A stretch of DNA of 59,017 bases, counting the filler, from Sphacelaria rigidula (lineage: Eukaryota), in the NCBI GenBank assembly GCA_964200075.2. It is 6 parts of 6 records of this genome, joined end to end, with 100 filler letters (N's around TTAATTAATTAA, not from the genome) between each part and the next. Parts side by side here need not be neighbours in the genome. Positions count along the whole stretch, not along the records: positions 39,414 to 49,165 come from CAXNAA020007839.1; 5 more parts are not named here. The stretch is one strand, 5' to 3'. The notes below the pieces were generated by a model. The model was not told the DNA's origin. It ran no database searches and worked only from the letters and a program-made list of their open reading frames with translations. The translations under genes were made by a program, and so were the position numbers. Positions 1 to 59,017 of the stretch are shown piece by piece; position 1 is the first letter of the stretch, and each line of letters opens with the position of its first letter.

Positions 1-80
1 CCGTCTCGAAAGGGATGCTGGGTCAATGTCCAACCGACTACGGCAAGCAACAAATGAGCACGCCCCCCCCCCCCTCCCCC
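1..80 (+). repeat. High-copy repeat of about 70 bp (TCTCGAAAGGGATGCGTGGTCAATGGTCAAACGACTAAGGCAAGCAACAAATGAGTACGC + poly-C)
   Basis: Copies lie at 1-80, 9855-9925(-), 19708-19760, 43375-43445(-), 55947-56015, 57200-57280, 57880-57935(-) and 58955-59017(-). Confidence 0.85.
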
Positions 81-619
81 GTCCCTTTTAGTAGTCTTTC
101 AAACGCCTCCGTGAGAAACGCTGGGTGACGGCAAGTATCCTGATTTCGCCAGGAGCGACGAACGCGTCAGGGCAGTTGTTGATATGAGTCAGTTTGGAGA
201 GCCGTGCTGGCGCGACGGCGGGAGGGTGGTGGGAGGGGGATCGGATCCGGGAACAGATTCTGCAAGGCGCGATTGTTGTGACGGCGGACCAGATGGACCC
301 ACTCGTCGCAGGTCGAAGTTTCTAGCCGAGATCTGGACTGGAGACTCAGATTCCGAGTGCAGCGAGTCGGAGAGAGAGGACTCGACTTCAGAAGTGGGCA
401 ACAGCCATCATGATAATTTCGCGTTTTGGTGGAGTCTCTTGAAATTGGGAGAATGCGTTCTGTAGATACTTAGCCAGGGGGCACTGAAAAACAAATCAGG
501 ACACGTAGGCCCCAAGATCGAAGATACGAGTTGTTGAGGGGGGGGGGATACCCAGCCGCGTGTCCCCTGTTTTTTTGCCGAAGCATTGGTGGATGCGGTC
601 AGCTGCCGTAGACAGCAGA

Positions 620-917
620 TATCCTTATATATATTATATCATATAACATATTTTATACAATATATTTCATACCCTGTATATAATATCATCTGTCTATATT
701 ATAGGTCTATATTTTACATATGAAAATTCCCCTTAATATCTACTATATCATATATTACGTACAATATACTTATATAATATTATATAGTATATATATGAAT
801 ATCTATCAGGGGGCAGTATATACTGTATTATATTATTATTTATTGTTATTATTTATGCTATGTAATATATATCATCCCTATATGATATATTATGTAAATA
901 TATATATAAATATCTAA
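620..917. repeat. AT-rich low-complexity (TA-like) tract
   Basis: Degenerate (TA)n run in a background of much higher GC content. Confidence 0.8.
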
Positions 918-2898
918 AGGAGCAGAAGCAAACATACACCCCGCAACGCCCACCAAACTTCAACTTTTCGGATTTTGTCAATGTTCATTGATCAATTTCT
1001 TGCAACCAAGTTATCAGAAAATATAAACAAAATCAGGATAATTTTATTTGTCGAAAAAATGCCCTCCGGTGTCTGAGGTCATCGGGACAGAACGGGCAAG
1101 GAGCAGAGGCAGATAAATACACGAACCCCACGAAGCCCACCAGACTTTTCGGTTTTTGTCAGCGTTTATTGATCAATTTCTTGTAACAAAATCAACAGCA
1201 AAAATCAAAGCAGTGTTTATGGATCAATTCCTTGCGACAAACTTGACAAAACAATTCGAAAAAATTATGACAATTTTCGAAAAAAATGCCCTCCGGGAGG
1301 GGGGGTGAGGGAGGCCCTCCGTGTCCGAGCATTTTCGCTCGACAGACCCTTGTGCAACCCCCGAAAATAGTTTCAAGTAGGTCGGGGGGCATGAGGTCGT
1401 CCACATGGAATTCATTAGTTATGACTTTAGGTCAAGGAACCACTGTTTTCGAGTTGAACCTCATCCAATGTTGGACCTCAAAAACGGATCCAGGCTGTTA
1501 GAGAACCATTGATTGGTGATTCAAAAACAACACTAAACACTGCTCACACCATTGCACACCGTCCAAGTTTGTTCATGAAACACACGAACAAACCACGTGC
1601 GGCTCGTGCGCATTGTTTCGACAGCGTGTTGCTGAGCAACTGACGCCGCAAAGGCTGATAAACAGGTGTCTCGTTTGAGAAAAAAATCAGGAGCTGCTGA
1701 GGGGGTGGGGGGATAGTGTGGCTGCAGGGATGTTTTTTTCACCCGCCCTTGCCCACGCTCACTTTGCCTGCACAAACTTAGCATAATATTTGTTCAAAAT
1801 ATTGCATGTCCCGGCACGTCGGGTGTTTTCGTAACGATTTGGTGGTAGGTACTATGCCGATGTTGTTTTGCTTGGTATGCCTTGCACACGTGCGAGGTTT
1901 TGCGCCGCGGCTGTGACACCGCCACAGTTTGACAACACACTTGAGCACCACCCTCGTCCTTCATGATGTGCGACGTGGGACACCACCCTGCTTATGGTCA
2001 GCTATGAGGAATGTGCAACGAAATATATCAATGAAATTCTCCCGCCGCGACGTCCTTGTGCTCAATGTTGCACCTTCGCCGGGGATGCACGGCAGCAATC
2101 CCGAGCAATCTTACGCACTGTCGAATTGACTAACAACAGATGAACAGACCAGCACGTTTAGTCTTCACATCAGGCGGATGTTCAGCCCCGCGGCTGGACA
2201 ATTAATCTCAAGACTGCCAAACCTCGTTAGTTTTGGGCTGCAAAGAGAGTGAAAGACTCGTCAGTTTTGAGCTTCTCGCAAATAGGCGATTCGCGGGCGG
2301 TGGAAGCATTGCTCAATTGTGCATACTTTCGTATATACTGATAAATAAACGGGAAAAATACGAGCTAGGCCAGCCAACAGTGTGTAGTTTTTTCGCTCAG
2401 GCGACGCACAGCTTAAAATTAAGAGTTGGACGCTGACATTTTGACAGCAACAGCTCAATATTACGATCTACACGCAGAATATGGCGAGAGCAGCAAAGAA
2501 GAAAAAAAAAGGTTATGGGATTTGAAATTTTCAGCAACAACAAGATGACGTCATAAAGGCCGGATGTTATGGCAAACAGATTTTCCCCCCACGGATTGTT
2601 CACTTTTGGGACGTTTGATCCGCTTTTTGACCCTCACGCAAAAAAACCCGCAGCACACGTCTCGGACACTTTGCATCACCCGACAGAGAGAAGCCTAATC
2701 TTTGTTTCAGATTTTCTTGGCTCCGAGGTTTCGAGATTGGCCGCTGAACAAAAATACATGCGCAAAAATCTGTGCTTGCCGACCCCCGCCAGTGTGGCAA
2801 AGCGAATCTGAAACGAAGACTAGGCTCCTCTCAGTGGGGTGATGCAAAGTGTCCGAGACGTGTGTTGACGGTTTTCTGAGCTTAAGGGCCGAAAGGTG

Positions 2899-5800
2899 TG
2901 TCATGGTTCGATACTCACCGCCTAGCTGGGAATGGTGCCAGTTCAGTGGGCACCTGGGCTAGCGGGCTCAAACAAAACCATGAATATGGAATCCATTGAG
3001 CTCGACGTTACCGAGTGCAGAGTCAGTCATCTTCGCAGCGTCGGGCTGCATACCCGATGAGCCGCTCGGACGCCAGAACAACAAATCTTGCATGAAAAAC
3101 AGGCTTACATTGTGAAAAGACCAGAGATCCCTCTGATACCGCAGTCCGTGATGGCGTAGATGCTCTTGTATTATTGGCGTACAGGCTAACTTGTGTTTTG
3201 CTAGTTGAGATGCATATTCCAAAACGCTGTAACACATGGGGGCAGCCAGCTCAATTTAATAACACAATGTAGTATGACCCATCAGGTAACAAGCATGACA
3301 AAGTATGACACATGGAACCTAGTCGACTGGAAAATGACCAATAAATCTGTGACATCCCCCTAGCCATATTTATATGGCTTCAAACCAAAATTTATTGAAG
3401 GGCTGGAAGGGCCAGAACAAAAACAAAACCTATGCATCATACGCCTTGAAGTAAAACGAGAAAATCCTGCTGAATCACAGTACAGGGGAAAACTCGTTGC
3501 AGATCTAATGAATAGGTAAACCCTGAAAAGCAGGGGGAAAATCCATCCGTTAGGAAAGGAAAAAAACTATAACGCCCTTTCCAACGACAGAAGCAGCAGA
3601 CAAGTACGGTCGCTGTCGTTTTCCCGGGATCTCAGTTAGACTGGAAAACGATCGGCCAGTCAGCTTGATCGCGCGTCGACACCCCGGATCAGTTACACTG
3701 GATTCTGGGGTAGTGTGGGGCTTGAACCTCGCTAAAAACAACCTTTCCACAAAGTGATCAATAGTTACAGGAGTGCAGCTTTTAAGGGGTGGTCTTCTGT
3801 AACTACTGACGCGTATTCTACTGGAACTAGAGCCTACGGGCCTTGGCTCACATATGTACCCGTATGTTACCAAATGGGGAGCAACATCTAACAAAGCGAC
3901 AAAAAAGAAAAAGACAGGAACACTCGAAATTCATTATTGAAACGTACGGTACCAACGATATAGAGCTACTTATTCACTTATTTCATCACCGCATTCCTTT
4001 CGCGATGATATCATATACCACATCACACAACAGCTACTCGTAAACATCGATGGCTGCAGTCTATCCTTGGCTCCTCCGATCCAGCTTGGGGCGCTTGAGT
4101 TCCCGGCGAGATAGCTCTTTCCAGTCTCCATTTTCGTATCGTACTCACCGAAGCGATTCCCATAACCATACACTTGGCACTTCAGCTAGGCACTGCTCTA
4201 GCCTTTCCAGGGGGTAGCATCTATGAGCAAAAGCTTCAAAGTATCACTCGTGTGGGAGTGGGGGGCTCTGAATGCGATGGCGGGGTCGAAGAACTGTGAG
4301 GTGATACAGGTGCAAAAGGCTCATGACGCAGTATGGAGCAATGGGTTGTGGGAAAATATATAAGGAACTGTGATCAGAGGAAAGGTGTGGACGATGAGGA
4401 CTACAGAACTATGCCAAGAGTGTGATGATGCTATGCAGGAAAATATCGATATATTTTGATATTTTGCAAGGGGTCGCACCATGATGTACGTTATCACCCT
4501 CTCTACTCGAGGTATTCTTTGATGACCTGATACTAGCATTAGACATGGCAAAGCAAGGGGTGAAGTTGCTGAAGAAATTGGAAACAGTGCAGCTGGTAGC
4601 AGCTAACAGAATACTTTGATGCGGAAACGGTACAAATGGCAGCAGGTAAAATAATACTTGGATGTGCAATAAAGTCAGTGGAGAAGTTGGGAACAGTACA
4701 GATTGCAACAACTCAGAGAATACTTGGATGCAGTGAAGTTGGTGAAGGAGTTGGGAACAATGCAGATTACAGCAGCTAAGGAAATTACTTGGATGCTCGA
4801 AAAAAATGAGTACGCCCCTCCCCTCCTTTGAAATCTTTCCCTTTTCCCCACCCGTCAGTGCCTGAAACAACGTAGAGTTCTCGACAATCCAACATAGTGA
4901 CAGATATAGGCAATGCAATCCAACACGGGGAGAGATTCAGGGGTCAGGTGGAATGTGGGTGTTGCGGTCCAGTTTGGTCCCGCCCAAGGTGGGACGCAAA
5001 CACTTTGGGTATGGAGTGTTTCGGACGGGATGGGCGGATATGGAAGGAACTTCTTGCTTTTGAGACAGCGGTGGTACGTGTGCAATGTTTACGGACAGTC
5101 CAGAGTTCGAAGGGAAATGTGTCAGACGGTAGCATGGCGTCGGGTCGTCGGGTAGGGTGCGATTGCGCAAGAGTGTGAAACATACTTTCTCTAGGGCCAA
5201 GGTTTGTACAATTCTGTAACCTTTTCAGCAGCCGTCCCCCTAGGTTCTCGAATCCTGTAAAACTGTAGACATAATCATGGAGAAAATAACATAGACAAGG
5301 CATGTTGAATAAAAATATAATAATGAGATACGTTGTATTACATATACGGAGACAAACTCGTGCTTCGCCCCCCCCCAAGGGGGTTCAGCGACCACATCAG
5401 CGGAATCAGTGTCTGAAAACTATATGTAGGGTCTGTAAGAACTGCCAAAGACAAGGTATGGGGTCGCGCAGTCAACTTGCATGGTACGCTGGGCATGAAG
5501 GGCAAAAAGGTAAAGCAGGGAAACTACCTAAGTCTGCGTACTGCATAAGTAAGAACAAGACATTGCACGGAAGGATTTGTGATTGCATAGTATCGAAAAC
5601 CAAGTTTAAAGCAACTGAAAAAAGTAGTATCCAACTACGGTACCAGGAAGGGACAAGGTAGTATCCAACTACGGTACAGGGTGCGTCACGAAGTCAACCT
5701 GGTGAATAACAAACCATAAATCGATTACCAGTGTGGGATAAACTAGGGTTCATGTTCAATGACACCAAGGTAATAACCCTGCTACCAGAATGCTGTAAAA

Positions 5801-6994
5801 AGGAACACGGGAGTAGCTAAACCGAACCAAAATGCTGACACTCCACGCCGGAACATACCGTCATGAGCAAACCGTTCAGTGTTTCCTGCGTGTCTTCCCC
5901 GAAGCATTCACGTTCAACGCCGGTTCCCTCATCGGGATGCGACACACCCCAGACAAGAGTGTAGGTGAAACAAGGGCGGGAGTAGTAGAGGGCACGGTTA
6001 GTATGCGTTGAAAGTCTTGGAGTCCGTGAAAATATGGCTCGAGTCTATAGCACGTGACGCAGATCGAAATGTCGTGTGCCGGGCGGTAAATTCGGCGTTT
6101 CGGCCTTGCGAACCAGATAGATGAAACGATTACAAGCGGAATCTTGCTCAAGCATGATGAGTACAGGCAGCGCAACAGACAGGGCCCTGCAGATAGCCTA
6201 CATCCGCACGATAAAAAAAAAACAGCACGATCGCCAAACACGATACAAAATTACCAAAACATGAAATGAAAAATCGTGCAGCTCCACAGAGCAAGATGAC
6301 GGCGGCGCAAAATTATAAAACACGTAATGCAATCGGGTGGCTCATAAAGAAAGTTGCGGTAGACATGACACCCGGAGATACAGAAAATATTAGAATGCAT
6401 GATGAAAGAAAATTTATCAAGACCGAAAAAAATGGAAGCTTTACCGCACGTGCATTTCAACAATCCCCATGACCACAAAAAAAACGCAAAATACATACAT
6501 ATCATGGTGGGTTGATTGTCCCAATTCAATATACAACAAAAATACCAAAATAGTATGGAGAATGCCTGGAACACGATCATTGCTGGTTAGGTACAGCGGT
6601 GATATCATGGGTGAACAGGTATAGGTCAGGCGAAGGTGATATAATGCAGGCGACAATGATGACAAAACAAAAACGGTGCGATCAGATCGGAGCAAGGTTC
6701 AAAAAGAACATGAGGGCGGAAAGTACGCGTGCACATGACAACATGCGATGCGATAGCAAGCGAGAAACGTACAGCCGACAGTAGGCGGTAGAGGCAAAAA
6801 CGACACAACAAGCGGGGCAACAACAGCAAACCAGGGTAGCAGAAAGCATGGTGGAAACAGCAGCAGCAGCAGCAACAGCAACGATGACAGCACAGCAGCA
6901 GCACAACAACAGGAGCAGCAGCAACAGACAACCACGACGACGACAACAACAACAACATCAACAGTAAAAATAGACAACAACGACAACAACAACG

Positions 6995-7061
<67 letters not shown>

Positions 7062-8380
7062 AAGCAACACACAGCGACGGCGCGGCAGCGGCGAAAAACA
7101 GCACAGAAAAATGGCACAGCCGTGCGGCGAGCAGCAGCAACACACAGCGGCGGCATGGCAGCGACGAACAACAGCACAGAACGACAGCGAAAACCACAAC
7201 AACAGACAACAACAACGCGGCTGCACAGCTTCCGCAGCTGTCTGGAGCCTGATGTCCGAAAACGACCCGAAGTATTTGTAGACCCTCTGGTTCGTTGAAC
7301 TTGTGCAATTCTCCTTCAACCGTATTGCATTTTATAGAATTGTTTTGGCTAGGTCACTTCACTTTTGCTTTGGACGTCAGCAGTGTCTGTTGGGCTCGTT
7401 CAAGATGGGAAGTTGTAGCGCGTGCTGATGAACCACCACAGATGAGCTCGTGCATAAGGCCGTTCGTGGCGCTCTGCTTGGGTATGACTGCAAGATAGTG
7501 CAACGCGGGCGAGAAAAAGGAGCAACGCGGGGGTACGGAGCATAGGGCCCCCACGGGGCAAAACAAACTACATAGCCCGCTCTCAACTATTTATGCTCAA
7601 CGTGCGTATGGTAGTTAGACAGAACAAAAAAGGGCGAAGAGCCGACGCGGCATACCATCATAGTACAATGTACATGCTCTCCAACCATGTCAGAGACACC
7701 CAGTCGTGAACTTCAAAGGCACCGCCTACTTTGTACTGTACTAGATGATCTTGCAGCTGTGATATACGGTGGAAATGACAGCTTGTGAACCGGTACACTA
7801 TTTACTCTATATAATAGTAACATTATACCGGATGCGACTTACACGCCAGAAAAACCTCCCCTCCAAACGTTTGTGTTCGGAGCATGCCGGGGTTGACTCT
7901 ACACAAGCACGGCATTGGACACGATGTCATGGTTCGATACTCACCGCCTAGCTGGGAATGGTGCCAGTTCAGTGGGCACCTGGGCTAGCGGGCTCAAACA
8001 AAACCATGAATATGGAATCCATTGAGCTCGACGTTACCGAGTGCAGAGTCAGTCATCTTCGCAGCGTCGGGCTGCATACCCGATGAGCCGCTCGGACGCC
8101 AGAACAACAAATCTTGCATGAAAAACAGGCTTACATTGTGAAAAGACCAGAGATCCCTCTGATACCGCAGTCCGTGATGGCGTAGATGCTCTTGTATTAT
8201 TGGCGTACAGGCTAACTTGTGTTTTGCTAGTTGAGATGCATATTCCAAAACGCTATAACACATGGGGGCAGCCAGCTCAATCTAATAACACAATGTAGTA
8301 TGACCCATCAGGTAACAAGCATGACAAAGTATGACACATGGAACCTAGTCGACTGGAAAATGACCAATAAATCTGTAACA
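2899..8380 (-). mobile_element. Non-autonomous LTR retroelement (LARD-like) with 456-bp LTRs at 2899-3354 and 7925-8380
   Basis: The direct repeats are near-identical and bounded by TG...CA. A 4-bp TSD, GGTG, lies at 2895-2898 and 8381-8384. A purine tract on the minus strand (GGCTAGGGGGA, 3355-3365) abuts the left LTR. No gag/pol ORF is recognisable inside. Confidence 0.88.
6975..7061 (+). repeat. (CAA)n microsatellite within a CAG/CAA-rich low-complexity tract
   Basis: Direct read of the sequence. Confidence 0.95.
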
Positions 8381-9754
8381 GGTGGGTCAAACGTCCCAAA
8401 TGTGAACAATCCATGGGGCAAAAAACTGCTTGCCATAACATCCGGCTTAAGTTCAGGAGAAAAACGAGAGGCTGCAGCTACTCCCGTGATGTATAATTTC
8501 CTTGGGTGCACAAGGTGGAAGTTCACGTCAAGAGTCGTCGAATTGGGCCGTGCGTGCAACGTTTTGCGTGACGCTGCTGCACCCGTATCATTCAAATAAT
8601 AAGGGACTCCAATTATGAAGGTAATGACTTCGAATCCCGACAGGTTCTTTTTTTTCTCGTCCGCCGTTAAGGTCATATGTTATGCAGATTTGTTTTTCTT
8701 CATTCAGCGGCGGTGCCGTGTGTTACCAGGTTGGTCTGCTCTTCACAGTGATACGCTTACATCGGGTTCATCCGGGAAACTGGGAAAGCTGTAGTGTGGA
8801 CAACGTTTGGCCACTTTTAAGATGGCCCAGCTCGTAATGTTTCCTAAAAAATCAGCGGATCCTCAAAAATGGGGTCTATTTCATAAATGAGGTTTGTAAC
8901 GGTAAGCACTAGCAAAACAAGCCGCACGCCAATGGTGGGATACGGCAAGCTGATCCTGTGTTCGGCTCGTTAACTCAAGGCATTAAGATCCTCTCACACA
9001 CGGCACGCAGCTGCAGCTAAGCACCGAGCTCTTTCGGAAAAGGGAAAACCCAGAAGACACAAAGGGATTATGATATACGTAACTCACTTCTTGAGAACAT
9101 CTTGCCGGCCAGAGGGTCAGACGTCGCGCAGAGCAGACGAAAAGCTGATGGTCCTTCTTGTGATCAGTTCTACGATACGCCTTTCTTTGACAAGTGGGTT
9201 GCAAGTGAACTCGTGGGCGATGGTGGGCGCTGCTTGCCCCTACCCTCAAAACCTCCTAGCTACGCATACAATGGCCATAATACCAACTCGTTGTGGCGCG
9301 TGCCTTTTATCCACCTATTTTGGCAGGCGCGTGCCCCATATGACCAATCCGACACAATCAATCCGACTACAGCCTGCAGGCGCAACAACGCCGATTGGGC
9401 TGTATTGATCCAGTTTCTACGTTACACAAGCACACATTCGACTATAATCTTTTCATACCCGCCGGTCGCTTCTGGGGACCATCTGCAAATCCCCAAGAAC
9501 TAGTTTCATTCAAGCACTCAGGCATTTACCATCACATTAGCCCACCCTGGATCGTTCAAGTGCAGTTCCTTTTTAGAAGGGATGCACTTGCATCGAGCCA
9601 CACCTCTCCCACACCACAGAAAACTGAGACTCATGTTGAAGATCGAGTCTTCGTTGGTATAATAGTCAGCATCAGAAGTTTTCAGAATTCGTTGCTGTCC
9701 TTTTTCCTGAGTTTTTCTGTAGTACCATTCTTCACTACTATTTGCAAGTGCTAG

Positions 9755-9854
9755 NNNNNNNNNNNNNNNNNNNNNNNNNNNNNNNNNNNNNNNNNNNNTT
9801 AATTAATTAANNNNNNNNNNNNNNNNNNNNNNNNNNNNNNNNNNNNNNNNNNNN
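9755..9854. other. Artificial contig linker (N44-TTAATTAATTAA-N44); also at 19608-19707, 29461-29560, 39314-39413 and 49166-49265
   Basis: Identical 100-bp spacers carry stop codons in all six frames and separate contigs of descending length. Confidence 0.97.
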
Positions 9855-12800
9855 GGGGGGCGTACCCATTTGTTGCTTGCCTTAGTCGTTTGACCATTGA
9901 CCACGCATCCCTTTCGAGACGGAGCACGGTTTCTACTCCTAATAGAGACACCTCCAACATTGGGCGCTCATAATTTGCTTCCTCCGTACCTTACACAGAA
10001 ACCTTTTAAATATCTTCTACCCGTCCTGTTTCGCCGTCTGTGGCCACCATCTGTATCCTAGTATAGCCATAATTTACTCGCTACTGTCTAATGTATCAAA
10101 CGATTCTATGCCACCTTCGTTTACTATTCCCCATTTTACCCTCTAGTACGTTCTGTTCTTCCTTGTATATAGGTAACATTTTGTCACTATATGAGCTCTA
10201 CTCCCTACTGCTTTGCCACAGGGGCAATTATGTGCATGTGCTTCCTCCTCCACTCGACTATAAATGCTGGTGTATATTTTTCTTCTTTCCGGCAGGTCCA
10301 GGCCGGCAGGAGGGGGGGGGGGGGGGGGGAAGAAGGGGCCTTTTGACCTGATTTCAAGCCCCCCCAAATATTTTCGCTCCCTTCGAAAACGTCCGTTCCC
10401 ATGGAAAACGTTCGTTCCTATTCGTCAGGATTCCCTGTTACCCATATGCTTTATAGAAATACTTCGACTCCTTGTGCGTTCAGACTGTCAGTCAATATAC
10501 ACGAGTCATCAATGGGGAGGTGAAAGGCATGGCATATATCATCCCGTTGACTGCTATGGTGTGGTGGGTCATGTGGGCGTTCGATTGAGTTTCGAGCGAA
10601 AACGGTGTGCCGGTTCAACACATGGGTCCACACTGGGGGTCAGGAGTTATATTATTTTGTTCATGTCTAGCGTGCAGTGTTCATTACGCAATTATTCAGC
10701 TACCTCCCATGTATCACAGTTAGTTGTTATGCTATCGGCCGGTTATTATTTCAAGTTTTGAATTTTAACCTGTCTATGCTGTCCTTTCTGCCAGCGGCGC
10801 GTAGGAGTTCAGAGTTTTTTTTGTGTGCAGTACAATAATAGTCGTAGGAGGCTTCCTCATGTGAACTGAACACATGATATTATTATAGTCACGCATTGAC
10901 AACTCTTCGCCCGATGCTCGATGTTGTGTATACGACTAGTAAGTGGTTACGGAACACCTGCATTCGGGTCCTCAACATTGCTCAACGACCGATCCGACAC
11001 ATATACACATACAGTATGTACACCTAGTGTACTTACGTCGTCTTTCACACGGGCGCGGCATGTACACACGTACCCAGCCGCTGGGTTACTACGACGTGTA
11101 GCTCCCGTACGGCCGGTAGTACCGGATCGCGGAAGCGTGATGATGGGTGGTGCTCACTGGCAAGATATGGCTATCAAACAAGAAAATAAAGATACGACTG
11201 CGACGTAAAAGGTGACAACAGATGTATGTAAAAATGTATGCTTCAGACATATGCATACCATCAAAACTACGCAACAACAGTGCAATGTATACTGTAGAAC
11301 GAAGGCCCCAGCAATCTTTGTGCACTTGTACAACAAGTATTCGCAGACGGAGCTCGCAAATCAGACAAAAAAGTGGTGGGTTACTCCTACAAACATAATC
11401 ATTGGATGAGTACAAATAATGCTATATACACGCATACTGTAGAACATATGTATAGCAGGCTCATTGCTACTCTACAAAGGTTTATGATGTTGTGGTTGTA
11501 GTATAGTAATAATAATGATGAACAGTTTTTATACTACTGTAGTACGCGTGCTATATTATATCCTTCATTCTGAAACGTTCATCATGTTTGTGGCCACGGC
11601 TGGATCCGTGGGGGATCGCGGCAGTTAACCTGCGACAACCAAAATCAAAAGCAAACTCAATCACAAACACCTTGTTTTTTCCTCTACGCGCTATAGGTAG
11701 GGCGCACGTTGGAATATAAAGGCGTGCGGTAGCTGTCCCCGCCCCCGCTGCAAATAAAACGTTCAACTGCTACTACTACTAATTATGTACTACTTACTAC
11801 TAATATGACTACTATTACTGTTGTTGTAATAATGCAGGAGCGCACTCGCGTCGCCCAATGGCTGAAAAATCATCATCGATCATTACGAACCGATGGATGT
11901 ATCATATATATTATCATTTTGTTACTACTCATTTTACGCTGCCAAACAAGCAGCAGCGGTGGCGGCAGCAATAAGAGTTACTATAATACTGTCTGCAATA
12001 CCAGCCGTAGCAGTGCGCTCAATCCTGCATTTTCCCCGTTGTATGGCACAGTGGAAAGAAACGTTCATTATTCTTGCTTCTGCCGTTTGTTGTCCGAGAT
12101 GCTTGTTACGCCTGACCCGCCAATCAAGACTTTACTTACTTGCATTCTAAACAATGGCGGGGGGGGGGGGGGGGGGGGGGGGGGTTCACCGGTTCGACAG
12201 GGGTGGTGGTTCGCTGATTTGGCCCCCGTCGGTCACCGTAACGGTGATGACTTGTCTGTGTGTAATAGGGAGTATAGTAGCAGTAGTAATATGGTAGTTT
12301 TATTATTATAGTATAACTGTACGCGGTGATTGTTCGGTAGTATTATGATTGATCGGTAACTTCCCATGTATAAAGAAACGGTTCCTTCCGCTCATCATCT
12401 TTTTTCGCTCTTCCCCTTGCATTTTTTTTCAAGCGGAATAAATCGGTCAAGTCCTCCTCCTCATGTACTACATCTAACTGTACTGTAGTCCAATAACCCC
12501 CGTCATGTATTCAATGCCCATCATTCAAAAAATCAACGCGCGGGTTATTTTGTTCGGTAATGCCCCTCAAAATTTCAAACATAAGTGATCAGTTCATACA
12601 GAAGATAGTAACAACAGCAACAGTGCTACACTTTCGTGTGGCGTATCCTTTGAAACGTGGGTCTTTTTTACAGTAGTAGTAAGAGTTCTCCAATTTCCGA
12701 TCGATTTCAAATTCAAATTCATTTCCAAAGCAATACATACACGTGAAACATATTTACCGACAGATGAATATACACATTTCAGCCAACTAACAAAGTTACA

Positions 12801-13598
12801 GTGAGTTATTAATTCGAACTCAGATAATCATTATATGTAATGGGTCGCGAGATTCTTTCGCACAAGAAAACGGGAAAAACAGCAACAGCCGCAGCACGGC
12901 AACGCAGCAAGTTGAAGGAAGGAATGAACCAAGGGAACTTGTTCAGCCGACCTGCATGCTGGTAAGAGCAGCGACTATCAACTTGAGCGAACATGACAAG
13001 AAAAGTACAAGGCAACTGAAGAAGATGCGATGATGAGTAGAAACAAAAAAAACATTATTGGACACATACACCCTGATCAACTGAATGAACTGGAGTGAAC
13101 AAGTAAATACCTTTACAACGCAGTAGCAGTAGTACTTGGTTGTTTTTTGCAGAATTGCCGGATGGAACTACAGTAAATCGCAACTCATCACATGGTTGGT
13201 GGTTGTTAAGGTTTTTTTTGCATTCCTTCTTTTTTGAAAATCTCCTGTCGAGTCTTGTCAGCGAGGTCTGTACCCCCCGCGCTTTTCACGTCAAATATAT
13301 TCTACAGGGGTCGAACCAAATTTCATTCTATCACCGAAGCTAACAGGTTTATTTAGGCGTACCTTCAGCATATTCTTCCTACCCCTTACAACATACAAAA
13401 AGGTCTGCACGAAGACTGCCTGTGGGTGCGCTGTTGGCCGCCCCTCTAAATACTATAAAAACGGTCGAGAAGGACGGGCTGCACCACATCTCGACACAGT
13501 CCGCTGCGCAGCGCGCACCACAGCTGCCGGCAGCCATCGCCGCGCCCCCCCTGTGCACCGCGCCCCCCCGCCCCAGTATTCTGTGTGCGCACACCACG

Positions 13599-13803
13599 AT
13601 GACGCCGCAGCAGTCAGGAAACGTTCGCACGAATAGCACCACCACCGTGGTCAAGCACGAGCGCAGACTTCTTCCGCAACAGCATCAGCACCATCATCAA
13701 CACCATCAGCGGAGCGACATGCACCAACATCGTCATGTTCCGAACAATTCCGCGGCAGTTACTGCAGGTGGCAGAGACAACAGTAATATGCACGCATACA
13801 ATT

Positions 13804-13836
<33 letters not shown>

Positions 13837-16800
13837 TAGGCTCGGGACCCTACCCTCCTTCAATGCACAGCAGCCTTGTAAACTTGCGCCACCAACAATC
13901 ACAACAGCAACAACAACAACACCACGAACATCAAGGAAATAACTTTCTATCCAGCAGCAGCGGCGGACGTGGTGTAGGTGCTATTACAGCTGCAGCGGCG
14001 GCGGCGGCGGCAGCTCACCATCATCGTCAGCAGCATTCTCAACAAAACATGGGACTCATGGGTTCGGCGAGTGCCACTACGGCTGCCACCGCACCCGGAA
14101 TGAGTACTCGAGGTGGAGGGAGCAGAGTCTCGGGCGCGACGAAGAGAACGTACAACCACTCCGGCTCCGGCCCCGAAACCGCAGTGGCCAGGCAATGCGA
14201 GAGGGAAGGGTGCAATGTGCAACCGTCGTATGGGACGGTTTGGAAAAAGGTGTGCAACATTGGTGGGCGTTGTCATCCTGTTTCGTGCCGACAGGAGGCC
14301 ATGGATCCAGAGTGTGTTGAATTTGTTTTGAGTTTTGATTATTTGTGAGCGGTGTACGGTCTGCTACATGCAGCAGAAGTTACCACGGTCTGTAGACTGT
14401 TTTTGTTGCTGTTGTGCATGCCCACCGCTCCGCGTTTTACTATTGTTGTTGCCGATGTTGCTTGGCGCAGCCGTGTGTCGTATTGCGTTGTGGATTGCGT
14501 TTTTGCGTGCCGCGCGTGGAGATACATATCTTTTGTTTGCTTCGTTCATCATGTCGTGAACTGTGTTGACATCATGCACGACGCCGTGCAGCCAGACTTC
14601 TGTGCGCAGTGCTTTCTGTATTGTACGCACACAACATGTAACAGCAACTGCTTTCCTGTTCTTGCCATTCGCGCGGTCTATCAACAAGAATGAAAGCCAG
14701 CCATCGCAGCAATATATCGAGTGGGGGAATGCATATAGACAACGTAGCACACGGTGGCGCAGCTCTCACACGCAAACGCAGCCTTACCCGTATACATATA
14801 CCCACAAACATCCCGATCGCGCAAACGCAAACAACAGAATCTGAGATATACAACACAACATAGGCAGAACTGGAAATCATGCCAGTTGCCGCCGACAGGG
14901 GTACGAAGCCTCCTCTTTATTGTACATATTTTTTGTTGAAACGATGTTGACGAGTGAGGAGATACAAAACCAATACGCACATAGCCGCGGTATCCTGCCC
15001 TCAACTCCCACGTGGCGGCTGGCACGTGCGCGCGCCCCTAGACTGGATACCATCAATAGCTTGTTTTGCGTTTCTTGTCATGGCGAAGGCAGCTTGTGTG
15101 CTATTGAAGCGCCACCTACATGCAACAGCTGTGGAAGCATCGAAGAAAGCGTAGCTGTTCCAGCAGCTATTATGCCACAGCACGAAAACTAGACTTGTTG
15201 AAGACATGGTGCTGTTCTTCTAGTTTTTACCGACTGCGGCGGGGTTACAGGAAGCACGAAGTTTAAAACGCTGAACGGCAGATGAGATTCGTACGAACCG
15301 ATGCGGGGAGGAGGGTAGCAAACTTCATACAACAGTAGCGGAAAGTATTTTGGATGACTCCACCCTTCGTTTGGCCATGTTTGTTTTGGCGAGCAGACAC
15401 ACAAAGGGCGAAACCCACGACCCTGCATCCTCTGCGTAGCAAGCTACGAGCCAAAAAACGACCTTCCAAAACAAAAGTGAAGACGTTTTTGTCTTTCGTG
15501 TCGTTTTTTATGCATTGCGGATCTTCATTATCAACAAGTGAAACAGTTGATGCCTCGCATGACTGGTTACTGTGGTGTATCTGGTTGTTGTCATGTGCGT
15601 ATACTGACGCCCTGACAGTCATCAACATAGGACTTTCTGTGCGCGCTTCTTGTTTCCATACGTACTTGTGGTGGGTCTTGCAAACAAAACAGGCACACGC
15701 CTCTTATACAACGACACTACATTCAAGTATACTGTAGTACAGTACAATACGAATACAGTGCTAGTACGTACATATGTTCAGTCAGCTCAATTTTGTTGAA
15801 AGACACGTGGAAGCGGGGTGGGAGATGAACCACCCCAGCAAAATCAGTGGCACAATACAGTTCAACGGGCACAACGGTGTATTGATTGATTATCTCACGT
15901 TTGTAGTCAACTCAAGAAATATGTGCTGTACACTGGTGCAATCTAAACGCGAGTTCTCTCTCAAAACTACGAGGACGGAGTTTCAAAACAATTTGTTTTC
16001 GTGGAATGCTTCGAAATCATGACGAAATGTGAGATAATCAGGTCCCAGTTGGCAGGTCACCGAGCTTGCTTCAAACTACGGAACCGCCATCGAATGAATA
16101 TCCGACATCAAATGAGTATCCGCCACGAGGTCACACATGGTGACGTTCAGAGCTCCTTGAAGCCGTCTCAGGCCGCTTCCCGCGTTTCAAATGCCCGCTC
16201 ACCTCAAGCAAGGGCGCGCGAACAATAAATTCTTCCCTTTGTCATTTCTTTAATTACTCCGAAGTTTGTCCTTGTATCATGATGCACTCTGGGCAAGCCA
16301 GGGTGGATACTGCAGTCTGTTGACTCGGCAATACGGTAACCCAGGTGATCTAGTTCTGGCGGTCAAAGGGTAAAGCGTGTTTGTTAGCAAGTCGGAGGTC
16401 GGACACACACTGTATCGCTCTTGCTTTGTACCGACGAATAGCCAGTCCTGTTGTGTATTCAAATTGCTACAGCGGGTTGCGATCCTGTATTATAGTAGAT
16501 GGGCTGCATCACGTCAGGTAGTACAACTCCAGTGTAGGTGGCTATGCTGTACACGGATTTCGCCTGTGGGGATAAATACCGCAAAAACCTTGAAAATATT
16601 CAAGATGGATGTATGGAGTACAGTACAGTAGTGATGACCACATGATCCTAAGAAACAATGCTCGTGTTTTGGTCCACCACCCTCGCTTCACGCATTAGTT
16701 ACCCACTGTGTCGTGTCTGCGTTGTTGTGTGTATTGTCGGTGGCAGCGTTGGTTGGTTAACGCCTAGTCTGAGTAAGAATATATACTTCGAAGTATATCA

Positions 16801-17919
16801 TATCACTGTATCGATATCGTTAGTTAGCTGGACGGCAACAGCACCAAATTCGTCCATCTGCACCACCCCTCTTTGTCCGAACCTATGTTCAGGGTGACCG
16901 GTTATCAGCCACGGTGCCTCTACCGACTGCAATTATCGTCATAAAGAGTAAAATAATATACACAAACCCAAATATATAGATAAATATATAGATACTTCGT
17001 ACGAGGTAGATATTTTAGATCGATATAGAGATGTTGAGAAGAAAAACACGCGACACACGCTGCAGTAGCCAAGTAGAGAATACCAAGAGCGGCAAAGGAG
17101 AGCGGTGTAACAACTTTTTAAGCATACATTCATCATGAATAGACGGAGGCCGCGGTTCACGCCATCCTCAAAGACTCGGTATGTTCACGTAGATGGGCTA
17201 TTATTCTAGTGAGTGGATCAGCGCGTTATGCAAATCATGTGTCTACTTGGCTGACTCCGCCCATCGGCATGTATGAATCATGGTCTATTTCGCGAGTTGC
17301 GGGTTGCTGTGAGGATACATCATGCATTATTGTCGACATCGCCCTATTATTATGCGCCAGTCGTTTGGACCCTCGCGTAAAATCAACTACGACAGCGGTA
17401 CTTACTAAACAAACATTGGAAAAAATACATATCTCGTCACAAGTGGATGTGGCCCGAGGTACTGTCATGATTATTTCTGCATTTGTTCAGTTAGTTGAAC
17501 GTCGGATGGATGAGCTTCTGGTATCCAGTTATTGTTGCTCCCGGTACTTGTGCACCCAATAAATAAAGCACGCGAGGGCGAGTGGATGGTATTGCTACCG
17601 TATGCATCCAGAACAAGCAGTTCCCAAATTGTGCACCCGTTTTTCCCTCAACCCTTTCACCGAGGCGGATCATCAGTTAAATCGACATAATTCCCCACGT
17701 TGAAAGTAAGCGGAGGACTCAGATGACCTGTCCTGGCGGTCAAAGGGTCATCCTTTGACTGCCAAGGTGTTTCAGGCTCTTAACTGCAGGAGTATTCGAG
17801 CATTAAAATCAAGCACAAACACATGGCGTTGGCCCTCCCATAGATTCACCGGCCACGTCGTAGTCCAAGAAATGTCTTGATCGTGACCACGTAGGTGACA
17901 GAAAAACGACAACGATTTC

Positions 17920-17966
<47 letters not shown>

Positions 17967-19119
17967 TGTTGCTCCTGCTCATCAGGTGGACATCAATTCT
18001 TCAACGACTACCGTACTATTCATGGAGCTCGTATGATTCAACATCGCCGCACATCCATAAGTTGATGTTGACGTGGCAGAGGAGAACGAATATCATCGCC
18101 ATGACCTGCCAGCTCACGCACAAAAAGGCCCGGGCGACCCTAAAACATACCAAACAATCCGGCTGTATAAGAACGATACTTCTCCTTCGGCGCATGGTAA
18201 TAGCTATACCACAACTGTTTTTACGTGATCAGTGACCAGCCTCTGCCGTGAACTGCCGATGTAGGACTAGCGCATCCGCTACTAAAATGGTGCGTGGGGG
18301 CACATATATATATCAGCCGGCCGCCATTCGTGGCTAAACGATACTGGACAAAGTTGATGAAAAGAAGGGGATATATGCCAACGCTTGCGTGAAACACGCA
18401 CTCGCACACGCGCACACGCACACACGTGCACACAATTGCCTCCAACCGCAATGTTATCAAGCCTGCTGCCATGCATGTCCACTTGTCTTGGTTGCACGTC
18501 GATATGTAACGTCGATATAAAGTACACAGGTGATGTTTTACCGTCGTTATCGTGAAATCACAAACAAGAGTGGCGGCCACACACCCACTCACTTCACCCG
18601 TGGAGAAAGGCAGTAAAGCAAAACGTCCTGTACGATAACAGGCAGTCACCCCCCAGATATCCTGAGTACTTCCAGTCATTACTCGCCCCTACAGTACACG
18701 CTCCGCGCAACACAAGAAGCACCGCTGCTTGTAGAAACGCAAGCATACACCGCTGCCAAAGCCATGGCATTTGTGCAAAAAGACGACACAGTTCTGACGT
18801 TTCATTTCAATTTTCATCTTCACTCGCTCTGCCCAGCCATTGAAGAGACGAGCCGCATTTCGAATTAATTCTGCTGCATACATCAGACTCACCCCCCCCC
18901 CTCCCCGTCCCTCCGCCTTTCCCCCGCTACATGATGAAAAAACAACTAACAGCCGCGGTTCTGCGCCCGGCACAAGCTCCAGGGGATGATGGACGTGCGG
19001 AATCGTCGGTGCGAGCACGTCGGTTGTACCCGACAGCCGTCCTACGGCCAAGAGGGTCAGCGGCGGCAATTCTGTTTTACTCACAAGCGCCCAGGAGACG
19101 TCGACGTCAAGTCCACAAG
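13599..19119 (+). CDS. EsV-1-7 cysteine-rich repeat protein with polyQ/H/A N-terminus (exons 13599-14249 and 18953-19119; 3' end off the contig)
   Basis: Exon 1 ends RQCEREGCNVQPSYGTVWKK|GT. Exon 2 follows CTAACAG and reads PRFCARHKLQGMMDVRNRRCEHVGCTRQPSYGQEGQRRQFCFTHKRPGDVDVKST, which matches the C-x4-C-x3-PSYG...FC-x2-HK repeat of the EsV-1-7 family. A TATA-like CTATAAAA lies at about 13453. Confidence 0.88.
17921..17965 (+). repeat. (GT)n microsatellite
   Basis: Direct read of the sequence. Confidence 0.95.
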
Positions 19120-22100
19120 GTGTGTGTGCCGCACGTATTTACGAAGCGGATGATCGGTGCCGTGGACGGCTTTCCTGCTCGTCGTCCGGACCGGTCGGAA
19201 ATGCGCGAAGAAATATTTCGCCGGTCGAGTCCAGTTCTCATGTATCTACTGTCTAAGGCCTTGCCCTCCTGCCCCCCCGCCTGTGCGTTGATATCGTTAT
19301 TGGGTGTACAGCGCGCTCGCAATTGTGAAAAGCAATACTAATCTGGGTCTGTACCCCGCAGGTTCTGGAACGATACATTCTGTACATGAGTAGCCTTTGC
19401 CGTGGGCAGGCGGCGGGTTGTGCCCGCTATCGATAAAACGAAGCGTACTCTTGAGACTCAAGTGGAAGGAAATGCTATTGAAATAGTTTCACCATGCTTA
19501 GAATATCAAGATTAATCATTCTACGATACCCCCCCCCCCAAAAAAAAAAACGTCACGAAGAAAATAGTCATCCAACGCCTGATGTTTGGGTTCAGGCTTC
19601 ATGAAATNNNNNNNNNNNNNNNNNNNNNNNNNNNNNNNNNNNNNNNNNNNNTTAATTAATTAANNNNNNNNNNNNNNNNNNNNNNNNNNNNNNNNNNNNN
19701 NNNNNNNCAATGGTCAAACGACTAAGGCAAGCAACAAATGAGTACGCCCCCCCCCCACCCCCCACCCCTGTGCTTGGGGCGTGACCGGATTGTAATAACC
19801 CATCCCTCCTGCGGTGTTTTGTCGGATATTCTGAGCACGAGGATTAAATTAGCCCTCTCGCGCACCATCGACTCTCGGTAATTTGCATTTTGCTACTCGC
19901 GTCCTTACGCTTCCAACGACGGAAATCACTTTCTTCTACAAAAGCCCATGTCTGTTGGGATAGGTAACCCGTAACTTTGCGGTCTACTGACTAGCACTGT
20001 AACCAGCTGGACCGCCGGGGCGCGGCGGGAAGAATGTGGTGCCACAAGTGGTAGTAAGGGGTGAGCTGATATGTGAGCACGAGGTGTGAACGCCAAACCG
20101 AACTCAGAACCGAATATGAGGAAGGGAGGGCTTTTGGGATCAGGGGCGCGGGTTCTTGTGACAAGATTACTTTCTTAACTCCAACTTGTTCAGATGCCCA
20201 TACCATTGCTACACCCAGGGTTTTGCAGACGCGGCAGGTCGGTCACTTTTCTGTTTTTTGTTGCTGCTCCCTCTCCCTCGTGGTCGTTCTCTCATTTTCT
20301 TCCCATCTTGGTGTGCGTCTGCCTGCTTTCACGCGCTTGCTCAACCCAGTGGGGATCGAAAACATGCTGTGCACAATGCGCCCTGCACTTCATCTGACAA
20401 CTAACCAACTAGCTCCCGTGCGCCGTCGCTCAAAAACTGAACTTTGAGGATCGGAACGCGTGGCGAAAACTAACGGCTGAACACCGCAGGCGCGCACTGT
20501 ATTCCTTCACGGCCGTCTCAAGGTGTGTGTGTGTGTGTTTGTGTCTACATCTCCTGGGTTTCAAAGCATCGAACTGGATGCTACGATTGACAGTTGATGC
20601 ATATTACACCAAAACATCCTCGACCCTTTGGGCGTAAGACCACATTTCGGATTAGCTTTTCAGGCTGTCCTTCACTGCCTGCTAATCCGGCGCTGCAGGC
20701 AAGAAGCTCGTTCCCTGGTCGGTGGTACCACCCTTAACGCGGGCATAAACACGTCGTCAGTCCTTGATCCCTACCCTGTGGCTTCTATAACATGGCGTGC
20801 TTATGGCTGACGGCGAAGCAGTTGCCTAATTTTTAGATGTTTCTAGCCGTAATATGGTGTCCTATCCGGTATCCATTGCCTAGTGAGCCTATCAAATACT
20901 GAAAAAGGACAAGAAGATCATCCATCAGTTCGGGGTTGCTTATCGATCGGTACAACGGTTAAGCACAGCTCCGCGTGAGTAGAGCAACCGATTGTATTCA
21001 GCACGGTCGTGCCTACACAGTAGTACTGTAGCAGCAGCTGTGTACCACGCATCCTCGAGAAAAAACACTGCCTTATCCAGAGGCAAAACACGGCACATAA
21101 CTCCGCTGCGTATAATCACTTGTTATACTACATCCTTTTGTGAGCGCCCACCGTGTTCACCAGCTCAATCGGAATCATCCTCACTTGATAGAGAATGACT
21201 TGTCAGTCATAGCTTCGGCAATGCCAGCTCAATTTTCCAGGTCAAATGCTATCGCATACTTGTTTTTGGAACTCGTACTCAGCTCTCAGCCTGACGTTCC
21301 TGTCGTTGTACTCATAAATATTTTCTTTCTTTTCTTCTCATTTTGCCTTTCCCTCAAGGCTTTTTCAGCCAGCGTTTCCCTGCTTTCACCTTGGGTACTG
21401 CACGCCTATTCAAGTCACAACGGTCAGATGCGTAGTGTACCATCTATAATGAAACAGTCATTAATCGGCTGTGTCTGACTCGAGGCATAAAAAATAGCAT
21501 TATACAATCAAGTTCGCCCCTGATTGGCCGCGGCGACACCACTGCCTTGAAAAAAAAGGCGAACATGATTTCTAGTATCGGGAACGTGATGTCTGAAAAG
21601 TTCTCCCGAAGCTGTTTTCACGATCATTCGGGTTGTTCCGAGAAACCACGGTCCTCGCAGGGGAACATGGAAGTGCGGCGCAACCGCTGTACTGTACCAC
21701 GGACACCTCAAACACTCGCGCCGGATCACGCCACTACTGTACAAAGAAAAGTATGCACAGCGCATACGCCATTTTCAGCGAGAGTAGAGAGCGGCCGACA
21801 TTGTGTTTGTGCGTGTGTGTGACATATTGTAGGATCTGAGGCAAAGCCACGCCGGAGAGGCAAGAGGAAGACACCTAACAAAATATGGGGGGAACAAAAA
21901 TCGCTCTCAACGGACTATTACCGCCTGCCGCGCCTGCCCTTTCATCCTCACTGATAACTCCCGTTGCGCCGGAACCCTGGTGGTGGAGCTCCGAAACAAC
22001 CTGATTATTTTGGTAGAGCGAACTGTAGTGCATTGACTGCTGTACCGCCGTCTAGGGGTGTCAAGCATCTCAAAGTTCACTGACTCGTCCGCCGCGTTCC

Positions 22101-22304
22101 ACTTCGGTGCATGACTCATTAATTTGCTGAAGGTTGTTATTTGGGGGGCAGTTCCCGCGGTATGCGGACTTCTCGGTAACTAACTCTCAAAGTGGTCGTT
22201 GTGGGTTGAATCAGACACTACAAAATATTTCTGGAGCGCACTTTTTTGGTCTCGATAAGATACGATCTCAACCAACCAACCACCCAACCACCCACCCAAC
22301 CAAC

Positions 22305-22861
22305 CAAGGTTGTGTTCTGTAGGGTACGGGTATGTTCTGTAGGGTATGGGATTCCTTACAGAACTTACACAAGTATCGGGTACCAGCGTGAAAGTCTTAG
22401 ATAAATTACAAGACTGTCGGGTACCGGTTTGAAAGTCTTGCAGAAATTACAGAACTTGTCGGGTACGGCATGAGAGGCTTACAGAAAACCGCACTGGCCA
22501 CCAAATATTTCTTCAAGGGCATACCTGTGCCCCGGGTACGGGCATACATCATGTACAGAACTCACAGAACTATCGGGTGAGGGTATAGAAGGCGAACAAA
22601 ACTCACACGAACTGTCGGGCGGGGAATGTAGGCTGCACAGAAAACCGTACCCGCAACCGGGTATCTTATCAAGAGCATACCCGGGCCCCCGGTAACGGTA
22701 CGGGAGGCTTCCAGAATTCACAGAACTATCGGATAAGGGTACAAAAGTCTCACAGAGTTTATAGAACTGTCGGGTACCGGTACGAAAGTGTCGCGTACGG
22801 TAAATACCCGTGAAAATACCCGGTGTATATAGAAAACCATACCCTGCAGAACACAACCTTG
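22305..22861. mobile_element. MITE-like element with TIRs and internal degenerate tandem repeats, inserted in a (CAAC)n microsatellite
   Basis: The termini CAAGGTTGTGTTCTGTAGGGTA and TACCCTGCAGAACACAACCTTG are inverted copies. Internal units ACAGAACT..TCGGGTACCGG recur, and CAAC repeats lie on both flanks. Confidence 0.75.
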
Positions 22862-22985
22862 CAACCAACCACTTCACCAACCAACCAAGCAACATGGCCT
22901 GACTGTGTCAAGAGGACATTCTCAACGACCTCACCTGCTCCTACGCCCTTTCATCTCCGACGAGACCCCCCCCTCTCTATCTCAC

Positions 22986-23255
22986 CTCCAGGAGGGTGTC
23001 CCGCGGACCAAGTTCCGCTAGTCCCGACAGCCGCTTCCCGGCCCCAGCCTTCCAAAACACAGTGCCGTGCTGCTGGCCGCTGACGGACACGGCCCGCACT
23101 CGAGAGAGTAGCGACCGTCCCCACGATTTTTCGGAGTCTGCTTGTGCCATCGTCGTTGTTGATGGGGGTGATGGCGTGGATTTGGCAGCCAGCCGGGAGA
23201 AGGCCATGTCTATGGCGTCCAGCCACATGGTTACAGGGGATGTAACCACGGCGTT
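22986..23255 (-). CDS. Isolated putative internal exon (90 codons) of an unidentified gene
   Basis: A polypyrimidine tract with CACAG acceptor and a GAG|GTGAGA donor bound an open 270-nt frame (NAVVTSPVTMWLDAIDMAFSRLAAKS...LGPRDTLLE). No partner exons were recognised. Confidence 0.5.
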
Positions 23256-23762
23256 CTGTGGTTTGTCGGCGGCGAACGGGGAGAGTGGGGGGAGGGGGGA
23301 CGTGCGAAGCAAAAACACAAAAATATGAAACGGGTGTTGGGTGCGTCCTCTACAGACACTTTTACCAACACTTGCGTGAGAGTTGACAGATATCGCGGTG
23401 GTTTGACATGAACTGTTCAAACCGGGGATGTTGTGCGTTAACTGACCAGCGTGTTCGTCGCCGCTTGTTGAAAGAGTGCTGCGGTAGATCCTTTACAGAC
23501 TCCCGTGATAGCTCAATCTCTTGCTATGCATGGGGGTAGTCTTTACATTAGGAGCACCTTAGTATGCTCCAAGGGGTGGTTGGATGGTTCGATCACCATC
23601 TTCAAGTCGGAGCGAACAGAGGTCGAACAAGGGTGACAGGGGTGGACGGTAGGTTGAACGTATCGGATGACTTGACTTTTGATAAATATCTTTAGTCCAT
23701 GAGGGAGGGAACGAGATGTATACACTGGCATGATAAACGTGGTCGATAAACAATCTACAGTG

Positions 23763-23796
23763 AATAGTGGCAGTGGCAGTAATAGTAGTAGTAATA

Positions 23797-23842
<46 letters not shown>

Positions 23843-23895
23843 CAGCAGTAGCAGTAGCAGTAGCAGCAGCAGTAGCAGTAGCAGCAGTAGTAGTA
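23763..23895 (+). repeat. (AGT/AGC)n microsatellite
   Basis: Direct read of the sequence. Confidence 0.9.
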
Positions 23896-26872
23896 GGATG
23901 AGGAGGAGGAGCCCGTACTCGTATCTGATCAAAATACATACATGCAGGGCATATACGTTCGCAACTGCTTTCGAAGGAAAGCCTTGCTCACTTGTATATC
24001 AATACCGGCAATACAGTCCTGTCTGTACTGTTTACACGGTGTGCGTGTTTCGTCCAGAAGTATATGGAGAAGGGGGGCAAAGTGCAGTACAGACAACACA
24101 GGACTGCCCATAATCTCTTCGTACAAATGGATGTAAAAAACATTAGAACAGCGTGCAGTTTTGTACTGCCTGTACTGTCCATGATCGTGTTCGCAAGTCG
24201 GCCGCCCACCCTACCGCGCAATTCGGTCCCTGATGCCTACGATAAAAAAAAATGCTCATGTTCCCGCCGGCAAAAAATAAAGATATCATGCCTAGAGGGT
24301 GGTAGTGTCGGTTCCCTATTACTGATGTGGATGTACCCTGTGCTCAAATCGTGATCTATGCTACGGTTTGCGTTGGACTGTCGATAAACTTGTACGGGGA
24401 TTGCGATGTTCTATAAAAGGGTGGTATCCAGCGTGGTGGTCTGCAAGATAGGAGTCAAGTGCCCCTCCATTTTTTTGCGCTGCGTGTTTTCGATCGAAAG
24501 AGCTGAGCTTTTCTGCTTTTGACCCTGCCCGTCGCGCGTGAATAATTATAAAACGGACTTGAAGCCACGTGGGAACATGAATGCCGTGGACGTATCAGAT
24601 ACCAGCTAATTCGATCCCACCGCACGTTTTCGAATCGAAAACAGTTGATAAGACACGGCCTGAGTCACTTCACGCTACGATGCAAAGAAAACACCGTAGT
24701 ATAGTACACAACAGACTACGGTCGGCACACTGTACCAAAATAGTGCAGCAAAGTCACGAACAAAAAGCACAACAGTACTGTAGATAATGCGTCTTCACGG
24801 ACTGTACTGCGGGCCATCCTTGCGAATATCTCCAACGCAACGAGTGAACAGCCCCCTCCCTTGCTCCTCCTTTTCTAACGTTCCTGCAGGCGTCCGTGTC
24901 CTTCAGTATCCACCCACGCCTCCGAAAACTCATTTCCAAAAACTTGCGGGAGGTCAGCCAACACAACAAACAACGTTTTCGTGAGATTGAGAGTAGAGCG
25001 CTGATTGAGAGGGGCTTCGACCATTCGCTTTAACCTAGCCAATTCTTCGTTCCGTGTTTGCTCTTCTTTGCCTCCATCACTGGCGTGTGCTTACAGCTAC
25101 ACGTCGATATCCTACTCAGGGATATCAAGGGCCTCAGTGGCAAGCTACTACAGAAAGCATATCGGCCCTCGTGGAGGGGTATTTCGGATCTGAAACGATT
25201 CATTCACCAATTGACCGCTTCTCACTCTCAATCGTATCATTTACTCTCAATCGCACGAAAACGCTGTTAATATTGGAACCTGGAGACTTCATGAAAATGC
25301 CAACATTGAATACTGACAAATTGAGGTCAAACGGCGGCTGTGTCATGACACACCTATTTCCATAAACACGAGAGGCAATCGAGCATTTGTAAAGGAATCA
25401 ACGTACGAGAATCTCGCGCCATATTAAACCCCGGCTGGTGAACACATTTACTGTTTTTTTACCACCGCATCAGCATACATCGGTGTACGCTTGCTAACAC
25501 CACTACTAGAATGGACAAAGCCAACAATCGAATGCAGCCACTGTCTGTGGTCGGGCAAATCCTGGCTCTTCCGGGGCAGCGCCGGCACACACCTCGAGCA
25601 TGATTCGGTGTTTGGATTGTACGTCCAAAACGTTTTGGTTCTGGGCTGCATAATGAATCGTTTCTGCGTTTGTGTGCTTTTTAACCAACTGTCAGATCAA
25701 CTGTTCATGCTCCCGGAACTGACGACACGAAGGTGGTTTTTCCACAGTTTCGTGCGTTTATGCTTCATTTTTGCTGACGACAAACTTTCATGGCACGAAA
25801 CTGGAAAAGATGCTTCAGTTGCACGATCGGATAGCTCTTTTGCTTTCAAAAAGAACACACGAATCTGGGGGCCCATTTTTGGTACGAGAGCACAGAGGTC
25901 GCCCAAAAAAACGGAAACGTGCCAGCGCGCACAAGATAGCGCAAGCCAAGCCCTATTCAAGGTTGGAACGCTCATCAAACAAGGCCCAACCAGGTTGACC
26001 TTCGCCAGCGTATCCGCCCAACATGCATGGCCATGGATATGAGGGAGCGAGCAGCAGTCAAAACGCTCACGTCCCTCCTACTTGGGCAAGATAAATTTGG
26101 TCGTGCGAGCGGCCCGTTGGCCATGGTGCTGCTGGGACGCAAGCTGCTAGCTTATATACCTTCGAGGCTTCAGCGGTTAGCCTGCTGGTGTGGCCTCGGG
26201 GGTTTCAACGGTCCGATATTCACCTCGGCTCGTCTGCTGCGCCCAAGAACAGCAGCTGAACCAATTATATGTTTCTAAGCTCAACGCGTTTGCTGCAGTT
26301 CTTTTGATAAAACGATAAAACCATCTCTCCTTCGCCAAGGGCCAGCCAATACACGAGTGTACAACCGGTTGGGCAAGCACGGCTGGAGCAAGTGGAAGGC
26401 CTGTCACCACGAGGCCAATGTTGGAGTACAAGTAGAGCGCACCCAAGTGGAGTTATTGCTCAGGAGTGGGTGGTTCGAGAGGAGGAGTGATCCGGGTGGG
26501 CGCTGTACACCGGTGGCAACTACTGGGCTGTTGCCATCTTCACACACACATGGCTGTCAAGACCCGCATGTCAGTCCGATCCCCTCGCATCTACGCAGAT
26601 CCCACTTACTGCACCTTCTCACAGGAGCACTCACTCCTCCTGATATGGTACAACACTGACGAGACCTCTCTAAGGAAAATACAAGAACAAATGGGGGAAA
26701 ACTCGGCCTTCCGAGCACAAGCTCCCTTCCTTCAAACGGCGTTGCAGATGGTGATGGTGTAGACGACACCGTCCCTGGATCGCTGATGAGACCTTGAACA
26801 GGTCTCTGTGAAACCACCCCGGCTTCTCCACCCCCCCCGCTACCAACGAGTATTTGCGGCGTGGCCCTTGCC

Positions 26873-27531
26873 CCCCCCACCCTCGGAAGTGGATGGAGTA
26901 GTCGACGCGCGTTGATAACCGCTGGGCGAAGCGCTGATCCGGCAATAGCCACGGCGGCCTCTTGCCTGGCTATGATGTACTGTACCAACAGCTTGCTGTG
27001 GCGATTGTGTTGTCCCGACTCCCCTGCTGAGGGAGCCGTCCCTCCGGTGCTGTTGTTTGCTTTCACACCCCCGGACTCTCGTGTTCCCAGTTTACGGTTT
27101 ACTTAATTAAGTAAACCGTAAACTGGGAACACGAGAGTCCGGGGATGTGAAAGCAAACAACAGCACCAGAGGGACGGCTCCCTCAGCTATTAAGTAAACG
27201 GTAAACTGGGAATACGAGAGTCCGGGGGTGTGAAAGCGAACAACAGCACCAGGGGGACGGCTCCCTCAGCAGGGGAGTCGGGACAACACAATCGCCACAG
27301 CAAGTAAACGGTAAACTGGAGACACGAGCGTCCGGGGGTGTAAAAGAGAACAACATCCAGAGTGACGGCTCCCTCAGTAGGGGAGTCGGAACAACACAAT
27401 CGCCACAGCAAGCTGTTGGTACAGTACATCATAGCCAGGCAGGAGGCCACCGTAGCTATTGCCGGATCAGCGCTTCGCCCAGCGGTTATCAACGCGCGTC
27501 GACCACACCATCCACTTCCGAGGGTGGGGGG
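26873..27531. repeat. Large palindrome centred on TTAATTAA (27103-27110) with a triplicated right-arm start
   Basis: The centre CCCAGTTTACGGTTTAC-TTAATTAA-GTAAACCGTAAACTGGG is perfectly symmetric. The right side restarts at about 27192 and 27302, and the last copy mirrors the left arm back to about 26873. Confidence 0.85.
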
Positions 27532-27559
27532 AGCAACAGCCTGTTTTGATCGCATACCT

Positions 27560-27820
27560 CTCATTACCTCCGTCAGTGATCCTCACTGGCTCGGTACTCA
27601 CATGTCTATGGTCATCACACGATCGCGGTTGCCGAGCTAACTCTTCAAACTCAATCACCTTCACAATCGGGTCCTCACGAACCCCGCTTGACATACGTTA
27701 TCTTGACATTGCCGTACTTCTCCAACAGAGCCAGTCTAGCCCCATTTGTTTTGGAACTATTACGACGGTACAAACGCAAGCCACACTGCACAAGGGGAAG
27801 CAACTCTAAAGAAACTATCG
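27560..27820 (-). mobile_element. Second, inverted degenerate copy of the copia gag fragment
   Basis: It aligns as a reverse complement to about 28113-28378. The ORF track gives SSGVREDPIVKVIEFEELARQ here versus SSGVRDDPNKKLIEMEELARQ in the other copy. Confidence 0.6.
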
Positions 27821-27984
27821 TAGTCCTTCTTGCTCTCTAGACTTACGGCTAGCATCTACCTAGCCATAACATCCTTCTCGTGCCTCGCCTGCACGAAACG
27901 CAATGGCAATCCCGTGTTCCCAACCTGCACGATATACAAACTGTCATTCGGCAGGTGTTTACAATGTTGAATGCCAGTTTGTAT

Positions 27985-28314
27985 GTTGTGGAGATCGGGA
28001 AAACGAGATTGACATTACGTTTCTTATAGGCAAGGCATGGGAAGGATGTTATGGTTGCGAATATGAAGGCTAGGCAGATTCTGGTCGCAAGCCAATAGAG
28101 CAAGAAGGACAAAGATAGCTTGTTAAGAGTTGCTTCCGTTGATGCAATGTGGCTCGAGTTTGTGCAGTCATACACTTCCGACACAAATGGGGCTAGACTG
28201 GCCCTGCTGGAGAAGTACGACAAATGCCAAAAGTGTCACGATATATCAAGCGGGGTTCGTGATGACCCGAACAAGAAGCTGATTGAGATGGAAGAGTTAG
28301 CTCGGCAGCTTTGA
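27985..28314 (+). mobile_element. Degenerate Ty1/copia gag (Retrotran_gag_2-like) fragment
   Basis: LRVASVDAMWLEFVQSYTSDTNGARLALLEKY...DDPNKKLIEMEELARQL resembles the copia gag pattern MW..L...Y...DP...L..ME.LA.QL. In-frame stops lie upstream. Confidence 0.55.
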
Positions 28315-28959
28315 TCCTATGATTATAGACATGTAAACGTAGCGAGCCAGCGACGATCACTGCCCGAGGTAACGTAAGCATCTAAGGGTACGAAAAAAAA
28401 TAAAGATGCCGGCGCAGCACTGAACTCGTTATCATTTCACCTCCCAACGCGGATGACGGCTTTTCACCCTTCGAGTGCCGGGCCTCGGTTCGGCACAATA
28501 TTTTGGACAGACGGTACTGCGGAGGAAGTGCACATCATTGTCATGGTCAGTAGCTGCTAGTTACCGACTGTATGGTGCAGCGGGCGCCTGCCCGACTGGG
28601 CTGATCTAGCGTTTGAAACACCGTACAGTACGGTCATTCGCCAATGCTCTTCTCCGGTCCAAGTTGCACGGCGCTGTCACCAAGCACTCGCACACAGGTC
28701 CGTGGCTGCACTGGCACCGAGCAGAGGGGGTTGGGATAATGTGATGATGGAAGTGCGCTACGAACATTTAGCTCGATTCAGCCTTTGCCGCCTGCCGCCG
28801 GGGCGTTCATCTGACCCATTCAAGTAGTCATGAGTTTTTTTCCATGTGTGATGTTGGTTTCAGTGAACTTCCAGATCACCCTCTCACTTTCAATCAACCT
28901 TCAAATCGCGTAACGCAGTGTTATTTTTTCTTAATAATGTGGAGGCGGTAATTTTGAAG

Positions 28960-29215
28960 GTTGGGCGCCCGAACACAGCGCACCTGGCGTTTGATGATGC
29001 TGAAACTTCACGCATTGTGCAGCTCGAAGTCACAGGTAGGTGTTAACGCAGCAGCTTCAGCGACCCACGGCGTTTTGTGCGCCGCGCGGTATGAAAGAAT
29101 GATTATGCACGATGCTGAACTCTTTTTGGAACGTTCCTCACTTTCTAATGACAATTCTAGAGAGACGATCACAAATCCGCGCGGAGGCAGCGGCAGATCT
29201 TGCCAGCGTTGTTGT
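28960..29215 (+). repeat. Dispersed repeat; inverted copy at about 54465-54720
   Basis: Both copies share AATGACAATTCTAGA...AAATCCGCGCGGAGGC.G.GGCAGATCTTGCCAGC and the flanking sequence. Confidence 0.75.
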
Positions 29216-29843
29216 TTTGGTCGGCCGCTTATCGGTCGACCCTTGTAGTAAGACAGAGAACATCCACTAGTCAGGGATCGTCGATGCTAGAGGCAGATGC
29301 TCTTGGGTTCTGCACGCCGTCTCGCGCAAGATGCGACCGTGCCACCGAGCCGAAGAGAACACTGTCTTCCGCCAAGGACCACTTCTGAGTGATGCTGCGA
29401 TAGGGTCTGCGCTTTTGCGGCCTGAGAGGAAATCGGGATTTAGGCATGTCGAATCACCTTNNNNNNNNNNNNNNNNNNNNNNNNNNNNNNNNNNNNNNNN
29501 NNNNTTAATTAATTAANNNNNNNNNNNNNNNNNNNNNNNNNNNNNNNNNNNNNNNNNNNNGTGGAATGGCGCAAAAGTTGCGTGGATACCGCTTGGACCA
29601 GCGATCAACTTTTTTCTCCCTTTCGGGTAATCAGGCCGAAGGAATCGTGAATTTGCTGTTTTTGAGTCGTGATGATTTGTCCCAACCGTGGAACGTTTCG
29701 TCCATACATACGTGGTGGAAGAGTCAGGAAAGCGAACCGCGCGTTTGCTTCTTCGTCATAGTTTTCATCCACTGATGCGTCCAGATAAAACGGCGGGAAA
29801 AAGGAAAGGATAGGGTGGTGCCGATCCATTTCATGCGTCTTGC

Positions 29844-32800
29844 CTGCAAGTGCTCGACGTCTGGGTCCTTGTCAGTCTTGGTCTTGAGCCACGGCTCGAT
29901 GCTCTTGTACTGCTCGTAGAAGTTAGTCATGTCGGGTACGAGGTCCTTCTGCACGTACATGTGCGGTAACGGGTACACCTTCATCGGAGCCGAGTCCTGG
30001 GTGCGCCAGTAACGGCGCGGACGGACGGGTGATAGGAGAGGGGAGAAGGGGGTGTAGTCATGATCTTGTGTGTGGTACTTTAGTCACAGGGTCACTGACC
30101 TCGCATCCCTACAAGGCCGGGACGGGGCACGCCAGGATTTCGCCGGACCAGGCTCAGGGGGGATAAGTGGGGAGGGGGGTGATGCGGTTCAAGAAAAATA
30201 TCGCTCGTTCGGACTTTTAGGGCATAGCCGAGGCTTCCACAACGGACCGGGGGCTGTAAAAATAGCAGGAGGTGCATGCTTGCATGGAAGATTGATGGGA
30301 AGCTCAATTATGTTTGCTACGACATCGTTGGAGAAGGGAATGCACACACACATATATATATATATATACAGGTACAACAATTTTCCTCCTCTGCGGAGGG
30401 TGCAAAGAGTATGACTACCGCTGTGAGCTAAATGCACACTCGCGACTAAGGTTGGATATAATTTAATGACAAAGCTTGTTTTGTTCATGTCTATCTTCGT
30501 TTTTGATTACCAGTTTAGTCCTTTTGTTTTGTTCCCCGCTTCTCGTTTTCTTCAGCGATCATTTCCGCTTCGTTCACCTTGGGTACATCCATCTTGTGGA
30601 CATGTCCACAGCTGGGTCCCTCCGGGATAAGTCAATGTGCGATGATCAATTAAAAAAATCAATAGACGGCTCCAATTGACGAGGGGGTGGTGAGGGAGAG
30701 GGTACAAATTTGCATGAGAGGTGGTGGCAGTTACACACGGTTTAGATAAAGGCGATGGTAAGGCAATCATAGTGGGGAAGAGAAGATCACGGACAAGGTA
30801 TCGAAGTGGGGCACAAGTACAGCAAACCGTCAAGAGGGTGGTTCCTCCTTCGACTATTTAGTTGGAAAAAATATGTTTTCGGTGCTGAACGAATCGAAAA
30901 AACGGAAGTTATGATAATCGTGCAGATATTATGCTCAGACCCGCATCTGCGACACACATCTTCACGCAATGAGTGTGTGGGGAGGGAGAGCGATACCCAT
31001 TATAGTTGAAATCACAAGATCACACCCGCGTCGCCCCAATCCGGCACTACAACACAACAGCAGCAGCAGCAGCTATCCTTCCACGGTTAGGACAAATCAT
31101 CACGACTCAAAATCACCAAATTCACGATTCCTTCGGTGTGATTGCCCAAAAGGGAGAAAAAAGTTGATCGCTGGTCCAAGGGGTATCCACTCGACTTTTG
31201 CGCCATTTTACGTGTCTGGGCTGCGTGTACCTGGGTTGCAACGTTGAAATAAAGCCTTGAAACACGAGTCAACTCATTATACTAAAACCGAGTAATTTCC
31301 AGACTCATTGTCCGACCCTTGTATCTTTCTCACTACTAGGAGATATACAACGGGTAGGATCTTCGGATTACGTTCTCCCGACTGGAGAGCAAACACCCCT
31401 CCGCCAGAAGATTCAGCGCACCGACAGTAATCGTCTGTAGTGTTCGCCACCATGAGTGTTAATAGGGGATGTACCGACACACCTGTTCAATTGCGCACAG
31501 ACAGGCCAGAGTGTTCTTGCCGTTGATGTTCATCGCGCACGATCCGCAGATGCCCTCTCGGCACGAACGTCGGAACGTCAGAGTGGGGTCCTACAGAGGG
31601 AGAGAGGAAACCAGGGGAAAGGGGAGCAAAAATACCGCCGCGAACAACCGACGGAGGTGGTAGGGGGTGATTCCTCGCGAGGTGTCATCAGCAAAAGTGG
31701 AGCCAGATACCGAGACGTGGTTTGGCAGTGAACACCAACACGCGCCGCAGTTGCTGTGTTTATTCACACCACTAGTGGGGACACTCTTCCAACTTCACCA
31801 CTACATGACTGAAGAACTTATGGGTGTTCAATTTACGTCGATTTTTTCTCCGAGACCCGTTACTGAGTGAAACGAAAAGATTAGACGGCTTGCAGCAGCA
31901 GTGACCGGTGGAAGTGGTTGTTTTTTTGCAGATAACGTTCGAGCGGGACCTGAATAAAAGATCGCCGCATATTGGTGAGTACCTGCTCGTTTTTAATCTT
32001 GATCAGCGCGTCCAGTACCATGGGGCCGCAATCGTCGAGGTCCACCGGGTACGTCTTCATGTACGGCTTTTGGTCCTGGATCGTTTGGGCAGCAATGTGG
32101 TGGTGTGACGGACGGTGCCGTTGGGTCGGGTTCTCGTGTCGCGTGAGAGACGGGACGTTGTCGGTGACCGTGCCACCGCATAGCAGAGGAGGAAAAACAA
32201 AGGCAATTCAATATCAATAAAGCATATCTAGCACTCCCTGATTTCACTAGTTAATGAAAGGCTGAGGCGGTTTGCCCATGTTGGCCCTCTCGCGGTCCTC
32301 AGTATCGGCCACCCATATCAAAAGAGGTACTACTACCACACAACACCACGTCAGCGGTTCAACAGGAAATGCAGCGAATTCAACAACGGGTCAACACAGT
32401 ACCGTAGCGTGCGTGACATAGTACAACACGCACGGGTGAGTTTTGGGGGTGTTACATAACGTATGCCGATATAGTACTGTGGATATCGATATGGTGCTTT
32501 AGAAAGTCGAATATATAACCTAGGAGTGCTGGTCACGGGATGTGGCACGTAGTGTACGAAAGTCATGATCCTGTGTTATGCCCCACTACTGTAGCGTGCC
32601 GAAATACACCATGCGGCATGCCCATACATTTTGCTTTTGATGTGCACATGGTAAGATTTACCGGGAAGCAGGTAGGGTTCGGGCGTTCTCGCGCCTGTGT
32701 GGAGGCACGCAGGTAGTGTTTTTCGGACACACGTCTCAGGCTGCAATCAAACCCGAAACGCGGTTTAGACGAGTGGTGTTGGCACGTCTACAAGAGTCTT

Positions 32801-33684
32801 GTTGTTAAACTAGAGGTGGGTTCATTTTGCGCAGTTACGTGCGGGTATCATTTGCCCCCCTCGTCACCCCCTTGGCGATAGCATGAAGGCACCACAGGTG
32901 GTCTCCAACTGTACTGGGGGGGAACGCGAAACTTTCAGTGTAGGGGAGGCCAGCGGTGACGCCGAGTCGTCCGTTTTTCGACACCAAGCACTCAATCTAT
33001 ACGAGTAATAGGAGCGCCTACTTTATGCTTGCAATATGATTGACGGCCAGGTTGACAATTGGTGCAGGATAGTACAGTGTAATCGACTGGAACATCGTAG
33101 TGAAATGGCTCACTTATAAATTGAAATCTAGAATCATGGTCACGTTTCCACGATTCTGTTTCCTTATACTCTCGTGATGGAGTTCGTTACAACTGACTGG
33201 CGGCGCCGTTGTCACCTTCCGGCTGTGTCAGCAGCGGAAGATGCAGCTTCTAACTACGTGATCCCACACAAAAAAAAAAGTACGCCAAATTACTCCGAGA
33301 CAGTTACAGTTAAATCACACTCGATGGTGGCACCTATCCATTTCTCGCCGCACTTGGTCATGCGCATCAACCATTATATTTTAGAAAGCGAACGCAATAC
33401 TTGTAGCTTGCAAGTATACAAAAGAGCACCCTGTCAAGGTGGCCGCTTCCGTAATCACTCTGACTCCACCTTTTTCTTGTCCCAAAGCCCAGAAATACCT
33501 TTTCGTTGGGATCCCATCGATATATCTTGAAGTTCTTGACGTTGCTACTGGCACTGGCGGGGGTCTCGTCTTTGGCCGCGGCGGCAGGCGCCGCTGCCGC
33601 CGACTTCAACCTCACCAACAAAGCTCCGACTACCGGCGGTCTGCCGGCCGCCGATCGCGCTGGTGTTGCCGCTGCTGCAAGCAT
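29844..33684 (-). CDS. SDHB: Succinate dehydrogenase iron-sulfur subunit, mitochondrial (5' part; exons 33684-33499, 32075-31983, 31590-31483, 29996-29844; 3' exons off the contig)
   Basis: Spliced product: transit peptide, then [118 protein letters not shown]. It carries the diagnostic 2Fe-2S motif CREGICGSC, and all introns are phase 0. Confidence 0.97.
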
Positions 33685-34855
33685 CGTCCCGTGCCTTTTG
33701 ATGAACTCCTCTTCCTGCCTTTTGCTTACTCGTGATCCCTTCCTTTCGGGATCGATCCAGTTCTCTCCCTGTACCGCGGCTACCCTGCAGTGGATATTAC
33801 TGCTCGGCGATGTCTTGAGGGCCTTGCTCCTAGGGTACATTGTCGAGAACATACGGCACCACACGGCATGAGGTGAATATCCTAGGGTAAGGTGCCGCTT
33901 GTGGGTAGCGCGCGCCCTCTCTCCACATCTCTTCGGCAAAGGTTTGATATGAGCCAAGGGAGCCTCGTTGGCAGTGATCCGACAGCTGGTGTAACTATGC
34001 CTCAGCGTTTTCAATCCTGCTGCTGTGTTCCGGTAGTGATGGCCGCATCATCAACGGCAAATGATTACTACGCAGTATGTTCGTGCACGTCAGATAAGAA
34101 GGACGAGGAACAGTTTGTCGTGATATAGGTCAACTTTGGGAGACTGATGCGATGATCACATCAAGGGAGGATTCACGATGACCGAAGCAGTAACCAATCA
34201 TGACTCCCCCTGTGAACGCCCGTGTATCCGTCTCTCTACCTTGAACGCGATGACCTGGCTCGCAACTCGCTATCACCTGCGTGTTTCCGTGAACTTCTGT
34301 GTTGCTGCGGCAAACCAGGGGCTTCTTCCCGTGCTTGATGTGCCGACTGTCCGCAACTCCAGCCCTGCTTTACCAAACTTTTTCGCAATGAATTTCAAGA
34401 TCACGTTTCAAAAGCAAATAAAAACACAACGGGTTCGTACGTTGTGCTCCTGTTGGCTGCAGTCGATCTCCTGTTGTACAGCTGTACAGCTGTACAAATG
34501 TTTGGATCTGCCCGATGGCCGCTGACTCCGAGCGTTTCATTTTTTTCATATTCACTTTCGATTTGTCATACTCAACAGTTCCTAGGGATGAGGAGGACAA
34601 GCTTGAGGATACATATCGACACCGCCACGAGCGAATGTATTCATACGTAATCCCGGTATTTGAATTCGAACCATCATTAGTACTGTTGTCGCATTTCACC
34701 GTTCAAAAATCAAGTTCCGAAACGCATATGTCCTATTGCTTTTTATCAGAGCGACAGTGTATCAGTACTGCCCTTTCCCGAGGTCATACTCTAGCGCAAC
34801 TGTCCGATCTAGAGATGCTTGTACATACCGCGATTGGCATCGCACGTTGGGAATC

Positions 34856-37800
34856 ATGGCAACGTGGTTATGTAGAGGGGTTTTGCGACCAAGAGGTTCA
34901 CTAGCGCGACTGAGATCAGCATCATCCACTTCATTGTCTTCATCTGTCCGCGCAGCAACAGCGGCGACAGCGCAAAGGACATATTCTGGTTCTGTTTCCC
35001 GACAGGTATCAGATGTTGCACTTTGCTGTACGGGCTCGCGCACTACTGCAGACTGTAGCCGGAGCAGTAACTCCGTCGGGGGAAAATAAGCAGCGCGCTA
35101 TGTGTATTCGGTGCTTCTCTGTCGGATAGTACAGGCACAGTTGGACCAAGCTGCTTCACCATAAACTGTTGTTTCGGGAATTGGTCTTAATACGCAACTG
35201 CCGAGCTTGTGGAACTGGGGGGGGGAGGATTTCCTCCCTGAAACTACTGCACCTACTGTTGTACAACAGTAGTTGTATGACCGCTACCCGTGCCCCGTGA
35301 TGCGGCGTTTAATTCAGTGATGGAGCAGGTCTGCGAGCGACGCTCTTCTAATGCTCCGCACGTCTGTTCCCCGTTACGAAAAAAAAATGCTCTGGATCAA
35401 AGCCGGTCTTGATCCAGAGACCCATCACTCGGTCAATGGTCAGTTCGCTTGCTCATGGTGGTCGCAGGCACGCTACTTCGAAAAGATCTGCTGGTCGGTA
35501 TAAGGTATAGGTGCTGTTTTGAACAACTATGGATGAGAAGAGCGGTGACTCGGGCCAGCGCCGCCTCGGATGATACACTTCACTCGCTCAGTACAACAGC
35601 GTAATAAGATACGGTGAAGTTCTCTAACATCTTGTTTGCGGTACCGCAGGCAATTTTGCGTGATCCCTCGACCGGCACAGTGGGGCACATTGTCCAGTTC
35701 ACGTAGTTCGCTCTACAGCCGCTGACCAGGCTGGGCGTTTGCCCGTGCTTCCGCTCTCTTCGCCCTTCATTTCACCATGTACCTGAGTGTTGACCCGGTG
35801 TGCGCCGGGCGGTTTGGTATCCGTATAATCCAGGATCTTGGGTACATGGAAGACTGCTGTATTCACTGCAGTTTGCTGCACCTGGAAGTATTTGGTGTTG
35901 TCTGCCTCGCCCCATCCGCTGTACGCAGTCGCCATGACACCAAGTAGTATTTGTAATGACAGGCAACGCAGTAACCAGTGAACCATTAGCAAAGCCGAAA
36001 TAAATTCCAGCTACGACAAGTGTCCTTTTTGTGCCTCCCGATCTCGAGACCGACTGGCCCTTATCACGCCGTTGATAAATTTCCTCATGGTTTTCTCTCG
36101 CTTGCGTGCAGACGGGACCTGCTATCCATGTCACGGTCGGCGTCGGCCGCGATATCTCACGCGATCATGCTGTCATCGGAGCCGAGCAGCGGCAGCAACA
36201 ACGATCACTGGGTACATTCCAAGCGACTTCACCTCGACGCGAAGAACATGTCATAGAACTCCCGGCGTGAGTGTACCATAGTGGAGACTTTATCGTGTAA
36301 TATAACGGGATCTGGGTATTTGCAAATATGCCCTGGATCGCTGGCATCAGGGCACGGGTTCAAGACCAAACAAATTGTGAAGATTGGATGATATTTGGGC
36401 AGCTGCTTCGAAGAGAGTATTGTACCACGCGTTACGGTTCTGTTCGGTTCACTGTACGGAATAACAAATGTGTTCACTGTAGCAAGTAAAAAAAAAAAAA
36501 TGGGGTGATGCCGCGATAGCCCTCATACAGAAATCAACATACTAATCGAAATGATGAACACCGAGCACGCAAACCGGCCGGAAATCGCACGCTTTAGATC
36601 TTTATTGCCAATGTCGCCCATATGAGGCGCTTCATGCAGTCTGAAACGAGTTTTCGTGCTCTGTTTGGCCGTGTTTTTGTCCAAGTTTTGGAGCTGGGTT
36701 GGGTGGGTGGGGGGCTACCGCGGCATCACTCTTTAGCGGCACTTGCAGTATGGAACAATTCTTCATCCATTTGGTTTTGAATATTTCGGCGGCCACAGGG
36801 AGCACGTGTGAGGGTTTGATGTCTTGGGCACGAACGTGTACAGTGCTCTCTGGGGGTGACCGTTATGGTTGATTGAGTGTGTTTGAATGCCACACGACGC
36901 AGCCTTGTTGATTCGAAACATTCTTGCACGTATGCATGATACCTATGCTTTGTCCTTCCGCAGTAGCAGAAGGTCCCACACGCTTTTGATGCCAAAAAAG
37001 TCGAGAAATGGTTGATTGAACGAGTGCTCCTGAGATGGACGCCAATTCTCTCATTGTTGACGCTCAAAACGTCCCAAGTTAGGAATCAATTATTTGATTT
37101 ACCGTTTTAGCCTATGCGCTTCTGCGTGTGTTTCTTCGGTGCAGTTTGGGTGATTCTATTACGGAGGGAACGCTGGTGCAGTGGTGCAAATCGGTGGGCG
37201 ATGAGGTGGTCGAGGACGAGGTGATTGCGGTCGTGGAGACGGACAAGGTCAGCGTCGATGTGCGCTCGTCTCACGTGGGAGTGGTGATCAAACTCTTCGC
37301 GGCCGTCGATGACGTGGTGCGTATGCTGTACGTTTATTGCTCACGAAGTTAGCATTGTGTTATATTCCTCGTGAACTTGACAACCGCCTTTTTTTTTATT
37401 GAATATTTTTTGCAGCACCTGTACCGCTGTTGGTTGAATATCCTACCCCCTAGACAGCAGTGTAGGCGTTTTGAACCCCCCCACCCCCCCACCCCTCTGT
37501 GAGAATTGAGGATGGTGAGACACCCATGAGTCAGTGTTCAAGCCGTGGCTGTCTCTGGAAGTGGCGATACCAGAAAATGAAGCATTCATTGTAGTCATCC
37601 CAATGCAAGATAATCCGTAGGCTTCGGACCGAACAATCTTAGCTGGAATCAGCTCACCCTTCATGCGACTCGCCGAACACACCACGGCGCTTCGCGCTTG
37701 GTGATTGAGTGCGAGCCTGGTCCGGCGAAAACCCGATGTGCTCCGTCCCGGCTCTATAGGGATGCGAGGCCAATGGTCTTGTGACCATGGCATGCATGAT

Positions 37801-38135
37801 CATGACACCCCCACCCACCCCTCTAGACTTCAAGCCGGCAAGCACGGGTTATCCGTGTCTGTCTTCCTGCTCTGTTGCAGTGATTTGTGATATCTTTTGT
37901 TTGTGAAAGACAGCGCGTAGTGTGACGTTGTAGCTTACAAAGCTGCAATTTTCAGACGTTGTCACTGTATTCCTCTGGTATTACAGGCATTCATGTCTTC
38001 CCACCACCCCGCCCCCTTTCCCAGGTCGAAGTTGGAACGGCGCTATGCACGATCGATGGTGACGAAGCGGCCGTGGTGAAGGCCAAGCTAGAGGCAGCCG
38101 AGGCCGAAGAGGATGCCAAAGCACCGCCCCCGGAG
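34856..38135 (+). CDS. Mitochondrial lipoyl-domain protein, DLST/ODO2 (2-oxoglutarate dehydrogenase E2)-like, 5' part; exons 34856-35005, 36112-36266, 37145-37316, 38025-38135
   Basis: An Arg/Ser/Ala-rich mitochondrial presequence (MATWLCRGVLRPRGSLARLRS...) precedes the lipoyl domain ELPA|LGDSITEGTLVQWCKSVGDEVVEDEVIAVVETDKVSVDVRS...DDV|VEVGTALCTID, which has the ETDK lipoyl-lysine motif and is followed by an Ala/Glu/Pro linker. Intron phases 0, 2, 0 are consistent. The catalytic domain is not in this contig. Confidence 0.88.
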
Positions 38136-39815
38136 GTGATTTTGGGGGAGGAGAATTGCCGTGTTATAGTATGTTGTACAAAAGTCCTCTGCAGCGCATC
38201 GTCTGCGATAGTGCATACCGGACACCGTGGTTGAGTTACAGGCCATTTGACCACGCGGTGCTCCCTGGTTGTTGAACTTACCATTATCCCAGGTTCGTTT
38301 GAGTGCTCACAGTGAAAACTAAAACGTGTGAGCACGCGAGGTTGGTCCGACCATCCGTGTGGCTTCTTGACCGGTAGCCAGAAAGATTTCCGCGTGTCGC
38401 TCGCGCAAACTCCTGTTTGCCACGCACATGTGATTTGACGTCAACACCAAGTGCCATAGATAATTCGCATTTTCTTGCGCAAAAGCGAGGTGCTGCTGAG
38501 CACGGGCCGCCTGAAATGGTATCACCCCTGATCCCTCCTAGACTCAGCATTTTCTTCGGGTACAGAACAGTGTGTGCAGTATAGCAACACATTGCTTGAA
38601 CATGTGACATGGTATTTTGAATTTTCGCTAACCACATGACACGCGTGAAGAGCTCGCGCAATCTCTGACAGCTCCCAGATGCATAGTAGTTTCCAGCTGA
38701 ATCAGCATGTTTTATGATTTTTTCGTGGTCGGCGATTTTCAATAGTTCTACGTTTGCCACTGCCCATCCCAATGAGCGTTTGATTCAAAGTCGGGGGGTC
38801 GGGAGATACTAAGCATCCGCTCCACATTCCGAAACAAAGGTCATATCTGCACTGAACGTTTGACGACTTATGAGCTGACCGGTCCACGGCGGTCCTGCGA
38901 CCACCGAACCCCAGGTTCTGACCCTTGGGTCCTCGATTGAAGCAATCCCGATCGTTCTCGTGAACAAATGTCAAGTTTTTTTGGTTTCCGCCTTTTTATT
39001 ACGCTAGGGCTGAAACGTTTTTGGACCAGCGATGGCCAATAACACCCCCTGATAAACGAGGGCCTTACTCCTTGCCACCCCGTCAACACCAACTTGAGGA
39101 TCGTGTCCATAGTACCACCTGCTTCTTTTACCAGCATGTATCGACGGTAGTATTTTCGAGTGCTAAAGAAGAATGCTATACGAGAAAATTCAGATGAGTA
39201 CTGTACCCAACTACGAAAATTGCCCAACCGAGCTCTGTAAAGCACAGGGGGGGAAGGGGGTGTACTCATGATCATGCATGCCATAGTCGTCAGACCATTA
39301 ACGTCGCATCCCTNNNNNNNNNNNNNNNNNNNNNNNNNNNNNNNNNNNNNNNNNNNNTTAATTAATTAANNNNNNNNNNNNNNNNNNNNNNNNNNNNNNN
39401 NNNNNNNNNNNNNATTTTTTATTATTCCACTAACACAGGGTCAACCCTGTGTTAGTGGGGGTCCGGTCCCAAAAGGGTTAATAGGACAGCAGTCGTACTT
39501 CCAGACTTTTCTGCACGGAGGAACCATGAACCGCAGAGCCGCTACCGCCTCTTCATATCACTATTTTTCTCTTTGTCTTTTTTCGGATGTTGGAGACTAG
39601 TCGAAGCTACCGTTGGATACCAAAAGATCGGTTCCAGTCAAAACACTGCTGACAAACCAGCCATTGGCGTCAGGGGTGGCTTAAGGTGGGCCTAATACGG
39701 CACTTTCCTCTACTGTTGCGCGAGTACATTCGAGCGGCCTTCCGGTCAACGCACGCGAGCGAATGCCACTCGTATTGTGAAGTCATTACTGTAGCAACTA
39801 AACGACCAAACTTAC

Positions 39816-40415
39816 ATCGAGTAAAGATTTCGTGGTCCGAAACCCCGCCCATTCGCTGGACCCACTGTGGTTGGACTCGGTCGCCGCCCCAGGCCTCGTT
39901 GCTGCGTCGCACCGAGCGAGAAGTTCCGCTAGAAAATATGTATCTTCCTCCTGATCAAGGGAAGATTCGGTGCTTGCTGACATGCTGGCGGTTTCGCGAT
40001 CTACTTCTTCTGCTCTTGCAGCAGGGGGGACGGAAACCGTTCGCTCAGAGATTTTGGCGTTTTTCTCCTGAAATCTGTGCTCATCAGTATTGCTCGGCTT
40101 GGCCGCCATATTCATGTTCCCGCTTCTGCTGCTAGTGCCGCCATTTTTGCTGTTGCGGCTGCTGCTCGTGCTGCTGCTCGCCACCAAGGTGAAGTTGCTG
40201 TTGCTACACCATGACGTTGATCGTTGTGAGTGTAACGGTCGGATCGAGCATGTTGTTGCAGTTGGTTGTAGACAAGGGTAGTGATCAACACGATCAGTGT
40301 TACACAACCTTTTGCCGACAGCAGTGCCCACAAAAGCCGCAACGGGTCTTGGTAGATTCAAAAACAGCACGCTCAGGGCTATGGTGGCAAGAGCGGCGGG
40401 CAAGCCCGGCGCCAT
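39816..40415 (-). CDS. First exon (200 codons) of a predicted plastid-targeted protein of unknown function; remaining exons not seen before the contig end
   Basis: The sequence starts MAPGLPAALATIALSVLFLNLPRPVAAFVG, a signal peptide with an ASAFAP-like cleavage motif (VAA|F), followed by a Ser/Thr/Arg-rich transit-like region. It ends at a strong donor, GAT|GTAAGT, at 39816/39815. Confidence 0.7.
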
Positions 40416-40815
40416 CCCTAGGCAAGTGCCTGGTGAACATGAAGTTGAAACACAAATAATTAAATTTTCATAGTGAGACGAACCATTGGACATCGCAATG
40501 CTAAATTGGAGTACGACCTTTCTTATACGTGGTGAACGCAAGGAGTTCTGCGCTTTCGTCCCAGCCCGGCGCAGCGCCCGGCCGTGTATGCTGACGTCAT
40601 AGAGGACTGCTCAGTAGTTTTGGCTACTGTAGGTGGTTGCGCCAGATAGAAGTTGCCGGGGGGAGGGCAGCAAATAGTGGTGCATTTCGGCGTTGTACGC
40701 CCAAGTCACCTGTGCTTCAACTCCATATCTCTCCGCAGCGTCGCCCTTAGGCAACGGCGGACACAATACTGCAGTGCTGTACAACTGTACGGGGCGGTAC
40801 TGTACTGTAGCAGAC

Positions 40816-41080
40816 ATGGTTCGGCTGGTGGATGGTGCGATAGTGGAAGATGATGATCCGTCGTGGCAATGGAGGAGTTGGACGATCAATCTGTTTGGGT
40901 TTCGAGTGCCCATTCTTCCGTGGGGTGTTTTGATCGCCGCATTTTTCTTCTTGAGATTCGGTCCATATGGGCTCGGTCTCTTCGCCGTCGTTGCAGGTGG
41001 GTTTGCAATGTCACCGTGGAAAATAGTCCAAAACGAAAACGGATTATTGAGTACATACGATTAATACGCTTCATGTGAAG

Positions 41081-41154
<74 letters not shown>

Positions 41155-44100
41155 ACGATTACCATTTTCATTCACACGATTGTTTGAATTGATACGTAGT
41201 ACAAAAGTTGGTCGATGCTGCGTGATGCTGCATAACGTCTCCAGTATACAATATCCACAACTGCGACGGTCGGTTGGAAGAGGAGTTATAAATAGTTACC
41301 CTGGCCAGGACCCGGACTAGCTGCCAGTTGCACTCGAAACGTGCTCCAGGTAACCGTAAAGGTTGTCATGTTGCGTTGACTGTACTCGCAGCGCGACTCA
41401 TACTGTGCAACCCGCAGAACTTGTTGTCGAACAGATACCAGATACCCTCGTTTTCCAATACACCACCTGCGATATCAAACAGATACCAGAAGTTTCAGCA
41501 TCATCCGAGACCTGGTGCGGGGTGCCTTGAGGCATGACCTTCAGATGTATCGCCTCCATACTTTGGAAATGGAAAAACACTGAGTAATTCATGCACAGTT
41601 ATGGGCGCGCCTGACCCCCCAAAATGGGCAAAAAAAGTGTCACCGACCAATATCACGAACAGACACGAACAGACCGACTTCTGGGGCTTTTCCAGGCTCG
41701 TGGAGTAAAATGCGCCTCACGTCATCGGAAGAGAACGGCATGGATCCAAAATTCATACCGAAAAAAACTGGACTGCCGTCTAAACCAAAACCCTACCGTT
41801 TGGTCGGTGACACTTTTTGGGCTCATCTTGGGGGGTCAGGCGCGCCTATAACAGTGCCATGGGATATTGCACGGGGTACAGTGCGGTAACCCAACCGCAG
41901 CAGGGGCTGAGGCAAGTAGGTTGTTGACCATTCTGGAACCATGTAGTTATTGTCGATACTGAAACCAAGTAACTGCACTGTAACTAAAACCAAGTAGACA
42001 TTGACTGTTGTACTCTAAATCCAAGTAGTTATTAACACTGAAACCAAGTTATTATGATCAGGCTGAACTCTAGTATATTTTGTACCTTACTCATCCCAAG
42101 AAATTTAGTCACTCACACTAAGGTCAAGTAATTCCATCGGTACGTAGACGATACCATACGAGTACATTATCCAAAAAGAATGTAAGTTGGTAAATTTCGA
42201 CGTTAATCCTTTTGGGACCGGACCCCCACTAACACAAAGTCAACCCTGTGTTGGTGGGATAATAAAAAGAAGTCTCCGAGCGACCTGCCCAATCACGGCG
42301 AGCCGAGATTTATCGACCAGATCCGAACGACCAGCGCGGGGATTATTGTCGAGTGTGATGCCACTGCAAAGATCGTGTGGGGGCCCTATCCCTGGCCCAG
42401 ATAAGCCTCCCCAGGTTTTCAACAAGTGCAGGGCGGTCGCAGCTTGTTTTTATGGTATTACTTGCACTTAGTATAGCGTTCCCGCGTTTTTCCGGAGTGT
42501 TTTTTGGGTCCCAATTCTACACTGAAACGTAGTAATTCATACTAACACAGGGTGGACCGGAAAAAACCGGGAAGGATTGTACATGCTACAATGTGGTCAT
42601 TTTCACGAGGCACTAAACCCAGGTGGGCCGTGGAAGGACAAAATGAGCTACCGTCATGGATTCTGCTTATCCCTATGCCGATGACTTGCAGTGTTCAGTT
42701 CACATGTACGGAGTATGTAGTAGGCGGAGATGAAGAAGCGATATGTAGGCAGTTGATCACGGTGGCTGAGAATTGCCCAGAACGTGCAAGGGAGTATGCA
42801 ACGGCAGCTGCTGCTGCAGTCGGGGAGGCGTACTGCACTGTACTTGTACTATACTATACTGTTGTATGCATGCGCGCCGCAACACTGATATACCCTTCGA
42901 AGAGAATTTACCGCATGCAACAAGGAGGGAAATGGCGGTCCACCCCGACTACAAAGGGCTGTGTGGCAAGGTGAAAGGTACAACAATACCATCCAAAGCC
43001 ATAAGTTGCGGGCGGCCCGCCGGTCGCCGTATCCTGTTGGAAGCTCTCTACCGCGATCCATACTGCTTGCTACATCAGATGTACACTACCTAATGCGCAC
43101 CCTCCACCTGAAAATAGATTGAATGAAACTTTCGGTCTTCGTCATAACCCTGCGGTGACATACGCGGATTTTCAGCAACATGCCACTGTTTCGCGCAGAC
43201 ACCAGACACGTCATTCCTAACCAGCCTCATCGGTCGTTCTGGAGGCCCGATCCCAAAAGGGTTAAAGCACAGTGCTGTCGAGGCCCATGGCCGTCTTCGG
43301 CCTTAGCTGGCGCCAGCGGTGCTCGATTTCGTGTCCTGCCCTTATTTTCCTCATTCTCGACAGCCTCCGAGGGGGTGTGTGCGTACTCATTTGTTTGCCT
43401 TATTCGTTTCCCCATTGACCACGCATCCCTTTCGAGACAGAGGGGGGGGAGGGCTTTGGCTCCCAGTGACGGCATATTGTGGATGGATTACTTCACGCTA
43501 GTCTGCGGCATGTCGTCAGACATGTCATACAACTGAAGGAAGAATACACTCGCAGTGGAAGCTGTTGGTACAGAACGGTGCTTGTCTGCAAGAGTTGAAA
43601 AATCACTCACTCGTGCCCACGGCACATTGCAAACGCCTCCAAACTTGTATACACACCCCATAGAATAGTGTGTCAGTACATTTCACCTTGTCCAAGAGCT
43701 CCTTCATCGAATACCACTCTGCGGCTCGCGTCTCGTCGACAACTATGGCTGTTTGCCGATATCACTTTGCCGCACGACAGGTGTCTGATTCTTCGTGCAT
43801 ACCTCGAGCACAGTTCTAGTAGGTGGTACATTGGCCGAGGGGCGTTGCGCTGCAAGAGGCAGTAGTCGCGAGGCAGCACGTGGAGGTACAGCCGCCATGA
43901 TATGCACGCGCAATATATCAACGTTTTCTAGCATAGCTGTGGCTCCTCGAGATATCTCCCTGTGCAAAAACTACTCCAGCGTCATATATAGTGCTGGTGC
44001 GCAGCCTCCACCATGGAGGAGCATAGATATACTGCCCATTGTTGGTTTGCTGGGTCCTTGACATTTTCTCACTTATAACTGCACGTGTGCGATGGACCGG

Positions 44101-44857
44101 ACCGAAACCGCCGGGTAAATTTGATTTTTGCTAATATTGAAACCTCCAGGTGCCAGTCGTTTCATGTGTGACGGCAACAGGGGTGATTCTCGGAGCCGCA
44201 TCAGTCGCGGTGGCGGCGGAAGCCGACGTTCAGGTACGGAGTCGTGGCACTGTGTGTATGCCAGACCCTCAACGTGGTCGCCTCATGACGCTTGCCCTGC
44301 TGAATTTGATAGTGGAGCACGGGATAGGTGTTTGAGTTGTTCAAACGATCTTTGTGTCCTGCGGGGCGTGGTGGTTGTGGCGGTGGTCGTACGGTGTACA
44401 ATATATATATATATTGTTGTTTTCGCGTGCGTTTGTGGGTAATACATGGTACAGTCATCATGATTGAAATTCAGTGTTGATGAACCTGCCAAAGCACTTC
44501 GCCATTTGCGCCGTAGTTCCAGCTCCAGCGGATTGTTGCACATCAGTAATTTCCAACAATGACCTCCGGAAACCGACCAATATTTTGCCATCGTCACTTG
44601 TCTTGTGCCTTTGTCATGTACTTCAAGAATCGTGGTCGCCTATTAGGAACAGCACGAGAGCCCTCAGGTGTAGCTTTTCCATAACAAAGCGCCGTGTCTG
44701 CGCGCTCCCTTGTCGCCGCCGCCTTCGACGCATGTACGCCTTGTGGTGCATTCTCTACTCGTCGTCCTTCCATGCGTTCGCAGGCTCTAACGTACGGGGC
44801 ATGGACGACCTGCCAAAGTCACCACCGCCTAGCTGACGCGGGCCGGGCGCGTGCTAG
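40816..44857 (+). CDS. Predicted small membrane selenoprotein (SelK/SelS-like architecture, FAM241/DUF4605-like N-terminus); exons 40816-40996, 44150-44233, 44784-44857; 112 aa, Sec106 encoded by TGA 44834-44836
   Basis: The exons join through GT-AG introns in matching phase (1,1). Product: MVRLVDGAIVEDDDPSWQWRSWTINLFGFRVPILPWGVLIAAFFFLRFGPYGLGLFAVVAG-ASRFMCDGNRGDSRSRISRGGGGSRRSG-SNVRGMDDLPKSPPPS-U-RGPGAC-TAG. It has a hydrophobic segment, a Gly/Arg/Pro-rich tail, a near-terminal TGA and a downstream SECIS. Confidence 0.8.
41080..41153 (+). repeat. (ACA)n microsatellite in selenoprotein intron 1
   Basis: Direct read of the sequence. Confidence 0.95.
41598..41852. mobile_element. MITE (about 255 bp, about 50-bp TIRs) in intron 1 of the selenoprotein gene
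   Basis: Left end GTTATGGGCGCGCCTGACCCCCCAAAATGGGCAAAAAAAGTGTCACCGACCA; right end TGGTCGGTGACACTTTTTGGGCTCATCTTGGGGGGTCAGGCGCGCCTATAAC. Confidence 0.8.
42580..43085 (+). repeat. Dispersed repeat of about 500 bp; inverted copy at about 49320-49775
   Basis: The shared text translates as YVVGGDEEA...QLI..AENC.ERA.EYA.AAAA.VGEAYCT in both copies (ORFs 42552+ and 49301-). Confidence 0.8.
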
Positions 44858-45689
44858 GTTGTTAGCGCACGCTCGATGATGAATATTGTGCACCTCCCCC
44901 CCCCGCATACATCCCACACCTTCCATAAGTGACGGAGCATCGTATCCCGAGTGCTACGTTTTTCAATCTCGAAGCCGTCGAGAGCACAAGCCTGCTCTTC
45001 CCGAGATGTCCCTGTCTGTCAAAGATGTGGACAAAGTATGGGTTTAATCGTTTCATCACTAGGGGTAATGGTCTCCACAAATAGTGGCTTCGCCGAATTC
45101 GGGTTTTGGACTACGCGTCTAAGCGAGACATTGCGAGCGATGGAGCAAAACACCTCCTCTTTGTAACGCACATTTTTTTATTGCTGCGGCGTCTGCGAGA
45201 CTCGCGGCAACGTCGCCGAAAGTTACGTCGTTGAAATATTTTGTCGAAATATTTCGATGAAGTGGATCTCTTGGTCAAGTTTCTTCTTGTTCATCTCGAA
45301 TAGTAAGAAGATTGACAAGTTATCCCCTCGTTGAGGTTCCATACTCCAATGCCTGCGGTATAGTACGCATGATTTTGCCGTTGTGGGTACTTGCCACCAT
45401 TTGCCATCGAGTCCAAGGGGTCTAAGAAGTTAGACTGGTGTGGCGATGAAAATATTGTGTATTAGTACATATTAGTGCAAGAGAGGAGAGGGTAGGCGAA
45501 ACAGTGGGCGTTCGGGGAAGGGGGGGTAGGAGGGAGCCCGTCAGGGTCCATTTTCCACAATGCTTACCTTGCCGTGCTACAGATGATCAAATGATGCTGA
45601 CGCTGTAGCCGGTCGTGTGAGAATGTTCAGTAGTGGTAATGGTCTTTTTGCCATAGTGCTGATGGCTTCTATGAACGGAAGAGAGGAAA

Positions 45690-45765
45690 GGGTTTCGGTA
45701 ATGACGTTTGGTGGCAAAAATGCCCTCCGGGGTGCGCCAGCAGGCTGACACGCGATTCTCGTTCC
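45690..45765 (+). promoter_or_regulatory. Eukaryotic SECIS element, type 2 (3' UTR of the selenoprotein gene)
   Basis: Sequence: ATGAC (45701-45705), GTTTGGTGGC, AAAAA (45716-45720), mini-stem TGCCC-TCCG-GGGTG, C, GCCAGCAGGC, TGAC (45746-45749). Helix II pairs 9 of 10 positions, two of them G-U. The UGAC/UGAC non-Watson-Crick quartet is present and 11 nt separate ATGA from the apical As. Confidence 0.85.
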
Positions 45766-48700
45766 TTTTGCTCTTTTGATTTTTCTTGTTATGTTGGTGA
45801 GTATGTGTTGGTTGCCGTGTTGGTGCTGTGGCCCCGTTCTTGTGGTTTCGTTGTTACGCATTCCGCGGACTTTGAGCGTTTGCATGATTGCGCACTGAGT
45901 ATTATTGAACCTTGCGTCCGCTTTTGCTTGGCTTTCGCCGTGTATATTGTCCATGTATGTGTTTGCGTAAGCTATCCTTTTGGCGCTGGCGCCGTCAACA
46001 TGTTGTGCGCTGCGCCCATTCATGGAAACCTGAGTATGATAGATCATGTTTGAGTGAAGATGACCGCCGATTCCACAGATGAGAAGCACGGGCGGTCGAA
46101 GAGTTGATGCACATACTCATTAGTGTTTTGCACGTTTTACGCGGGTTCGCTAGGCTGATTCGCGTCAAGTAGAAATCGGCGATCATGAGATTCTTCACGA
46201 TGCGTACTACCTCGAAAGATGTTCAGAATTGTTTTTCATGGCAAGTCTGCGGAACATCCCGAAACCGGTAGTGGAATAAAACTCGGATTCGAGTAGAAAC
46301 ATACAGCGCAGACAGTTCAGAGACATGCGTGTTGCGTACATTAATGAAGATTCGTCGGCCCTACTTCAGTGGGTTAGCTTCCATTTTTCCCGTGGTTTCA
46401 CCGGATTCGGTTGCGAGCTGGTGCAAGTAGTCACGTCTTATCTTCGGTTTGAAGCTCTGCGAACCAGATCTGTCCAATGGCATGCTGTAACACGTGAAAC
46501 ATTTCTCCAGTGGAGCGCTCATCACCGTTTAGATAGAGGGAAAATATGTTTTATCGTATACTTGACAGTTACGTTGCCACATCTTGGCGTGTTGACAGAT
46601 GTTGGCTTTTAAGTTGTACCTGGTTTCCTCCAGACCGTGTGGGATTGGTGGAGGAATTGAAGATGTAGTCTTTGATACCAAGAGTCCAGTTTTCGTATGC
46701 TTGAGCGCCAAGTTGCATGCATTCCTTACGAAACCTGAGAAAATCGCTGAAGTTTGGCAGCCTGCGACGGCACGCTCTTTCTGTCCCGCAAACCGCACTC
46801 CCGAAATGTTTCACGGCTCGGATAACTAAAATAGTGATTCGGCTCATGTTCAACATTTGGACGAGCCAACCATACGATTCGTATCCAAGTTGTTACTTGT
46901 ACATGTTTGGGGTTCGTGAGTCGTACGGCAATTCTATGATTCGTGCGATGCACCGTCGAAGGTACACATTTCCTACCTTCCATTCGTATGGCGTGATTCA
47001 TAAGTACATGTTCCCCGATTTCCATTGATTCAGCGCAGCATGAATCATAGGCACACGCTCCCCACTGACCTTTTTTCGTACGAGGTGAATCAAGTGTACG
47101 TGGCTACGAATTTCCGTTCATGCAGCATGAATCAAATGTACAAGTTTCCCATTTTCCACTCAAACGAGGTGAATCAAACATGAATGTTTTCCCAAATTCC
47201 AATCATGCAGCATGGATCGTACGTACATGTTCCGTAATTTCCGTTCATACGAGATGGATGAAGCTTACATGTTTCCCCTTTTCTTCCACGCAGCGCACAC
47301 CATACGTACATGTCCAGACTCGTGTACTATCTAGACGACTGCGGAGCTACCGATCGAGGGTATGTCGAGTGACGGGGACCCATTTGTGAAGAAAATGTGT
47401 ACGCCAAGCGACACATATGGCAAGATCTTTCGTCGTGAGTACTACCGCGATATTTTCATGGTACATCGCGCTTGAAAGCCTCGGCGTTTTGGTGCGTTGC
47501 AGTTAGGGCCGTTATTATCGACAAAGTTTTTTGGGAGATCGTCCTAATTTTAGGCGTTTTCGCACTTTTTTTACCACCTTCTCCCAAAATAAAGCGGCGA
47601 GATTTTTTTGCCAAGCCTTCACGTTTGGCGAAAGTCCGATTTTTCGCACCCCAGCACATTACTCTGCAGAGCTGCCCTTGGCGCACGCCGTGGCGTTCGC
47701 AAGCATGCGATAGTCATCCCGAACCTTGCTAGTGACACCCTGGGCTATGTCGTAAAGTAAAAAGCACCGCGGGATAGCGGTATCTATCTCCTTAGACGGT
47801 GTGTGCCCCGGCAGCGGTGTTGGAGCTTTTGGAGTCAAGCACCGTCGTTTGCAGACATGAGCACTTTCGAAGTGAAGAGCAGGAACAATCCAGTAGCTAT
47901 CTACTTGCCTGCTGTGCTGCTACGTGTGTACGCTACCGCACCGTCTGAAAAGTGTACAGCTGGTGGGTTAATTGGGTGTATCTGCGCATACTGTACAACT
48001 CACAGAAGGAAAGCATGCTGCAATCTATCTGCGGGGCTTTCTACAGTCGGTATTTTCACTCATGTGTGCTGCTCCAGCATCCCGAGAGAGCCGGTCGATC
48101 ACGCCCTAGCCTGTCCGACTGCCCCCCCGTGTCACAGAGAGGTTTTGAGAAGGATGTTTACCACAGTGTTCGCTTTGGGTCCGTTCAAGCGTTCGAAGAT
48201 AGCGTCGAACAGCACAAAGAATCTTTGCTGGCATTGGCATCTGCAAATTAATACAGTACCATCACAAATCGACAACTTAACGTTCTTATTTGAAACCAAC
48301 GGGCATCAAAGTGTTTGTAGTTACGAAGACGGGCATTTTCATTGACGAGAAACTCTGTGTTCCCCCGTAGCCGTTACATGCGGTCTCAAAAAGTATGCTG
48401 TCCTTCTTTCAAACCTGGCGGACGGACGGGGAAGCCGCAATCCCTCGGGTAAGGAGAGTCATTTCAACCATGTCGACGTACTTTGAAAAAACGAGCTCTT
48501 TCCTTTCCAAAGGTATTCCGAATTTGGATTCATAATAACATGTGATATTATAACCGAGTGTGACCTCTATAGGCAGACATCTGTAGACGGGAAGCAGCCA
48601 GTAGAGTAGGTAGACGAAAGCTCCAGATCGCAGCTGACGCACCCCTCTGCACGATGCTAGCAACAGTTAGGTCATCATCATAGGTATCTTTTTCCACTCT

Positions 48701-50179
48701 GCATGTCAAGAAGGTCTTCACAAGTGTTTGATCTGCCGTGCACTCCCCCCCAACTCGCGTGTGGTCAAGCGCCCGGGTGGGGTGGCGGACAACCAACGAT
48801 GAATAACACCCCCTAAGCTCATATTGGATATATCTGGTTTTGCCGCAGCACCGTCCTTGCGGGCATGTGTGTGACAGAGAACAGTAGTAGCGGTGACGGA
48901 AATATTGCCCTCTTTTTCAAGGATATGTTCTTCAGCGCACAGAGGCGCGTGCTGTCCAAAAAGAGAGCCAGAGAGAAATTGATCTTCGCATCGATGATGA
49001 GGTGCTCACGCAAGACGAAGAAACGAGATCTCTTCGCAGGTCGGTCTTTAGGCACAACATGGAAAGTTCGGTTCATGCTGGTAACATGCATGATGCCAGT
49101 CTCTCGAGCGATTGGTAATCGCCGAGCGAGGACACACAAAGGACACGGGCGAGGAGCTTCCTCTCNNNNNNNNNNNNNNNNNNNNNNNNNNNNNNNNNNN
49201 NNNNNNNNNTTAATTAATTAANNNNNNNNNNNNNNNNNNNNNNNNNNNNNNNNNNNNNNNNNNNNGAGGCACTAGATGCCCTTAATCTGGACATTGCGTC
49301 TCATTTTTTTAGGGCTGTTACAAGCAGTATGGGTCGCCGTAGGAAGCTTTCGACAGGATGTGGTGGCCGGCGGGCCGCCCGCCACTTGTGGCTTTGGATT
49401 ATTTTGTTGTCCCCATCACGTTGCCACACAACCCTTTGTGGTCGGGGTGAACCGCGATTTCCCTCTTCGTCGCAAGCGGCAAAGTCTCTTCGAAGGGTAT
49501 GAGCATTGCGGCGACATACATAAGAGTACAGTCCAGTGCAGTACGCCTCTCCGACTGCATCAGCAGCAGCTGCGGCTGCATACTCTTTTGCACGTTCTGA
49601 GCAGTTCTCAGCTGCCGAGATCAACTGCTTATTTACCGCTTCTTCATCCCCGCCCACTACGTACATGTTCACAATGCTCTGCAAGGCATCGGCGGAGGGA
49701 TAGGCGGAATTCATGGCGATAGCTCTTTTTGTCCTTCCACTGCCCACCTGACTCTAGTGCCTCGTGAAGATGATCACATGGGAGCATGTACACTCCTTGT
49801 CGGTTTTCCCCCTCCACCCTGTGTTAGTAATACGAGAAGCCTTTCTCTGAGCATCCGGGATTCTCTTTCAGTACCTGGGAAGACTTGTCTGGGCCAGGGA
49901 TGGAGCCCCCACACGATATTGGCAGTGACATCATCAAACTCGCTATCCTGAAAGCAGCACAGACAGTACTCCCGGCATAGAAACGGATACCAAGTATGCC
50001 GGAATGGTGTAAAAGTCCCGAAACGAGAGCAGCAGTACAGCAGAGGCAGCACTTGCCCACGGACGGCAGGCATGACACCTGGTTAAAGACAATCGCACCC
50101 CAGCAACGTGAAAAGCATTCAGAGCCGCGTGTTAAGGAGTACGCACTGCGACAGACGGCGGTGCCCATGCACACCTGGA

Positions 50180-52400
50180 GAGGTATGTGGCGAGGCTAAA
50201 AGCGATCTACAGGGACGGCGACAGGCGAGGCCTGTACAAGCACCTCAAGAGATCGGTGGGTCTTGACGGAGGGCAGTCAGAGGGGCAGCACTTCATCAGA
50301 GACGAGAACGGGGCTCTCCTGAGGATCAACATCGAGATCCTGAAGCCATGGGCAAGGTTTTTACGAACCTTGCTCAATACCAAATCGACAATGCTGAAGC
50401 CAGCCATCATCGAGGAGGGTGAAACAGCGACCGACAGTATTACCCACCGGAGATTCGGTACAGCTTGGGTCAGCACCAACGCTGAAGGAGACCATACGAG
50501 CAGTCCGGGGGATGCAAAAGTGGAAACCGCCGTGACATGACTCACTCCCTGTAGAACAGCTCAAGATCAACGGTCGAGCCGAGCCCGTCGTTATCGAACA
50601 CTTCCATGCCATCCTCGTCAAGGTTTGGAACGGAGGTGAGGTCCCGTAGGAACGGAAACACGCTACGACGAAAGTGCTCTACAATAATTCGGATCGCTCC
50701 AACTGTAACAACTACCGTGAAATCTCAGTAGTGTCACGCAGGAAAACTGCTCTTGGAAGATAGTGGCCAACCGCCTACGCGACTACTGCGAAGCACGCGG
50801 GATACTGCCGGAGGAACAGTGCGGTTTCCGACCTGATCGATCCACCGTCGACACGTTGTTCGTCGTGCGCCGACTCCAGGAACTGGGACGACGACGGAGA
50901 ATACCGATATACAGTAGATGTGCTTCGTCGACCTTCAATGGACTATGATTCGGTCGACCGAGAGCTTCCATGGCAGGTGCTTGCCCGAGCTGGGATTCCG
51001 GATGTGAGATGATAGCAGCTATCCGCCAATTCCCCAATGACATGCAGGCCCACGTACGCATGGACGATAGGGAGCTCTCGGAGTGGTTCGAGATCTCCTA
51101 AAGACTACGGCAAGGGTGTGTGCTATCTCAGTTGCTGTTCAATATATTTTATGCTGCAGCGCTCGAGATAGGTCTCGTGCGATTCAACGAGGACGACATC
51201 ATCCTCATGGTCATGGTATACCTCGACGAGGAGGGGCGACGGAGACACCTCTGGAACGCGTACGGAGAGCGGTTCGGGCAATGCTACATGCCGATGACGC
51301 GGCCATCGTGTCGAGGTCCGCTGACGGCCTGGCGAGGATGATGACCGTTGTAGTACGCGTGTTTGGGGCCTTCGGACTGACGGTGTCGGAGAAGAAGGCA
51401 GAGACTACTGATGCGAGCACCGGAAAAAAACGCCGCGAAAGGGGGAGCCACCAACACCGCCCCCCCCACCACGAATCATCGAAGCAACGGGCCAGAAGTA
51501 CGCACAAATCACCGTAGATGGCGAGCTCACACAAGAGACCGACAACCGGAGCAGAGCCGCGTGGGCGTGCATCAGAATTTTTTACCGAGACATCTTTGAC
51601 CGACCGACCGAAAGCTCCGTGGGAACTCAAGGTCCGACTGCTGAAGGTAGAGGCGATAGAGGCCCTATTTAGTGGATGCATGTCGTGGGCCTCGCGCAGC
51701 GAGCACTACCGGGTGCTGAGGGGGTACACTATCGGCTCCTTCTGCGGGTTATCGGGTACCGCCGAGTGCGTGGCACATACCAACAGTTGCGTACGCCTAG
51801 GCCCTCAAGAAGACCGGATGCCAAAGTGCTGAAGCCTTCGTTCGGCAACGGCGACTGCTGTTCGCGGCAATCCTGACTACACAACCGGACGGATAACTCC
51901 CGAAGCGACTGGCATTTGGAACACTCGTGGGGGGGGGGAAGGATCCAGGACCAGGGAGCTCGGAACAAAACCCGCTGAAGTGCCTGCGGGACGATTTTCA
52001 AGCTTTCCAAGCCACGAACGGCTCTACGGACGACAACCGACAGACGTCCGGAGTTAAAAGTGCCCTCTGGCCTTCACCAGCGAAGAGGGAAGGGGGGATA
52101 TAATCACACGCGGGGGTGCTACAGGGAGCGGAGAGGTTCATATGACCTCTTGGCACATGATCAAGGAAGAGGCCAGCCGACTGAATTTTTATTGATTGAT
52201 TGTCGCACTCGACCTGACCCCCCAGGGGTCCAGCTGTGGTTTCATGATGGACGTACACAAGAGAAACGAAACTGAAACACGCTCTGAGAAACAGCAGGAA
52301 CAGAAAAAAAGAATGAAAAGGAACAGAACGACATAGCAGACTAAGTCGTAACAAAAGAAGGTGATGGAAAAAGTCGACACAACCAAAGCTGACTAAGTGC
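50180..52400 (+). mobile_element. Decayed non-LTR retrotransposon (LINE) reverse transcriptase, with frameshifts and stops
   Basis: RT motifs occur across frames: NYREISVVS, LPEEQCGFRPDRSTVDTLFVVRRLQE, CFVDL..YDSVDRE, LRQGCVLSQLLFNIF, AMLHADD (a YADD variant), FGLTVSEKK. Confidence 0.92.
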
Positions 52401-53370
52401 GATTAAGCGGGAGCTTTAAGGAGGGGAGGGAGGAGATGGAAGAACGCGTAACCAGCTTGTACCGAATTGAACATGGCGGAAGTGGCAGGACCCCCATCAT
52501 CTTCCGTTGTATTATTTTTCTACTAATAAGAACTGCTGACTCCAACGCACCCCTCCCCCCGAGGTGTGGTGTGTTATGTGGTGCTTTTCCTCTTGTGCCT
52601 ATTATACTCGTACGAAAGCTGTCCCTCTAGAGGTATAAGGTTAGAATCCTGCGACTCGTATCGCTTTGGCTGGAGATCGTGGCTCTCGAGTTCGACTCCC
52701 TTTTTGTTTGACCTCGCGTGTTGAGTGGGTCAATGGGCCCTGCCTCTGGTAGGTAGCCCGAATGGTGGCTTATAACATCGGAACTTGGAGGGCTAGCAGT
52801 ATTTTTTTCGTTTCTTTTTCTCTTATTTTTTGGTATTTTTTCATTTCTTTTGCATCGCGTCTGTGTAATTGTTTCTTGGCCCGATTTGATTTTTTCATTT
52901 TATTTTATTCCAGCGTGGGGTAGTTGGCCTGTGACCACAGAAGGCGTCCGCAGCAGATACCCAATACAGAGTACTGCGCAGATGTCAGAACGGTTTTTGG
53001 TGTAAAGACAATAGCATCAACAACAACAGTCCCCGAAGGGTTAACCCTCAGACAGCGACCCCCCTGCAGGTGGACTGAGCTGGAGTATGCCACATTTAGA
53101 GTTCAGACCAGCTCTTTTCTCGCTACACAAAACGCATTCTTCATGAACATGTGGATATTTGGCATCTGTACAGAAGATAATCCGGGAGAACCCCTGACCA
53201 GTTTTGACCCTGCAATCAATCGCGTGCGGAGTCAGCATGTATGTGTGTTGTATGTCTTCGCTGGATACGACGAGAGACAGTCAGGGTGGCATCGCTACCC
53301 ACTGAACGTGATCTACTGCATGCTGCTGATGTCTCCGCTTCGTGTTCCACAACAATACTACAGACAGAGC

Positions 53371-53971
53371 GAAGCTATGCTGGCAACGCGTGAGGGGTCA
53401 CGCAGGCGGCATAGACCCCGAGCAGAGTAAAAATCACGTCATTCGTGCCCATGTAATATATGTTGGAATTACCATGACCAAAATGATGAATACCGCTAAA
53501 TAGCAAAGGAGTCCATCTGTAGTTCATCTGTAGGGGAACAACGGGATCATTTTGACAGCGATGATTGGTCAGGACAGTCATCCTGCGTGTCTAAGGTCTC
53601 GTTCCAGCTCAGAATTTCCCGCTGGAAACTTCCGAGCGCACATGGTTCACTTGTTGAGAGGGGGAGGAAGATGGCTGTCCACAAAGCGGCCGGGAAGCTC
53701 AAGTAAACCATGTGTGTTTGAAAGTTTGCCGCGGAAGATTTTAAGCCAAGATCTAGGCCCGAGAGGCGCACACTTACTGTTGTGACCAATCACGGCCATT
53801 GAAATGAGCACGTTTTCCCCCTGCAGGTCGACTTCTTCGCTGTCTAACGGTATTTGTCATTTCGGTCATGGCAATCCAAACATAAATCACATGAGCCCAA
53901 ATGACATTTTGTGTACTCTGCTGGTAGTCTCCGCCGCCCATTTGACGCCTCGTGTGTTGCCAGCACAACTT
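53371..53971. repeat. Diverged inverted repeat with arms of about 200 bp (53371-53578 and 53777-53971)
   Basis: GAAGCTATGCTGGCAACGCGTGAGG...GATTGGTCAGGACAG aligns with the reverse complement of CTGTTGTGACCAATC...GTGTTGCCAGCACAACTTC. Confidence 0.75.
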
Positions 53972-56900
53972 CACACGATCTGTAGTGTTGTGGAAAATTG
54001 AGGAGAGGAGTCACCAGCATACAATGAAGATGTGTTCAGTGGGAGGGCGATGAATCGATGACTGTTCCTTGCCGTTGTGTCCAGCGAAGACACACCGCAC
54101 ATGTTCTGACCCCGCACGCTATAAACTACACGGTCAAGACCGGTCAGGCGTTCTCCGGAACTTTTTTCTATTTAGATGCCCAGCATTCGCATCGATTATG
54201 CGTTTTGTAGAGCGAGCAAAGAGCTGTTGTGAACCAATTTCCGGTTGGTTCTGCCAGAAGAATACTACAGCAACCGGACCGCCCTTGTCGTCATGGGACC
54301 GTCGTGGTATCCGGACATGGAAGTCTGGCACTGTCTGGAAGGAGAAGTTGTCCCCTCCCGAACAGCCCCGTAGTTGTCCTTGACACAAAGTGCTGCCTTG
54401 CTCGACACGGCGTATAAAAGCCTCTCTTGATGGAAATCTCGACCGACAGGCGTCCGATGTAAACAAAAATGCTGGCAAGATCTGCCCCCGCCTCCGCGCG
54501 GATTTTGTGTCGTTCCCGTCTAGAATTGTCATTAAAATGTGATCTTATTTTGAGAATCACCGCAGCATCGCGCATAATCATCTTCTCAAGCCCACGTGGC
54601 GCACGAAGCGCCTCCGTTCGCCGAAGCTGCTGAATCAACACCCACCTGCGGCTTCAAGCTGCACATACGTTGAGTTTCAGTATCATCCTAAGCCAGGTGT
54701 GCTGTGTTTTGGCGCCTAATCTCCAAAAATATCGCCGTCATATTATTGAAGAACAACCCTGTCAAGGCAAGAATCAAGATCCAGTTTTCAGTGAAACGTC
54801 TAGTATCTCGAGGAAAGAAGAAAAACTTCCTGTCTCAGGGATCATTCTCTCGTTATGCCGTATTCATCCTCCATACCAATATTTGAAAGTCCAACTCTCA
54901 AATTGAGGTGAGAGGGGACCTGAAACCTACAAATCAGCTTCTAGGCTGGACCAGCTCGTACCACGTTGTTTTCTGTCTTCGAAATAATTCGGACGTGGAT
55001 AATGACAGTTGACGCGATGCGCGAAATTCCGAAGATTTTTGTTTGCACTACGTAGGATGAGCATAAAATTTAGTTTTCCACGAGGAGTCACTGATTTATC
55101 CCCCTTCACCTCCTCACGGACCGTGTTTTTTCGGGGGGAACACCGATTTTTCGTCGTCCTCTCCGATTTCCCATAGCTGTTTCCCATTTCTTATACGAGC
55201 TGGGCCAGTCGTCGAACGTTCAACCCGCGGGCAGGCAACAACTTCTTCAGTTTTCCGAACCAGCCCGTTCTTAGTAGATCGTTGTGATCTGCGGGCAAAC
55301 CGGGTTATGCACGGCATCGCCGATGTTCGATTGGCGCAGTTTTGGCGATGGTGTTATTATGCCGCGTTATGTACCCGGTGCGTATCATCTAGTGGCGTGA
55401 AAGCGTGTTCTGACTCTTCTTTTTTTTCATGTATAACGCGGTGGAATCACGTCTGACAACTTTGACACCCACAGTCAAGAGAACACTGGGAATGCTGCAA
55501 GATGGCATCAAGCTCGTCGGCAACTCCATCATGAGAGAATACCTCCGAGTCGATTGTCACATACAACGAGCACAGTACAGTCACAAGTATCCAACTGGCA
55601 TCAGGCTGCAACGCTTTTACTCGATCCAATCTCCGATGATAACGGATTTTGTTCGCAGTTGGGAGAGGAAAAGTGCTGACGGTGATTTTCTGCAACTGGA
55701 CTCCGTGAAAATATCCACGAACACCGTTTTCTTTTTTTCAAGTCGTATTTTTGTCCAGAGGCAGTTCTCGAAATGTCTTGAGCCGAGCGTATCGGAAAGA
55801 TGCGCGAGATCCGTCGGTGGGCTGATGCGAAGTGCCCACGACGTGTTATACGGGCGATATGCTCCGTTTGGGGTTCGAAGTCCGTGTCAAATTTCTCCAA
55901 GTGGAAAATGCGCCCCCCCCTGCCCCCCCCCCCTCCCCTCCGTGCTCCGTCTCGAAAGGGATGCGTGGTCAATGGTCAAGTGACTAAGGCAAGCAACAAA
56001 TGAGTACGCCCCCCTCCCCTCCCCGCCCCTCCCCTCCCCAATGATATGAACCGTAAGGAAGGGTCTATTGCCTCAGAGTAAGCCATGCATCACCTATCAG
56101 CCGAAGAAAAACAGAAGAAAAATGTTGTTTACAAGCACTCCGACGGCGGCCTGCTAGAGGTTGAGCACTTGACTAAATCTGGTCCCGTGAGACTCGGGAA
56201 GTTGCCGCGCGTGTTCCTGTTCAGCTTATGTTGGTTGTACCGAGGAATGATTCCTGTACCGAAAATGCGGCGATATTGCCGGTGCGTACGTACCATCCAG
56301 CTGGCCATTTTTTCGAGTTTTCCCGACATGAATAGTAACGTTTTTTTTGCGATAGTAACGTGATGCTGATGTGAACTCTGCTGGAGAATGACATGAAGAC
56401 ACGCGTAGACTGGCAGCCCCCAAACGCCCTCGCCCTCCTCCGGCTGTTTTTTTGGGGCAAAATACCTATTTATTCCTCGGGCTGTGTGCGTTGTGTGTCT
56501 TCATGGCATCTGTTCTGGAGGCCAGGCTGCACCTTCACCGGTAGATATGGGCGTATGATCCGGGGTCACACAGGAGGAAGGAAGGCTAGCACATGACTTT
56601 TTTTGTTTGGTGTGTAGCACTCGACCTTCCTCCGCGGTGATCACCTTCCTTTTACCGCAATAGGGGTGATTCTTTTTCCCTTGTCGACCGTGAATTTGAT
56701 TTTTTTTGTACCCCCGACATAGTTGCTCTCCACTGATGATGTTACCTAGATCGAACGCACCCCCCCCCAACCGTCAGAGTGTTTCGGTGCTACCAACTGA
56801 GCCACTGGGGTAACCAGTCCGTGTCGGGAAATCCACTCATGCTCCCTCTGTTTGTGCTGTTCCTTCTTTTCGCCTCGCGCCACCGACATTTATTGCTCAG

Positions 56901-59017
56901 GCCCATCGGGTGCCCCCAGTTGACGTGAAAACAGGCACGGGCACATTCAGAGGAGCTAGCCCAGTCGGTCAGTCAGCGCTTATGGACACATATGATGAAC
57001 CTCTCGTTGTGGGAAAAGGTACCATAAATAGCGAAGCCGAGGTGTTGAGAAGGTCGTCATATGTCACCGGCAGCGGCAAGCGTGTGGGCAGGAGAACGCA
57101 GACACTGCAACGCTCGCCAAGTGAGGGTCATGTATCGTATAAGATTGTGAATATCACGCGTACGTGGTATAACCCCCCCCCCCCTCCTCTCTATTGACTC
57201 CTCTCGAAAGGGATGCGTGGTCAATGGTCATATGACTATGGCATGCAAAATCATGTGTACAACCCCCCCCCCCCCCCCTGCCGAAAAGTGAGTGATTTGA
57301 GGGGGCAAAAATTACATGAAGCGTAAAATGACGAAAGACGAAAACATCGACCGGCTGAGAACTCTCGCACTTGGGGTCGTTTTCGCCAGTGCCGCCCATG
57401 TGAGGCGCCCCATGCAGTCTGGAACAGGCTTCATGCGCTATGTGATCATTATCTTCGCGACAAAACTGGGGCTGTTTTTTGGGGGGGAGGGGGGGAGGGG
57501 GACTATCGCGGTATTCATCACTGGTGACGCACCCATGAGGCAGTGCAAAAGCCGTGGTTATCTCTGGAAGTGGCGATACCACAGAATAAAGCAACGTACA
57601 GTGCTGCAACACCACACTGCTCTTCTTTTCCATCTTACAAACGTGTCGTGTCCCTTCTTCCCTGCCCTAGGCGGAGGTTCAGGCCAGCGAAGGCATCGGG
57701 GAGACAGAGTATCCGACTCCACCAGCGGCCGGTATGTCGGACACCACTCGAGTTTTCGAGGGAGCACAACGTTTCCAGGCATCCCTGGAGTATGGCACGG
57801 AGAGGTGAGTGTACGAGAGCGGATATTATCCCGTAAAACGGGTGTGATGAAGTGCTACATCGGAGACTCGTTACATTATCATGTGTTGCTTGCCTTGGTC
57901 GTTTGATCTTTGACCATGCATCCCCTTCAAGATGGAGCACCGTTCCTACCCCGAGTGAAGATATCTCCAACATTTTGGGCGCCCATTGCGTTTTTTTCTG
58001 TAGATAATGTAAAAGAACCCTTTGCATATCTTACCCACTGCCTTATTCGCCGTCTGTGGCCGACGTCTGTCTCCTTGTGTAGCGATCGTCTTTCTCGCTA
58101 CTGTCCAATGTACCGAACGACTTCATGCCACCTTTCTCATCTACTTTCCTCATTCTCCCCTTCAACACATCTCGTTCCTCGTTGTATAGTTCACGTTCTC
58201 CCACTATACGGGTCTTACCATCTATTGACTTGCCACAAAGGCAATTCTGTGCATCTACTTACTCCACCTAGCCCCCCCACAAGAGTGTTCTGGGTATAGG
58301 GTAAATACCCGGGTATGTTGCGATGGTCCAATCTCCGAACTCATCCCAAATATAGGGTACTGCTTTTTTTTATCGCATTACTCTACCCAATATCTGGGCG
58401 TTGTTGAGTACGGTCTCCGTACTCTACCCCCAAGTTTTGAGCGCCGAAAAGTACGATTTTTGGAAATACCCGAATGCAGGGAATACCGTTCCCCACGCAC
58501 CCTTGAACCCGTACTATTACAAGAAAATATTTGTACTTGTGATGGCAGGTCTATGTGTGTGTTGTCGTCTCATCTATTCTGGGCGCCAGTCTACACCTTT
58601 CGGTATATGTGGACGCATCAGCCGGGGTCGCACAGGAGGAAGGTCAAAGCAGGAGATTTTCTTTTTTGTTGGTTTTGAGCACTCCGCATTTCTTCTGTGG
58701 TGCTTACCTTCTTATTTTTTCATCGTGAGAGGGGTTTAGCAGTCTCTTTCCCTCGTCGACCGTTAAGTAGAACTTTCTCCTCCACCGTACGTGTAAATCG
58801 AGATTCAGACGAAGACATCCGCTCTTTCCGATGTCAGCGCACAGCGGCCGAGGGGTACGCACTCCCGTAGACCAGAGACCTTGAACCCAGAGGGGTAAGG
58901 AACCCCTTGACATGCTTGATATCCCGGTTGGATGAACATTTTTGCGGACGGGGAGGGGGGGGGGGTACTCATTTGTTGCTCGCCTTATTCGTTTGACCCT
59001 GGACCCCGCATCCCTTT

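Follow-up and report, generated by a model that had tools for sequence, protein, structure and literature searches.

A gene in the 59 kb window (the whole stretch of DNA analysed here) encodes what is probably a selenoprotein, predicted to have a SelK-like architecture and to belong to an uncatalogued family. We consider it likely that the gene encodes a real selenoprotein in which the TGA at 44834 is read as selenocysteine (Sec). The core of the original prediction, an expressed small membrane-protein gene with this TGA and a SECIS on the same transcript, is supported by a spliced contig and by controls on the SECIS (both below).

Results

A three-exon gene with one in-frame TGA

The gene is real, is spliced from three exons and is expressed. 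When the sequence was re-read, the three exons of the original prediction were recovered and the coordinates that it had stated, those of the TGA and the TAG included, all proved correct (Table 1), and its exon peptides agree with the printed translations. The coding parts of the three exons (181 + 84 + 50 nt) give 105 codons ahead of the TGA at 44834-44836, which is followed in frame by CGC GGG CCG GGC GCG TGC (R-G-P-G-A-C) and a TAG at 44855-44857. This is the only in-frame TGA in the coding frame, and its read-through would give a product of 112 residues with the putative Sec at residue 106. By translation, exon 1 encodes a conserved acidic N-terminal motif and a hydrophobic membrane segment, exon 2 the beginning of a Gly/Arg/Ser-rich tail, and exon 3 the conserved block S-N-V-R-G-M-D-D-L-P-K-S-P-P-P-S directly before the TGA (the proposed Sec106). 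By hydropathy and composition, the 105-codon frame starts with an acidic N-terminus, is hydrophobic at about residues 22-69 and closes with a 51-residue tail rich in G, S, R and P. The AlphaFold model is of low confidence (mean pLDDT 54.1); it places helices at 39-53 and 55-67, gives the tail no secondary structure and keeps most of it below pLDDT 50. It was rejected for a fold search on account of this poor quality.

Table 1. Positions of the gene and of its SECIS, counted from the first letter of the window
Feature	Position	Strand	Details
Start ATG	40816	+	context gcagacATGg
Exon 1, coding part	40816..40996	+	181 nt = 60 codons + 1 base; then gtgggt, donor gt at 40997
Intron 1	40997..44149	+	3153 nt, GT..AG (cut +3), joint in X1 and X5
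Exon 2	44150..44233	+	84 nt; ..ccag upstream, gtacgg downstream; both joints in one X1 contig
Intron 2	44234..44783	+	550 nt, GT..AG (cut +3), joint in X1
Exon 3, coding part	44784..44857	+	..cgcag upstream; 50 nt before TGA
3' UTR	44858..46000, as far as examined	+	X1 covers 44781-46000 without gap or mismatch
Type II SECIS element	45685..45765	+	Rfam SECIS_1 alignment, MFE fold, pattern and energy controls
SECIS helix I	45685-45697 paired with 45753-45765	+
SECIS core	ATGA 45701-45704, GA 45747-45748	+
SECIS helix II		+	10 positions, one mismatch
SECIS unpaired A run	45716-45720	+
SECIS apical mini-stem	45721-45734	+	4-5 bp

Expression was seen as follows: A single contig of the public run X1, 2402 letters long, matches 40700-40993, exon 2 and 44781-46000 without mismatch, carries both GT..AG junctions exactly as predicted, and continues unbroken across TGA, TAG and SECIS past 46000, extending about 683 letters further. 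Run X5, which is from a different study, has contigs with the exon 1 junction and with the 3' UTR pieces 44974-45411 and 45685-46000. Both splice joints that the original prediction had proposed are thus present in the X1 contig, and the first of them in X5 as well. X1 and X5 are taken to be RNA because their contigs carry spliced joints, which are the whole basis of that status since no run matching the locus is recorded as RNA. The DNA run X7 is continuous over 43421-46000, introns included, and neither the RNA contig of X1 nor the DNA contig of X7 has a differing letter in the exon 3 region. Intron 1 contains an (ACA)24 microsatellite (tandem repeat 41081-41153) and a high-copy repeat, with summed contig depths of 1e5-1e6 in run X7 over 41585-43531. 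The 3' UTR had been predicted to reach 45701-45749, and the X1 contig spans the SECIS there; it is strongly suggested that the coding exons and the SECIS lie on the same mRNA, short of proof, because such contigs show neither transcript ends nor strand and may merge overlapping transcripts.

A canonical SECIS in the 3' UTR

The hairpin at 45701-45749 lies 844 nt downstream of the TAG, and its quartet occupies the plus-strand position given in the original prediction (Table 1). All of the canonical features are present: the AUGA/GA quartet, helix II, the unpaired AA and the apical structure. Is it more than chance would supply in a stretch of this size? A SECIS-pattern scan of both strands of the window found it as the sole match, so that one match was observed in 2 x 59 kb versus a chance expectation of 0.21-0.22 per window. 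Its stem energies are -11.6 (helix I), -11.8 (helix II) and -6.7 kcal/mol (apical stem). In 2000 simulated windows (234 Mb, drawn from a first-order Markov model and not from real genome sequence) there were 421 pattern matches, none of which equalled it in all three stems together when the thresholds were fixed at the observed values after these had been seen; on a single criterion, 1.1% (helix I), 7.8% (helix II) and 0.8% (apical stem) of the random matches were as good. A decoy control with 23 motif combinations in the real window gave three matches, all far weaker. The SECIS is therefore beyond chance expectation. The Rfam SECIS_1 model aligned to it over its full length, and its AUGA, AAA and GA columns were all matched, at a score of 17.1 bits versus the gathering score of 35 (E = 7.2 for 1.8 kb against all families), and the z-score of the whole-hairpin MFE is only -1.4. 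No tRNA and no Rfam family reaching its gathering score was found in the window; sub-threshold mir-2363 and fluoride riboswitch matches near the SECIS were dismissed as chance.

Homologues whose models end at the TGA position

Homologues of exon 1 were found at E values of 1e-30 to 3e-4. A search of 1.84 billion representatives returned eight proteins at E <= 1e-3 (seven relatives and one 1063-aa repeat protein), and a profile search found 32 proteins, which were relatives of brown-alga type only, with no diatom, oomycete or animal protein among them. A word-based search aimed at longer relatives of exon 1 had no result, and a PDB sequence search with the family profile gave no match at E <= 10. 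When metagenome, genome and viral contigs were scanned with protein patterns for orthologous DNA, 34, 31 and 38 stretches matched, respectively, and none was confirmed. A degenerate exon-3 pattern in which the codon at the TGA position was left open recovers the window's own exon and matched no stretch in the metagenome, genome or viral collections, a result with no bearing on conservation.

The homologues span all three exons, and the 32 include full-length models from Ectocarpus siliculosus (CBN77854.1, annotated 'expressed unknown protein'), E. fasciculatus, Pylaiella, Scytosiphon and Undaria. All five stop at the counterpart of the TGA in the window, and the orthologues from Undaria and Ectocarpus have their final residue aligned with the last one before the TGA. 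That annotation truncates this protein is therefore a supported claim, 5/5 of the named full-length orthologue models ending exactly there. Conservation of the tail is strongest right up to the stop; such a peak at the very end of a disordered tail is not usual where the C-terminus is a plain one, and is what truncated proteins with a C-terminal Sec typically show. To judge by their sequences, the brown-algal models look as truncated selenoprotein models would.

A possible resemblance to FAM241 (DUF4605)

The original prediction had proposed that the N-terminus and the hydrophobic segment resemble those of FAM241/DUF4605 proteins. Six named family members align with Pfam DUF4605 (PF15378) at E 0.0096-0.63 and 10-16 bits, all below the gathering cut-off of 27 bits; the best (P0023) has 16.1 bits and E 0.0096, and the others have 10-13 bits. 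The matches came from 1/6, 3/13 and 5/10 proteins in three Pfam scans, and in all six members it is profile positions 28-55 of 59 that align, in one common register, to the hydrophobic segment. For the exon 1 peptide of the window itself, Pfam gave no DUF4605 match. A language-model search of the protein atlas placed a DUF4605 cluster third, as the first named neighbour, at 0.82-0.83, which is under that tool's 0.9 line, and the tool itself rates the DUF4605 family as probably wrong. DUF4605 thus recurs only below threshold, and a relationship to FAM241/DUF4605 would be no more than a lead. PMC11880036 describes FAM241A/B as small, associated with the ER and membrane-bound, its N-terminal block and its hydrophobic domain both being conserved, reports the family to be absent from single-celled eukaryotes and the mouse double knockout to be without phenotype, and contains no occurrence of 'selen'.

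Discussion

Alternative explanations

The TGA at 44834 could be the normal stop of a 105-residue membrane protein, with the hairpin at 45701-45749 a chance or non-functional look-alike of a SECIS in a long 3' UTR. By simple arithmetic, chance alone would place the next in-frame stop within seven codons in about 29% of cases, orthologue models that end at the TGA position are equally expected from a true stop, the Rfam score is under gathering, and the TGA may have been sought upstream after the SECIS had been picked first in the original prediction. However, the hairpin has every canonical feature, had no equal in 234 Mb of simulated sequence or among the window's own matches to the 23 decoys, and lies on the sense strand within the span of the same spliced contig, and the conservation of the disordered tail peaks at its very end; we regard an ordinary stop as improbable. 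It is far less probable still that the SECIS is real and belongs to another transcript or open frame overlapping the 3' region. Overlapping transcripts may be merged in contigs, and stop-to-stop frames of 137 aa (plus strand, 45640-46053) and 179 aa (minus strand, 45577-46116) run over the SECIS, but the minus-strand frame could not use a plus-strand SECIS and has no Pfam match (nothing reached E <= 0.01 among ten long open frames of the window, this one included). Moreover, between 44000 and 46000 no splice joint is reported except the gene's own two, and a reading of the translations, with frames of at least 50 aa listed, gave no more than the impression that 44858-45700 holds no alternative upstream coding frame with an in-frame TGA.

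A further alternative concerns only the family: the protein may belong, in divergent form, to the known SelK/SelG family, in which case the selenoprotein call would stand and the family would not be new. The architecture fits, with a short N-terminus, an N-terminal membrane segment, a Gly/Pro/Arg-rich disordered tail and the Sec at 106 of 112. In PMC2375036, SelK is described as occurring in nearly all Sec-using eukaryotes yet is missing from the diatom list, so that a divergent form could exist in stramenopiles, and SELENOK is one of 42 algal families in PMC7539508. Against this, scans of three window peptides, six proteins, 13 members and ten proteins gave no match to Pfam SelK_SelG (PF10961) at E <= 10, bearing in mind that HMMER filters discard most matches above about E 0.1; DUF4605 is the named family that came up repeatedly; and the Sec context S-U-R-G-P-G-A-C is unlike the G-G-U-G type of end of SelK. 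Membership of SelK is possible and, on this evidence, rather unlikely.

A predicted Sec-tipped membrane protein

The selenoprotein reading that we prefer combines an in-frame UGA in an expressed coding frame (the frame, the mismatch-free spliced contig and the homologues) with a canonical SECIS in the 3' UTR of what appears to be the same mRNA, albeit a SECIS with an Rfam score below gathering. The gene would lie in the nuclear genome of a stramenopile alga that has brown algae as its nearest named relatives. The ribosome would decode 105 sense codons and reach the UGA, at which the type II SECIS in the 3' UTR would recruit the Sec-insertion machinery; Sec would be inserted as residue 106, and the UAG six codons on would end translation. 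After a short acidic N-terminus, the hydrophobic segment of roughly 45 residues, as one kinked helix or a helical hairpin, would serve as a membrane anchor, probably in the ER by analogy, and the C-terminal part would be a disordered Gly/Arg/Ser/Pro tail. In the predicted last eight residues, S-U-R-G-P-G-A-C, the Sec and the terminal Cys would stand on either side of a G-P-G turn, and a reversible (putative) selenenylsulfide is therefore plausible. By analogy with selenoproteins K and S, the protein would function as a flexible arm that is tethered to a membrane and carries a reactive selenol at the tip.

We offer only tentatively, as a possibility that is more doubtful than the selenoprotein call itself, the fuller reading of an uncatalogued selenoprotein family of brown algae and their relatives that would be the stramenopile counterpart of FAM241 (DUF4605), its SelK-like disordered arm ending in a U-x5-C redox pair. 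A membrane-tethered arm of this kind whose C-terminus has a U-x5-C with a G-P-G turn inside it is not known to us from SelK, SelS or thioredoxin reductase. If this reading were true, it would give the first biochemical clue to FAM241-type proteins, namely thiol/selenol redox chemistry at the ER membrane, and an evolutionary link between them and SelK-type proteins; if the weak DUF4605 signal is real, an animal family of unknown function would be tied to selenium-based redox chemistry. A systematic annotation error would also be corrected, since all the named full-length orthologue models seen break off at the putative Sec codon. Should the protein be a divergent SelK instead, it would supply the SelK that stramenopile catalogues lack. 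Eukaryotes have only a small number of selenoprotein families, every one of which has been informative on redox biology, and another would enlarge the brown-algal set: PMC7539508 reports brown algae to use Sec and credits them with only 5-6 selenoprotein genes. The literature searched, which leaves aside the supplements and the SPDB database of PMC7539508, with their selenoproteins per species, that may bear on novelty, contains no description of the family as a selenoprotein and no mention found of CBN77854 or D8LSL7; FAM241 with selenoprotein returned one unrelated GWAS paper, and DUF4605 one paper without selenium.

Comparison with known systems

The predicted protein is like SelK in having about 100 residues and one Sec near the C-terminus, in a UGA that would be recoded by a 3' UTR SECIS, and in being a protein of the kind that annotation routinely cuts at the UGA. 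Unlike SelK, whose C-terminal end is of the G-G-U-G type with a G-rich end of one or two residues after the Sec, it would have six residues after the Sec and end in Cys (U-x5-C), and its hydrophobic segment of about 45 residues exceeds one transmembrane helix. SELENOS is membrane-anchored, with a disordered C-terminal arm whose near-terminal Sec pairs with a Cys as a selenenylsulfide. The candidate would share the anchor and the disordered arm with a Sec near its end; by description, SELENOS differs in being about twice as long, in having a coiled-coil region and in having its Cys upstream of the Sec, whereas the candidate's own Cys is downstream and terminal. MSP ('membrane selenoprotein') is likewise predicted to be a membrane selenoprotein, and its distribution among protists is restricted, PMC2375036 giving it as detected only in Dictyostelium, Chlamydomonas, Volvox and Ostreococcus; compared by that description, MSP has two Sec residues and the candidate one UGA. 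Finally, FAM241A/B is, like the candidate, a small membrane protein with a hydrophobic domain, and differs from it in that its membrane domain lies near the C-terminus, with no Sec tail beyond.

Gene structure and transcript

Direct reading and translation of the window showed that the original prediction had placed all three exons, the in-frame TGA, the R-G-P-G-A-C codons and the TAG correctly (see table). The 181, 84 and 50 nt ahead of the TGA give 105 codons, and reading past the TGA adds six sense codons, R-G-P-G-A-C, before the TAG is reached. No ATG occurs within 216 bases upstream of the start.

Features of the candidate gene and of the sequence around it
Feature	Position	Strand	Remarks
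Exon 1	40816-40996	+	starts with ATG; 181 nt, then GT donor
Exon 2	44150-44233	+	84 nt; AG before, GT donor after
Exon 3	from 44784	+	AG acceptor before; 50 nt up to TGA
In-frame TGA	44834	+	
TAG	44855	+	
SECIS hairpin	45685-45765	+	core 45701-45749; Rfam SECIS_1 alignment 45692-45758
Open frame	39798-40610	-	270 codons, stop to stop; ends ~200 nt from ATG
Microsatellite	41081-41153		perfect (ACA)24, intron 1
High-copy repeat	41585-43531		intron 1
Short repeated element	43391-43449		~50-60 nt
Trinucleotide array	6903-7069		ACA
Trinucleotide array	23778-23896		AGT
N run	~49170-49265		assembly gap, X in translations

Ten public sequencing runs, none of them recorded as RNA, contain parts of the window, and the contigs of four runs were aligned to positions 40700-46000. 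A single 2402-letter contig of run X1 covers 40700-40993, the 84-nt exon and 44781-46000 with no differing letters, and it overhangs the aligned region by ~121 letters before 40700 and ~683 after 46000. Its two joints skip 3153 and 550 nt, and when the cuts are shifted by the three ambiguous bases both are GT..AG and lie at exactly 40996/44150 and 44233/44784, the junctions that had been predicted. The first joint is also present in run X5, from a different study, which has further pieces at 44974-45411 and 45685-46000; none of its contigs aligned to 40700-46000 falls in unique intron sequence. Because the X1 and X5 contigs carry these joints while a continuous contig of the DNA run X7 (43421-46000) retains the introns, a spliced molecule exists, and the coding exons, TGA, TAG and SECIS region are all on one assembled contig. 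The GT..AG orientation of both introns is consistent with the plus strand; assembled contigs themselves show neither the ends, the strand nor the level of a transcript. The prediction that the SECIS lies on the coding mRNA is supported in that the X1 contig runs from the exons through 45701-45749, but overlapping transcripts can be merged into one contig.

The candidate SECIS element

Rfam model SECIS_1 aligned end to end with the hairpin and its AUGA, AAA and GA columns were matched; at 17.1 bits the score falls short of the gathering score (35). The unconstrained minimum free energy fold contains a helix I, an open internal loop that includes AUGA and GA, a helix II of 10 positions, one of them mismatched, then five unpaired A residues and an apical stem of 4-5 bp, which makes the hairpin a type II SECIS by predicted fold.

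Could such a hairpin have arisen by chance? When both strands of the 59 kb were scanned with a SECISearch-like pattern (ATGA, 9-12 helix positions with <=1 mismatch, AA, 10-26 apical bases, GA), the candidate SECIS was the sole match, against 0.21-0.22 matches per window predicted from first-order Markov sequence. Simulation of 2000 windows (234 Mb, both strands) gave 421 matches, none of which equals the candidate jointly in helix I (-11.6), helix II (-11.8) and apical stem (-6.7 kcal/mol), and the single values were reached by 1.1%, 7.8% and 0.8% of them, respectively; these thresholds were fixed post hoc at the candidate's own values, and the null is a Markov model rather than genome sequence. 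Finally, 23 decoy versions of the motif found three matches in the real window, all far weaker than the candidate. A chance origin of the hairpin is judged very unlikely, and the pattern scan, simulation and decoys agree with the original placement of a SECIS at this site.

The proposed protein and its orthologues

We consider it likely that the gene's product is a selenoprotein 112 residues long, in which residue 106 is Sec. Its N-terminus is short and acidic, and is followed by a hydrophobic segment (about residues 22-69) and a 51-residue tail in which G, S, R and P are abundant. In the AlphaFold model of the Ectocarpus orthologue, which has low confidence (mean pLDDT 54), helices lie at 39-53 and 55-67 and the tail has no structure. 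The host membrane would be that of the ER, with the tail presumably facing the cytosol, where Sec106 and the terminal Cys112, with R-G-P-G-A between them, might form a reversible selenenylsulfide.

A HMMER search of 1.84 billion representative proteins with the 60-residue exon-1 peptide returned eight proteins at E <= 1e-3. Seven are relatives, mostly predicted on genomic contigs, where the called frame continues past exon 1 into the intron; the eighth, P0005 (1063 residues, repetitive), was taken for a match through low-complexity repeats and discarded. The identity of exon 1 is 52% to Ectocarpus and 82-96% to two contig-derived proteins. Full-length orthologue models are those of Ectocarpus siliculosus (CBN77854.1, D8LSL7, 'expressed unknown protein', 108 aa), E. 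fasciculatus (110 aa), several other Ectocarpus species, Pylaiella littoralis (138 aa), Scytosiphon promiscuus (113 aa) and Undaria pinnatifida (111 aa; HiC_scaffold_5.g01932). The N-terminal block, hydrophobic segment and Gly-rich linker are common to them, as is a C-terminal block that is well conserved.

The exon-3 peptide is identical to the Undaria end at 12 of 15 positions and to the Ectocarpus end at 12 of 16, and the residue before the TGA aligns with the final residue of each orthologue (111 of 111 and 108 of 108, respectively). All five named full-length models end at the position homologous to the TGA. Judged from these alignments, such ends would fit selenoprotein models truncated at UGA, as had been predicted of standard annotation, but a true stop would be expected to give the same ends and fits them too.

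Surrounding sequence

The large repeat in intron 1, which has many variant letters and internal joints, reaches a summed contig depth of 1e5-1e6 in X7 (~68 in the unique sequence on either side) and is probably a transposable-element family. The short element at 43391-43449 has a depth of ~77,000 in X1 and ~550 in X5 and X6 (with 5-7 differences); loose ends abound on both sides, which places it in many kinds of sequence context, and it is possibly a repeat terminus. The minus-strand open frame stands head to head with the candidate gene; Pfam returned nothing for it at E <= 0.01, and a neighbour transcribed divergently could have it as an exon. Of the 16 open frames that reach 170 aa or more, ten were scanned against Pfam, with no match at E <= 0.01, and searches of the whole window gave no tRNA gene and no Rfam family that reached its gathering score. 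The window seems to contain few genes and many introns and repeats.

Relationship to known families

The only named family that recurs in the Pfam scans is DUF4605 (FAM241), matched by 1 of 6, 3 of 13 and 5 of 10 proteins in three scans. The best match is that of database protein P0023 (E 0.0096, 16.1 bits), followed by P0021, P0036, P0010, P0025 and P0045 (E 0.1-0.63), and each time the hydrophobic segment aligned with profile positions 28-55/59. The originally suggested likeness to this family is a lead that concerns the hydrophobic segment, and every score is under the 27-bit cut-off. Ectocarpus and Undaria queries of a protein atlas gave the same three neighbours, an unnamed diatom-rich cluster (0.93 and 0.91, respectively), an unnamed oomycete cluster (0.85 and 0.83) and a chordate DUF4605 cluster (0.83 and 0.82), where scores <0.9 are leads only and the ten-best rule of the atlas rates DUF4605 as probably wrong. 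FAM241 is described as an ER-associated family with 20 conserved N-terminal residues and a C-terminal membrane domain, and is reported as not found in single-celled eukaryotes; the paper describing it does not mention selenium (PMC11880036). The membrane selenoprotein MSP is excluded as the identity because it carries two Sec residues (PMC2375036).

A survey of algal selenoproteomes counts 42 families, including three new ones (PDI_e and AhpC_b, plus SymSEP), and assigns 5-6 selenoprotein genes to brown algae (PMC7539508). The literature searched, to which the per-species gene lists of that survey did not belong, contained no description of the candidate family as a selenoprotein and no mention of the Ectocarpus accessions. 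Pfam SelK_SelG gave no match at E <= 10 in any scan of the candidate peptides and family members; since the HMMER filters drop most matches above about E 0.1, a kinship with selenoprotein K may exist but would be very remote. Neither the family nor its Sec context seems to have been catalogued. The proposed recoding mechanism follows the standard scheme, and in architecture the protein is SelK-like: selenoprotein K has the same architecture as the candidate protein, and that of selenoprotein S is partly like it.

Follow-up and report, generated by a model that had tools for sequence, protein, structure and literature searches.

SELENOS combines a membrane anchor with a disordered tail, a Sec-Cys pair, and a long coiled-coil region. 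In SELENOK, a small membrane protein, the tail is rich in Gly, Arg, and Pro, and Sec lies close to the C-terminus (PMC10298544). To detect SECIS elements, SECISearch uses the motif NUGA..AA..GA with spacings of 10-13 nt and 15-39 nt, together with energy thresholds of -3.7 for the upper part and -12.6 for the whole structure (PMC2375036). Excerpts of PMC7539508 credit brown algae with only five to six selenoprotein genes.

Here, we analyzed a 59,017-nt stretch of DNA from the brown alga Sphacelaria rigidula (the window), which very probably contains a single-copy, three-exon selenoprotein gene with a form 2 SECIS element in its 3' UTR, whose UGA codon 106 is read as Sec. This conclusion draws on the anatomy of the element, on its location in the spliced transcript, on the TGA in frame with the coding sequence, on orthologs that end at the corresponding point, and on the presence of an eEFSec gene. 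As part of the same explanation, the protein most likely represents a stramenopile family that has no name and is separate from canonical SELENOK.

A three-exon gene with an in-frame TGA

The whole gene lies inside one contig (C7839) and occurs in one copy in the genome. It comprises the following features:

40579..40815, plus strand: 5' UTR part of exon 1, beginning at the start of an RNA contig rather than at a mapped start site
40816..40996, plus strand: coding part of exon 1, with the ATG, a conserved N-terminal motif, and a hydrophobic membrane segment (about residues 26-60)
40997..44149, plus strand: intron 1, GT..AG, 3,153 nt, repeat-rich
44150..44233, plus strand: exon 2, with Cys67 and a Gly/Arg/Ser-rich linker
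44234..44783, plus strand: intron 2, GT..AG, 550 nt
44784..44857, plus strand: coding part of exon 3, with an NVRG..LP..PPP motif, the predicted Sec codon, R-G-P-G-A-C, and TAG (44855-44857)
44834..44836, plus strand: in-frame TGA, predicted selenocysteine 106
44858..46795, plus strand: 3' UTR, about 1.9 kb, as far as the RNA contigs extend (X1 to 46697, X10 to 46795)
45684..45766, plus strand: SECIS element including an imperfect helix I, MFE -29.8 kcal/mol
45701..45749, plus strand: SECIS core, helix II, AAAAA bulge, and mini-stem (form 2), upper part -16.9 kcal/mol

Intron 1 (40997-44149) was skipped in sequencing runs X1, X5, and X10 and intron 2 (44234-44783) in X1 and X10, with the RNA status of these three runs itself inferred from the splice joints; X7 showed neither joint. 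In X1, a single contig of 2,416 nt spans 40579 to 46697, crossing both joints and the SECIS element. Presence in the mRNA, on which the original prediction depended, was thereby established, with the element located in the spliced transcript 3' of the in-frame TGA at codon 106. With the strand inferred from the GT..AG intron ends, the element sits in the 3' UTR in sense orientation, and the mRNA contains a UGA in frame.

The reading frame starts at 40816, meets the TGA at codon 106, and ends at the TAG at 44855-44857. The read-through product has 112 residues, ends in U-R-G-P-G-A-C, and contains Cys at positions 67 and 112. By hydropathy, residues from about 26 to 60 are hydrophobic, and 67% of the tail consists of Gly, Arg, Ser, and Pro.

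Apparent exons at 43979-44083 are absent from the spliced contig and are thus intronic. The part of intron 1 at 42138-43450 consists of high-copy repeats, very deep in the DNA run and in the RNA-like runs, and copies of the intron 1 repeats occur at 49600-49950 and on other contigs. Runs of N interrupt the window at 9755-9854, 19608-19707, 29461-29560, 39314-39413, and 49166-49265 (about every 9.85 kb); since the window is a concatenation of separate contigs, sequences on either side of such a run are probably not adjacent in the genome. Exons of the succinate dehydrogenase iron-sulfur subunit were seen at about 33370-33600 of the window (minus strand) and at C7838:1917-2030 (PF13085 match).

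Anatomy and fold of the SECIS element

A position-by-position check of the pairing located a form 2 SECIS element at 45701-45749 on the plus strand, with the anatomy that the original prediction had listed. The 5' core consists of A45701 and UGAC at 45702-45705, and the 3' core of UGAC at 45746-45749. Helix II pairs 45706-45715 with 45736-45745, and all ten of its positions are as described (in order, G-C, U-G, U-G, U-A, G-C, G.G, U-A, G-C, G-C, and C-G). The AAAAA bulge at the apex occupies 45716-45720. The mini-stem, formed by 45721-45725 and 45730-45734 (U-G, G-U, and three C-G pairs) around a UCCG loop, is also present, but the earlier description had omitted a bulged C45735. In the unconstrained MFE fold, helix II and the mini-stem were paired, both cores were unpaired, and the imperfect helix I proposed from the flanks did form. 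The element lies downstream of the TGA as claimed, at a measured distance of 865 nt against the stated value of about 870 nt.

Both the motif and its spacings fall inside the SECISearch ranges, and the energies (-16.9 for the upper part and -29.8 kcal/mol for the whole) are beyond both thresholds. Geometry, energies, and 3' UTR location all fit form 2 and bear out the assignment to the canonical type 2. The SECIS itself is an ordinary, textbook recoding signal.

Homologs and possible ancestry of the protein

Every homolog with a named source comes from a brown alga (Ectocarpus species, Pylaiella, Scytosiphon, or Undaria), and the proteins are labelled as unnamed or unknown. The homolog search gave 33 matches, most of which represent exon 1 continued into the intron. 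All 13 stored orthologs with the tail motif (6 clusters) stop just before the TGA column; this end point is also consistent with a conserved true stop and was weighed jointly with the SECIS element. No longer homolog was present among 40 candidates, and one protein of 1,063 aa (P0003) was excluded from the homolog set. Databases appear to list the protein too short across brown algae. Two metagenome loci (L001 and L002) were rejected, as both are antisense to DNA that is GC-rich and looks bacterial. No published description of the family was found in the literature searched, mostly open access; the supplement of PMC7539508 may use another name.

In the Atlas, the Ectocarpus protein was placed with an unnamed, mostly diatom cluster of 175 members (0.93), an oomycete cluster (0.85), and, in third place, a DUF4605 cluster (0.83), scores below 0.9 being leads only; exon 1 alone was uninformative. 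The structure model of the Ectocarpus ortholog (mean pLDDT 55) contains a short beta-hairpin and two helices at pLDDT 75-78. Fold searches with a model of this mean pLDDT found nothing at E <= 0.001 (best Z 4.4), and a sequence search of the PDB found nothing significant.

Two readings of the ancestry are compatible with the selenoprotein explanation. In the first, which we favor tentatively while placing it somewhat short of even, the protein is a homolog of FAM241 (DUF4605) with a SelK-type Sec tail. DUF4605 was the most recurrent weak Pfam match, found in 5 of 27 and 1 of 6 family members (best E 0.0096, 16.1 bits), and the third rank of its cluster in the Atlas, at 0.83, points in the same direction. 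The N-terminal motif of the window family presumably resembles that of FAM241B. In FAM241 proteins, the first 20 residues are conserved and are accompanied by a membrane segment, and the partners are in the ER (PMC11880036). However, the DUF4605 matches lie far under the 27-bit cut-off and all fall on hydrophobic residues. Further families gave weak matches as well, and one of these, the unrelated DUF1614, once outscored DUF4605 (E 0.0048). A genome search with PF15378 gave four matches, all at E >= 3 and none in the window, and did not pick exon 1; moreover, excerpts of PMC11880036 describe FAM241 as undetected in single-celled eukaryotes.

FAM241 ancestry is a lead. A more far-reaching version is in our view doubtful. 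It would make the family the FAM241/DUF4605 branch of stramenopiles, place the origin of FAM241 long before that of animals, and give at least the stramenopile form a C-terminal redox tail (Sec...Cys) that is missing in animals. If true, it would tie an orphan human ER family to SELENOK/SELENOS-type membrane redox adaptors, and the selenoproteins would gain a family not yet catalogued.

The genome also encodes a canonical SELENOK, in a gene of its own (contig C19110, L014:2024-4237 and 4735-4781). Its second exon (28 residues) matches PF10961 at E 0.0038, and its last exon reads G-G-U-G-stop. The gene carries a form 2 element about 500 nt downstream, which is the sole scan match in that contig and starts with the same AUGACGUU as the window element. 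The first intron of SELENOK may use a GC donor (L014, about 393). PF10961 had five matches in the genome; four of them, including one over the cut-off, looked spurious on translation, and L006 is the true SELENOK.

The second reading, that the window gene is a very divergent SELENOK paralog, we consider unlikely. Size and layout are alike, and the tails of the window gene and the same-genome SELENOK align over 19 columns (hhalign probability 42, E 2.6e-4). Yet the aligned tail is Gly/Arg low-complexity sequence and Sec is seventh from the end of the window protein, and the membrane exons of the two genes gave no alignment (probability 0.3). PF10961 (SelK_SelG) matched none of the 27 and none of the 6 members of the window family and none of the three window exons, compared with E 0.0038 for the true SELENOK exon. 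The Rdx family gave no match.

Selenocysteine machinery in the genome

A multi-exon eEFSec gene is located at C157:20300-24700 on the plus strand (L072/L076). The exons seen are open and conserved, with matches to human eEFSec at E 3e-8 and 3e-6, and the G-domain exons are present as well. A SELENOM/Sep15-type exon at C15091:2598-2813 (minus strand, L106) scores 65 bits, contains C-S-G-TGA inside the domain, and has a signal-peptide-like start; the last SELENOM exon and its SECIS were not found on this contig and probably lie past the contig ends. Further observations include a glutathione peroxidase exon with an active-site Cys (C10837:5548-5766, L017) and a thioredoxin-reductase-like C-terminal exon (C2252:199-300, minus strand, L110). 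The thioredoxin reductase tail was not found, its last exon probably being beyond the contig end.

A single tRNA-Sec-like gene was found, at C8:3705-3790 on the minus strand (L012:1501-1586), scoring 64.6 bits with RF01852 and showing a 9/4 fold. Its anticodon is CCG rather than UCA, the acceptor stem is followed by A, and ARAGORN called the gene tRNA-Arg. Judged by shared repeats, it resides in algal nuclear DNA. A tRNA-Sec is reported in Ectocarpus (PMC3531208). In the fragmented assembly of S. rigidula, no tRNA-Sec with a UCA anticodon was found, and none of 1 + 14 + 15 pattern matches was a tRNA-Sec. Variants with a CUUCAAA loop of a tRNA-derived, SINE-like repeat (L014:1800-1860; L058-L060, L064, L065, and L068) can mimic a UCA-anticodon tRNA. 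SepSecS and selD/SPS were undetected in the assembly, at a low sensitivity on short exons. The assembly comprises 27,214 contigs. Only part of the exons are picked up by the family search (in a test with SDHB, one exon over the cut-off). Because the assembly is fragmented and the search misses short exons, the missing SepSecS, SPS, and UCA tRNA are weak evidence.

The CCG gene may have become a pseudogene, may encode a re-assigned tRNA, or may signal that decoding was lost. We tend to read it as a duplicate that has diverged, with the functional copy absent from the assembly; this leaves a small share of probability for a loss of Sec decoding. The SECIS element would then be a genuine ancestral one, decoding would have been lost with the changed anticodon of tRNA-Sec, and UGA106 would be a plain stop at the end of a 105-residue protein. 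The sole tRNA-Sec-like gene, with its CCG anticodon and an A where G73 is typical of tRNA-Sec (PMC5330540), is in line with such a loss, as are the undetected SepSecS and SPS and the Cys in the one glutathione peroxidase exon found. The loss is nevertheless improbable, considering that the eEFSec exons were seen open and conserved and that SELENOM has retained an internal TGA in its CxxU motif, termination at which would cost the protein its domain. In addition, two SECIS elements are intact, though unused ones are said to vanish quickly (PMC2375036), and the absences come from a 27,214-contig assembly and a search that misses short exons. That the TGA encodes Sec, for which the original prediction had taken the element as independent evidence, is supported by the spliced-mRNA location, the ends of 13 of 13 orthologs, the SELENOK element of the same design, and eEFSec.

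Statistical weight of the element

Scoring by a covariance model, which had been suggested as a check, gave a divided result. Positions 1-64 of Rfam SECIS_1, its full length, aligned to 45692-45758, but at 17.1 bits the score was under the cut-off of 35 (E 2.4 across 4,227 families, or about 6e-4 for a single family by division). At the gathering score, Rfam had no match in the whole window, and RF00031 found nothing genome-wide at E <= 10. The SECIS of the same-genome SELENOK was likewise unlisted by Rfam SECIS_1 at E <= 10, and the model is thus insensitive in this genome.

The bare SECIS motif is at chance level, with 2,498 matches in the genome versus 2,389 in the reversed control, and the overall folding stability is unremarkable (z -1.24 and -1.15). 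Scanning both strands of the window for motif plus geometry returned one match, the element at 45701-45749, and the same scan returned none in 40 background stretches from this genome, which total 799,902 nt. Wider settings yielded 1, 1, and 6 background matches per approximately 800 kb, and omission of the energy limit yielded 26 and 49; these rarity figures are somewhat flattering, since the custom scanner was designed after the target and SELENOK elements were known. Among 2,000 dinucleotide shuffles of the UTR, 39 had any relaxed match, 10 had a match with at most one mismatch, and none had an equally stable one. Motif and geometry combined exceed chance level. The sequencing runs are near-identical over the locus, with zero changes inside the element, and the X1 contig differs from the window at seven positions, none in the TGA or the SECIS and too few to indicate constraint.

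A hairpin that arose by chance, with the gene an ordinary one ending at the TGA, would fit the chance-level bare motif, the folding z of about -1.2, and an ortholog end point that may also be a conserved true stop, but is highly improbable given a background of 0-1 (strict) to 6 (loose) matches per 800 kb, 0 of 2,000 shuffles as stable, and a SelK-like protein tail.

Predicted function and comparison with known systems

Following the established pathway, SBP2 would bind the GA/GA kink-turn core of the element, eEFSec would deliver Sec-tRNA, and UGA106 would be decoded as Sec. The product would comprise 112 residues, and without selenium a 105-residue form missing both U106 and C112 would be made. 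The hydrophobic region may form a helical hairpin that anchors the protein in the ER, with a flexible Gly/Arg/Pro-rich tail in the cytosol, where Sec106 and Cys112 might act as a redox pair (selenenylsulfide) on partner membrane proteins. This prediction of an ER anchor and of a redox tail acting on membrane partners is built on analogy with SELENOS and with SELENOK (PMC10298544), and we regard it as evenly balanced.

The gene would add a selenoprotein family to brown algae. Public models probably all break off where Sec is encoded, which would leave out the residues likely to be reactive. Should the link to FAM241 hold, a human family whose function is unknown would gain a redox hypothesis that can be tested.

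With Rfam RF00031 (SECIS_1), the element shares the A-UGAN core, a 10-position helix II, unpaired AAA, the mini-stem, the NGAN core, and the 3' UTR location; it differs in its score (17.1 versus a cut-off of 35 bits), whereas the structure itself shows no departure from the consensus. The MSP protein and the hypothetical selenoproteins 1-3 of Ostreococcus, as presented in excerpts of PMC2375036, are likewise algal selenoproteins of the kind that annotation tends to miss, but have no resemblance to the window protein in sequence by eye.

FAM241A/B (PF15378) are similar to the window protein in size, have a conserved N-terminal motif, and give weak profile matches, and an ER association of FAM241 is reported (PMC11880036). 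These matches are below the cut-off; the consulted excerpts of PMC11880036 make no mention of Sec and report FAM241A/B from multicellular animals only. The predicted window protein shares with SELENOS a membrane anchor and a tail with Sec and Cys, but is shorter, shows no sign of a long coiled-coil, carries the Cys after the Sec, and gave no SELENOS match in Pfam.

Like SELENOK, the window protein is a membrane protein of about 10-12 kDa whose tail is rich in Gly, Arg, and Pro, with a predicted Sec close to the C-terminus. By analogy, the window protein would act like a SELENOK/SELENOS-type protein, yet it fails the SELENOK profile: it has no PF10961 match and a longer, hairpin-like hydrophobic region. 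Unlike SELENOK, it is also predicted to continue for six residues past Sec, which is seventh from the end, and to terminate in Cys.
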